From Podarcis cretensis (Eukaryota): DNA of 64,000 bases. The stretch lies in NCBI GenBank assembly GCA_951804945.1, contig OX638156.1:61628001-61692000 (forward strand). The letters run 5' to 3'. The notes beneath the pieces are model-generated. The model was not told the DNA's origin. It worked only from the letters and a program-made list of their open reading frames with translations, and did not search any database. Position 1 is the stretch's first letter; each line of letters opens with the position of its first letter. Positions 1 through 64,000 of this stretch are shown piece after piece. Position numbers and translations under genes: made by a program.

Positions 1-983
1 TGGCTTTTGGAAAGTGTGAACGATGAGGTTTTCAATTTTTGTGTGTGAACGGTTCGTAAGAATAGCTGTGCTTTGGTTTGTGTGTTGGTTTTGGAGAAGT
101 GTGAACGAAGCAGTTGCTCATTAAAATTCAAACACATTTTCCCCTGTCCCTCTCTCCTCCCTATTCGGGTAGCCGAGGGTGGCATTGCTGTAATGATCAT
201 AGGTCAAGGGCAATGGATATGATAGGGAAGCATAGGGAAGAGGCTAGGTTGGAAACTGCCCTAGAGAGTTTCGAAGACATTGCTACCATCGCTCCATACT
301 TCTTTCGGTAAACAAATGATCAAATATTTATAGGCTTCATGTTGTGTGTGCGAAATAGGAGGGCTCTCCCTCCCTCCCTCCACCCTGCTGCATGATATAA
401 TTGCAATTTGCAGATTCCAAAGCTTGAGAATTGGAATAAACATTGACCTGATTGCTTGTAAACAGCCAAAACAATTTTGATGCCAGAGAAAGCTGCAATT
501 TTAAATGCAGACAATGGGGCGGGGGGCGGGGTTGGATTGGTGCTGGAAATCTATACTTGTTATGCACATCACACAGCCCCGGTAACATGCCTCTTCCTTT
601 TAAATTCAGCCTCACTTTACAGGTCTCTAGAAGATTAATAGCTGTTGCATCTGGATTCAGGCTGCCCTAGGTGGCAGGGGCTGGCTCGCCCAGCAACAGA
701 TGGAATGAATCACAGAGGCTAGTCCAATTCACTTCATAAGCCTAGTAATGGAGTGGGCTTTATAAAGATCTCTAGCAGCAGAAAGAACCTGTACTTCCAC
801 AGAGTCAATATCTGTCCCACATCTGCTTCACATGGGTCTCTATGCTCTGTTTACTCATGGCTGATATTTATTTATGTATTGCTGTTAATTTACAGATTTG
901 CACCGCCATTCATTATAATTATTCATCACTTTTTGCATAAAAGTGTCTCAAAGCAACTTGCAATCTCCGGATAGAAATAATAG

Positions 984-1215
984 GAGACAGTGTGGTGCGG
1001 TGCTTAGAGTGTCAGACTAGGAACTGGGAGACACCAAGGTTCAAATGTCCACTCAGCCATGTAGGTCACTGGGAGATCTGGGGCTAGTTGTCACCTCTTA
1101 GGCCAGCGTACCTCATAGGGGATTAAATGGGGGGGGGGGAGAGAAGAACCACATACACCGCCTTGAGCTCATTGGAGAAAAAGGTGGAAAATAGATGCAA
1201 TAAATAAATAAATAT
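984..1215 (+). mobile_element. tRNA-derived SINE, Squam3A/MIR-like, diverged
   Basis: Pol III A/B-box head (GTGTGGTGCGGTGCTTAGAGT...GGTTCAAATGTCC), CORE-like body and (TAAA)n tail; same family recurs across the window. Confidence 0.7.
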
Positions 1216-2714
1216 GAAACATGAAAATGTAAGAACAAGAATAAAGCAAGAGCTTGAAATGCTGATCCATAAATATTTATAAAAAGACGGATCCACCCCA
1301 AATCGCTAAAAGGATGAGCACAAAAAGAGGCCACAGACACCTTTGAGCTCACACTCAAAATTAAGAGCCAAAGGCCAAATCAAATAAAAATGTTTTGTCC
1401 GCTGCCTGAAAATATAGAATGATGGTCCTAAGCATGCCTCCCTCAGGAAAGCATTCCCCAAGTGGCTTAATAATCAGTCCGTCTTCCCAGGGAATTCTAG
1501 GAATCGTAGGCCTGTGAGGGGGTCTCCTAACATCTCTCAGCCCCCTTAGAAAACTGCAGCTCCCTGTATTCTTATGAAGAAGAAGCTGTGAGTGTTTAAA
1601 GTTGCATCATAGTGCTTTAAATAGGGTGTAAAGGTGGCTTAAGTGATGTGTTTACAAATTTGGAGGGGATGCAGTGCTCCCCCTACCATCGAGGGAAATG
1701 ATGTGGTTGCTTCGGGCAGCAGATTTTGGAGGCAGGCAGTGGCAGTAAAGTGTTGGGAGGACAGAGCTGCTGTGCCATGGGGCCCTTAACCCTTAAGCTA
1801 CGGAGCTGCTCTCAAGAGCCATGGAGGCCACTGTCCCACCATGACCAGTGCTGAACTAAATTCCATTGCCAACCTGGTCAAGTGAGAGTCAGGTGGGGCA
1901 CTATCTCAGGCAGCAGAACATCTTAGGCTGGCCTCTCCATCAGGTCTGCATGAGGACTTCTTCGTTCTGGTTGGCCCACGCAAGCCAGCTCCATGGAGCC
2001 ACGTGCTTTGCAGTCACGCTCCTTTATTCCATATTTACGTACAAGAGAACCTTTCTCTAAAAATATCTCCAAACCAGGCTTGTGCTTGTAGACTCTTCCC
2101 TACCTCTGATGCCCTCTTAATGGCCTCTTTGTGTGAACTGAAATCTGGACTGTAATTATTCTATAACTCTTTCCATCTCTTTTCATAGTGAGCTAAATAT
2201 CCTCAGGTCCAAGGCTGCTTGGCTATTAGGATAGAAAGCCTCTCTCTCTCACAACAACCCAAAACACATTTTGCACTGAGCACCGCAAGCAACCCCCAAA
2301 GCAGATTAACATTGATGTCTACATGCGCAGGAGCGCCAATGGTCTAGACAGCTGTTACTTCAGTGCATTGAATCTTAAGAGATGGGCCTCAATAAGGACT
2401 CCATCAAGTTGAAGAATTATTTTCCCCAGCCAAGGTTTTGCTTTTGCTTAATGGCATGCACCATACTGATGGAAGATAAGTGCTGTGTTCTAATAGGAAG
2501 GAACACAACAGGGAAGGGATTTCCTGAAAATGCTGGCATAGAACTTATCCACACAGAATTCTGCCCCGCCCTCAAATTCCTATCTTGTGCCTTGACCTCG
2601 ATCAGAAGTGAGCTTTTTAAAAAAACGCTTCACCGAAAAATAAGAACAACTATTGAATATTATTTGTGTCATTATACACATGATCTGGTATGCCTGTTGT
2701 GAGCATATATTCTT

Positions 2715-2935
2715 ACTTTATTTATTTATCACATTTATATCCCACCTTTCCACCATGGAGCTCAGAATGGCATACGTAACTCTCCTTCATCCTCCTTTGT
2801 CTTCACAACAACCCTGTGAGGTAGGTTAGGCTGAGAGAATTTGACTGATTCATTGGTGACCCAATGAATTCCATGGCTGAGTGGGGATGTGAACTCTGGC
2901 CTCCCAGAGGTCCTCTAACCACTGCGCACCACTGC
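2715..2935 (-). mobile_element. Squam3A-like SINE
   Basis: Reverse complement of the same family: (TTTA)n tail, CACAACAACCCTGTGAGGTAGGTTAGGCTGAGAG core. Confidence 0.75.
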
Positions 2936-3141
2936 CATATACCTATAGCATGCACACTATGTTTCCTAAAGCAACCAGCATATCAACAGATACACACAAC
3001 AATGCACATAGCTATATAAAAATATTTGCATATTATTGCTTTCAAAATGGCAAAGGACTTGATTCTTTTATATGCATTGTTTTATACTGCTTCTGAAACC
3101 CACAGTGAACCCGCAATGTCTGATCCTGGCAATGTGGAGTT

Positions 3142-3451
3142 GGGCCACCTTCATACCATGCATTTAAATCACTCTGATACCACTTTAAACATGGATTCTC
3201 CCAAAGAATTCTGGGAGCTGTAGTTGCTGGGAGTTGTTAGGAGGCCACATATCCCTCAGCAACAATTGTCAGAGTGGTTTAACAGCCAGTTCTTCTTCCC
3301 AGGGAAACTGTTGCTCTGCGATGGGAAAAGGAGTCTCCTAACAACTTTCAACACCCTTAACAAACTACAGCTCCTAGGATTCTTTCAGAGGAAGCCATGG
3401 CTATTTAAAGCGGTATTGTACCGCTTTAGATGTCTAGTATGAATGTGGCCC
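3142..3451. mobile_element. MITE with ~15-bp terminal inverted repeats (TIRs), PIF/Harbinger-like
   Basis: GGGCCACCTTCATAC ... GTATGAATGTGGCCC termini and extended internal inverted symmetry; a related fragment lies at ~1460-1640. Confidence 0.6.
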
Positions 3452-4197
3452 CAGTCATGCCCTTGTGGAGTCAGAAGTGTATTTTTGTTGCTGCCAAGGT
3501 CATTGCCCTTATTTGTGCTTCGTCTGAGAGGGAAAGGAAGACCTGGACACTGAGAATTTTTGCTGTAGTCTTTGCCTCCTGCTTCTGGGGTGGGATGTAA
3601 CCAAAAACAAAAGTGGGGGATCAAATATTGATGTCCTGTGCCTTTTCTCCCACTTTGCACCAAGGTAGCTCTGTGTGGTATAGCCTCTTTTCTCTTCACA
3701 ACAACCCTGTGAAGTAGGTTTTAGGCATAGGAAGAGGGGAGGGGAGAGAGGGGGGTGTCTCAAATCCCTGCTTGACCATGAATCTTTTGTCTCTCCAGTC
3801 CTCGTCCAGCATGCTGACTGCTACAGGACACTGCTTCTCATGAACACACACTTGCAAATGATAACAGCATGAGCTCGTACTATTAAAGAGCAGCAATTTA
3901 GGTCCCAGGAGTGGGCAATTGCTCCTTCTCTTGACATGGGCATTTTCAAAATCTGCCTAGTAGATTCTCAGTTGCGATCGGAGATAATCCAGCTACAGGC
4001 CATAAACCATGGCCAGCACTTCTGCGCAATTATTTCCCATCTATAGTGCCGTGACGGCGGAGAAAAAAGGCTATAGAGACACTCTGAATGGACTTTTAAT
4101 TGCAAGAATCCTTTACAGCTATTTCTCTTCTCTGATATACATCTGACATTTAAACAGTGACTTATTTCTCGCGGGTGACCATGCAGAAAGGTCATTG

Positions 4198-4265
4198 TCA
4201 ATATCCGTAGGAGACCGTGGTATTGGTCGGTATGCTAATATTAGTGCGGTGAGAAACAGACTCTG
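4198..4265 (-). other. Candidate terminal exon of an unidentified minus-strand transcript
   Basis: NAGNAG acceptor (cccatctttcag|CAG|AG); the phase-1 frame reads ESVSHRTNISIPTNTTVSYGY*; surrounding 3960-4390 is CpG-retaining and non-repetitive. Confidence 0.3.
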
Positions 4266-4868
4266 CTGAAAGATGGGCAGGCTTAGCACCAGCACCCGAC
4301 ATGACTGGGCAATTGCTGGGACACCTAGGCTCCAGGAGGGGCCCACTGGAGCAAATTCCTTTGGGGCTCTCATCATTTAAAAACGTTTACCGGCTGCCTT
4401 TATGACTCAAGTTCACTCGGTGTGGCTTGCAGAGCAATACATGCAGTACAGACGTAAGAATAATGCAACAACACATCATAAAAACAGACAATATGCCACA
4501 GCATTAATAAAAGCCAGCAATCATAAAATATATATCCAGCCCCAAAGAGTGTTTTCAGGTCCGTCAGCCACAAAGGGGCTTATGCTAAGAGCATACAATA
4601 TTAAAAATGGGTAAGTTACTGAAAAAGTGGATCTTCAGAAGAACTAGAGCTGTGGGGGAGGGGGAGGAGCCTGTGGTTTTCCATATGTTGCCTGGCTGTT
4701 TGTTTGACCCAAAACAGTGTTGACCACCAAGAGAATTTTGCCAACATACCAAAAGAAGATGCAGAATTTCAGAGAGAAAAAGGTTGTGTGTATTAAACAG
4801 AACATATGTGAATACTGAATATTTATTCAATGTGTCAATATAGAGAATCTGCAAACCGAAATAAAATT

Positions 4869-4991
4869 GTTGTTGTTGTTTAGTCGTTTCTGACTCTTCG
4901 TGACCCCATGGACCAGAGCACGCCAGGCACTCCTGTCTTCCACTGCCTCCCGCAGTTTGGTCAGACTCATGCTGGCAGTTTCGAGAACACT
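4869..4991 (-). mobile_element. Bov-B/RTE LINE 3' end, heavily 5'-truncated
   Basis: (CAA)n tail; encodes ..KLREAVEDRSAWRALVHGVTKS; TSD AAATAAAATT at 4859-4868 and 4992-5001. Confidence 0.9.
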
Positions 4992-5131
4992 AAATAAAAT
5001 TAGCCAGATCAAAATATAGGCTGGGCAGGAAAATTCCCTCAGACAGGAAGGACTAGGTCACTCTCCTTTCCTGAGCATGTTTAGAGGCAACACCTGTAGC
5101 CTTGGAGCAAAGGATTGGGAGGAATACATCC

Positions 5132-5841
5132 CAGATCCTCCAGGTGTCCCTATTTTCCAGGAACAGTCCTGGATTTACAAAAGCCATCCCAGTTTCTGGG
5201 ATCCCAGAATGTACCACTTTTCCTTAGGATGTCCTTATTTTCATCATGTTGGAGGGTATGAAGTTATCCGACCCCTGAGCTATCTGAAGGCAGCTTTGTA
5301 TTGGGAAAGTTTTTTATGTTTGATATTTTACTATGTTTTTATATTTGTTGGAAGCTGCCCAGAGTGGCTGGGGCAAACCAATCAGATGGGTGGGGAGTAA
5401 ATAGTAAAGTTATTATTATTAGGGACTTCTTGTTGTTGTTTAGTCGTTTAGTCGTGTCCGACTCTTCGTGACCCCATGGACCAGAGCACGCCAGGCACTC
5501 CTGTCTTCCACTGCCTCCCGCAGTTTGGTCAGACTCATGCAGGTAGCTTCGATAACTCTGTCCAACCATCTCGTCCTCTGTCGTCCCCTTCTCCTTGTGC
5601 CCTCAATCTTTTCCAACATCAGGGTCTTTTCCAGGGAGCCTTCTCTTCTCATGAGGTGGCCAAAGTCTTGGAGCCTTAGCTTCAGGATCTGTCCTTCCAG
5701 TGAGCTCTCAGGACTGATTTCCTTAAGAATGTATAGGTTTGATCTTCTTGCAGTCCATGGGACTCTCAAGAGTCTCCTCCAGCACCATAATTCATGGACT
5801 AGGACATCCCTATTTTCATTGGAGAAATGTTGGAGGGTATG
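5132..5841. mobile_element. Composite non-autonomous DNA element (hAT-like) containing an L2 3' tail and a Bov-B insertion
   Basis: Terminal motif ..TATTTTCAT..TGTTGGAGGGTATG occurs twice (ending 5260 and 5841); ~5283-5420 matches the L2 3' end at ~26990-27115. Confidence 0.55.
5428..5794 (-). mobile_element. Bov-B/RTE LINE 3' fragment (~365 bp)
   Basis: ORF 5440-5769 (RVPWTARRSN...LEKTLML.KIEG.RRRGRQRTRWLD) is the RTE ORF C-terminus; (CAA)n tail. Confidence 0.92.
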
Positions 5842-7055
5842 ATATCCTTTGTGTTTCGGAAGTCACCTTGGGCATGTGACTTGACACTTTAACAGTGTGC
5901 CCTGGCTGCACAGGTTTCACCCCAATGTGCACACTATGACTAAAAGGGACACACAAGGCAACGTGAGGTGCCCCTAGGGTGCCCTCAACCCAATGCTGCC
6001 TCAGTTATTTACCCCACACCATCTCTTAACTGGTCTTTCCTGTCTGGACTAACAGCCCAGTAAACTAATAAAACTCAGCACCACTCCAAATGCCATAAAG
6101 CTCCCATAAGTATGACATAGACAAAAAAGAGGAGTCCTGAGGCCAATTAGGGGCTCTCCCCCAAATTCCCACTTGGGTCCCAAAATGGGTAACAACAAAA
6201 GCTCATACCGCATAAGGAGTGAGGGCACTCTGAAGAGAAGACTGGAATATTTGAGGATAAGCAAAACTTTTTTAAAAACAACAACAACAACAAACACTGT
6301 CCCTCTCACCACCTCAATTGACCCACACCTTCACATTGGTCACCACATGACCCTCCCCAGGGTGATATTATATGAATTTCCTTTCCCAGGGGAATCAGGC
6401 TGTGGTAAGTTCACTCCTGCCCAAGTGAGGGATGAGTTTTTTTTATTAAAAAAAAATCTAAATTATCTGGGGAATGGTACAATTTTATTCCTCTGCAGTT
6501 CTGAAAAATGATAGGTTTTGACTGGGTTGTCTTGATTTTTGTGATTTGTAATGTAGTAGCTATTAACTACAAACAAAATCTGACTGACTTTACAAAATAA
6601 ATAAGCTGGAAACTGATACAGAACTATGTCACACTGAATTTCTGCCTTCAAAGAAAAGAGGATATGAGAAAACCCAAAAATGACAGAGTCAACCATCACA
6701 TTGAGGACAATGAGGAAATGTCACTCAAGGGAAGAAAAAAAAAAGCATTCAACGAACGTAAAGGGCACCAAACTACCTTGCAACAATGCAGAGAGCAGGC
6801 AAGGTGATCATCTTTTGTTAGCAATTTCTTCAGCGGTACAGAGGCCACACTCTTATTCCCTGTTATCTGGTATATATGAACCCAGTGAAGCTTTCTTCTG
6901 AATAGACACATCTGCAATCTATATCTATATTTTGCAATGGGTTCTGTCTGTGTGCCTGTCTGTTACTGAAGCCGTTTGCAGGTGCCGTAAGAATTACTGA
7001 CAAGTACACTGGTGCCTTTGGGCACTCTGTTGGTAACCCAGGGTTTAGGCTCTAA

Positions 7056-7391
7056 GGGATGCAGGTGGCGTTGTGGGTTAAACCACAGAGCCTAGGACTT
7101 GCCGATCAGAAGGTCGGCGGTTCGAATCCCTGTGACGGGGTGAGCTCCCGTTGCTCGGTCCCGGCTCCTGCCAACCTAGCAGTTCGAAAGCAGAAAGTGC
7201 AAGTAGATAAATAGGTACCGCTCCAGCGGGAAGGTAAACGGCGTTTCCGTGTGCTGCTCTGGTTCGCCAGAAGCGGCTTAGTCATGCTGGCCACATGACC
7301 CGGAAGCTGCCAATAAAACAAGATGAGCGCCGCAACCCCAGAGTCAGCCACGACTGGACCTAATGGTCAGGGGTCCCTTTACCTTTACCTT
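7056..7391 (+). mobile_element. Sauria SINE, near full length
   Basis: GGTGGCG.TGTGGGTTAAACC head, GGTTCGAATCCC B box, (ACCTTT)n tail; flanked by a 49-bp direct repeat. Confidence 0.92.
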
Positions 7392-7530
7392 TACACTGGT
7401 GACTTTGGGCACTCTGTTGGTAACCCAGGGTTTAGGCTCTTTGTCTCGGGGTTGCAGAGACTGTGTTTCTTGATGAGTTGGATTTTGCCAAGCCTCTCTG
7501 CACTGAAGGTCAAACTCAACAGGAGGACTG

Positions 7531-7770
7531 GCATAAGAACATAAGAGGAACCTGCTGGATGATGCCAATGGCCCATCTAGTTCTGTGTCCTGTTCTCACA
7601 GTGGCCAACCGGATGCCTGTAGCAAACTTGCATGTGGGATCTGAGCACAACAGGACCCTTCCCTCCATTGGCTTCTATCAACTGGTATTCAGAAGCACTG
7701 CTGGAGGCAGAGCAGAACCATCATGGCAGGTAGCCATTGAAAGCCTTCTCCTTCATGAATTTGACCAATC
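7531..7770 (-). mobile_element. CR1 LINE 3' UTR fragment
   Basis: CATAAGAACATAAGA tail and GGCCCATCTAGT..CCTGTTCTCACAGTGGCCAAC motif, shared with the 53746-54111 copy that retains CR1 ORF2 coding sequence. Confidence 0.7.
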
Positions 7771-7837
7771 CACCAGTCAAGTTGGTATTGGGTGAGGAAT
7801 AGGATGGATGCCTTGCCATCTAGCCCGTATTTGTGTG

Positions 7838-7844
<7 letters not shown>

Positions 7845-7880
<36 letters not shown>
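7845..7880. repeat. (AG)n microsatellite
   Basis: Directly visible. Confidence 0.95.
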
Positions 7881-7884
<4 letters not shown>

Positions 7885-8548
7885 CCCAACGCAGTCATTT
7901 ATTAAATGCTGTTCACGTCAAGGCCAGCCCAGAATGAACACGACTCAAGAGCCATTGGCATCCAAAGACAGAGAGAAAGAGAGAGAGAAAAGAGGAGCAG
8001 AGAGAAAGAAATATTGATTGAAATAAAGTGCACTGTGAGTTCCAGCATCCGTGTTCAATACTTATTATATGGCTCCATAGTCTGCAGCAAAGCCTGGGAG
8101 GCTTGGCGAATTCGGCAAAGCAGTTACAGAAATGTCAAATCACGATCTTTCCTTGATGAACACTTGTCTGTCTGATTCCCCCATTTAGAGTTTGACTAAA
8201 GGGAAATAATAGCTGCAAATGGAAATGATATTGAAATCTCGCTTCCCTAGTCAATGCCTCATGTGTACACTTGAAGGCCTGGGAGTGGATTTTCTCGATG
8301 CGTTTCCAAATGACGTTGACAGTTAATCTTTATAATTATTATAATGATGATTCCAACACACATACACCCCGCATAGCAGCAGCAGCAGCAGCAGCAGCAC
8401 ATGGATGCTTTGCTGAATAGCGTAAGCAAAAAGCAAAACAAAACTGCAGAACAAAAAAGGAACAGGTCTCTGCTCCAAGGAACTTACAATCAAAGGTTCA
8501 ACACCAGGGGAAGCAAGAAGGGACAAGAAGGGAACAGAAGTGTAACAG

Positions 8549-8722
8549 GGAAGGGACAGTAGCTCAGTTGTAGAGCACATGCTGTGTTGGCAGGAGGTCC
8601 TAAGGTTGATTCCTGTTAAAAGGATCCAGTTGCCTGTGTTGCCAAAGATCCACCTTGGCTTAAGGCCCAGAAAACTGATGCCTGCCAAAGCGCACAAGAC
8701 TGGGCTATATGCAGGCAAGCGA
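8549..8722 (+). mobile_element. tRNA(Ala)-like-headed SINE, diverged
   Basis: GTAGCTCAGTTGTAGAGCAC A box and GGTTGATTCC B box; family also at 17357, 48203, 48389 and 60280 (minus). Confidence 0.6.
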
Positions 8723-9721
8723 ACTATATTTATTTAGAAGGTTTATATCCCACCCTTCCAGTGTCTTTGCATTGTTCAGTCACCCAGTGAGCTTCATGGC
8801 TGAGTGAGAATTTGAACCTAGAGCAGTGGCGGGGTGTGTGAGAGAGTCTTTAGTTTATTTCTAAGTGTGTGTGTGTGTGTGTAGTAATTTGACCTGCATC
8901 ATTAATATTGCTATGGTGATCATCTGTGGTAGGTCTGGTGGCCACTAGGACTGGTGGGTTGAAGTCAGGGAGACCAGAACCAGAACCAATGGCAGCCACA
9001 GCCACCTCTGATTGGTTGCAACTCCGTATGCTGGCTGAGGATGAACTGAGGTGCCCCATTTGCCTACATGGATCAACTTTTACTGGTTGCAATGAAGGGC
9101 AGCCATGCTTGAACTGTGAGGAGGATGTTGTAATTGACCATGAGTCTATGCAAGCGCACAAACTCTATGGAAGGCTTTTTTTTTTTTTTGCTTCCGGGGC
9201 CCTGGTGAAATCCAAAATCGCTCCCTCGTAACCGCCTCTGAATAAAAAAGCACTTTGCCTGGTTTTGTTTTCCCTCCCTTTGCAGACATTCTCTCTGAAA
9301 CAAAAGGCTTCTTAAAGGCAAAATGGCAAAATATTCAAATGAGTTCTAAATTTGTCTTTGTTAATATGTATGACATACCGGGTAGGTGATGAATTTCAAG
9401 TTGTTATTCCTAGGAAAACGTTCAAATAATTAATATCCCCACTGGTGTACATAAATACATATTCATAACTATCAAGTCCTGTTGGACTGATTTTGTTGTT
9501 GTTGTCCTCGCTATTGAATACTTATTATTATTTTATTCTTATTTTTTTTACAGCTTGCTTCTCGGTGTCTTCTTTTCACAGCCTCCGGTTTCTGAAGCGC
9601 CGGTCGGAAGACCGCTAGGTCATTCCCAAGGTCAAATGGTAAACGCACCCGGGCTAAAAATATTTCCTAAATGGCATCTAAATGCAAATAGGTTCTGGAA
9701 CAAAAATATCATCCTAGTCAC

Positions 9722-9764
9722 CTTTGGCTGGGTTATAGCAAGATATATCACATGGGGTTACCAT
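9722..9764 (-). other. Candidate 43-nt exon
   Basis: Strong acceptor ggttctgttctcttcccgcag|ATGGTAACC and possible donor AAG|gtgact; CpG-rich unique context. Confidence 0.35.
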
Positions 9765-11000
9765 CTGCGGGAAGAGAACAGAACCGGTGACGTGGAGGCC
9801 GAGGGCAAGCCTGAAACCCGAGCCCTGTGACTCAGACAATGGCACACAAATCCTCTCCGTTTCAAAGGAATTCAGGGACTGGAAATAATTTCAGTGCTTT
9901 TGACTTTGAGAATAAGTGTCTGCGTTCCCGGAAAAAAATCAACTCAGACCGGCGTGAAGACAAAACACGTCTTCTAATTCCCGGGTTAAGTTGCCACCTG
10001 CTTATCACTTGTATGGGGTTTTAGGCATGCTTCTGCAACTGGTCACAGGTTGCTGTGGGCTCTTGAGCAAGGACAAGACCAAGGGAACCATTTTTTTCCA
10101 GCACAAGGGATACATTTTCTTCTGGGCAGCTTCCCGGAGGTCTGTATGTCAGTGGTGGGTGTCTCACAAGGCATCCTTGCTGAAGATGTGCTGCTTTGGC
10201 AGAGTTCTTTCCTTGTAACCTCGTCATCTTCTATCAGGCCAGTGTGAGGCTCTGGGTGTTCTGTAGCAACACAACCCATAGCATTGCACTGGAAGTGATG
10301 TCGGTATGTTTCATTATGAGACTTTTCTTTTTAATTCCAGATTCACTGAAGGATTGGGGGTGGGTGGGCATGCACACAACCTGATTATTTTAAGTTAAGT
10401 AGCTGGATCATTTGTCTCCCTTGCATTGCTTTAAAATCTGTGACTTCATCTATGCCTAAAGAGATATTGCTGAGACTTTTTTTCTGTTGCTGAGACTTTT
10501 TTCTTTTTTCTTGGGAGACCGAAAACCATTTCGTCAGGTAAAACAGTACAAACACACACGGATTGTTTTGATAGTATTGCAGATAATATGAGAGGAGGGG
10601 GAAAAAATTAAGAAGAGATGAAGCCATAACATTTAAAAGACTGGATGAAGTCAGAGTGATTGCCTACAGAAATACTCTTCAGATGTGCATCTCTCAATTT
10701 ATTAAAACTTGAGGAAAGTTCTTCTTCTTTTTTTCCACCTAAACAGCCTGACAAAACAGTTTGAAATGGGAAGAAAATAAAAACTTGAGTTATCTTCAGA
10801 CAGGTGGGAAACTTCATTATGCACAGACTCTTACATTTGCATACATTTGTATACGGCATGCCTACCACTGAGCTCCTTATAACGTTTGCCATTACCTTAA
10901 GGAAGGAAGCAAAAGGGAGATGAATGGGGGAGGCGGGGGGGTGGGGAGGCGATTAGTTTTACATGCTGCAACATATTTTGCCTGTCGCGCCAATACTTAC

Positions 11001-11142
11001 ATTCCCGTCTCTTCCTGACACTTTGTCTTATTAACAGATCCATTTCTCTTGTTAATTCCCCCTTGGATTGGCAGATGATCGGCAGATGGATATGTTCTGC
11101 AGAAAGGTTGCCTTTGTCCCACTTTGGTATTCTCTGCAATAT
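11001..11142 (-). other. Candidate 142-nt internal exon
   Basis: Acceptor ttcttaacatgcag|ATATTG and consensus donor AAT|gtaagtat; open in two frames (ILQRIPKWDKG...RQSVRKRRE and IAENTKVGQRQPF...CQEETG). Confidence 0.45.
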
Positions 11143-13142
11143 CTGCATGTTAAGAACACTTCCCAAGGGAGGAAAAAAATGTCTTACTTTATGGTCTTTG
11201 CACACTGAGACTCTTGCGCAGATCTTGCTTCTCAGGGAGTGTGCCCTTGGGATGCTTTCATCTTCCCAGTGGAGGTTGGTTCATGGGGGGGGGGGCAAAC
11301 AGGGCACAGCCTCTTCAACCTCAGGCTGCCCTCAAACAGCTCCCATCTGCTTGCCTTTCGTGTGCAAGCACCTGAGGGTGCAGCTCTGTAGATCGTTGGC
11401 TCTAGCGCCACCTGTTTGTCTCCCTGCCTCCCAGCTTATCACTCCTAATGGGAACCAGTCACCACTGCATGTTTTGTGGGAGGTGGCTCAGCAAATGAAC
11501 TCTCTGGGCTGATTTTATGCATATTGTGACACAGGGAAGAGAAATTTACAACCCTCCTGATGTTGCTAGACTCCAATCCCAACACCCATTACCACTGGGG
11601 TGGATGGGAGTTGCAGTCAAACATCTGGGAGCTGTTTCAATAATTTTAGATGATGGCGTTTATGGCCATCCACGGTGTGTTTGTGTGTGTATGAAAATCA
11701 ATCACCCCTCAAAAAATGAGCAGAACAGGGTGGATTTGGGTGAAATTTTTGAGGCCAGGATGGGGCTGCGGCTTAGATTTTAGAAACTAGAAAAAGGAAA
11801 AGTCAACATAGACCAGATGTCCTGTGCAGCTTACTAATTTAATGCTGTGAAGTGCCTGAGGGGTGTAGGTATTCTTCCTTTTAACTCCCTACCCCAGATA
11901 TATAAAACTTCATCCTACTTTCTAGTACTTTGCAGAGTCTCAAAATGCTGCATTTCCTGAAATGTGATTTTCTGGGTTAACAGAGTTGCAAACAGCTCCC
12001 CCCCCCCCGAAGCAATTAACATGGAAATAAGTGCTGGATTTCCAGTCGTGTGAAAGAGCGAACACAATGCAGACGTTATCAGGTACCTCAGGGAAACAGA
12101 ATGAACAGCTGTGCAAATGCAGCCTTCCTTCAACGTGCGTTAAGTCAGCCCTGCTGCATTTGGGGAGCCTCCTGTTCTCCCTGTTGAATCAGGTCCTTGA
12201 CTTCTGCCCAAAAGTCCTGCCTGACATTGTTGCTTGGCCTTAGGCTAACCTAGACCATTCTGCCTCTGCACCACTTGATTTTCTTTCTTTCCATTGATTT
12301 ATCCTGAAGAAGCTTTATAACTTTAAAAGGGTTTAGAAAAAGAAAAGAATTGGGGGAAATAAGAGATGTTTAAATTATATGCATTTGAGAGTTTCAGTCT
12401 ATCAGCAAGGCGGTAAGAAGCGATAGCGAAAGCAATAGCCAGTGAATCTGACAGCTCCCGAAACGGTGGGGTGATGACATATAACTAGGGGAGGGAATCA
12501 GTTTTTAAGAGTGCAGTAAAGCAGCAAATTTGAAAACCACTGAATTACAATGAGTATAATCCACGCTGTGCAATCTTAAATATATCTGTAATACTCAGTT
12601 CTGACATCCCTGCTCCAAGTTCTATATTAGGGACTCTATACTGCCTCAGAAATACTGGAACTCAAAACTCACAGTTTGTGGTATAACATCCCACAACACA
12701 CACACACACACAAAAGGGGAAACACAGCAGAACAATGGATTGTTGAGCAAACTCATCATTCCTGGGCCTTCCACTCTGATTTTGGTTCATCAGTACCAAG
12801 GCATGTGGCAACGCTCTCAGTAGCTAAAGGAATAGAATAATCATGACCGCTTAACAATTTTTGGAAGGAAATGGAAGTTCATATATTTGGACTGAATGTG
12901 TCGCTGGAAGCTAATTCAAAAGGGAAGGGTTTCGGGAGAAAGGGTATGAACTTAACTGTGCTTAGAAATAATAATGGGAAAGTTCATGTTTCACAGCAAT
13001 TTGATGTAGCAGTAATATCAGGGCGTATGTGCAACCTAATTCAGACAGGAAAACAACAATAAAACCTTCAGTTAAAACAGTCAAAGACATCTGCTGGTGA
13101 CTGCCCCCTTAATCATTGTGCCAGGGTGGAAGAACCCCTTAC

Positions 13143-13253
13143 CATATTCAAAGACGAACTGGCTGTGGGTCTGTGAGGAGAACTGGACTTTGCTAAAGGA
13201 GTAGTGGATCTTTGTAAGCCATTTGGCATCAGAGACACTGGATCAGCAGATCC
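13143..13253 (-). other. Candidate 111-nt frame-preserving exon
   Basis: Acceptor atatttcaaag|GGATCT, donor ATG|gtaagg; phase 0 reads GSADPVSLMPNGLQRSTTPLAKSSSPHRPTASSSLNM. Confidence 0.35.
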
Positions 13254-13334
13254 CTTTGAAATATTATTTTGTTTGTAAATGTTTATGACTCGGGGTGAAC
13301 AGGTTTCCCCCTCCCCCACTTTGAATTTACATTA

Positions 13335-13572
13335 CAGTGGTACCTTTGGTTACGAATGCTTCTGATTACGAACGCTTCAGGTTACAAACTCTGCTAACCC
13401 GGAAGTAGCTGCTCCTGGTTGCGAACTTTGCCCCAGGATGCAGGATGAAAATGCCAGAGGCACGCGTGCAGCAGGAAACCCCATTAGTGAAAGCGCACTT
13501 CAGGATAACAACTGTATCAGCTTAAGAACGGACCTCTGGAACGAATTAAGTTCATAACGTGAGGTACCACTG
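13335..13572. mobile_element. Tc1/mariner (Tigger-like) MITE
   Basis: TA|CAGTGGTACCT ... AGGTACCACTG|TA; sister copy at 49536-49776. Confidence 0.88.
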
Positions 13573-14519
13573 TATTAATATTGTATATTAAGTTATTGAT
13601 CTTTGTATTTTATGTTATTGATTTATGTGTGACTCTCTCTCAGCGGTTAACACCAACGTTTATTTATTTATTTATTTTCTTGCTTATCTTAATTCTTAGG
13701 TTTATATGATGAACATAAGATTTGTCATTTTTTAAATTCAGGGGGAGGGGGGAACAGTTAAAGACAACAATTTAAAAACATGCGAAAAAGAATTGAGATC
13801 AGCAATAAACTAAAAACACATTTAAAACTCACATCAGCATTCTACATATTTGGGTATTGAAACAGGAGACTCAGGCCAGGAGACCACTTAGAGGAACGAT
13901 GCTGAGAGCTTTATCACCAGTGAAATGCGAGTTTCCTGACCGTTTAGTACAGCAACTGTCTCTGCTGGGGGGGGGGGGGGGGAGAAAACTACTGACAAGC
14001 TTGAGAAAGGACAGTTTCTCCATTGTGCCAGTTTTACTTGAAACCTTTTGGGATTTATATTCCGTCTTTGAGACTGTCGATCAAAAGCAGTCTTCTTTGT
14101 GGAGGCATCGTCCTATCCAATCATTAACAAGCACTTTGACTGACAGAAGAAGTTTGTTGGGTATGGATTAGGCATCATATCTGCACATGACAAAGTTTGC
14201 CCATTGGCAGGTCATAAATGAAAGAATTCATCCATCAATAGACAACACAGGTTTGGTGTGTGTTTTTTTAAGAAAGAGATCACTTGGCATTTTCATGTGG
14301 AGTTTGGAATTGATTTCCTCCTTCTGTGTTTGATTTACTCATCCAAAGGAGCAGGGAGGGAACCCTGGGGAAACATAACATTGTAAAGATAAAAAAGATC
14401 TGAAGGTCATTTAGTCCAATCCCTATGAATGAGCCGGGGCTGTTGATCACTAGCTTGCCATTTTGACAGGTGGAGTGTGAATGGGAGGGGGAAGTTCTAT
14501 ATATTACAGAGATGATGAT

Positions 14520-15085
14520 GATTAATTACCTGCCTTTCATCCTAAGGTCCCAGTTTGGGTTACAGCATTAAAACACAATATTAAAAACAATTTAAAACAA
14601 CTTGCAGTCTCAAAATAAGGCGAGTCCTTAAAAGCACATCTCAAGTGCCAAAAGCCATGATAAAGTGTGTCTTCAGCATCCTCTGGAAACTGTGTAATGA
14701 AGGTGCCAGGTACACCTTTGTGGGGAGGGAGTTCCATAGCTTAGGGGCTACCACAGAGAAGGCCCTCTCCTGGGCTGCCACTCCCTGAGTCTCTGAGGGT
14801 GGAGGGACTACCAAGAGGGCCCCCTCTGCCAACCTTAGCATCCAACTGAGTGTTTAGGGATGGTCTTTCAGGTATTTGGGATCCAAGTCATTTAGGGCTT
14901 TAAACACCTTGAATTGGACTTGGAAATGAACTGGCAACCAGTGCAGCTGTTTCAAAACAGTGGTTATCCAAATAGAATCTCAGCCAGTAATCTGGCTGCT
15001 GCGTTTTGGACCAACTGAAGTTTCCTAGTTGTCTTCAAGGGCAGCCCTACGCAGAGCACATTGCAACAATCCAGTCTGGAAGTTT
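14520..15085 (-). mobile_element. L2 LINE 3' fragment
   Basis: Minus-strand translation RAFSVVAPKLWNSLP...FQRMLKTHF is typical of the L2 ORF2 C-terminus. Confidence 0.75.
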
Positions 15086-16802
15086 ACAAGAGCATAGAGT
15101 TCATGGAGATGCCATGGGGTCCCGGTCAATGGGGAGGGGGATTGTTGCATCATCCACTGTTAGGTTCTTGGTGAGTCTTGCACCCATTATTTCCCTTGTA
15201 GCAGTGAATGGGAGAAAGGTATGGAGAAAGTAAAAGTGTGTGTGCTTGATGGACAAGTTCAGCCTTCTCTGGAATGAACTTCTTATTTCCTCTGTAGTGT
15301 GGAGCAGGCTTTGCATTCTCATCCTGGCTGTGTCTGCCACAGCAGCCTATAGTGTTGACCCAGGGGTAGGACTCCCCCTATTTATGCAAATATATTTATA
15401 TTACGATTTATTTTTTAAAAAATCAGAATGCTTCACAACCATTAAACATAATACAGTACAAACTACGTGAAAAATTTAAAATCAGAAATCAGATAGCTAT
15501 TATGGACAGATGTATTCTTAATTGCCTGCATAAGTCTGACGGAAGAGAAGAGGTTTGAGAAAGCGTTTAAAAGTTGAAGCAGAAGGTGTCTGCAGAACCT
15601 TCTTTGACAGAGTATCCTACAAGACTGGGCCAATCCTATCTATAATGCACAGCTTAGGCTTGGGCAGTGAAACAGAGAGAGCTAAAAATATGTTCAAAAT
15701 GCATCACCATCAAAATTTTACTGGTCAACCAAATGCAAGTCAGAGCCCAAAACAAAACAAAAACCCTACAAACTATTTTTTTTTTTAAAGCAGCCAAACC
15801 AGGATAATAAACACAGCATGACGAGACACATATTATACCTAAAACATACATAGACAAGTGGCACATACCTCAGATTGTAAGGCTAGTCTCATAAACCTTC
15901 TGGGTTGGGGACATTTTTACAGCAAACCTAGCTGTGTTGAACGTAATAGATTTACCCATGCTAGACTTTAGATGCTTAATTTTGTTGATGTTACTAAGAG
16001 TGGCAATTGGCTCTAAGAACGTCTTCAAATATTTTGCCCTTGGAATTTCATACAGCTTTCAAGACAGCGTGTAGTGTGTAATGTCCTCTGTCTGGCATCC
16101 ACAGAGGTAAAAGTGCTGTTCCCTGGGAATTCTCTTTGTTCAAAATGCATAGAGAGACTATGAGTTGTGAGCAAGAGAAATCAGAACCAGGTACCATGAA
16201 CCTTAATCAAATGGATTTTGTAGTTGGCTGTGCTGTCAGTGGTGGTTTCCCTTCCATGCTTTCTCCCTCCACTTGGCTGTAAAATACCTTCTTATAGACA
16301 AATTCCAACAGTTTATCTCCCCCCTCCCACTGTTTGATGAAAACCACGATCAGACAAGTAGAGACACCCTCCGCTGTGCACACTGCTGGTAGTTGCCATA
16401 TAGAGAAGGCTTAGGGGATTTTTTTTGGAATGAAAGCCTGCTCCGGGGAGCTGAATTGCATAATATTTTGTTTCTACTTAATTCAGTTGTATTTTAGAAT
16501 TTAAGCCTCAGTCCTCACAGATCAAGCCTGCACTATGTTATTTCCCCAACAAATCCTTCCAGCAAATTGCAACAGCCGCACCTGCCTCTCAGTTTACATA
16601 TTTCATATATGAAGTTGGTTAATACAATCTCACATAGAGCCCAGTCCTTGCTATTGGCTGAGTTGCTGCGATGCCACAGAATCATTATGAACAGATCTAC
16701 CTTGTCACCTTCTGATGCAGCTCATTAAGCAGTTTTGAAATTTGGCCCTTGTTACCTAGTGTGTCTACTCAGCTTGTTAAAGGGAATTCTCCTTTGTCTA
16801 TA

Positions 16803-17344
16803 CAGGCAATTCCCAATTTACATGGGGGTTGCATTCCGTGCCTCCGTGCATGTAACTGAAATCACGTATATTGGGAGTACCCTGGAGAGTGCCTCCCGAG
16901 AGAACAAAGAAGATGACGTCTGTGGGCTCTGGGGAGGGTTTCCTTGTGAGATGGGGGCACAGCGGGACTTTGCCAAGTCCTCCCTGGCCAGCAGCTGACA
17001 TGTGGGGTAGTGCAGCAGCAGCAGCAGCAGCAGATGTTTCCTCACATGTCAGTGGTGCAAGCCCTGCCTGTTCCACCAGCTCATGCAAACCAAAGGGACA
17101 GCACCATTCTATTGACCACTCAGCTGACAAGCTGGAGGGGCAGTGGGGCTTGCACAGCTGATTCATGGAGAAGCTTCTTCCCTACATGCCAGCTGTTAGG
17201 CAGGGAGGGCCTCGCTTGTGAGGAGACTCTCGACAGAGCCTGCGGAGCTCTCCTCACGAGCCAGGAGGACTCTCCAGGGTGTTCTGGGTTCCAGGCACTG
17301 TATGTGTGCATGGACATGAGCACATGTAAATAAGGATTTGCCTA
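16803..17344. mobile_element. Old ~540-bp foldback element (Tigger-like termini)
   Basis: CAGGCAATTCCCAATTTACATG vs CATGTAAATAAGGATTTGCCTA, plus nested inverted blocks; TA precedes the left end. Confidence 0.55.
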
Positions 17345-17356
17345 TTTTCACTTGAG

Positions 17357-17523
17357 AAAGGTGGTAGCTCCATGGTAGAGCTTTCTACTTTGCATGTAGA
17401 AAGTACCAGGTTCACTCATCGGTGTTTCCAGGTAGGACTGAGAGAGAACCCTGCCTGAAAACAGTCAGGGCAGACAATACTGAGCTAGGTAGTCTGATTC
17501 AGTATTAGGCAGCTTCCTATGTA
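17357..17523 (+). mobile_element. tRNA(Ala)-like-headed SINE, diverged
   Basis: GTAGCTCCATGGTAGAGC head; GACAATACTGAGCTAG...GGCAGCTTCCTATG 3' end. Confidence 0.6.
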
Positions 17524-17720
17524 CTTTTATTATACAGTATTGCTTTATTTATTCATTACATTTTTAACCTCTTTTCCGTCCAAGGAGACCAGGTAGCAAA
17601 ACTGGCTCTCCATTAGTCCCTCTATCCAGTATTCTCCACTCCGGATGTCAGGGGATCATTTGCCTTCTGATCCTTTTAATTTAAATTGTCCATGATTGAA
17701 GCTGGGACCTTTGGCATTAA

Positions 17721-17952
17721 TAGGGTTGCCATTTTTGGGGAAGACCCAAAAATTATTGAGTTTTTCTTTTTAGGAAACCCCAACAGTTGCTGAGCGTTTT
17801 TCTTTTTACAAAAATGCCAAAAACACGATTTTTCAACTGACTTGCCTAAGATCCAGGACAAAGCACTACCTTTCGGAAATTTCCCCTGGATGTCAATTCT
17901 GCCTTTGAAATCCCAGTAATGTCTGGGAAAATCTGGACGTGTGGCAGCCCTA
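17721..17952. mobile_element. hAT MITE
   Basis: TAGGGTTGCCA ... TGGCAGCCCTA termini; 8-bp TSD GGCATTAA/GGCATTCA; interrupts a minus-strand SINE fragment. Confidence 0.82.
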
Positions 17953-18148
17953 GGCATTCAAAACATGTGCTTTGACACTGAGTTGTTCCTTCCCTTTTTG
18001 GAGGCTTCCTCACCACAATTTTTCTCCCAACAGTTTTAGTAATGGGGTTCCAACAGTGGTGACTGAACTGGACAGTGTGACTGGTGGGGCAGAGTGCATG
18101 GAGCTCAACAATAGGTGGTGTGGGAGCCAACGGTAAGTGGAACCTATG

Positions 18149-18724
18149 TGTGCTGATCCCGGGGGGAAGGTTACCGTTGGCGTAGTCAAAGTCCGGTCCT
18201 GGGTCACTAGCCTGGAATCAATCCACAAGGAGCAGGGCGAGGTCCGAAGCAGGAAGCCGGGCGGGGACAGGAGCACTGGAGAGTCAGGTCTGGGTCCGGG
18301 CAGGAACAGGTACTCAACAACGACGTTGCTCCCACAACCTGGGACCGGGCCGACTGACCTTTATCTGTTCTGAGGCCAGGGGCGGTCCCGGCCCCTAGGA
18401 GACCCGCCTCTCTTGGCCTTAAGGCGAGCACTCCTCCTGGGAGAAACCAGTTCCCTTCGCCTCTCTGCCCTGAGCCTCTGCAGTTCCGGAGAGGCTAAAG
18501 GGTTACTGGGCCCAGGGGGAGACTCACCTGCAGGCACTGAGTCCTCAACCACCTCTGGAGCCAGAGTGGGATCACCTGGTGCCTGCTCCTGAGGATCTGG
18601 CACAGGTGCAGGCGCTACAGAATCAAGGCCCTGCCCCAGTTCAGCCGGCCCTGGAGGCAGGGACTCCTGTGCAGGCTGGGATTCCTCTGGTTCAGCCTCT
18701 GAATCGGAATCCCAGGCCATCACA
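18149..18724 (-). mobile_element. Solo LTR (576 bp) of an LTR retroelement, probably Gypsy-type
   Basis: TGTG...CACA termini; perfect 5-bp TSD CTATG (18144-18148, 18725-18729); GC/CpG-rich; no gag/pol sequence. Confidence 0.85.
18361..18720 (-). CDS. LTR-internal ORF, 119 aa: acidic/Pro-rich N-terminus, basic C-terminus with PRRSARLKAKR
   Basis: ATG 4 nt inside the LTR 5' end in a good Kozak context (GTGATGG); open to TAA at 18363-18361; expression not shown. Confidence 0.4.
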   Translation of the reverse strand: MAWDSDSEAEPEESQPAQESLPPGPAELGQGLDSVAPAPVPDPQEQAPGDPTLAPEVVEDSVPAGESPPGPSNPLASPELQRLRAERRRELVSPRRSARLKAKRGGSPRGRDRPWPQNR

Positions 18725-19299
18725 CTATGAATTTTTTCTTTCTCTCCATTCTCCTCCATCCTGAGGAGTTCTACAAGGGGAAACATTGAGACTAGAGAAG
18801 AAGCTGACAGGCAGTGCCCACCCACAGGACTGGTTGCAAGTAAAAAGGCAGACTGAGGTTGGTGGGAGCAGAGCTCCATTCACTCTGATGGACCAGACTC
18901 CTTGGGGGTCAGGTATGTGGAAAGGCTTTGCCAGTTTCAGCTGGGCCTTCCCTGTCAGTTTCTGCTGGGCCCTTGAGTGGCCCACGAGACCATCTCAGAT
19001 GCCAAAACAGCACACTTGCGAAAGCAGGGATGTGATGTGCTCAGACTCACCGCATTGTTAAACAGGCCGGCATGTAGTGGCCAGAGGATAGATGTCAGCC
19101 ATATTAAATGGATGTCAAGGAAGAAAGGAGGGATTTCTGACAGGTGCATTTTCCATTGCAAGACTGATTTCTTGATCCTTTATAACTTGAGAGATTGGAA
19201 TCCAAATAGCGGCTTGGCTGTCTCTACTCAACCGTGGCTATTACAGTGCTTTTGTTTCATTGCAAAGAAATGGGAAAATAGATTTCTTATGGTCTTTCT

Positions 19300-19645
19300 C
19301 TGTACCGTCGTACATCTGCAGGTGGGGCAGTGGGTATGCTGGACCATCGTCTTGCCTCGGTAAGGAACTGGAGGAGAGCCAGTAAATGAAAGCTCAATCC
19401 AGATGAGATTGTTAGTGAGTGGTTCCATAGACCATATGGATGAGAGGTGGCCTGCTCTTGATGAGATTATACTGCTCTGAAGGAGCAGATACGCAGCTTG
19501 GGCACAATACTGGATCCATTGCTGTCACTTGAGGCTTAGGTGGCCTTAGGGGTACACGGTGCCTTCCATCAGCTTGGGCTGGTGGCCCAGCTGTGCCCTT
19601 ATATGGTCAGGGAAAGCCTGTTGTCTATGCTCTGGTAACCTTCTA
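19300..19645 (+). mobile_element. Degenerate L2 ORF2 fragment
   Basis: Recognisable L2 motifs (AAGCTCAATCCAGA, CGCAGCTTGGG...CTGGATCCA, TATGCTCTGGTAACC). Confidence 0.55.
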
Positions 19646-21014
19646 GTTTCTTCTCCTGTTCAGCCGAACATGCCTAGAATGCTCCCCATGATTAGAAACC
19701 CAGACTGTGCAGGGTCCTAAGTGCATTCAAATGAATGCATGAATAATTTCCCTTTAAACTTAATGTGGGAAGGTCAGGAGAGGGCCAGCAATGGTGGGAG
19801 TGTTGGGGGTGCGCACTCTTGTGCATGACTTGTTCCCCCGTGACCCATTTAACATGTCTCCAGCCTCTCTGCTGATAGCAGAGGGCTCACTTAGACAGGA
19901 GCAATAAATCATATGGGTGCTGGGGAGGATCTGATGGGACCCAAACCAGTTTGAATTATTTGAAGGGTACCCTTGCTAGCCCTGCTCAGAATCATTTCAT
20001 CTGCAAGTTTGCTGGGGTGGTGGTGGTGGTGGAATCAATACGGAGTACAGTCTGAAATTCGCAGCAAACAAATGAAGAAAATCTGGTCTGTGGAGTAAGG
20101 GGAATAGCATAAATAGATTATTCATCAATACTTGCAATGTCAGAAGCTTTATTTAGTGGCTAAATATGTGTCTCTTTGCTCTGGCAGCCCAAGGAAATCT
20201 CTAGGGAACCCAGCTGGGAGCTGACACTTAGAAGCAGCTTTTATAGCTTGCAAAATTTAAGTTGCTAAGAATTAAATACGTCCATCGGTTGGGATAATAG
20301 GAAGAAAAGTTGAAAACTTTATTAAGGGATCTCCAAGGCTGACAAAAGAATTGCTTTGGAATGTATTTTTTTAAAAGGTAATGGAAAGTTGGAAGATGAC
20401 TATTGCAGCTGCTCATATGAGTAAGTGATGCTTGTGAGAGAGAAGGTTGTGGCACAGGTCTCTGTGCATATGTGAACAAAAGGGGAGTATTAACAGTGCT
20501 AATAATATATCATTTAAAACCAAAGTAGGTTTTAAACTTACACACATCAAACCAATTATACAAGCATTGCATTACAAATATTCATAATTAAAATACACAG
20601 TAAAACAATCCCATTAAAATATAAACATGCATACTTAAAACATGCAATAGAACAATTCCATTAAGGCAACCCAGGAATTAAAAGAAGAGTAAGTGATCTA
20701 GAGAGCAAGAGAATAGCTGGGTAAATGGGGGGGAGGGGTTTCCTTCAAAAGCTGGTGAAATACCAAGAGATGGGGCCTATCGCATTTCAGCAGAGAGTCC
20801 ATCCCATAACATGGGCACCACACCTGATAAAGCCTTGCTCTGCGTCACCATAAGCCAATAATTATCATGCTGTGGTTCCATTTGTTGATTTTAATCCCCT
20901 TTCTAGGCAATGGAGGGGTAGCTGGCCTTTCTAGAAACCTGTTTCAGAGCTGTTTAGAGCTTTATATACAGGTAGCAAGACCTTTAAATGTCCTCAGTGG
21001 CTTATAGGCATCCG

Positions 21015-21270
21015 CATGCCCACCAACATGTCACAATGAAAAACCAGGATGTCATCTTCTGGGGCTGCAATCCTGTGAGAGTCACTTGACCCGCATGAGA
21101 TCACAGCCCCAAAGAAGTGCTTTTTAGGGTGCAATGCAAGATCACAGCCCTGAAAAAGTGCTTTTTCAGGGTGAGATAGGAGCGCAAAATTGTGACGCCC
21201 AAAATGGCTGCCATGCTCTCATGGGAAATAATGGGATGTCCTGGTTTTTCCAGGACATTTGAGGGGTACA
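21015..21270. mobile_element. MITE with internal tandem palindromic units
   Basis: AAAAACCAGGA / TCCTGGTTTTT subterminal inverted repeat; two ~35-bp units at 21098-21131 and 21139-21173, the second containing CCCTGAAAAAG-TG-CTTTTTCAGGG. Confidence 0.45.
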
Positions 21271-22146
21271 CATCCAGTGCCGGTCTTTTAGGAGTGCATT
21301 CACAGAGAAGACACACACGCAGAAAAGGGACCTAGTGATCCTCTACAAGGGTTTATTTGTTTACTGCATGCACTAAACCTATGTTTTTTACTCCTCACTT
21401 CCATTACATGACAAAATTGAGACATTTCACAAACTACGAGTGCATTTTCTTTTCCGCTTCAGGAACGACGTGCTGGCTTCTCTTTTGGCCTGAAGTGCAC
21501 CACACCCCACCCTTTTTGTTTTGTCAGATTAAAATCCTTCAAGCAGATCTCTTTCTGGCCCCCCCTGCTCTGAGCCCCTCCATTTTGGTGGCAATCTACT
21601 TTAGTTAATGAAGTGTTGCTCTGAGTTTAATGAAGCCTTTCTGACAGCTGCTTCTCAGTCTTTCAGACCTCAAGTTCTACCACTGATCTCTTTAACAAGC
21701 TGAATTAATAGAAGGGGATTATGCCTGTAGGGATAGTTCAAGAAGGAGTCAGGGCAGGGAGGGAATGCCCACTCCTTCCTTCGATATTCTTGGCAGGTAT
21801 CTCTGGTAGATGGTTGACACCACCTTGTTAGGTGTTCCAGGTAATCCTGTCTCTGTTTATATTCAATTTGCCTAAAGCAAAAAGCCTGCCACTTCAAAGG
21901 CTGCTTGCAAAGGGTTGTTCAGGATGACTGGCAATCATGAGATCATTAGAATTGGAGGCCTAAATGTGAAACTCTTGATAGCCTGATTCAAACTTAGGGA
22001 TTAAAAAAAAAGTTTTATAAATTATGTGTTTTTGTTTCTCAATTTGACCCTTTTACATGGTTTTGTATGTACTGTGGTATTTTACTGAGTGTGACTTGCA
22101 GTTATTTTTATTGATCCTAGTTTAGCAATTATTTATTGTAATTGTT

Positions 22147-22480
22147 GGTGGCGCTGTGGGTTAAACCACAAAGCCTAGGACTTGCTGATCAGAAGGTTGG
22201 CAGTTCGAATCCCCACAACGGGGTGAGCTTCTGTTGCTCGGTCCCTGCTCCTGCCAACCTAGCAGTTCGAAAGCATGTCAAAGTGCAAGTAGATAAATAG
22301 GTACCGCCCTGGCGGGAAGGTAAATGGCGTTTCCGTGCACTGCTCTGGTTTGCCAGCAGTGGCTTAGTCATGCTGGCCACATGACCCAGAAGCTGTACGC
22401 CGGCTCCCTCGGCCAATAAAGCGAGATGAGCGTCACAACCCCAGAGTCGGTCACAACTGGACCTAATGGTCAGGGGCCCC
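22147..22480 (+). mobile_element. Sauria SINE
   Basis: Family sequence; 14-bp TSD TTATTGTAATTGTT (22133-22146, 22481-22494). Confidence 0.92.
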
Positions 22481-22804
22481 TTATTGTAATTGTTAAGAGT
22501 GAATTTCTGTTTAATTATTATTTCCTGAGGTTTTGAGATTTAATTTTATTGTGTACTATTCTATTCCAATAGGTTATTGAATATTACATTATTTGAAATG
22601 TCGTTCCATTTTAAACGTTCATGTTTTCTTATGACTTTTTATATTGGATCAGATCATTATAAGGTGTGCATTCTTTGTTGTATATTTTGTTGCTGTAAAC
22701 CGCCTTGTGAATAGTAATATAAAAAGACAGTATACAAATTAAAAATGAAATGAAATGAGAACTGGGAGCTTCTTCTTTTTTTTGTCACCAAGCACAAGCA
22801 AATG

Positions 22805-22992
22805 ACCAGTTGGCTGCAGTGATTAGAGCGTTGGACTAGGACCTGGGAGACCAGGGTTGAAATCCCCCTTTCAACCACTGGGTCACCTTGGGGGCCAGGC
22901 ATTGGCCCCTCAGCCTGACCTACCTCCTGGGGTTGCTCTGGGGATTAAAAGAGGAGAGGGAGAGCCACATTTGCCACATTGAGCTCCTTGGG
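22805..22992 (+). mobile_element. Squam3A-like SINE
   Basis: TTAGAGCGTTGGACTAGGACCTGGGAGACCAGGGTTGAAATCCCC head and family core. Confidence 0.7.
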
Positions 22993-23211
22993 CGATCCTA
23001 ACCAACCAGGTATCAAGCTGCGAACAAAATGATGTCATGCTGGCAGATGGTGGAACAGATTTGACTGTGATGACGCTGTTGCTACTGTGACCAGGTGAAA
23101 TAAATCGAGAGTAATGCACATCGGAGTAATGTAAATGAATGCACGAATGCTGCTCAGGGAGTGTTGGGAAGGTATCAGAAGAAGAGAGAGGATGCTGTCA
23201 AAAGCATCTAC

Positions 23212-23214
<3 letters not shown>

Positions 23215-23250
<36 letters not shown>
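23215..23250. repeat. (AC)n microsatellite
   Basis: Directly visible. Confidence 0.95.
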
Positions 23251-23252
<2 letters not shown>

Positions 23253-24191
23253 GCAGGTGATTCTAGGCTGGCACTAGTAAATTCTGATACATAGGCCTTC
23301 ACGTTTCCTTTCCCTCCTTCTTTCTTGGTTGGGTGAGTTCAGCCCAAGCATTTGATTGCTTTGTCCCCAGTCGGTGCTATATTTCAGTATTAAAAGCGTT
23401 AACTGAAGCCGCTGGTCCGCGCTTTGCTCTACATTGTTCAGTGTGATGAGATGAATATTTCCAGAGCAAGAAACAGCCTGAACTATGATCCGCTACAGCA
23501 ATCTGGCTGTCAGATCAAAAGTTCAGCCCCCCCCCCAAAAAAAAACCACACTTCTGTTTGAAATCCATAAGCAGCAGTTTCCCCTGCAATTCCATTCTGG
23601 GAATAATAATGGGGATCTTTTGTTGGGGGTGGGGTGGGGAGGTTGGCCGTAGGCAAGAGAAGTATCAAAATTTGAACACAGAGCTGTAAGTGGAGCGTGA
23701 TCATGGAGGGCTTTGAAACATGGGCATCTATAGAAATGAGTTTTCTTTTCTTTTTTGGCAGGGAGATAAAATACTGAAACCAGGGAGGGACAGGCTAGTT
23801 CATCAGATAAAAGAAGGGAAGAATAGTGCCAGAACATTTTATCTCATATCCCATGTTCTACAAATGCTAGAAGCTTGCTGTCCTTTGGAAGAGAGGGATA
23901 TAAATATTGGGTGGCATTCAATGCTAGTGCTACTCACTATTAGACCCACTGAGGTTGGTCCAGAAAATATTCTAATGCCACAGTACTTTTGTGGGGGAGT
24001 GACATCTCAGAAGACCATGAAGTTGCTCCCTCCATCAGGACCCAAGGCCACACAGAAGGACTAATGGCAGTCGTTAAGAGTCGTCAACAGGTTTACCATA
24101 CGCATTGAGTCAATCACCCATCTCCTTCTACCCTTCTGGGAAATACCCCACCTCCCACTATATATAAGGGTCTGGTGACTTCTGTTTCAGT

Positions 24192-24229
24192 GTATCTGAA
24201 GAAGTGTGCATGCACACGAAAGCTTATAC
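24192..24229 (+). ncRNA. Minimal type I hammerhead ribozyme motif
   Basis: GTAT-CTGAAGA-A-GTGTGC(AT)GCACAC-GAAA-GCTT-ATAC: core boxes, stem I GTAT/ATAC, 6-bp stem II, palindromic loopless stem III. Confidence 0.7.
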
Positions 24230-24262
24230 CCAGAACAAACTTAGTTGGTCTCTAAGTGCTAC

Positions 24263-24771
24263 AGCACCTAGACAGCATCTTAAAAAGCAGAGACATCACC
24301 TTGCCAACAAAGGTCCGTATAGTTTTCCCAGTAGTGATGTATGGAAGTGAGAGCTGGACCATAAAGAAGGCTGATCGCCGAAGAATTGATGCTTTTGAAT
24401 TATGTTGCTGGAGGAGACTTTTGAGAGTCCCATGGACTTCAAGAAGATCAATCCTATTGATTCTTAAGGAAATCAGCCCTGAGTGCTCACTGGAAGGACA
24501 GATCCTGAAGCTGAGACTCCAATACTTTGGCCACCTCATGAGAAGAGAAGACTCCCTGGAAAAGACCCTGATGTTGGGAAAGATGGAGGGCACAAGGAGA
24601 AGGGGATGACAGAGGACGAGATGGTTGGATAGTGTTCTCAAAGCTACCAGCACGAGTTTGACCAAACTGCAGGAGGCAGGGGAAGACAGAAGGGCCTGGC
24701 GTGCTCTGGTCCATAGGGTCACGAAGAGTCGGACATGACTAAACGACTAAACAACAACAACAACATCAACA
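24263..24771 (+). mobile_element. Bov-B/RTE LINE 3' fragment (~510 bp)
   Basis: LDSILKSRDITLPTKVRIV..FPVVMYGSESWTIKKADRRRIDAFEL; (CAA)n tail; near-TSD AAGTGCTAC/AAGGTGCTAC. Confidence 0.93.
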
Positions 24772-25080
24772 AAGGTGCTACTGGACATTTTTTTTTATTT
24801 TGACTGCGTCAGACCAACACGGCTACCTAGCTGAATCTAGAATGGCTGACTTCAGTTTGTTAATTTCAGTGGGTGTGCTCTGAGTAGGGCATAGTTGGAA
24901 CTGAACTGAAAGGCTGGAACCTCACAACCCTTCATGAATAATAGGGTGCATTAAGCCAAGTCCTACACAGAGTAGACCCAGTGAAATTAACACACCTAAG
25001 GATACCATGTGCTTTAACTTCAGCAGGTTTACTCTGAGTAAGACTAGCACTAAATACCACTGCATTGCAGTCACCACAAG

Positions 25081-25267
25081 AGACCCCGTGTGGTGCAGCA
25101 GTTAGAGTGTTGGACTAAGACCTGGGAGAAGACGCTTCCAATCTACACTTGCCCATGAAGCTCACTGGGTGACCCTAACCTACCTCACACGGTTGTTGGG
25201 AGGATAAAATGGGAAGGAGAACTATGTGCTGCCACCTTGAACTTCTTGGACTATAAATAAAATAAAG
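25081..25267 (+). mobile_element. Squam3A-like SINE
   Basis: Family head and core, TAAA tail. Confidence 0.7.
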
Positions 25268-26487
25268 CATTAGCATCCTCTAAGCTAGCTCATTTGGGGC
25301 TGGAGGACATCTGCATCACGGCTAAGCATCTATTTCATCACCAACAAGATCCTAGGATGCTTGACTGTTCTCCATTGCCTGTTCTCTGATACACGAGTGA
25401 ATTTGGCCATTTCCCCCTCCCACAAAACCTCTCTCTGCATTGATTCCTACCACTCACCTCTTCCTTGGATTCTTTGGCATTACAGTCCTCGGATCTACAT
25501 GCAAGGCCACCATGCTTTTGTAGCAGATGCTTTAGTTTTTGCACCCCTAACAACTGGTTAAAAAAATACAGGGAGGCAGAAAACCAGCCAAGTGGTGAGT
25601 GAGCTCCAAGCCCTTGTTGAGATTCATTGTCGCAACTCCTCTTTGGCAGAGCTTCTGCGGTGCGTTTGTTGAAGGCAGAGTGCCCGATATTTTCAGATCT
25701 TGCTGAGCGAAAATGTCACTTCGAGAATTTCAGCTTTAATCCCATCTTTGCTCTGACGGTTCAGTGCCATATCTGTATGCCCCAGATGTTTCGGGAAGCC
25801 ACTTGAGTAGATCAATAGGTCATCAAAGCAAACCTGCAAGATAGGAAAAAAACCACCAAATTACTCTCCCTACATTGTAAAAGTCAGGGGGACTCGCAGA
25901 ACATTTTTTTTTTTTTAAAGGATCAAAAGATGTGTTCAATTGATAAATCCATAGGTATCACAAGTGTAGCTTTTTTCTCTTTTCCCCCTCCCTCTTGGGG
26001 TCCTTCTGTAATAGGCTTTTGATGACCGCCCTTCTAGTCAGATTACTCAGAACTCAAAAGTAATGTTTCCTATGGGGGTGGGGGGAAAAAAGGATAAAAA
26101 ACACAAAACAAAGCCACTTTGCTGTTTCCTGCAAAGCAACTTTTGAACTGCATTAATCAATATTCAGCTTCAACTCTCTGTCCTCATCGGAGTCCTGGGC
26201 CTTCTTCAAATCAGTGGGCTCCATCAAGTGTGCCTGGCCTGTCTTTCTCACCACCACAGCCTCAGAAATTCCTAAACAAGGAGGGGGGGGGGAAGAAACA
26301 TATTAAAGCTCCAACCCCACCTATTAATGGTTTTCTACTTTTTTTTTTGCGTCTCTATGTGTGTATTATAAGAAAAATAACACTTTTAAATCTTTCCTTC
26401 TCTCTACACTTTGGGAACTGAAGTCAGGCAAATTAGTCAGAAAGAAAGATATTAAAAGGATTCTTAGCCTTATTAGCAAAACATGCA

Positions 26488-27117
26488 TAATCCAGTTAAG
26501 ACCCTACCTGCCTGGGCACTGTCTCACTGGAGTGGTGCATGCCCTGATTATCTCCTGCTTGGACTACTGCAATGTGCTCTATGTGGGGCAACCTTTGAAG
26601 GTGATTCAGAAACTACAACAAATCCAGAATGCGGCAGCTAGACTGGTGACTGAGAGTGGCTGCTATAACCATATAACACCAGTCATGAAAGACTTGTATT
26701 GGCTCCCAGTATGTTTCTGAGCACAATTCACATGCTGGTGCTGACCTTTAAAGCCCTAAACGGCCTTGGACCAGTATACCCGAAGTAGCACCTCCAGTCT
26801 CTCCACCCCCATCGTTCAGCCCGGACACTGAGATCCAGCACCAAGGGCCTTCTGGCGGTTCCCCCACTGCAAGATGTGAAGTTACAGGAAAACAGGCAGA
26901 GGGCCTTCTTGGTAGTGGCACTCACCCTGTGGAACAATCCTCCCATCAGATGTCAAGGAAATAAACTACTATTTGACTTTTAGAAGACATCTGAAGACAG
27001 CCCTATATAGGGAAGCTTTTTAACTCTTGGTGTTTTATTATGTTTTTATATATGTTGGAAGCCACCCAAAGTGGCTGGGGCAACCCAGTCAGATGGGCGG
27101 GGTGCAAATAATAAAAT
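26488..27117 (+). mobile_element. L2 LINE 3' portion (ORF2 C-terminus and 3' UTR)
   Basis: QLRPYL...VVHALIISCLDYCNVLYVGQPLKVIQKLQQIQNAAARLV...HITPVMKDLYWLPV. Confidence 0.9.
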
Positions 27118-27483
27118 GGTGGTGATAATGACAGTGTTGATGGATACAAGATTCTCTCCTATGCTTGAAATGTTTTCTTACTTTTCACACAACCAAACAC
27201 TCGTAAATAATTTGCTATGGGGTGGGCAGGGGGTCAGGCTCACTGGAGGCCAAATATCCCTCAGTGCCTTTGTGGGTTGGGAGTGGAATTTGGTATGCTG
27301 TTTTTCTGGCTTAGATTTAATTCCAAGTGATCATGTAGGCAGGAATACAAATGATGACTTCTGAGAAAAATATTATTTCTATCCAGACAAATGATGCATG
27401 TACACTCGCTGCCATGTACTGATTAAAAGGCAACAGAAAACTGGGTATTAAATGGTCTTGTTTTCACAACAACAACAATAACA

Positions 27484-27485
<2 letters not shown>

Positions 27486-27521
<36 letters not shown>
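27486..27521. repeat. (CA)n microsatellite
   Basis: Directly visible. Confidence 0.95.
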
Positions 27522-27523
<2 letters not shown>

Positions 27524-28056
27524 CTCCTGATCAAGGATAGGATCACTCAAAACAATTTTACCTGGGAGCCTGGCAATACTTGAAAACAAGACCATACTCA
27601 TCAATAAATAAGCCATAATGCAGTACATATATGACAAGGAGGAAAAGTAAAATAAATTAAAAAATAAGTGAAGATTTATTGTAGACTTCAGTGAAATGCC
27701 GAAAGGATTTGAGTGCAAGATGTAATTGCCTTTTAGTAGGAGTTATTAAACACCCCTGAGATTTTCTCACCTTCTTCAAATGTGTGAATTGCATTTTGAT
27801 CAATTTTCAGAATGACAAGAAATTCACAGCCTTGAAGCAAAAGGTGCTTAAGGTGGCTCAAAGAGAAAAGCTTTGCAATGCAGCACAGCCCTCTCTAAAT
27901 TAAGGATGGAGGGTCCAATCCTATGCTTGGGATCCAGTAGCTGAGAGGCCATGGGATTTGTCTGGATCCCTGCTATACTGGAAGAGAGCAAAACACAGAA
28001 CTGCCATAAATGAATGAATGAATGTGTGTGTATAACTATATTTCTATGTATGTATG

Positions 28057-28234
28057 CAGTGCTTTTTTCTGGGGGTACACAGGGGTACACATACCCCTAA
28101 ACATTTTGTGAATCTTTGTACTTTTGTCCATTTACTGTACTGTATTTATTTCCCCCGATTTGAACTATAAAATGGTGATTTTCTTGAGTCAAAATGACAG
28201 TACCCCTAAACATTTTTTTTAGAAAAAAGCACTG
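28057..28234. mobile_element. hAT-type MITE inside a (TATG)n microsatellite
   Basis: Perfect 14-bp TIR CAGTGCTTTTTTCT; TATGTATG on both sides. Confidence 0.85.
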
Positions 28235-29043
28235 TATGTATGTATGTATGTATGCATGTATGTATGTATGTATGTATGTATGTATATGTATACACACACA
28301 TGTGCACACACAAACAGAAAACCCCAGATACAGAAGTGAAACCCTGGGAGCATCTGCTGAGCTTTTGAGTGTCTGTCTGCTGCTGTATCCCATCCCATAG
28401 GTACTTAACTCTGCAATTTGGCTAGAGACATGAGCTTCTGGTATGAGCTGAAAGCTGAAGGACTCTCATCCCCAGGCTCTCAGCCATGGCCAGTGAACTG
28501 CTGGGTAAGACATCCATCAACTTGGGAGAGTGGGTGTTTATGATGTGCTGCTGTTCACAGGTAGGGTTGTTAGGGGCACCCCAGACTCATATTTCAGTGC
28601 CCAAACATAAGACTTTGGGGCGAGCCTTGCTGATGTCTTGGAGGTTGACCCTGGTGATTCTGCCTCTGTGTTCCCTCCCACCACTCAGCTCTGGAGATGG
28701 TGGTTAATTGGTGATTAACTGGGAGAGGGGAGAAGGAAGCAGAGGAAGGAAGCTGCCCACCTATGAGAACATAGTCAATAATTTGCAGCCAGCTTCTGCC
28801 AGGCTGAAGCTTATAAGCTGCACACATAGTCTGCTTGATTGTTTTTAAGGCTCTCTCACTTTACCTGGAGAGGACCAGGCAACACTGGAGACTTCAGGTC
28901 AGCCCTGGAGGTCTGGAAAGTATATTCACAGAGAGGAATGGCTGTCTACCACTAAGGTGGGGAAAAAAGTGAAACACCCCAATCGTAGAGCTGTTCTGCC
29001 AGTGAAGGTATACCAGTGGTATGACTAAAAGAGGGTATGCTTG

Positions 29044-29290
29044 AGAACATAAGATGAGCCTTCTGGATCAGGTCAATGGCCCATCTAGTCCAGCATCCTG
29101 TTCTCACAGTGGCCAGCTACATGCCTGTGGGAGCACAAGAGCTGAGATTTTCAGCAACTGGTATTCAGTAGCATTGCTGCCTCCAACTTTGGCAGGCAGA
29201 GCACTGCCATCATGGCAAGTAGCCAGCAATAGCCCTCTCCTCCATGAATCTGCCCAACTCTCTTCTAAATGCCTTCACTGCCTCCTGTGG
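29044..29290 (-). mobile_element. CR1 3' UTR fragment
   Basis: Same family as 7531-7770. Confidence 0.7.
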
Positions 29291-29520
29291 GGGGTGAAGG
29301 CTGAATACGCTTGGTGAACATGAAATGCTGGCTGATTGCTGGAGGGAATAGAGTATCTTGGAAATGGGCTTGGCTGGCTAGCATCCTGATCAGAAGTGCT
29401 CCAACATTATTGCAACGTTTTGTCATGGTTCCCATGGCGGCTTCTCAATGAAAAGCAAGTCTAAGTCAAATCTGGAAAGAGATGTACCTGTAAGCTGGGC
29501 TGACATCATAGCACTCAGTG

Positions 29521-29788
29521 GAGCCAGTGTGGTGTAGTGGTTAAGAGCAGTAGACTTGTAATCTGGTGAACCAGGTTCGTGTCTCCGCTCCACATGCAGC
29601 TGCTGGGTGACCTTGGGCTAGTCACACTTCTTTGAAGTCTCTCAGCCCCACTCACCTCACAGAGTGTTTGTTGTGGGGGAGGAAGGGAAAGGAGAATGTT
29701 AGCCGCTTTGAGACTCCTTCGGGTAGTGATAAAGCGGGATATCAAATCCAAACTCTTCCTCCTCCTCCTCTCCTCCTCCTCCTCCTTC
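29521..29788 (+). mobile_element. Squam3B-like SINE (young) with (CTT/CCT)n tail
   Basis: GAGCCAGTGTGGTGTAGTGGTTAAGAGC head; highly similar to copies at 53348 and 54792. Confidence 0.85.
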
Positions 29789-30693
29789 AATGGCTTTGTT
29801 CATGGATCTCTCTCACATTATGAGGGACTTGGGGGCCGGGCTGTAGTCAGCAGGATCCAATACACTCCTATGAGTACACTTGCAACCAAATATTCTTCTA
29901 CACCCATGATTCAGTCTGACAAGAGGGATTGTCTGATAATATGGTTAACCCCCCCCCCACATCCTCCCCTTGAAATATTATTATACAGTCACTCTGCACC
30001 TAATTTCTTCTTTGACTCCTTCTTTTGAGAGTTTACAAAGCACTCCCAGCGATGATACAGAATCATCTCTACCAGAACAGAAAGTAATTTGGAGAAGTCA
30101 ACGGAATGTTCGCTGGGGTCACCATCCATCAAGCATTCCTCATCCTCTGTCACTATATCAGGCTAGGTAAATACCTGTCAGAAAGTACAGGGCTGCAGAG
30201 TGAGCTTACAGCAGCTCTTGGAAAAGTTCAGGGCAACATTGTTTGTGATCTTTCCCCTCCTTCCCCAGTCTCTCTCTCTCTCCCCCCCCCACACCTTTCA
30301 TCTTCTCCCCAACACGTTTGTCTTGGCGGCGAGCTGTCAAGGCCTGTATTGCAAAGCAGAGATTAACACTAATAGACTATTCCCTTGGCCATTTCAGATT
30401 TTTCTCCCTCCTTTTATTTTGTCTTTTTTTTCTTGGTAGCGAACAAGGTGAAATTGCTTGCCTTGGTTGGCTTCAGGAGCAGGTGAGTTGGGCATTGGGC
30501 TGGGGCCAGAGACGGCAGAAGGGGGTCTATCCTTAGTCCCTGTTGCCATGTCCCCCACTTGGGGTGCCTGTGTGGGCTACGATTCCCCATGCACCCCAGT
30601 AGCAAATATGTGCCATGCAAACTTAATAAATGAGAGGCTCTGTCTGGAGAGCTCATGTGTTGTAGAGTTAAGGGTGGGTAAGCTGTCCAAATA

Positions 30694-31050
30694 GGGACGC
30701 GGGTGGTGCTGTGGGTTAAACCACAGAGCCTAGGACTTGCCGATCAGAAGGTCAGCGGTTCGAATCCCCGTGACGGGGTGAGCTCCTGTTGCTCGGTCCC
30801 TGCTCCTGCCTACCTAGCAGTTTGAAAGCACATCAAAGTGCAAGTAGATAAATAGGTACTGCTCCGGCGGGAAGGTAAACGGCATTTCCGTGTGCTGCTC
30901 TGGTTCGCCAGAAGCGGCTTAGTCATGCTGGCCACATGACCCAGAAGCTGTACGCCGGCTGCCTCGGCCAGTAAAGAGAGATGAGCACCGCAACCCCAGA
31001 GTTGGTCACGACTGGACCTAATGGTCAGGGGTCCCCTTTACCTTTACCTT
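30694..31050 (+). mobile_element. Sauria SINE, full length
   Basis: GGGACGCGGGTGG start, (ACCTTT) tail, 13-bp TSD TAAGCTGTCCAAA (30679-30691, 31051-31063). Confidence 0.93.
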
Positions 31051-31477
31051 TAAGCTGTCCAAAACTGGACTTGGATCGATCCATTAATTATCACTTTTCT
31101 GAGCTGAAAAGGCTGGAAAGGCCTGCCTACCCAATGATGAGATTCATCTTTATAACTCTTAGGAGCTTGAGAGCTCAGTATTGTCTACGTTGACTGGTGT
31201 TGGCTCTCTAGGGTTTCAGAGATTGATGCAGAGGATCAAACATGGGACCTTCTGCATGCCAAGCAGTTGCTCTGCCATTAAGCTTATGCTCACCCTTTGG
31301 CAGAGTTGTAACAGCTGATATTCTGATCCTGCTGAGAGAAATGTATTTGGGAAACCAAGATCCACTAATCACATCTTCTGAAAAGGGAGGATGGAAGCGG
31401 GAAAATCCTTGCACCTCTGTATATATCAGCTGTTAAATGATAGGGAGAAGGGCTTGAGTATTTTGGGAGCTAGTGAA

Positions 31478-31780
31478 TCGGAATAGCTCAGTTGGTTAGA
31501 GCACGATGCTGATAACACCAAGGTCACAGGTTTGATCCCCATATTGGACAGCTGCATATCCCTGCATCACAGAGGGTTGGACTAGATCAGGCATGGCCAA
31601 ACTTGGGCCTCCAGATTTTTTGGGACTACATTTTCCATAATCCCTGACCTCTGGTCCTTTTAGCTAGGGATCATGGGAGTTGTAGTCCCAAAACATCTGG
31701 AGGGCCAAGTTTGGCCATGCCTGGACTAGATGATCCTCAGGGTCCCTTCCAACTTACAATTCTATGATTCTATGATTCTA
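31478..31780 (+). mobile_element. tRNA(Ile)-like-headed SINE with CR1-type tail, interrupted by a MITE
   Basis: TAGCTCAGTTGGTTAGAGCA..GCTGATAAC head; GGTCCCTTCCAAC..(ATTCTATG)n CR1 tail. Confidence 0.75.
31588..31723. mobile_element. 136-bp palindromic hAT (Charlie-like) MITE
   Basis: Perfect 19-bp TIR CAGGCATGGCCAAACTTGG; 8-bp TSD GACTAGAT. Confidence 0.92.
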
Positions 31781-31875
31781 CAACTTCCATCATCCCTAGT
31801 TAGCAGGACCAGTTGTCAGCGATGATATGTGTTGTAGTCCAACAATACCTGGGGACCCAAGCTTGAAAAAGGCTG

Positions 31876-32074
31876 GGTTAGAGTTTCAAGATAGGATCTA
31901 GGAGAGTCCAGGGTTCCAATCCCCACTTGGCCATAAAGCTCCCTGGGTGACCTTGTGGGGCCTCTCAGCCTAACCTACCTCACAGGGTTGATGTCCTGAT
32001 TAAATGAAGAGGGAGAGAACCATACAGGTCACATTGAGCTCCTTTGGGAAAATGGGGGGAGGGAATGTAAATAT

Positions 32075-32109
<35 letters not shown>

Positions 32110-32110
32110 C

Positions 32111-32140
<30 letters not shown>
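31876..32140 (+). mobile_element. Squam3A-like SINE with expanded (AATC)n tail
   Basis: Family core followed by a tetranucleotide array at 32075-32140. Confidence 0.7.
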
Positions 32141-32141
<1 letters not shown>

Positions 32142-32403
32142 TCCATCTCTCATAGTCAGACATCTTATTCATTTTTCTAATGATCATACACTTCCATAAA
32201 TCTACAATGGGCATGTCTGCTTCTTATTCCAGTTGTTTTTATTGTGTATATTGGATTTGAAATTAATTTTGTATATGTAGGTTTTTTAATGCCATGTGAG
32301 TGTGTGTGTGTGTGTATGTTCCATAGATGCAATTGCTTTTTATATATATCACACAAACACACACCATTGTAAATAGCTTTGAGATGCCCATAGGATGGAA
32401 TCC

Positions 32404-32440
<37 letters not shown>
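32404..32440. repeat. (AAT)n microsatellite
   Basis: Directly visible. Confidence 0.95.
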
Positions 32441-32443
<3 letters not shown>

Positions 32444-33682
32444 GGAAACAAGTCCTCTTCCGCTTAGGAATCAAGAACTTTTAAATTCTGTTTTCCATAA
32501 AATGCAAATGATATGTAAATTTAATTTATTTTCACCATTTCTCACATAATATCAAGCCAATTATCCCCTGTCAGTGTATCTCTTTGAAATTGATGTTCTG
32601 CCATTAATATTTTGACAGAGGCCAATAAATAAAAGATTACTTCTAATTGATTCCAGGATCCTGACCCTTCAGACGTGCCAATGGATTTTATAACTGGACC
32701 CACAGGAATACTAATACCTGCAGTTTAGTCGGTGAGGCCCAGCATCTTTTGCAAAAGCAAAAACAATCCCAAAACCTTATGGTTTGGGACCCACTTTTGA
32801 CAACAAAGGGTAATGGCCATTGTAATTAATTAACAGTGACAACCTATGTATTGTCTGCTCAGAAGTAAGCCCAGTTCCTTTCAGTTGGACTTTCCGCCAG
32901 GTGGGCATGTACAGGATTGCAGCCTAAAAAAATAGATGTTTACAGTGCAATCCTATGCCTGTCTTCTCAGAAGTAAGCCATACTGAGTTAGGTAACAGCA
33001 TATACAGTATACCCCCAAGATGGTGCTGTGGCTAATGGTGGTTATAGTCTGAAACATCTGAAGGACACCAGCTTAAGGAGGGCTGGTGCATATGATTGCA
33101 CTTGTAATTCTGACTTCTCTCCAAGCTAAGATGGCCCTTCTGAAGCTGTCACTCTTGAGCCGACTGCGCCCCTCCTACAGCATCAAACATCCTCTAAGTC
33201 TACCATTTGCCCTACTTGCCCATGATACTGTTATGTCCATGGAAGATGGACATATGTGACATGCTCTGTAGTGCAATTCTGATGTCTTCCCTTGCCTACG
33301 TCTCTTCCTCTCCTCTTCCTTAGACATTCTGCCACACTCTCTCTCTCTCTGCTGCATTTGATTTTGCCTTTTCCACTTCACCGATATTTCCTGTCTACAT
33401 CAAGGCTGAAGTCTCCCTGGGTATCCACAACCCTTCCTGTGTCTGACACTTGCTTAGCACAGAATATAATAACTTAGAAGTTATTCTAAGGTCAGTGTGC
33501 AGAAAAAGAATCCGGTTTACTGCTAGGTGGATTTTGTGGGTTTTGTATCCTTCCTGAGCAATGGATTTGACAATGATAAAATATGATATTTTGCCCATGG
33601 TGTTTCTATCTCAAACCTCTCCAAAGCAGGGGCAGGGAAATAAAATTGTGCTTCACTTAAATTCCACCTTTTACAGTAATTT

Positions 33683-33905
33683 GAGAGCCAGTGTGGTGCA
33701 GTAGTTAGAGTATCAGACTAGGACCTGAGAGACCAGGGTTCAAATCCATGAATGGGGTTCAGCCACGAAGCTCACTGGGTGACCTTGGGCCAGTCACAGT
33801 CCCTTAGCTTAACCTACCTCGCAGGGTTGTTGTGAGGATAATACATGACACTGAAAACTTTGGAGGAAAAGGTGGGATATAAATGCAATGCAATCAAATA
33901 AATCA
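33683..33905 (+). mobile_element. Squam3A-like SINE
   Basis: GAGAGCCAGTGTGGTGCAGTAGTTAGAG head and full core. Confidence 0.8.
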
Positions 33906-35002
33906 ATTCTAGAAAATCAGCAGAATAGGTTTGAAGTTTGGTCTTGCATTTCCAGATTTCTGCTCCTTTACTCTGAACCTTTGAAGGTTTTTAGACTCTC
34001 CTATCTTGGCTACTCCCATGTCTTTTAGAGATATATGTGAAGTCTTCCACCCATACAGTCCCCCCCCCTCCATGAGCAACATTAGTCATATTATGCAAGC
34101 AACACACCACAGGGGCTGATTCCAAAGGGGATGGCCATTGAACTAGTTTAGCTATGTGGTGAAGATGGGCCTTACAAGACAGTAAGAGTAGCATGCATTT
34201 TTTCCCACCCACATTTGCCTTGGGCACCACTTATCACTAGTAGTCTGTGGCCCCTGGAAGGTTTCCATTGAGGGAATGTGGCCCTCAGCCTGAAAAGCAC
34301 TCCACCCCACAAATGCAGCAGAAAGTGATTGGTTTCTTCTTCTGACCACCTGACTCTCTTGCTCAGTGGGTGCTGCCCACCTTAAGGTCTGCAGTTGGCC
34401 CTCTACCCAGCTGGCACGTTGAGTAAGAGGATCAGTGCCCTATTTCTGATTCACACCCTCTCTTGTCTTTTATTACCCGTTTGTTTCTGTTAAAAAGCAA
34501 TATAGCTTCTTCTTTTTTCAGGAAAAGGAATTAAAGCACTTACAAATTATTATTGGCTTAAAAACACTTTCTTCGTCGTAAAAGAAGCATCTGTTTACTT
34601 CTAGTCGAGGCATGGCACCCTAAAAGATACTTTGGTATCTGCAGTATAAAAGAAGAAGGGAAAAAAGAAGGGAAAACTTGAATGTAATGAAGCATAAACA
34701 ACAACATTTATAAAAGGCAATAAAGAGAGCTGAAACAAGCCTTTGCAGCTTTTATTGCAGAAACATGTCCCTGCTTCCCTCTTTCTTGTGAATACAATGA
34801 AACAAACATTGATTTGAATAAAGTTGTGGATGAATAAGAGATGACTGAGATCCCTTCCGAGGATTTAGGAGGTGAGTTTGGTGCAGAAAGGATATTTGCC
34901 AAGCAGTGGCATAAATAGGTAATTTCAGTCTCTGGGCTTACTGCTCTTACATGGTTAGCAGTCTTTTGTCACCACCATCACCCATTAGATCTGTGTTTCT
35001 AT

Positions 35003-35171
35003 AGAAGGGGACGACAGAGGATGAGATGTTTGGATAGTGTTCTCAAAGCTACCAGCATGAGTTTGACCAAACTGTGGGAGGCAGTGGAAGACAGGAGTGC
35101 CTGGCATGCTCTGGGCCAGGGGGCCCCGAAGAGTCGGACACGACTAAACGACTAAACAACAACAACAACAA
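35003..35171 (+). mobile_element. Bov-B/RTE 3' end
   Basis: AGAAGGGGACGACAGAGG...GACTAAACGACTAAA(CAA)n. Confidence 0.88.
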
Positions 35172-35637
35172 AGGTGGTTTCCTGCTGGGGGGTGTCAGTG
35201 GGATTATCTAGCCAAAGGGGCAGCAGGGGGGTGCAGGAGGTGCAAATGACAATACAGATAAGTAATAAAGCATTCCACCCTGTCCCAGAAGATGGTTTAG
35301 GCAGTACATGCAAAATAACATCCAGATAACATAATAAGTTCTTATCTCAGACTACCATTTGTTGCAGAATGCGATAAACAATTTATGTTAACCAAAAGGT
35401 TTTATAATGTGTGAGGACTCCTCTCTTTGCATTTTTAGCCATGTGCACAATAAAGTTGTGCCAAGCAGTTACAAAAGAGTTTGTGCTGCAAAACCTTGTG
35501 CCAATTTTATTTCATTAGTCAATTATTTCCACAAGTGCTCTTTGGTTGGGCACATCTGTCACCCCCACAGCTTTCTAGTAAGTTGTGGCGCTGCCTTATG
35601 GGAAGGAGAAATTATAACTGCTTAGATTCAACACACG

Positions 35638-36463
35638 TGTCAGAGCTGCCTCTAGGTCCCAGCTCACAGAGGACCAACGCTAGGCTGTAGTAATGTACAA
35701 AAGTCTTTATTGAAGTTCAGTTTCCATTTCAAAGCCACAGCGTGCAGCCCTACGTCTTGAACCCTAGATCGGCGAAGTCCCGTCTGAGTCTCCTCCCCTA
35801 TGACACCAGTTTAAGATCCTAGCCCTGCTCCACCTTTTACACTGCTCTCTCCTCCTCTGGGTCCTCCTGCCCGCTGGGGCATTGCCCTTTCTGGACTCTT
35901 CCGACGCTGAGTCACTTAGCTCCTCCCCCTCCCTCCGGCGGGCTTTAGGACCCGGTTCCCAATCCTCATTCTCTGCTGTCCCGCGCTCCTTTACATTTGA
36001 ACTTGCCTCTCGCGCCAACCCAGTGACCTTCCTCCTGACCGTTACACTACTTCTGCCACTGCTTCCCTCTTCCGGGATACTGGCCGGATCTGACCTCCCC
36101 TCCGTTGTCTGACTCTCCGATGGAGGCGTGGTCAGCCCTGACTCCTCTCCTCTCCCTGCTGGGGGAGACGCTACTCCCGATACCTGTGACTCTTCCCCCC
36201 CACTAAGCTCCGGTGGGGAAGCTGGTCCTGATTTCCAACTGCTGCTCTGGGAGTCCCCGCTGGCCCCTTGCTTCTGGGGTGTCCCCCTTGGGACCCCCCT
36301 TGCCCTGGCCACCGACGCCCCCTTCTGTGAATCTTCCGATTCGCTGGAGAGGCTCATGGAATCTCTCGGGCCACTGTCATCTTCTCCTACGCTGCCCTCA
36401 GATTCTTCCCCTTCGCTCTCCATCTCCCCTCTTCCCTGTGCTTCTGCTCCCGAACCCCTGACA
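35638..36463 (-). mobile_element. Solo LTR (826 bp) of a second LTR family
   Basis: TGTCAG...CTGACA termini; minus-strand AATAAA about 70 nt from the 3' end (~35707-35712); sharp GC/CpG step against the flanks; no clean TSD (ACACG vs ATCAC). Confidence 0.72.
35764..36423 (-). CDS. LTR-internal ORF, 219 aa: S/E/G-rich, acidic N-terminus, Arg-rich C-terminus (RRTQRRREQCKRWSRARILNWC)
   Basis: ATG 40 nt inside the LTR in a strong Kozak context (GAGATGG); covers about 80% of the LTR without a stop; expression not shown. Confidence 0.4.
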   Translation of the reverse strand: MESEGEESEGSVGEDDSGPRDSMSLSSESEDSQKGASVARARGVPRGTPQKQGASGDSQSSSWKSGPASPPELSGGEESQVSGVASPPAGRGEESGLTTPPSESQTTEGRSDPASIPEEGSSGRSSVTVRRKVTGLAREASSNVKERGTAENEDWEPGPKARRREGEELSDSASEESRKGNAPAGRRTQRRREQCKRWSRARILNWCHRGGDSDGTSPI

Positions 36464-37108
36464 ATCACAGTTACAGGTTTGCTGAGCTTGACCCAGAAAA
36501 GCAAGAGTGTTGGGTGTGCTACCAGGAGCAAATGCTTTGAATGTGCTGTTGCTAGTCTGGGGCATATGGGATGCAGTGTCCTAAAAATGTAAATAAATAC
36601 ACTGGGACGGGGTGCTTTCTGCAGTTTCTGAAGATGGAGGCAAAACTTGTCCCAATTTGTTAAATTTCAAAAGGTCGTGAAACAAGTTTGTCTTCAGGGC
36701 GAAAGCAAATACGACATTTCTAGGCTGGTCAGGCTAGCACTGAAGCACCCTGACTATGGTTTCTTCAAGCATGCTTGTTGCTTTCCAGGGTCAAATTCTG
36801 AAATGAGTGGTTTTGCAAACTGGCAGAAAACCCCCGTTGCAAAATCAATGATTGGCCAGCACCAGTGATGTCTCCAATATACCTCTTTATTTTGTTCCAC
36901 TAGAGCTTGTAGCTTCAAGGGAATTTGAAGCAGCCAGACCTAAGTTAAACTTGCATCAGGTGCAATCTCTTTTGATATAGCCACATATCAAAGGTGGGTT
37001 CCAGAAAATGTAACTAGCGTGGGCTAGAGATACAGGAAGTTCTGTCAGAACCATGGAGAGCTCCCAGTGGTTCTCTTGTCTTTTTGGCTCTTCCTATTGC
37101 AGAAAAGG

Positions 37109-37476
37109 GGGACGCGGGTGGCGCTGTGGGTAAAACCTCAGTGCCTAGGACTTGCTGATCGTAAGGTCGGTGGTTCGAATCCCCATGGCGGGGTGAGCTC
37201 CCGTCGTTCGGTCCCAGCTCCTGCCCACCTAGCAGTTCGAAAGCACCCCTAAGTGCAAGTAGATAAATAGGTACCGCTTTATGGCAGGAAGGTAAACGGC
37301 GTTTCCGTGTGCGGCGCTGGTGCTGGCTTGCCAGCTGCAGCTTCATCACACTGGTCATGAGACCCGGAAGTGTTTTCGGACGGCGCTGGCTCCCGGCCTC
37401 TTAAGTGAGATGAGCGCACAACCCTAGAGTCGGACACGACTGGCCCGTATGGGCAGGGGTACATTTACCTTTACCT
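37109..37476 (+). mobile_element. Sauria SINE, distinct subfamily
   Basis: Shared head, different central and 3' body; ACCTTT tail; short flanking repeat TATTGCA. Confidence 0.88.
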
Positions 37477-37934
37477 TATTGCATCAAAGGCAAAATGTTG
37501 TCTCAGAAAAGGACTGAAGGCTTATGAAGACAGCTAAGGGATGTTCTTTACTAGCTCTGACATGCCTTGAAGAACTGCCTGCCCCCGTTTTAACATGCTT
37601 TTTTAAAAGGGCCTTTGTCTGGTTTATAACGTCTGGATTTTGTGAGATGGAAATTCTACTGGGAACTCATTTTGGGGTCATGTGAAAGGGGGAAGCACCA
37701 TGTACTCAGACCTGGATGGAGGAGGTGCTGAAGTCCCTCCTGAGTCTTCCTTGGGGAACTGCAGGAGGCCAGGTCCAAAGGTCATACAAACCTGTTAATG
37801 AAGAAATATGAATAGAAAAAGTATCTTAAACATTAAAGGTGAGCAAGTCCAACAACAGTTCTAACATGATGCACTACCAACATTCATATAACAAAGCCCA
37901 AAGGAAGCCAGGTTTACACTGCAAGTGAAGAATT

Positions 37935-38140
37935 TCATTTCTTTCTTTCTTTTTGTATGCACATTCCATCTTTCCTTCAAGGAGTTACCCTTATTTTATT
38001 TCCACAACAACCCTGTGATGCAGATTAGGCTGAGAAAAAGTATCTGAACCAAAATAACCCAGCAAGCTTTGTGGTGAAGTGCTGGTTTGAACCTGGGTTT
38101 CCCCGTTCCTGGTCCAATTTCTAGCTGCAACATGACACCA
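37935..38140 (-). mobile_element. Squam3A-like SINE, diverged
   Basis: CACAACAACCCTGTGA..TTAGGCTGAGA core. Confidence 0.6.
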
Positions 38141-40164
38141 ATCCTCTGTGATTTCTTCAAGTAAGAAATCTGCAATCTAGCCACATCCTTAGATTTCCTG
38201 CAAATTACCAAAACCATTAATTAAGCCTGGGATTGCTCTTGACACTGTGTAGCTGTGTAGTCTTCTCCCCAGCCAGAACATCTTAAAAGTCTTTGAATTA
38301 TTTTTCTTAATACTGTTACTATTTAATGGCTAGAGAGAAAATTAGCACATGTTCCAGTTGTGTTAATTAAGACTTTCTTCTACATGATTACACATGAGAT
38401 GTTCATTCTCCCACCCTTGAGTTCAACGGGCACCAAATCAAGCTCTGGTTTTGTACTGTTGCTATTAGGCCCATGGAATTTGGCTTTCAGGGACAATTGT
38501 AAATCAGCAGGATCAAAGAATTATAGCTCAAGGTGGAAAGCATGCCTGAAGAATTTGAAAACACGATTGATCTCCTGGGCAGACCTCCATATTTGTCAGG
38601 AATTCATACAGTAGCATCACCCCTCTTTAATTTAGAAGCCCAGTTAAACAAAAATATTTTAATTACATCCTTCCTCGCACCAAGGATGTCCAATCTTGTT
38701 CTCTCTTCCCACCCCCAGCTCTGAAATTAGATCATGCCACTTGAGCACAGTTGTATAATAACAAATAATTATAATGTTAAATCTCCTTTCAGGATAGCAA
38801 TAAATAAAGAAGTGATTCTGTTTGGATTTTTAAAAAGAAGAAAACTCCAAATAACCAGGGAAAGAAATTGTACATGTGATAGACAAGCTAGTACCCTGGA
38901 GTGCATATTCAGACACCCAGAAAATAAGATTTTTTAATAAAGGTTTGATTACTTTGTCAAATTATTAGGGACTCCATATGGAACGGATAATATTATGATG
39001 GTGGTGCAGTGAGTGTATGTGTCATGTTCCTCACTTTACTAGGCAAGAGATAGTAAAGCATAAAGAAGGCCTGCAATCCTGCAACTACTCATTCAACAGC
39101 TGATTCTACTGACATCACGGGGAATATAGGAAGAGAATATAGATTTGTAAATGAAGATATGGAATGTAAAATTCCAATTAATTTTCTGTTACTGTTGACC
39201 TGAAGGATTCAAGTACATATAAAAACAGTCCTTGGGTTAGCACTGGCAACTTTTGAAAAAATCAAGCTTTGTTGTCCAAGGTGTCTTCTAAACGCATTGC
39301 AAATATCTTTGGTAGGTAATACCTTTTCCGTCCACAGATTTTATGGATTTCCAGTTATAAAGGTTGCAATGAATAGCATCCAGTTTTGATTTTCATTTCA
39401 ACCAGAGCAATTTCACCGGGGTGGAAATATTTCCTAAAAAACACCACTTTTTGGTATTTTTTGGCCACCTTTTCTCAATTCCTGTTTTGCCATTACACCC
39501 CTCCTGTATTTTTGCCTTAAAAGAAAAAGAAAAATCCTAGGAGATGCTTCCTTCTTCCTTTTGGCTTAGAAACATAGGTGACAGTAATCAAATATGGATA
39601 ATGTAGCAAACTGGATGACATTATGACACTTCATAGGCAATCATTTTTGTCTATGTGATAACTGAGGGAAAGTGAGGGCTACTGATGGTAAGGTGAATGC
39701 ATTCTGAATTAGCCAAGTGTGTGAACCTAGTAAAGGGATAATACAGTGGTAATCATGATGATAATCAGAGTTAGCTAGTTAGTTAGTTAGCCATCCCTGA
39801 AAGAAGTCACTTAAGAGTGAGAGCAAGGCAGGGCAATGAGAAGGAGCGCTGATCATTCCTAAAAAAAGGCTCAGCATTTTTCTTCACTGATAAAAAAATG
39901 TTCATTAAAAAAAAAACCTGGTATACTCTCAGGCAAAGTTCACTCTATTCCCATTATTAGATTATGTTCAGCAGTACAGATCAAACTTAGACATTCTTTT
40001 GAAACTGAAATCAAAGGGCTCTAAAATCCCCTCTCAAAATCAGACACAGTTATGTTAATTTTGACGTTCTTGGTGCCATCTACCAAACCAACTTCTTTTG
40101 GGATGAAGAGTTTCGATACACGAAACTCCTCAACCAGGGAAGAAGGAAGGGAGAAATGGAGACA

Positions 40165-40332
40165 GATATGCTTCTGAATACCAGTCGCTAGAAACCTCAG
40201 CAGGAGAGTGCGCTCTTGTACTCATGATCTGCTTGCAGGTTTCCCATTGGAGCAGCTGGTTGGCATGTGTGAGAACATGATGCTGGAATAAATGGGTCAT
40301 TGGCCTCATTCAGCAGGCTCTTCTTATGTCCT
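40165..40332 (+). mobile_element. CR1 3' UTR fragment
   Basis: ATGCTTCTGAATACCAGT...GGCTCTTCTTATGT. Confidence 0.65.
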
Positions 40333-40410
40333 TGTGGTTAATAAAGAACTAATAAGACCCTTTGCCTTTTCATTACAGGGAATGTGGGAGCTGTCCCTTC
40401 TCTTAAAGTA

Positions 40411-40580
40411 ACGTATTTTTCCATCTATAAGATGCCCCCATGTATAAGACGCCCCCTATTTTGGGGGACTCCAATTTAAGAAAATGGGGGAAGATACTAT
40501 CCATGTATAAGATGAGCCCAGATTTTGAACATTATTTTAGAGTTAAAAAAACCCATAGTCTTATACATGGAAAAGTATGG
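40411..40580. mobile_element. Tc1/mariner-type MITE
   Basis: TA|ACGTATTTTTCCATCTATAAGA ... TCTTATACATGGAAAAGTATGG|TA with internal repeats of CATGTATAAGA. Confidence 0.75.
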
Positions 40581-42465
40581 TAAGTCAAAACACCTTAATC
40601 ATGCATAACCATTTAAAGTTTCTCAAAGGACCAAGCCAAGTTTCTGACTTGGCTGAGAGATCAGGAGCCCAGAGGTTGCCATTTTGAAAATGGAGCATAG
40701 TGAGAGGAGGTGGGCGAGAATGACATAAAAATGGCAACCACTGGGCTGCCAGTATCTGAGGCAAGTCAAGGTTTAGAGCCAGAGCTTCCCTATTAAATGT
40801 GGTAAAGACAAAAAAATAAAAATCCTTGCCAACTTGTAAGTATTATTCCCCACTGCTTCAAATGTCTGTGGTATTCTTTGGGAGGTTGTTTGCCCCCCCC
40901 CCCCATCAAACCTATGAAAATTCAGCTGGGCTGAATGGATGGACCTGCCCTCATTAAAAGCCCTCTCCACGATTTTTGAGTTTTGCAATGCCTGTCATCG
41001 TGCCTTTGCGGAGAGGAGCAAAACATGTTCCCGTTACAGCTTTCTCTGCCCATGTTATGAGGTAGAATCTGTGCTCTGCTCCCAACCTTATGTAAAAAGT
41101 ACTCGAAAAGCACTCCAGAGATGAATAACTTTGATTCTACTACACCTGTCAAGACATTTAGGAAATGTGACTTCAGAATGATGCTCATCCATTTAAAAGA
41201 TGCTCTTCAAAGGTTTTCCTGAAATCACCACCAGCACCGCGGATAATTCGACAATAATGTGTCCTCTGTTGTTAATCAGTAAGTCATTAACCTTAACTGG
41301 ATTAGAATATAAGGACTTGTAAGGGAAAAATTAAAGCCCCTTCAAACCGTAAGTCCTGATTCCATGTGCAGTACTTTACTCTACCAAGCGCTGATTTAGT
41401 TGTCCAAGGCAGGGCAAGTTACAATGACGGCTTGGCTGTGGACAGGTGAAAGCTTTTTTCACTGCTGTGTGATAGAGCATCGGCTTTGCATCCTTGGCAC
41501 CTCCAGTTCAGACAGGGATAGGCAAAGTTTTGGGGTCAGAGGCCACATTACATCTTGGGAAAGTGGTTTGGGGGGGGGGGTTGCACATACCAGCAGCACA
41601 CAGGGACAAAGCCAAAAGTATGTGACAGAGGAGGTACACTTTCCTTCTGTTGGGGATAAAGAACCTTGCTAGCCTCCAGTGGGCAGGGGACAGGGTTGAG
41701 ACTAACAAATAAGGAAAAATGCACTTTGTGCTTTCTTGCAAAACTCTCAAACTCCCCTCTCTCCCCTCTCCCTTTCTGTCTCCTCTAGTGATGCAGCCAT
41801 GAAACTTGCTTTTTCTGTGTAGGCTTAGAATCCAAAGCCATCCTTATAAATATGAAAAAGCATTTTTTTCTTTACAATTTGTGTTTTTATTTACTATTTT
41901 AAACAATGCTATGGTGTGTGAATGAGAAAGAATGGGAGGACGACTGGGTAACCCATGCATTTGACCTTGCAATATAAATCATTTTAAAAGGCACCCAAGG
42001 CTTTCTTGATTTTACTTCTCTTCCTGTAGTTCAGCCACAAAGTACATGATCCTAGAGAGGAATGACACTCTGGTTGGGACAGGATTTCCTGGTGGCTCTT
42101 ATGTTTCTCCTGCCAGCTCTTCTGCTTCTCACTGTAGTACTGATAGAGCTTCACAGGGAACTCCAGAGAGGAAGGTTGAGGTCTGCACACAGCCCACGGG
42201 CTATGGGTTGCCCTACTGGGAGTTAGGCAAGGACCCTAAATAATAGGGCTGGTTAAGACATCTTCCTGCAACCTTGAAGCACCAGTGCCTGCCAGAGAAT
42301 ATAGTGTTATAGGTGGATGGAGCCCATTGGGACTCGAAGGGGGAAGGCAGGGAGACTAACAGCAGGTGGAGTCAGGGAGCCAACTAATTCTAGCTTCCTC
42401 CCTGGTATGTTCTACAAGGGGCATCACTGAGAGGACATTGACAGGTAAGGCGACCCTCTCTAGAC

Positions 42466-42601
42466 CAACCTTTCTCAGCCTTGGGTTCTCAGATGTTGGT
42501 AGACAACAACTCCTATCATCCATAGACAGCAGGGGCAGCAGTCAGGGATGATGGGACCCATAGTCCAACAACATATAAGGACACAGTATTGAGAATGCCT
42601 G
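42466..42601. mobile_element. 136-bp hAT MITE, older copy
   Basis: Perfect TSD CTCTAGAC (42458-42465, 42602-42609); same core as 31588 and 57698. Confidence 0.75.
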
Positions 42602-42878
42602 CTCTAGACTGACTGTAAGGCAGACTGTAAGAACAGGTTGAAGTTGGCCAGTCAGTGTCCCCTATTGTCCTAATAGACCAGCTTCTGCTGGGTAGTCCTG
42701 AGCTAGCAGATGGCAAATCCCCACGTCTATCATAAGGAGAGTGACTTACATATGAATACTGAGATGCCATCTGTGACCCATCAGTGGTAGGTTGAAAACC
42801 ATACACGTGCAAAGGGCAAGAGTGGAAGTTTAGTTGCTGGAGGAGAAGCCTGTTTTCTAATTACTAGAAGCTTACATA

Positions 42879-43229
42879 TAGTGCCGGATTTACGTATAAG
42901 CTAAACAAGCTATAGCTTAGGGCCCCACTCTGCTGGGGCCCCCAAAAAAATTAAAGGGGAAAAAATCCCCTGGATGTACATTTCCAAAATATAAGATAAA
43001 AAACAAATAAAATAAAACCTTGATACAGCAACACTGTTTTGTGTACTAAAATACATATTTTGTGATGTGCAAATGGCTTTAGATACCTATTAGGTCCATA
43101 CATTGCCATATAGCATATATTCAACACAAAAAACAGTGACAATTTGTTGTTGACAAAGGACAGCTGGACATATAAAGGGCCCCATTACCTTCAGTAGGTT
43201 AGGGCCTCATCAAACCTTTTCCAGCCCTG
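42879..43229. mobile_element. hAT non-autonomous element
   Basis: TAGTGCCGGA ... TCCAGCCCTG imperfect termini; TSD CTTACATA/CTTATATA. Confidence 0.7.
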
Positions 43230-43612
43230 CTTATATACAGAGGAAGGAGCAGTAGAACCACCCTGCTAGACCTGCTCTTGATGTTGGATGTGCCACTGAG
43301 CCCTCCCCTTGAACGCCCAGCAATTGCATAGAAACTTTGACACCAGCAGTTGCTCTTGCAAAGGCTTTTCTTCCTTTCACCAGTTAGGGTCTCTTGAGTC
43401 TTCTTTAAGGGTGTTCTGGCAAATTGCCTTTCTTTTTCTCAAGGACAGTTTTCCAATTGCTGGCTCACAGTCTAGTATAAGTGCACAACATTCCCTGCTC
43501 AATGTGCTTTGATTGTCTGTCTCTTTCACCAGGGGGTTGGGCTAGATGACCCTTGGTAACCCTGCCAACCCCATAATCCTATGATTCTTTACTACGCTGT
43601 TGTTTACAATAA

Positions 43613-45822
43613 CACTGGGCAACAATTTTTTACTTTTTGAATGTTGTCTAGATTTCTGCAATTGATTTAGGGTATTTTTGCAATGCTGAATCAGGAAATG
43701 GCATCCGTTTCTCTCCATCAGGTCAGGTTTTTGTGCTATGTTGATTTGAAAAAAATCAGATCTTGTGACAAAATTGATTACATTTTTGTGGCATTATCAG
43801 CTGATTTTTGTCAACACATATCATCCTAAATATGTTTTTAAGAGAAAAAAAAATGTTTTCCCAACAACATATATTGATTACATGATAGAAACATCGATTA
43901 CTGTAAACTGAATGGTGGGCTTTGATAAAGGTAAGTACATGTAAATTGCATGTTGCTTCACCATTTTTCTCTCTTCAGAGTCCAACAGTAGTCAGCCATC
44001 ATGACTGCATTCCAGTGACCCTGATACCTGGTCTCCATCTCTTTCATGTCCTGATGGAATCTCTCCCCCTGCTCGTCACTCATTGAACCCAGGTTCTCAG
44101 GAAACCAGTCCATATGTGAAAATAGGTAGTGCATCTTGACACTCATGTTGCAGCCCAGGTTTCTGAAAGCAGTCAGCATGTTGTTGACAAGTTTTGCATA
44201 GTTTTTGGCCTTATTGTTGCCAAGAAAGTTCTTCACTACCAAAACAAATGCCTTCCACGCTTCCAGTTCCACTTCGTTCATTGAGTTTCCAAACTCTGGA
44301 TCTCTGATGAGCTGACGGATCTGAGGACCGTCAAGGATGCCAGCTTTTAACTTCTCCATGGTCAATCCTGGAAAAGCCTGGCACAAGTAAGTGAAGCAGT
44401 CACCATCGTTGTCCAGAGCCTTGGTGAACTGCTTGATTAAGCCAAGCTTGATTTGTAGCGGTGGGAAGAGTATTCTGTCTCTGTCCACCAGAGGGTCGTT
44501 GATGACGTTCCTTTCTTTGCAAGGCACCAATTCCTCCCGCACAGGCCAGTCCTTCTTCGTGTAATGCTGAGCACGGTCCCTACTATCCCACATGCACAGA
44601 AAACATGGGTACTTGGTGAAGCCAGACTGTTGTCCCAACAAAAAGTTCACCATCTTCAGGTCAACACAAATAAACCACTTATGCTGATCATAAACAATTT
44701 TCTCCAGCACTTACTTCACCTCTTCATAGTTCTCCTTCAGTGTAGTCAAGTGAGCCAGGGTTATAGAGGCAAACTGGTTGCCATTGTGCAGCAGAACACA
44801 TTTCAGTGATTGCTTGCTGCTGTCAATGAACAGTCTCCAATCTTTGGGTTCGTACTGTGGCACTCCAAGCTTGAGCAGAAGCTGCGCAATATCTGCACAG
44901 TACACCAAGTCCTTCTCTTCCGAGAAAAAATGTAGGTACTCTTGATGCCTGTTGTGGAAGAAGCTGATGCGAGGACTGTCAGAGAGGAGGTTTCTTTCCT
45001 TCAATCTGGATGCCAACAGTTTGGCAGAGTCCTTTGACAAGCTGAGGTCGCGAACTAGATCATTCAACTCCTTTTGGGAAAATGGATGTGGAGTATCATC
45101 TTCAAGAACCACTTCTTCTTCATGTCCTTCAACACTGGAGGCATCTTTGTCACTAATGTCAGGAAGTTCTCCGAAGATAGGCACTGGAATTTTATCACAA
45201 TGAGCTACAGGACGACGTGCTGATTGAAGATCAGGATACTCGAGGCTGCTCCGGTTCTTTCTGTTGATCCCAGTCACATCAACAGCGCAGAAGTAGCAGT
45301 CAGTGACATGGTTTGTTGGCTCCCTCCAAACCATGGGAATTCCAAAGTTCAGACTCCTCTTGCCATTGGTCCACCCATGTAGAGTCTCAGTGCATGCCTT
45401 GCACACCATGTGTGGCGCCCATGGTTTATCCTGGTCGCCAAGTTTAATACCAAAATAAGCATGGTAAGCAACTTTATGCTTTGCCACACCAATTTATGGA
45501 AGATTTTGAGGTTTTATGACTTCAAACTGATCCCTTTTCAACATAATCACCCAGAACTATCGGACCTGAATACTTCTTGTCATTAAAATAATCATTTCCA
45601 ATCAAAACAATTATTCAACATGGCATTTTACCCCCACCAACTTCTTCTAAAATGCTCCACACAAGCGTACATGTGAACAAAAACGTAAAAAAATGACATG
45701 TGGCCATAGCTCAAAAACTTGACCTGATTGAGCAAAACCAATGTGATTTTTGGATTCAGTGCATCAGATTCATCCTAAATCAACTGAAAAAACGCAGACA
45801 ACAAATTTGTTGTTGACCAGTG
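43613..45822 (-). mobile_element. Chapaev3-type (CMC superfamily) DNA transposon, 2210 bp
   Basis: Termini CACTGGGCAACAA / TTGTTGACCAGTG; TAA TSD (43610-43612, 45823-45825); ~130-bp patchy subterminal inverted similarity; transposase frame inside. Confidence 0.85.
43958..45487 (-). pseudogene. Chapaev3-like DDE transposase with one in-frame TAA (44713-44711) and no ATG start
   Basis: Two abutting in-frame ORFs: LGDQDKPWAPHMVCKAC, PMVWREPTNHVTDCYFC, WRLFIDSS, CVDLKMV, KYPCFLCMWDSR, DGPQIR, SDEQGERFHQD, MMADYCW. Confidence 0.88.
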
Positions 45823-48202
45823 TAATTCTTCATCTATGAGCTGACTAATTCGCCATTCCTTATTCTTGTTCTCTGACAAAAGGTTGGCCAAAACCTGTTT
45901 GTTCACTGTGCGTGAGGATGCACCGTTGTGTGAAAAATCAGGCTATTTCACATCTTACCACTTTCTGTGTGATTAATAATTATATAGCAAAGAGCATTTT
46001 TTCTTTCTTTCTGTGGATCCATGATAACTGCTCCAAAACCATGTATCTTTATTCAACATGCTTATCCTTTAACGGTGCATAGGCAATTTCCACTCCTGAA
46101 AATGAAAACCCCAAATATTTTATGCCACTTCATTGATAATCCCTTTACTAGCCTTTTCTCCCGATCTTATCAGCCACTCTGCTTGCATATATAGAGAGAA
46201 GGTTATGAGTATGGAGAGCTACAGCACTGCAACGTTATGGCAATCAATGTTTAATCCTTTCCACCAGCTTTAAACATATTTGGAATATTGCACTAGGCCA
46301 ACTCAACAGCATTACTTAAGCCATTTTCAATTCTCTCCATATTTACTAGGTGCATGTATGTGGATGTGTGTGAACACACCCTCATACATAGATATATGAT
46401 TTAATTCTCTCCAGTCTGTTTGCAATAGACTTTTAATGTTTGCAGTCTCAAACAGTAGTGATCCTCCATCAGATGGCACTGTTTGGATTTAGGATTTATA
46501 TGCACAGAAGCCTGTTAATGTTTCTGTAGATCTCAGACTTTCTTCTCATTTGTTATTATTTCCAACTTTAAAAAGAGTGAGCATCGATTTAAAGGGACGT
46601 TTTTCTACTACCTAGGCAAAAGGGAGTTAACGTCAACTTCTGAAAAAGTTGCTTGCATTCACCTTTCTTTCAAACCAAAATATTGAATCCCAGGGTTTCC
46701 AAGGGCATTGGAAACCCCACTTGGAACTGCATTTATCGTGGCATCTAGCTTGCTACAGAGACTTTGTCCTCAAAGTGGCTAGCAAGCAAATCACAGAGGC
46801 TTTCAGAGGTGTCCTGGGCTCCACCCACAAATCCTAGATATCAACAACCCACCAACCACCCTGAAGTTCTCTGCTGGACAATTACTCAAGGGCACGATGG
46901 AAACAGCCAAGTAGACCCTCTTCACTGCTTTCACTGCCACACAGTAGACATGATTATGGGCTCTGGCATGTGTTTGGTTATCTTCCACCTGCACCCTAGC
47001 CATTGTTAAGCCTGTTTCAACTCATGTAGCTCCCACAGAGCTACAGACCTTCATATTTTTATTGGTTTTGCACTGTTGCTTTTTTTTTGATGCTATTGTT
47101 TTTTATATTGCACAGCATTTAGATATTTTTAAAATATTAAGCTGTTCAGAAATGCTTTAAATAAAATAAATAAGTGACTGTGGTAGCTGCTGAAACTGCT
47201 ACCTGCTACTGTCACCTAGAAGCTTCCTACTACATAAAGTCATATTCACTGGTTCCTGTCTGAACTATGGCTTGATTAAGGATTAACTGGTTGTTGATGG
47301 ATTAAAATAAAACAATTCTCCCCTGATTTTTAAAATAAATCATTAATGAGAAGCTCCGCCCCACCAAACTTTTGCACCCCTTGATTCACACTCATCCCCT
47401 AGCTGATGCTATGTACAGCATATCTTCATGAATATCTGATTAATTTGCTTTGGACAAATATAGAAACTCTAATTTTGTAGAATTTCTTAGAAGGAGGTTC
47501 TAAGTCACTGAGCGCCGATCTATGTTGGATAATTTCAAGTGTGTGTGTATTTCAAGTGTTTCATTACTCTGACTTGGAGATAAAAGGTCAAATCTAAGTG
47601 CCGAATACTTGCAAACACAAAAGCTGCACTTCAGTGACTTGCTTTCATCAAAGCTTTTCTCTTTTCCTTTTCCTTTTTTTTAAAGAAGTGGAGTGGTTTG
47701 CATTGTAACTATCAGAAAAAGAAACCTTTCCTTTTCCATTCTTTTCTTTCTTTTTGGCTACGTCCTCTTTTTCTCATTGAATTGTTCAGCCATTTGTAAG
47801 CTCTGTCTAATGTCAGCTCTTTCCACTTCAAGAACAAATTGACCATTTTCGTTTCTTCCTGTAATAAAGAAAAATGCATACGGTGTCCTACTGGGTAGCA
47901 ATGTGGAGGGAATTTTAAATATATATCCCTTGTTAAGATAATGGGAAGAGATGTGTCAGGAGGGGATCCTCTCTTGCTTCTTTTCCATGCAGCAGGGCTG
48001 GTGGGAACTCGGGGTTGCTCGGCTCAGAATACAAATTTTCTGTTCTCATAATGCTTGTGTGTATTCTGAGTTGGGTGCCAGTCCCAAATTATTCCTCTCT
48101 GGCTCAGTGGTGGTTGGCACCCATTGGGAATGATAAGACAGCAGGGAGACCAGTGTCTGGTGGAGCCAGAGTCAAGGACAGGGAGCACGAATTTATTCCA
48201 AT

Positions 48203-48566
48203 GAGGATGTGTCTCAGTGGTAGAGCATCTGCCTTGCATACAGAAGCTCTCAAGCTCAACCCCCCAATGGCATCTCCAGGTAGGGCTGGGAGAGACCACT
48301 GCTTGAAACCCTGGATAGCCACTGCCAGTCAGTGTAGACAGTATTGAGCTAGATGGAGCAATGGCCTGACCCAGCAGCTTCCTATTGGCGAAGAGCTGTA
48401 GCTCAATGGTAGGGGGATCTGCCTTGCATGCAGAAGGTCCCAGATTCGATCCCCAATCGCATCTCCAGGCAGGGCTGAGAAAGACTGCTGCTTGAAACTC
48501 TGCAGTTGGTGCAGACCTTGCTGATCTAGATGGACCAATGGTCTAACTCAGTATGTGGCAGCTTCA
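48203..48566 (+). mobile_element. Two head-to-tail tRNA(Ala)-like SINEs
   Basis: Units ~48203-48385 and ~48389-48566, each with an A/B-box head and a GCAGCTTC end. Confidence 0.75.
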
Positions 48567-48903
48567 GAGGCTTCCAATGTTTCTTTGTTAGTCTTACCCC
48601 ATCTGCCTCCTGCTTCCTGGGTTCTCTAATGCTGAGACCAAGGAGGAGGAAGTTGATTGGCAGTGCCACCACCCCTGGGCTGGTTTGAAGCATGAGGGCA
48701 GGTGTCATGACCCCCAGAGACTAGCAGCAATCAAGACTCAGAAGCAGCTGTTGGCACCCTGAAGTTCAGCATGAGTCCTGACAGCAAAAGTCAGCATTTG
48801 CTTTCCTCCCCCTCTGAAACATGGTCTAGAATTGTAGAGTTGAAAGGGAGCCCCAAGGGTCATCTGGTTCAACCCCCTGAACTGGGAGAAAGGTGGAATA
48901 TTA

Positions 48904-48939
48904 GAATGAATGAATGAATGAATGAATGAATGAATGAAT
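48904..48939. repeat. (GAAT)n microsatellite
   Basis: Directly visible. Confidence 0.9.
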
Positions 48940-49443
48940 TTGGCATAACTGTAGGGTTTGCTTGTTTTCTAAAGGAAAGCCTTCCCAAAGCATGGAAATG
49001 GGTGTTTATTTGAGTTTGTTCCACCTGCCGTCAACATCCTGTCATGGGGCTTGAAATGTCTGAAATGTTCTCCAGATTCCTCCCCACTCCTGGTTTCTCT
49101 GCACAGCCCCCATATCCAGCCTGCCGGCATCGTCTCCAGAGTAATAATTAAATCTTTCCCTGTCCTATCATTTGGCGCCAGGTTCTGCTGGAAACATTTA
49201 CAGCTTCTGCTGTTATCCTTGCTGGGAAAATTATAATGGCCACATCGGGCTCAAGGGGTGTAGCCAGAGACGGATATCTAACAGGAGGAGGAACCGATTA
49301 TCCCTTTCTACAGTCTGATGCCTTTATCTGAGCAAGCAGTTCAGAAACGCTGTGAACTACCTGATTCGAACGACCTTTCCCAGTGATATTCACAGCAAGG
49401 CACACTAATAACAAGCCTTTGCGCAGAAATACTTTCTGGAAAC

Positions 49444-49446
<3 letters not shown>

Positions 49447-49491
<45 letters not shown>
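49447..49491. repeat. (CT)n microsatellite
   Basis: Directly visible. Confidence 0.95.
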
Positions 49492-49495
<4 letters not shown>

Positions 49496-49535
49496 TGTAT
49501 CATTACTTCATTATATTTAAGCAGCTTTTACAATA

Positions 49536-49776
49536 CAGTGGTACCTTGGGTTACATATGCTTCAGGTTACATATGCTTCAGGTTAGAGACTCTGCTAACC
49601 CAGAAATATTACCTCAGGTTAAGAACTTTGCTTCAGGATGAGAACAGAAATCATGCTCCAGCGGCACGGCAGCTGCAGGAGCCCCATTAGCTAAAGTGGT
49701 GCTTCAGGTTAAGAACAGTTTCAGGTTAAGAGCAGACCTCCAGAACGAATCAAGTACTTAACCCGAGGTACCACTG
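49536..49776. mobile_element. Tc1/mariner (Tigger-like) MITE
   Basis: TA|CAGTGGTACCTTGGGTTA ... TAACCCGAGGTACCACTG|TA; internal TTCAGGTTA repeats. Confidence 0.9.
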
Positions 49777-50157
49777 TAGTTGTCTGTGACTGATTATCAG
49801 GTGCCGATAGCAGCAACCAGCAGAGTTGGGTGTCTAACTGTTTTCATTCTGATTAGAAAAACAAGGGGGGGGGAAATAGTTAAATTAGATGTGGCTCTGT
49901 CATTTCCCGGGTTAAAAGTCTTTCTCTCCCCCCCCCCCATTTCTCCCCACAATCACAGACAAACTTCATTAGGACCTTTTCAAAATCATTCACCAGGAGG
50001 GGAATATGTTGAAGGAGCCCCTGTCTCATTCCTGCCTGGTTGTATAAGCCAGGTGATCTGAACACAATGGCACCTATTTTGTGTCAGCTGCATTGCTTGA
50101 GAATTTGTTTTTGGGCCCCATTTCGAAGTGCTGGAACACACATCAGAACACACAGTA

Positions 50158-50397
50158 CCTAAGAACTGGATCAGGCTAATGGGCCGTCTAGTCCAGCATC
50201 CTGTTCTCACTGTGGCCAACTAGTTGCCTATATGGGAAGCATGCAAGCAAGACCCCAGCATGAGAACATTCTCTCCTCCTGTGGTTTCCAGCAGCTGAAA
50301 TTCAGAAGCATTTCTCGCTCTGACTGTGGAGGCAGAGCACAGCCGTCAGGCTAGTAGCCATCAATGGACTCCTCTCCCACAAATTAATCTAATCTTA
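50158..50397 (-). mobile_element. CR1 3' UTR fragment
   Basis: Same family as 7531-7770. Confidence 0.7.
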
Positions 50398-50501
50398 TTT
50401 GTCTAATTTTAGTGCTTAATGTGTCATGCTTAATGGCATAACCTAGACTCACCCCAAGGTCTCAGTTATGGCCCCTAGAATGTTAGGGTCTTGGATGCTC
50501 C

Positions 50502-50637
50502 NNNNNNNNNNNNNNNNNNNNNNNNNNNNNNNNNNNNNNNNNNNNNNNNNNNNNNNNNNNNNNNNNNNNNNNNNNNNNNNNNNNNNNNNNNNNNNNNNNN
50601 NNNNNNNNNNNNNNNNNNNNNNNNNNNNNNNNNNNNN
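50502..50637. other. Assembly gap (136 N)
   Basis: Run of N. Confidence 1.
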
Positions 50638-51731
50638 TCCCCAACTGCAGAACAAATCGTCCAAAAATAAAGGTATGAAATCTAATTTTTAGACCAGATA
50701 TAGGCATCTCTTCAAATATGACCTTTTCTTTTTGTCCTGCTAACTGGGCAAAAACAGACCTCAGTGACTGCAGGATTTACTGCGGCAAACATGGGATCAT
50801 TTCCTCAGCTGCCTACCAGGCCAGCTGCACTCACAATTACCCAAACCTGCCATTTCCATGGGTAATAATACGAGGAGCTGGAAATGGCACCTCAGCTTGA
50901 TCTGGAGGGGTCATGTGTGTTATCTCCTGACAACACAGCAAATAATGTGTAAAATAAGCTCTAAAGTTAAGTCTCCCTGCTGCTGCCTACAGAACAACAC
51001 TTCCCCCTCCCCTTTCAAAGCACCTTGTAGGCTTGATATAATTCTCTCTGCAACTCATGTGAGATAAAAATGTGTAATCCCCATTTTCTGCTGGGGAAAT
51101 GGAGAGATGGGGGTCAAATGCTGTCCTGTGTGTTTTGATGAGTAGAGTGCAGACAGAAGGCTCTTTGGAAATACATATGACTTTTTCATCTCATGCTCCT
51201 TATGTATCCAGATTACAAAAGGATCTTGCTTCAGAAAATGAGGGTATGTGTTGCAGAAGAGCAAATAAAATCAGACCCAGCAAAGTAGCTTATGTTGTGC
51301 TAAGATGCATTCGTGAAATATGTGTTCAGCTAAACTAGGGGTGAACAGCTTGCGGCCCTGTGAACAAATTTGGCCCTTAGCTCAGTAATTTCACTCTAGA
51401 CCTAATTTCAAAAGCAAGTAATCAGTTCACAACTCTGGCAAGAGTTATCTGTACATACCTTGGCAGCCCACTGGGCAAGGAGGAAAGGAAAGGAAAAAAC
51501 AGGAAAGAGAATGGGAGAGATAAGGGGTATGTGAGAGAGAGAGGGGGGGGGGAAGGGAGAGAAGTGGTGCCTGAGAGACAGAGCGAGAAGGGCTGGAGTA
51601 CACCTGAAATCCCAAAATTTCACACACTTCCTGGAACACTCATCTAATCCACCCCCCCTGCTATTCATAGAATTGTGGATTTGGAAGGGCCCTCAAGGGT
51701 AATCTAATATAGGTAAAGGTAAAAGGTAAAT

Positions 51732-52093
51732 GAATTATGGTGCTGGAGGAGACTCTTGAGAGTCCCATGGACTGCAAGAAGATCAAACCTATCCATTCTT
51801 AAGGAAATCAGCCCTGAGTGCTCACTGGAAGGACAGATCCTGAAGCTGAGGCTCCAATACTTTGGCCACGTCATGAGAAGAGAAGACTCCCTGGAAAAGA
51901 CCCTGATGCTGGGAAAGATGGAGGGCACAAGGAGAAGGGGACGACAGAGGACGAGATGGTTGGATAGTGTTCTCGAAGCTACCAGCATGAGTTTGACCAA
52001 ACTGCAGGAGGCAGTGGAAGACAGAAGTGCCTGGCGTGCTCTGGTCCATGGAGTCATGAAGAGTCGGACACAACTAAACGACTAAACAACAAC
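51732..52093 (+). mobile_element. Bov-B/RTE 3' fragment (~362 bp)
   Basis: ORF 51756-52085 is the RTE C-terminus; 11-bp TSD AAAAGGTAAAT (51721-51731, 52094-52104). Confidence 0.93.
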
Positions 52094-52240
52094 AAAAGGT
52101 AAATGGCCCCTGGATGGTTAAGTCTAGTCAAAGGTGACTATGGGGTGTGGCGCTCATCTCGTTTCAGGCCAAGAGAGCCAGCATTTGTCCACAGACAGCT
52201 TTCCAGGTCATGTGGCTAGCATGACTAAATCGCTTCTGGT
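52094..52240 (-). mobile_element. Sauria SINE 3' fragment (its tail continues at 51711-51731)
   Basis: GGCGCTCATCTCG...GGTCATGTGGCTAGCATGACTAA is the reverse complement of the Sauria SINE 3' half. Confidence 0.75.
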
Positions 52241-53347
52241 GGAACTCCCTGCAATGCAGGAATCACAGCTAAAGAATCCCAAAGCAGAGGCCATCCAGCC
52301 TCTGTTTAAAAACCTCCAATAAAGGTGGCTTCATCACCTTCCAAGACGGTGCATTCCACTGTCAAGCATCTCTTACCATTATGAAGTTCTTCGTAAGATT
52401 TAGTTGGTGTCTCCGTTCTTGTCATTCGAATCCACTGGTTCAAATCTTTCTTTCTCCAACTTCCATGTGACAGACCTTTAGATATTCAAAGATGGCTAGC
52501 ACATCACCTCTCAGTCTTCTCTTAGTTAAACATCCCCAACTCCCTCAACTGTTCCTCACTAGGCTTGGTTTCCCGACCCTTGATCATCTTGGCTGCCCTC
52601 CACTGCATTTGTTCCTGACTGTTGCAAACATATTCTATCCATTCCTTTCCTCTCTGTCCATTAAGATATTCCGAATAAACAGTTTTCTATGTAAATGACA
52701 GAGCTGGAGGATGGCAAATTCAAAAAGCTATTCTGTGCCAAATGAGGAGGAGGGAAAGTGGATTCTGGAGTTTTATTTCCTTTAATATAATTGGACAATA
52801 CACAGCAAATTGAATATATTGTGATAGAAATCCAACTCTGAATCAATCCACTTATTTTGCAGATTTTATAAGTCTACTAGAATGCCCAGACAATTTAGAC
52901 TCATTGTTTGGAAACATTTTTTATTGATTTTTCTTGTCAAACATAAGAGCACTCAAATAGACCTCAACCTCATTGAAATATCCAAGTACTCTTTAAGCTA
53001 GGATCTAGAGAAGTATAGCCAGAGAAGCCTTTGCAAAAACCCTTTCTGTACTGGCCCCCAGCCCATGTTGAAACAGTCATGGTTGGCACTGTGATGCCAT
53101 TCCCCCCAACCCCCCCCCCCAAAGTTTGTGGGTGTAATTTCTTTTTTTAAAAAAATTTTAAAAATGGTGACGATTCCAAACAGGGGCAACGAGGGGCAGA
53201 GAAGAAAGGCCTTATCTTTTATGAAATAAAAGAGAAATTGATTCTCCAAAGTGCTTGAATTTATTGAAGCCAAATGGATTGTGGAAATACAATTTCCTTC
53301 TTCAGGGGCAATCTGAGAATGTGTGCTTCTTGACAGTGGTTTGATTG

Positions 53348-53582
53348 AAGAAGAAGAAGAAGAGTTTGGACTTGATATCCCGCCTTTCACTCCCCTTACG
53401 GAATCTCAAAGCAGCTCACAATCTCCTTTCCCTTCCTCCCCCACAACAAACACTCTGTGAGGTGAGTGAAGCTGAGAGACTTCAGAGAAGTGTGACTAGC
53501 CCAAGGTCACCCAGCAGCTGCATGTGGAGGAGCGGAGACGCGAACCCGGTCCCCCAGATTACGAGACTACTCTTAACCACTA
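53348..53582 (-). mobile_element. Squam3B-like SINE
   Basis: (AAG)n tail; near-identical to 54792-55050. Confidence 0.85.
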
Positions 53583-53745
53583 GATGAATGTGTGCAGAGC
53601 TAGCCCCCTGCATACACACATAACACAGCTTTATTTCCCCCGACAGAAGTGAATGGCAGCCATTTATTTATATGTGAGAAAGTAAATATGTGCATTCAAA
53701 GATAGCACTAGATTCGGGGCTAGAATAACTCTAGAGCTTGTGGAC

Positions 53746-54111
53746 ATCCAAGGGAACTGAATGTTGGAAGATTCAGGGCAGATAAAAGAAAGTCCTTTTT
53801 CATGCAGTACATACTTACACTATGGAACTTGTTCGCACAGCGGAGCATTGATGGCCACCAACCCAGATAGCTTTAAAATAGAACTGAATAAATTAATGTA
53901 GTATAATGTAAAGTGGCTACTAACCATGATGGCTTTCTCCTGCTTCCATTGTCAGAAGCAGTATGCATCTGACTACCAGTTGCTGGGAACCACAGTTGTC
54001 TCGGGTCCCGCTTGCAGAGTTCCCACAAGGATCTAGTTGGCCATTGGCAGAACAGGATGCTGGACTAGGTGGGTCTTTGGCCTGATCCAGCAGGGCTGCT
54101 CTTGGGTTCTT
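53746..54111 (+). mobile_element. CR1 LINE ORF2 C-terminus and 3' UTR
   Basis: GRFRADKRKSFF...LWNL...MATNPDSFK-like translation followed by the family 3' UTR. Confidence 0.75.
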
Positions 54112-54791
54112 AAGAAGAGAGAGCAGGAACCTTGAAGTTGCTCCTCAAGGGTCAGCACCTGGGCAGCATCCTGAGCAGGCACACTGGTTGACCTGGGCCA
54201 CCTTGGACCAAATGAGGCAGCCTCTGGGGGAGGCCGAGGAGTCTTCCACCCTATGGTACTTCTGTTTAAATTATAGCACCCCCCCTCCCAATGTGTATCT
54301 ACACACACACATACTATTATCATGTGTCACTTCAATGCAAATCTGTTTCCTTTTCTTTTAGTTGATGTGCAAGTGATAATTTCAAGGTCTAATATTTGCC
54401 TCCTGTAACCAACATGAGCTGTTTGGTCATAGTGCCAAAACACCAGCATTTTGCTTTCGAATTTACAAGAGATTAATTTATGATTAATTTAAGAGAAACA
54501 TCCACCAACACTTTGCTGACAGCCTCCTTGACTTATAGAAGTATCCTGCCAAAAGTGACCTACAAGTGCAAGAACTGGTCATATTTATATTTTGCTGCAT
54601 TTCCCCAAGGACACTGCTTGAGGCAGTCTGAGGCAGGCCCCTTAAGAAATAGTATGTCTGGAATGAACTCCCCCTGCCTGCCCCCCCCATTTGACAGATG
54701 TAATACTGAATTTTCTTCTCTCTCTCTCTCTTTGGTTAGGATGTTGTCAGAGCACTGAAAATCTAAGGATTTGGCCTCTCAGATTGATCCA

Positions 54792-55050
54792 AAAGAAGAA
54801 GAGTAAGAAGAAGAGTTTGGATTTGATATCCCACCTTTCACTCCGCTTCAGGAGTCTCAAAGCGGCTAACAATCTCCTTTCCCTTCCTCCCCCACAACAA
54901 ACACTCTGTGAGGTGAGTGGGGCTGAGAGACTTCAAAGAAGTGTGACTGGCCCAAGGTCACCCAGCAGCTGCATGTGGAGGAGCGGAGACGCGAACCCGG
55001 TTCCCCAGATTAAGAGACTACCGCTCTTAACCACTACACCACACTGGCTC
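54792..55050 (-). mobile_element. Squam3B-like SINE, full length
   Basis: Ends in CTCTTAACCACTACACCACACTGGCTC (reverse complement of the head); (AAG)n tail. Confidence 0.88.
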
Positions 55051-56183
55051 TTCTTTGAGACTCTCCATGAGCTGGAGAACCCCCCAAGGTCATAGAGAGG
55101 AACACATTCTGTAGGCCTTCCTGTCTACTTCATTAGGGCCATGTGTCCAGCAAGAAAGGGGGGGGGAAAGTGTTGCAGAGAAAAGATGGAATGGAACAAG
55201 GTCCATTAATCAGGCCAGAGATGGCATTATCAGCAGACACATCACTTTTTAATAAAATGTTCCATCACTAGCCTGCTTAAAAAGATAACAATATATAAGA
55301 CAGGTAGGAGATTATTCCTGGGTTTAGTGCTTTTGCAAGCACAAACTTTTTGATGTATTTTGACCCCAGAGAGGCAGGGACCCCATTTTATGAGGTGTTA
55401 TTGCCATAGAAATATTTTTTAAAAATATTTAATATAAGGTACTTTCCTCTTTCTCCTTTATTTAACTTGTGAATGCTGGAGAGACTTTTGTATGAATTTT
55501 GTATCTGCAATCTATCTATCTCCTTCTTGAACAGGACCAGTCCATATATATATATTTATTATCTTTGTATCCCATCTCTCTGCCAAAATGGATAGAGATA
55601 TATCACCACAACAACCTTGTAAGGTTGGTTATATTATTTTATCCCTATAATATTATACGGCTATAATTTATAAAAATATGATAGACCTCTCCACAGCAGG
55701 GAAGATTGCAAACAGAGGGACTTCCAGTCCATTGGCATTTCCAAGTGGGATTTAATTGCATGCTGTCCCAACAAGGTTGTATAAATAAAGTTGATTTGGA
55801 GTTGGAGCTCTTGCACAGCAAACCCAACTCTTCCCACAAAAAAACCCTGGACTTTTTGCAATGAGCAAAGTGATGAGGAAATGCACTGAAAAGTGTGGGA
55901 TAACATTTGCTTGATGCAACATTGTTTAAACTCCCTGCAAACAAATCAGAATGGATGTTCTATGAATAGAGGACATTGTCTAACCTCCCTGCAAACATTG
56001 TGCAAATGAATCAGGATGAATGCACAGTAAACAGGTCAAACTGGAAGCAACCCATTTGACTTCTGCTTGCTGTCCAGGAGTCAACATCTAAATGGCAGTT
56101 TCAATGGCCCCATGGATCTAACTTCTTAATTTCTTTATTTTAAAAGCAATTTTAAACCAGACAGCCCTTCAGATAGAAGACTT

Positions 56184-56388
56184 ATAAGAACACAAGTGTC
56201 TGGTGGATCAGACCAGTGAGCCATCTAGTCCAACATCCCAACAATGGCCTATGGGAAGCCTGCAAGCTGGACCTAAGCACAACAGCACCCTCCTCCCCCA
56301 TGGTTTCCAGCAACTAGTATTCAGAAGTATACTGCCTCTACAAATGGAGGTAGAACATAGCCATCAGGGCTAGTAGCCATTGCTAGCC
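56184..56388 (-). mobile_element. CR1 3' UTR fragment
   Basis: Same family as 7531-7770. Confidence 0.65.
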
Positions 56389-57697
56389 GAACAGGTCTGA
56401 TAGACCTTCACAGACAGAGCTGTCTTCTGTACTATACAGAAAGTCATATACCTAGCATGGAGCGAGGTCTAAAATCATTACACTGCATTGGCTCTCCTAG
56501 AGTGCTCCCCTCTCTCTTCCAAATGCTGAATAACTCTCCGACTGAAAAGAGAATTAACAAATTTACAAGCAGAAGTTGTAAATTCTTTTTTTATAGCTAG
56601 AGAGTCAAAGAAGGTTCTCTCTGCTACTTCCATTTCAGTGAAAGTATGGTTTGGATTTCTTGGGGGAGGGGGTTCTGTTCAAGATATTTTCTTCATTCAA
56701 CGTATTTTTATATTTACTTTGGACTGGCTATTCACAGTTGTTCCTTGTGTGCTTCTCTGAAGAAGGCAGAAGGGGATAAATCCTATTGCAACAAGTAATA
56801 CTCTGTTGCTAGAAGCTATGGAAAGAGCAGCTCCCATGACACTTAGGAGTCATCTCAGCCCCATGAATCCATGGTTCACTAATTGCTCATCCATTCTTGC
56901 CACCTAGATCTGTGATGGGCTTCATTCTGTTGGTTCTGTGGCTCTACATTTCAGGTGGTTGTCACCTATACAGTTGCAAATATTCTATATGCAATATAGT
57001 TAAACCTCTGGGGAGCAGGACTATCATCTGAAATATACATCATTCCATCCGGAATATGACATTTGCTTCTCTTCAGTCAGGTTTAAGCCTAGATTCAACT
57101 GGATGTCATAAAAATCACAATGCATCAGCAGTACTTGATATTACGGATTTCCTTAATAAATTGTAGGATACCTAATTTAACTTTGGATCACGTATCAGAA
57201 GAGAATGGGGTTTCAACACTAAGTGGTGCACTGGTCCCTTTTGTATAAAAGCCTAACAGTGCAATCCTTTGAATGTTTACACAGAAGCAAATCACACTGG
57301 ACTCATTTAGTATGCATGGGATAGTGCACATAGGGTTGGAGCTTTAGGCTGCAAGTCTATATACACTTACCTAAGTATAAGACCATTGAACTCAAGGAAG
57401 ATTATTTCTGAATAGATTTGTTCAGGCTCGCACCATAAGGCGCTAATCATCTGCACACTTACAATGGAGTAGGTATCATTGAAATCAATGGAACTTCCTT
57501 TAGAGTAAACATATTTAGGACTAGGCTCTATGAACTCTGTTACTGGATCACGGGTGTCGTCTGCCTCCCTACTGTTTTTCCTTTGATTCTCATTTGTTGC
57601 ACAGATTGTGTGAGCAGGTTAGCCAAAGGCACCCAGATTCTCTTTGCTCTGTTTCCTTATCTGCAGGGGTCTATGGGGTGTTAGGGGAGTGTTAGAA

Positions 57698-57833
57698 CAG
57701 ACTTCCTCAACCTCAGCCCTCCAGATGTTTTGGGACTACAACTCCCATGATCCCTAGCTAGCAGGACCAGTGGTCAGGGATGATGGGAATTGTAGTCTCA
57801 AAACATCTGGAAGGCCAAGGTTGAGGAAGCCTG
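57698..57833. mobile_element. 136-bp palindromic hAT MITE
   Basis: CAGACTTCCTCAACCT ... AGGTTGAGGAAGCCTG; perfect TSD TGTTAGAA. Confidence 0.9.
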
Positions 57834-57845
57834 TGTTAGAACCTA

Positions 57846-58132
57846 TGGTGGCAGACAGGTTGTGTTCCTTCTGGGGCAGTTTGTCCACTTTTGGTACCCA
57901 CCTGGCACTCAGTTCTCACCTGTGGCTCCTAGAAGCTATCAGCATATGACACCAGCTGCACCCCAGGAAATAGCCTGCCCAGATAAACCAAGTGAGGGTA
58001 GCTGATGGGCCATAAATCCTCGGTGATTTAGGGACTTCCCCTGCATGTGAAGACAGGCTCCAGTGGATTGAGCGGATAAGACCAATAGAGGGTCCAATAC
58101 TCAAGAAGGCGGTTTCTGTGTGTGCTTGTAGA
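57846..58132 (-). mobile_element. Probable RTE-clade LINE 5' region fragment (not the Bov-B 3' end)
   Basis: Minus strand GTCTTCACATGC...TCACCGAGG...CTACCCTCAC.TGGTTTA...AGCTTCTAGGAGCCACAGGTGAGA resembles RTE-1 5' UTR sequence as I recall it; not verified. Confidence 0.45.
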
Positions 58133-58307
58133 ATATTTCTAATTTAAGCAAACCTAAAGCAAACAGTCCCCCTGAGCTGCATTAATGTAAATCTGCAAAA
58201 CTGGCAAGATCAGTTCTAGCTACTCATAGCCAGATTCCCCCCCCCCCCATGGCTCCCAAACATCACTGAGATTCTTGGTTAGCAATAAATCTGCCATGTT
58301 CAGCAAA

Positions 58308-58467
58308 CAGTGGCATAGCGTGGGTTGTCAGCACCCGGGGCAAGGCAAGTAATTTGCGCCCCCTAACCCGTGGATTTTAGTAGGGGCAGAGAGCTGCGAG
58401 TGCGAGCGCCCCCCCAGATGTTGCGCCCGGTGCGGCCCCCCCCTGCACCCCCCATGCTACGCCACTG
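58308..58467. mobile_element. GC-rich hAT MITE (160 bp)
   Basis: CAGTGGCATAGCGTGGG / CCCATGCTACGCCACTG TIRs; perfect TSD TCAGCAAA. Confidence 0.9.
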
Positions 58468-61400
58468 TCAGCAAACACTGAAAGAACCAGACTTTTAAAA
58501 AATGAAAAGAAAAGGGAAAGACATCTACTTTCTTATTCACAGCATGAACAGCCTAATTGAATTGAAATCTGCTTCCAGAAGTCTGAGCTTTCCGCCGACA
58601 CCGGACAGCTTAAGAGTTCAAGCTTAAGAGTTCAGGCTAATTATTAACATCATTACCATACCAGAGTACTAGATGATGGTTAGATCCTTGTCAGCTCATT
58701 CACACATGTAAGCCATCAAGTCAAGAACATAGAGGGGTGAACTGCACCAGCCGTGCATGCTCAAAATGTCTGACAATCTGCGATTCAGGTTGTGTTGAAA
58801 CTAGCCTGAAAATGTAGTAAGGTTTTGATTGTTTGTGTTTTGCTGGTGAATCTGGGAGGGGCTGACCACCACTGAGTGGACCACAACACAGGGATGTTGC
58901 GTATAAGCCACTTTGCATGCCTCCACCCAGAAGAGGGCAGGATTCAGGATCTAACAAATAGTCAGGTTGTGTTTTCCTGCTCCAACCTTTCCTTTTGGTC
59001 TCTCGCCTACCTCTTTCTTGCATGAGGATGCCATAAAACTAGTTCCAGTCATGTAGCTTAGAATCCGAAGCCAGCCTTGTGAATAGATAACATTTTTTCC
59101 TTTGCCAGTGGGACTTGTGAGTTTTATATTTCCTTTTAAGCAATGCTAGTGATGTGTGAAAATGGAGACAGAATGGGTGGTGATGGGATTCAATGACTCC
59201 AGGTAGCTACAGGCTCCAAGCTTTTTACGTATGAGCCAAGTTATTTTATTTTTTAAAGCCTGTCGTGTGGTGGCTGAGATGGCAGGTGGAGTTCCCACTT
59301 GACAACAATGGAGGTAAGGCAACAGACTGGGAAAATACAACTTAAGGCACAGGGCTTGGAAAGTGGTGAGCAGAAGAACCCTGTTCATGCCCGCACAGCA
59401 CTTTAAGTCACTTCACTTTTAGGAAGTTATTGGACCACAGCTCCCATCATCATCCCTGGCTCTGTTGGCTGGGGCTGATGGGAATTGGAGTCCAACAGCA
59501 TCTGGAGGACCACTGGCTCCCAATTCCTGTGCTATACTACCCACCAACATAGACTAAAGAACTTTTATTGAGCATAAAAAGCACTTCATTTTGTTAATGC
59601 CATAATGCAATAAAGGCACGGCAAGCTCAATTTCTGCATTGAGCCTCAAACCATTATTCCTAGCATAAAAGTGGACCATGTGGAAATAAAGTGAGAACTA
59701 ATGTGACATCATATTTCATGTTCAGACTCGTTATTCAGTTAATGGCCTAATTCATGCTAAGGGTCATTTCTGATACAGAAAGCGGAGAAGGGCAAAACAA
59801 TCTCAGGCTGGGATTTTTGTTGTTTACAAGCTTGGTGGTAGTAAAAATAGCATGAAATCATTAGCTGTTAGAGGGCAGAGGTCTCAGTCCCAGGAAGCCC
59901 TTAATTCACATGGATATCATGCTTAACCTGGCACCTCTATTATATTGTTCCAAGAAAGAAAGAAAAAGCTGGGTTCTGTGAGGATCAAAGCAAAGCTCCC
60001 CCCCCCCCACTCCAAAAGCCAAATTGGGGATTTTATGTTTGAAAACAGAGCTAATCAGTGCTTGCATTTAAAAATTAAACTGTCGTTCATCTTCAGGTTC
60101 TGGGACTGATTAGCTGAAGGGTTGGAAGAAGGTAATTAAAAATTGAGGTTTCTTAAAAATGGCAGCTGCAAAGTCAACCCAATTTTGACATTCTGTGTGT
60201 TGTAAAATGTGACTGAAATCTGAAAAGCCAAGGTGCTGGGAAAAACACACACATGTGAATGTACATGGAGATATTTTATCTCAAGTCAGACCCCTTTGGT
60301 GCGGTAAGGTCAGTTGATCTATGCTGACTGGCAGTGGGTCTTCAAGTCTTTTCCAGTCCCACCTGAAGATGCCAGTGATTAAGCGTGGGACCATCTGCAT
60401 GGAAAGTAGATGCTCTAACACTGAGTTGCACCTCCTCCCTCAAAGCAAAATGTTAAATGTGCTACCTCCTTTGCATCATCCTTCATCCCTCTGGCGGCAG
60501 TTCCGTGGGGATATGAGTCGGCCACACCTTCAAAGGAGGAAGGAACTGCTCAGATATTACAGAGGGTGCTACCTACCTATCCATATGATTCCTCTCCTCA
60601 ATATTTGATTTGGCTTGTCTTAGAATTAGGGGCCCATAGGGTGTGATAGGCACCAGGCAGCAGTTGGGGGTTAAACTGGGATTTCAGTACCTTGGTCAGC
60701 ACCAAGCAGTAAACCTGGCGTTCAATAGAGGCCTTTTGAAATCCTTCTTGAGTCAGGTTGTCCCTCCTATGCCCTACACCCTTTCCAAAGAGCAGAGAGT
60801 CTTAAAGGTAAGGTCTTCGAGCCTGGACCCATCTTCTTCATCACCTTCTAGTCAGCTCCTTCCTTGTGCATTGTTCACCCTGGTGAGTTGGGACTGGGAA
60901 GAATGATGCCCCTATTATAAAGGGGACTTAGTAGCTTGGTGGAATCTGGCTATGGGGATGCTGCCTCTGGGGGTCTCAGTTCAGAGGCCTCTGACCAGCT
61001 CACTTTTGAGGTCTGGCCTGACCCTGAATTAAGAACCATCACAGCTTGAATTATTGGTTTTCCCAACCCATCCTTTTCTTCTTGGTGTGTTTCATTATTG
61101 ACTCAGTAAAATGAGTAGCTGCATCCTATATGTCTTTGCTGGAAATTGTGAAAACATATCCATTTTTTAAAAAAACTATTTATACTTTCATATTTTTTCT
61201 GTAGTTTTGTCTGTAGTTATTAAAACCCAAGGCAGGGGGCGGGGGCGGGGCGGGGAAAAAGTTGGTTAAATTCATATGCTACCTAATTGCCAAGGTTACT
61301 TCTTAAGCTGTTTACAAGTGTACAACCAATTACAAAAAATATCCCCACAATTAAAATGAACAATAAAAGAATTTCATCAAAGCATTAAAGAAATCTCTGC

Positions 61401-63110
61401 AATTAAAACGTACAGTAAAACGAGCCCATTAAAACAGCACAGTGAATCGCAGAGGAAGCAGTAGGGATGTCAAATAATCCCATCAGAAACAAAATGGAAC
61501 TAAAATATCCACAATTTGCATGTTCCCCTGAGGTGAGAAACAGAAATCACACACACACACTGAACTGTATTCACTGTTGGGTTATTGTTGTTTTGGTCTG
61601 CTGGTGTTACATAAATGTGTTATTTTCTGCATTTTTTTTGACATTTCCCTTCCATCAAAGTTAATTATGTGATTAATAACATAATTATTTGTGTTAGTTT
61701 CAGCTGTAGCAGACAGCAAGATGAACAACATAGGTTTTAGTAGAAGCCACAGCCCTGATCATGACAAACACAGGACAGAATGGAAATCATTTCCTCCTTA
61801 CATCCCTAGTGAGGAATGTTCAAACTCTGGAAAAGTCCCCCTTCTGGGTCACTGCCCTACAGCAATATGTAGTTTCGTGACTTTTTCTCATCACAGAGTT
61901 GCACTGATGGGAGAATATACAGTCTGCTCTTTTCCCTTCTGCTTAATTCTGCAAATTTAGAAAAGTATTTCCCTTGCATTCCATTAATCATGCTGAGTAC
62001 AAAAAACAGAGGGAATTCTACCTTGTTTTATTCAATATTTGCAATGCAATATTTCCTCTCAAACCCATTTTTTTTCCAAAATTTAACTCTCATGTTCGGT
62101 TCTCTTACCCAATAGGCTTAGAAAAGATGATCTATTTACTCTGCAGAGAGGCACATAAACATCCCTCCCAGGTAAATTAGATTTAAAGTGTAGGTCTGCA
62201 AAAGAGCTTTGATCCATTAACAAATAAATCACCTGGTTTATGAATCCTTTACAGAGCTGACACAAGTTATTTACTGAATTATCATGATATACAGATGGTA
62301 TTTCACTGGTAGTCATAGCTACCTGGACAGGTCAAATATATTTCAATACAGAAGTACAGTGCAAATCGCAAAATTTATTTTAGCGGAGGATCTAGGAGTC
62401 CTAGAGTATTTGTAGGTATATAGCTTTTTTTTAACTGAAAAAATAACAAAACTCATAAAACAATGTGTTACAATCCTAAACACATTTACTAGGGTGCAAG
62501 AGCTATTTAACCCAGTAAGATTTACACACTGGGTTGTATCTAAATAAGATACTTGGAACAGACACCTTGAAATTAATGGCTCTAGTTAATAATGGTGATT
62601 CTTTTAAATGGGAAAACTCTGAACTGGTCTAGCTTTAACTACAGCCCATTGGTTGCACTGACAGAGATGGTTCAGGTGCAACAGAAAGCCATGGTTTAGC
62701 ACCACAACCATCAATTGCCCCAAATTGGAAAAATCTTACAAGGCTTGGACTTTCAGCCTAATTGAAGGAAAGCTACTCTACTAGACAGACATCACCCAAC
62801 AGTGTGGAGTAGGCAAATAGAAGACCCAGATCCAATAAGGGTCTCCCCTCCCAAATTCTTTTGTAGCCCCTAGAAAATGGACGACTAGCCTGTAGGCCCA
62901 CACTGCAAAAGGGGCAGGAGGGTGGATGCTGAATAATAAAGGGGGGGGAGTATGGGGCAGAGCAGGCTTAAATTGCTTGTCATCACCTCTCCCCATTGGG
63001 TGGAATTGCCTGCAGGTAATAACATTTTCCCCTAGGGAGATACCACCTCTCCTTTTCTTCCAGGGTAAAATGGGTATAGCAAATTTGCACACACACACCC
63101 AATCAAGGAA

Positions 63111-63455
63111 GAGACGTGGGTGATGCTGCGGGTTAAACCACAGAGCCTAGGACTTGCTGATCAGAAGGTTGGTGGTTCGAATCCCCGCGACGGGGTGAGC
63201 TCCCGTTGCTCGGTCCCAGCTCCTGCCCACCTAGCAGTTCGAAAGCACATCAAAGTGCAAATAGATAAATAGGTACTGCTCCGGTGGGAAGGTAAAGGCC
63301 ATTTCCGTGCACTGCTCTGGTTTGCCAGAAACGGCTTAGTCATGCTGGCCACATGACCCAGAAGCTGTACGCCGGCTCCCTGGGCCAATAAAGCGAGATG
63401 AGCGCTGCTACCTTAGAGTTGGCCACAGCTGGACCTAATGATCAGGGGTCCCTTT
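63111..63455 (+). mobile_element. Sauria SINE, full length
   Basis: Family sequence; 14-bp TSD ACCCAATCAAGGAA (63097-63110, 63456-63469). Confidence 0.93.
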
Positions 63456-63504
63456 ACCCAATCAAGGAATGTCATTAGCATTAGCTGAAAAAAATTCATT
63501 CATT

Positions 63505-63770
63505 ATATGTTGCCAAGGCTGAAGAGATGTGTCTTCAGCATCCTCCTGAAGCTGTATAATGAAGGTGCCAGTTGCATCTCTGTGAGGATGCCACAGGAGC
63601 TGCCACAGATGTCCTCTCCTGGGTTCCCACCCTGCTGAGCTTCTGAGAGTGGAGGGACTGCTAAGAGGCCCCCATCTGCTGATTTTAGCACTTGAGAAGG
63701 TCTGTGGGGAATGAGGCTGTCTTTCAGATATTTGGGGTGTGAGTCATTTAGGGCTTTAAACAGTAATAAT
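63505..63770 (-). mobile_element. L2 LINE 3' fragment
   Basis: LFKALN..PKYLKDSL...APSLYSFRRMLKTHLF. Confidence 0.7.
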
Positions 63771-64000
63771 GCAATCACATATTTTAGCCGGCCACTGTGC
63801 CTTATTTTAATTTGGAAGCCCAAATGAATCTGACGTGCAGTGGTTTTTTTTTCTTTTAAAGAACACGTTAATACAATGCATCCCTGACCTTGCTAACACT
63901 GTGTTGTACCATGTTTTCGCTCAAGACTTTCGTGTCACAGTAGCTTATTTCAGCCAGCGTGGAATATCTGGCGAATTTCCACTTAGCACGATGCTTCAGA

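Follow-up and report, generated by a model that had tools for sequence, protein, structure and literature searches.

An HMGN-like motif in the U3 reading frame of a lizard Gypsy chromovirus LTR

Coding sequence that overlaps the U3 region of the 3′ LTR is familiar from MMTV sag and HIV nef, which are separate genes with mRNAs of their own. A different arrangement occurs in plants. According to the accessible parts of two papers (PMC3059260, PMC3605345), the Gag-Pol frame of CRM group A elements extends into the 3′ LTR and carries a candidate targeting segment there, and some beet elements of the Reina clade also extend an ORF into the LTR. For the Tf1/Sushi group of retrotransposons, a self-priming arrangement has been described in the available text of PMC6317226. 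With regard to chromatin binding, cryo-EM resolved RRSAR as the ordered HMGN2 segment on the acidic patch, where two arginines anchor it (PMC12487698). The yeast protein Dot5 binds the same patch through RRSARIAT (PMC13347269); HMGN proteins are thus not the only setting in which the core can function. The accessible portions of these two sources place the HMGN motif in vertebrate HMGNs, tardigrade Dsup and yeast Dot5. A tether to the acidic patch is known in foamy-virus Gag and has been suggested for MLV p12, as far as the available text of PMC9040877 goes.

Here we analyzed a 64,000-nt stretch of the Podarcis cretensis genome (OX638156.1, positions 61,628,001 to 61,692,000; hereafter the window), in which an earlier note had proposed a solo LTR encoding a small HMGN-like accessory protein. 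Our results indicate that the U3 frame of this LTR is very probably the C-terminal tail of Gag-Pol, read via the polypurine tract into the 3′ LTR. Chromatin choice by vertebrate LTR retrotransposons is poorly known beyond the chromodomain, and the tail described here offers a short, selected and testable candidate tether. In the openly accessible literature searched, we found neither a U3-encoded integrase tail nor an HMGN-like motif for squamate retrotransposons; automated public protein records already contain the Pol-U3 read-through.

The solo LTR and its U3 reading frame

The features of the locus are collected in Table 1. A 576-bp LTR with TG..CA ends and a perfect 5-bp TSD had been claimed for 18149–18724, and this was borne out: CTATG stands on either side of the unit, whose sense strand is the minus strand. 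A genome search with the LTR returned 2207 DNA candidates, of which 40 were scored, all 97–100% identical. From the 30 loci kept, 29 could be parsed; a perfect 5-bp TSD was present in 23 of these, the open 119-codon frame in 26 and RRSARL in 24. Among the matches listed, copies are spread over most of the large contigs.

The frame occupies LTR nt 5–364. As had been proposed, the first ATG lies 4 nt into the LTR and opens exactly 119 codons (18720–18364), ending ...RRSARLKAKRGGSPRGRDRPWPQNR; they run beyond the end quoted in the earlier note, to ...WPQNR. The reported coincidence of the stop codon with a TATA-like box was also confirmed, the TAA being placed within AGATAAAGG, and most full-length copies of family A (the family of the window's LTR) have TATAAA instead of GATAAA in the 5′ LTR. 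RRSARL was found inside the interval formerly given for the motif (18409–18441). The basic segment around it, aa 80–119, holds most of a conserved block, ELQRLRxERRRxL...RRSARLxA, and the linker differs in length among subfamilies by multiples of 3 nt. Pfam returned no family for the 119 aa at E ≤ 10, including no HMG14_17, and the best score in the ESM Atlas (0.78) was below the usable level. The nearest public proteins, at 70–85% identity, come from Podarcis wall lizards. Possible use of the donor-like site within U3 is hinted at by a single GT..AG joint, seen in one contig from just one putative RNA run. A 172-aa ORF starting from 18879 was rejected as a chance product, its 53 extra residues being flanking DNA outside the LTR.

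Elsewhere in the window we observed dispersed SINE/LINE-like repeat families (e.g., 7051–7383, 22134–22486, 30689–31041 and 63106–63458) and an N stretch (50502–50637). On the minus strand at 43961–45493 there are two adjoining ORF pieces of 260 and 250 aa without a Pfam match, which we take to resemble a broken DNA-transposon protein.

Table 1. Features of the window discussed in the text (positions are those of the window; −, minus strand)
Feature	Position	Strand	Remarks
Solo LTR, subfamily A1, Gypsy chromovirus of Tf1/Sushi type, TG..CA ends	18149..18724	−	From LTR ends, TSD and two-LTR parents
TSD CTATG, element's 5′ side	18725..18729	.	
TSD CTATG, element's 3′ side	18144..18148	.	
U3 frame, 119 codons + stop; very probably the last part of the parent's Gag-Pol frame, behind the integrase chromodomain	18361..18720	−	
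Acidic Pro-rich linker, aa 1–79	18484..18720	−	17 D/E, 0 K/R, 18 P
Basic C-terminal segment, aa 80–119	18364..18483	−	15 K/R
RRSARL, HMGN-like motif, predicted acidic-patch anchor	18421..18438	−	
TATA-like box GATAAA over the stop codon	18360..18365	−	
Predicted R start and self-primer GTGGGAGCAA, complement of the parent's PBS	18326..18335	−	30 nt past the TATA box
Splice-donor-like CAG/GTGAGT within U3	18522..18530	−	
Second LTR, family F, 826 bp, TGTCAG..CTGACA	35638..36463	−	No perfect TSD

Parent elements and selection on the frame

Full-length parents, which the earlier note had proposed to look for, were found. Scanning for a run of purines ahead of the LTR start yielded 60 matches, and the 30 with a common polypurine tract were fetched; they are mostly ~5.5-kb two-LTR elements with 5-bp TSDs. 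The LTR pairs of full-length copies are mostly 96–99% identical, and A1 pairs with matching TSDs reach 98–99%, which makes the family a young one. We classify the ~5.5-kb parent as a self-priming Gypsy chromovirus of the Tf1/Sushi type. The Gypsy domains, the chromodomain, the self-priming PBS and the lack of env in the ~5.5-kb elements speak against an ERV, and we rejected that origin. One of the 30 parent copies retains a single stop-free frame of 1,544 codons that ends in U3; a GPF/SH3 region and the chromodomain lie in the same frame upstream of the U3 ATG and are joined to it via ...RGGPGRGDGV.

We examined 42 family-A junctions between chromodomain and U3, 4 of which were unscorable. The junction was in phase in 22 of the 38 scorable copies, the commonest class, in which no stop comes between chromodomain and U3 frame; it was shifted by 1–2 nt in the other 16, nearly all at one G run. 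This hotspot is the longest homopolymer in the element and lies ~20 nt upstream of the polypurine tract (L051-L101). A shift at the G run would give an integrase without the tail that stops on reaching the LTR or shortly within it, resembling fish relatives. The deviations go to both sides, which is the pattern slippage would give; they may stem from assembly error, reverse-transcriptase slippage or a regulated switch. The same chromodomain-tail junction was seen in public Podarcis muralis proteins (P0001, P0002, P0004 and P0166), and one P. muralis chain of 1,559 aa has the layout Gag-PR-RT-RH-IN-SH3-chromo-tail. For the public P0166, Pfam gave the order Gag-PR-RT-RH-IN, with PF24626 and PF00385 over the cut-off. 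In a PDB search the chromodomain matched HP1/CBX structures (E 3e-13) with the Y-W-Y cage residues aligned; the search with SH3-chromo-tail yielded chromodomain matches only and none on the tail.

Selection was assessed on 100 U3 sequences, 9 of which were dropped (frameshift, insertion or failure of the motif pattern), while 5 intermediates were left ungrouped. Natural copies (41 A1, 17 A2 and 28 A3) were compared pairwise and within-group differences subtracted; the A3 copies were chosen by protein similarity, which introduces a small bias towards low pN. Net dN/dS was 0.33 (0.18–0.54) for A1-A3, 0.26 (0.12–0.43) for A2-A3 and 0.37 (0.16–0.81) for A1-A2. For the 38-codon motif block we obtained 0.13 (0.04–0.34), and for the linker 0.76 (0.42–1.40) in A1-A3, not distinguishable from neutral, and 0.45 (0.19–0.87). 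Over 53 gap-free codons at 29% nucleotide divergence, in-frame pN/pS was 0.27; the other sense frames gave 1.82 and 1.44 over the same codons, and the antisense frames 1.32, 0.45 and 2.02, the value of 0.45 being a same-phase shadow. Four neutral models, in 1,200 runs, produced mean pN/pS values of 0.74–0.99 with a minimum of 0.36. Depending on the subfamily, the LTR start and the motif are 286, 316 or 352 nt apart, values that differ by multiples of 3. As the low pN/pS is specific to the frame and the length changes keep the phase, we concluded that U3 is protein-coding and under purifying selection between subfamilies. The earlier claim of a protein-coding U3 frame thus stands, with selection, frame and RRSARL persisting across subfamilies, and the signs of preservation that had been suggested for inspection (indels in multiples of 3, dN/dS <1 between subfamilies and a kept RRSARL) were all seen.

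The read-through is shared by other families. Of 150 scored chromodomain loci, 40 were read, 14 of family A and 26 of four other families (B–E), in which Pol also runs via the polypurine tract into U3 and has an acidic linker and an Arg-rich end. Neither a Met at the LTR start nor RR[ST]xR in the Pol frame was found in these 26 loci. A sixth family, F, has the same read-through with a 365-residue tail, no starting Met and no RR[ST]xR. The U3 of its LTR in the window is an open, acidic/basic 231-codon frame without a starting ATG, and of 12 loci read from 543 pattern matches bearing the polypurine tract, 8 were in frame behind a degenerate chromodomain. In-frame pN/pS in U3 was 0.24–0.51 for D/E and 0.37–0.46 for F. 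Families B–F (L089-L120, L216-L227) have lost aromatic-cage residues, whereas family A keeps the Y-W-Y cage. In place of RRSARL, families C–F have an Arg-rich end with a hydrophobic pair and then a Trp behind it (LLxW-like). In an SH3-chromodomain tree of 40 rows, rooted at its midpoint and built without named references, B–F come together in a single supported group that excludes A. The 3′ LTR junctions of family F were seen in dense clusters (G000 C3 6397-52114, 121.83–121.94 Mb; C1 29136-68309, 141.60–141.63 Mb), and some stand ~6.7 kb apart at contig ends, which suggests tandem arrays or strong targeting.

A scorable chromodomain was present in 111 of 120 database proteins, and 31 have tails of at least 60 residues. 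The acidic character recurs in tails from Rhineura, vipers and Naja, and a basic end was seen in Rhineura and the vipers. Most fish relatives stop 15–55 residues past the chromodomain core, whereas squamate elements carry 110–365. To judge from the junction sequence, the database tails probably lie in LTRs. Behind the chromodomain, RRSAR was found in none of the 111 proteins, which come from other reptiles, fish and unnamed sources; given its absence here and from families B–F, the motif is not a general requirement.

The RRSARL motif and its possible function

All four subfamilies, A1–A4, have RRSARL, flanked by residues that vary: the three preceding it and the one following. Copy by copy, it is kept in 36/41 A1, 15/17 A2 and 13/28 of the older A3 sequences, and most of the A3 losses hit the CpG in the last Arg codon. 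Both anchor arginines of the RRS[AS]R core are present in the family-A tail, and the helix before RRSARL is as conserved as the motif. In 200,000 shuffles of the 119 aa, RRSARL arose with a frequency of 1.5e-4 and RRS[AS]R of 2.5e-3; with shuffling limited to the last, basic 40 aa these post-hoc values were 7e-4 and 1.2e-2. A pattern search for RRSARL with a TCN serine gave 5 matches vs. 2 for the control, none of them in such an LTR. The first four motif codons are identical in A1–A4, and about half of the neighboring conserved codons differ synonymously; the invariance makes a constraint at the DNA level possible. The two synonymous motif changes of A4 come from a search that demanded one of them. 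Some of the conservation could be owed to a promoter element, the motif being located ~100 nt before the predicted transcription start. We also noted a chromodomain protein from an unnamed record (P0090) in which RRSARL closes a 108-residue tail. Its grouping with a fungal sequence is weak, and it was retrieved by a search that rewarded RRSARL; it may be an independent occurrence of the motif.

On balance, we lean slightly towards a Gag-Pol tail whose RRSARL would tether the integration complex to the nucleosome acidic patch. We rate an acidic-patch function of the motif somewhat better than even. According to PMC12487698, AlphaFold 3 fails on the HMGN2-nucleosome complex. After proteolytic processing, the integrase would carry the chromodomain, a flexible acidic linker and a basic anchor. 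In this scheme the chromodomain would recognize a methyl-lysine mark, and the two RRSAR arginines would dock into the acidic patch of H2A-H2B in the manner of HMGN2, Dsup and Dot5, so that the complex would be held on chromatin as it is by foamy-virus Gag and MLV p12. The window's solo LTR would be a passive leftover, unexpressed by its own promoter.

The strongest alternative, which we consider unlikely, grants a real Pol tail and takes its basic end for an NLS or a general DNA/RNA-binding patch, the likeness to HMGN being incidental and the constancy of the motif due to a promoter element. It would account for the absence of silent changes from the first four motif codons in A1–A4 and for the other Arg/Lys-rich segments, without RRSAR, in which families B–F and the viper elements end. 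A C-terminal NLS is known for Ty1 integrase (via the accessible part of PMC3605345), and the RRS[AS]R core turned up in 1.2% of the shuffles of the basic 40 aa. Yet the residues flanking the motif change non-synonymously and its six residues do not, and an NLS has no need of Ala, Ser and Leu. Moreover, RRSARLxA matches the HMGN core at seven of eight positions, and P0090, probably a distant chromovirus, ends in the same residues, bearing in mind that its search scored for the motif.

It is improbable that the tail is made in Gag-Pol and then cut off by the element's protease to act as a separate small chromatin tether, similar to MLV p12. A long low-complexity linker does separate the tail from the chromodomain, and in p12 the N-terminal part binds capsid and the C-terminal part chromatin (PMC9040877, available text). 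However, no cleavage site was identified, and once released the peptide would have to be connected to the integration complex by some other means. In favor, the first 15 U3 codons are likewise conserved at the protein level (pN 0.14 vs. pS 0.77), but this could also stem from the att site and the polypurine-tract boundary.

Where transcription begins bears on the separate Nef/Sag-like gene that the earlier note had in mind, i.e., a stand-alone U3 protein made from the ATG at LTR nt 5 via a spliced subgenomic RNA or from solo LTRs. A 10–11-nt PBS, two bases past the 5′ LTR, complements a site inside the LTR in 32 of 40 LTR pairs, and PBS and complement change compensatorily between A1 and A2 and among other families. 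In family A the self-primer site starts at LTR nt 390, 30 nt past the TATA box at nt 360. The complement fixes the orientation, predicts the U3/R border and places the whole frame in U3; together with the TATA spacing, it puts the predicted transcription start near LTR nt 390. The frame being upstream of this predicted start, no expression of it is expected from the promoter of a solo LTR itself; for translation we predict two sources only, the 3′ end of full-length RNA and host transcripts that read through.

Eighteen sequencing runs were guessed to be RNA, with small word shares, and the contigs of four were examined. They cover the whole element and the LTR, in a form from which strand, start and level are not readable. 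The LTR-entering contigs appear to come mostly from unrelated flanks, and among the joints listed for the four putative RNA contig sets there was none into the 3′ LTR. The unique flanks of the window's LTR are left uncovered by these contigs, which give no evidence either way for that copy.

We regard the stand-alone protein as very improbable. Its supposed start has G at −3 and +4 and is found in A1–A4 and in Rhineura, Salvator and Naja records, LTR sequence is abundant in the putative RNA assemblies, and public gene models begin at this ATG (P0003, P0008 and P0009). Against this, the frame is contiguous with Pol and forms the in-frame C-terminus of Gag-Pol behind the chromodomain in full-length elements, and the ATG, at the att-site LTR end, is 385 nt upstream of the predicted start and absent from five families with the same read-through. 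The gene models, moreover, are automated. As a Pol tail, the U3 frame accounts for the gene-like look of solo LTRs and of the automated models derived from them. Of the idea that such a protein is left behind at every solo LTR, the frame being left behind survives and the stand-alone accessory gene does not. As a separate observation, the Podarcis models P0003, P0005, P0008 and P0009 join the U3 ATG to gag or host exons, and P0009 keeps RRSARL.

We give practically no weight to the view that the frame stands open by chance in a young, GC-rich LTR and has no functional product: the copies are indeed young, 16/38 junctions are out of phase and the A1-A3 linker is indistinguishable from neutral, but the in-frame pN/pS lies below all 1,200 neutral simulations, lengths change in multiples of 3 and the same frame-specific signal recurs in D/E and F.

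Significance and comparison with known systems

U3 coding sequence, documented for plant chromoviruses, extends to six families of lizard elements and probably to further squamates. If the acidic-patch tether is real, the range of the HMGN motif extends to a mobile element. Only tentatively do we put forward a joint reading, in which the U3 of squamate Sushi-type retrotransposons would serve as a swappable chromatin-address cassette at the integrase end, with a working HMGN-type anchor, CR-like ends in the sister families and scattered exons. Should this doubtful scheme be true, the combination of an HP1-like chromodomain and an acidic-patch anchor would be the first in a mobile element, the Arg-rich...LLxW end of the cage-less sister families would parallel the plant CR motif, and thousands of solo LTRs would leave a coding exon with a splice donor genome-wide.

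The closest precedent is plant CRM group A. As there, the family-A frame crosses the polypurine tract and ends in a candidate chromatin-targeting segment. Family A, however, keeps a full aromatic-cage chromodomain upstream of the polypurine tract, with the U3 tail added behind it, and it is a vertebrate, self-priming family, whereas CRM primes on tRNA-Met; the two CRM traits of a CR motif in place of the chromodomain and a tRNA-Met PBS are absent from it. With the Tf1/Sushi V-clade (Sushi-ichi type), as described in the accessible parts of PMC6317226 and PMC3601003, family A shares the Gypsy order, the Tf2-like SH3 and chromodomain, the self-priming PBS, TG..CA LTR ends and a 5-bp TSD. Unlike most fish Tf1/Sushi relatives, the squamate elements carry a long tail past the chromodomain. 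From MMTV sag and HIV nef, family A differs in that its U3 frame is contiguous with pol.

Similarly to HMGN, Dsup and Dot5 (PMC12487698 and PMC13347269, available text), the tail has RRSARLxA, both anchor arginines and a disordered charged context beside an acidic region. In contrast to an HMGN protein, it has no HMG14_17 match, its motif lies near the C-terminus of a retrotransposon polyprotein, and binding is here predicted from sequence. Foamy virus Gag CBS and MLV p12 (PMC9040877, accessible text) likewise are short basic polyprotein segments proposed to tether to the nucleosome via the acidic patch. Those tethers are situated in Gag and have other sequences, whereas the candidate tether of family A is located behind the integrase and is encoded in U3.
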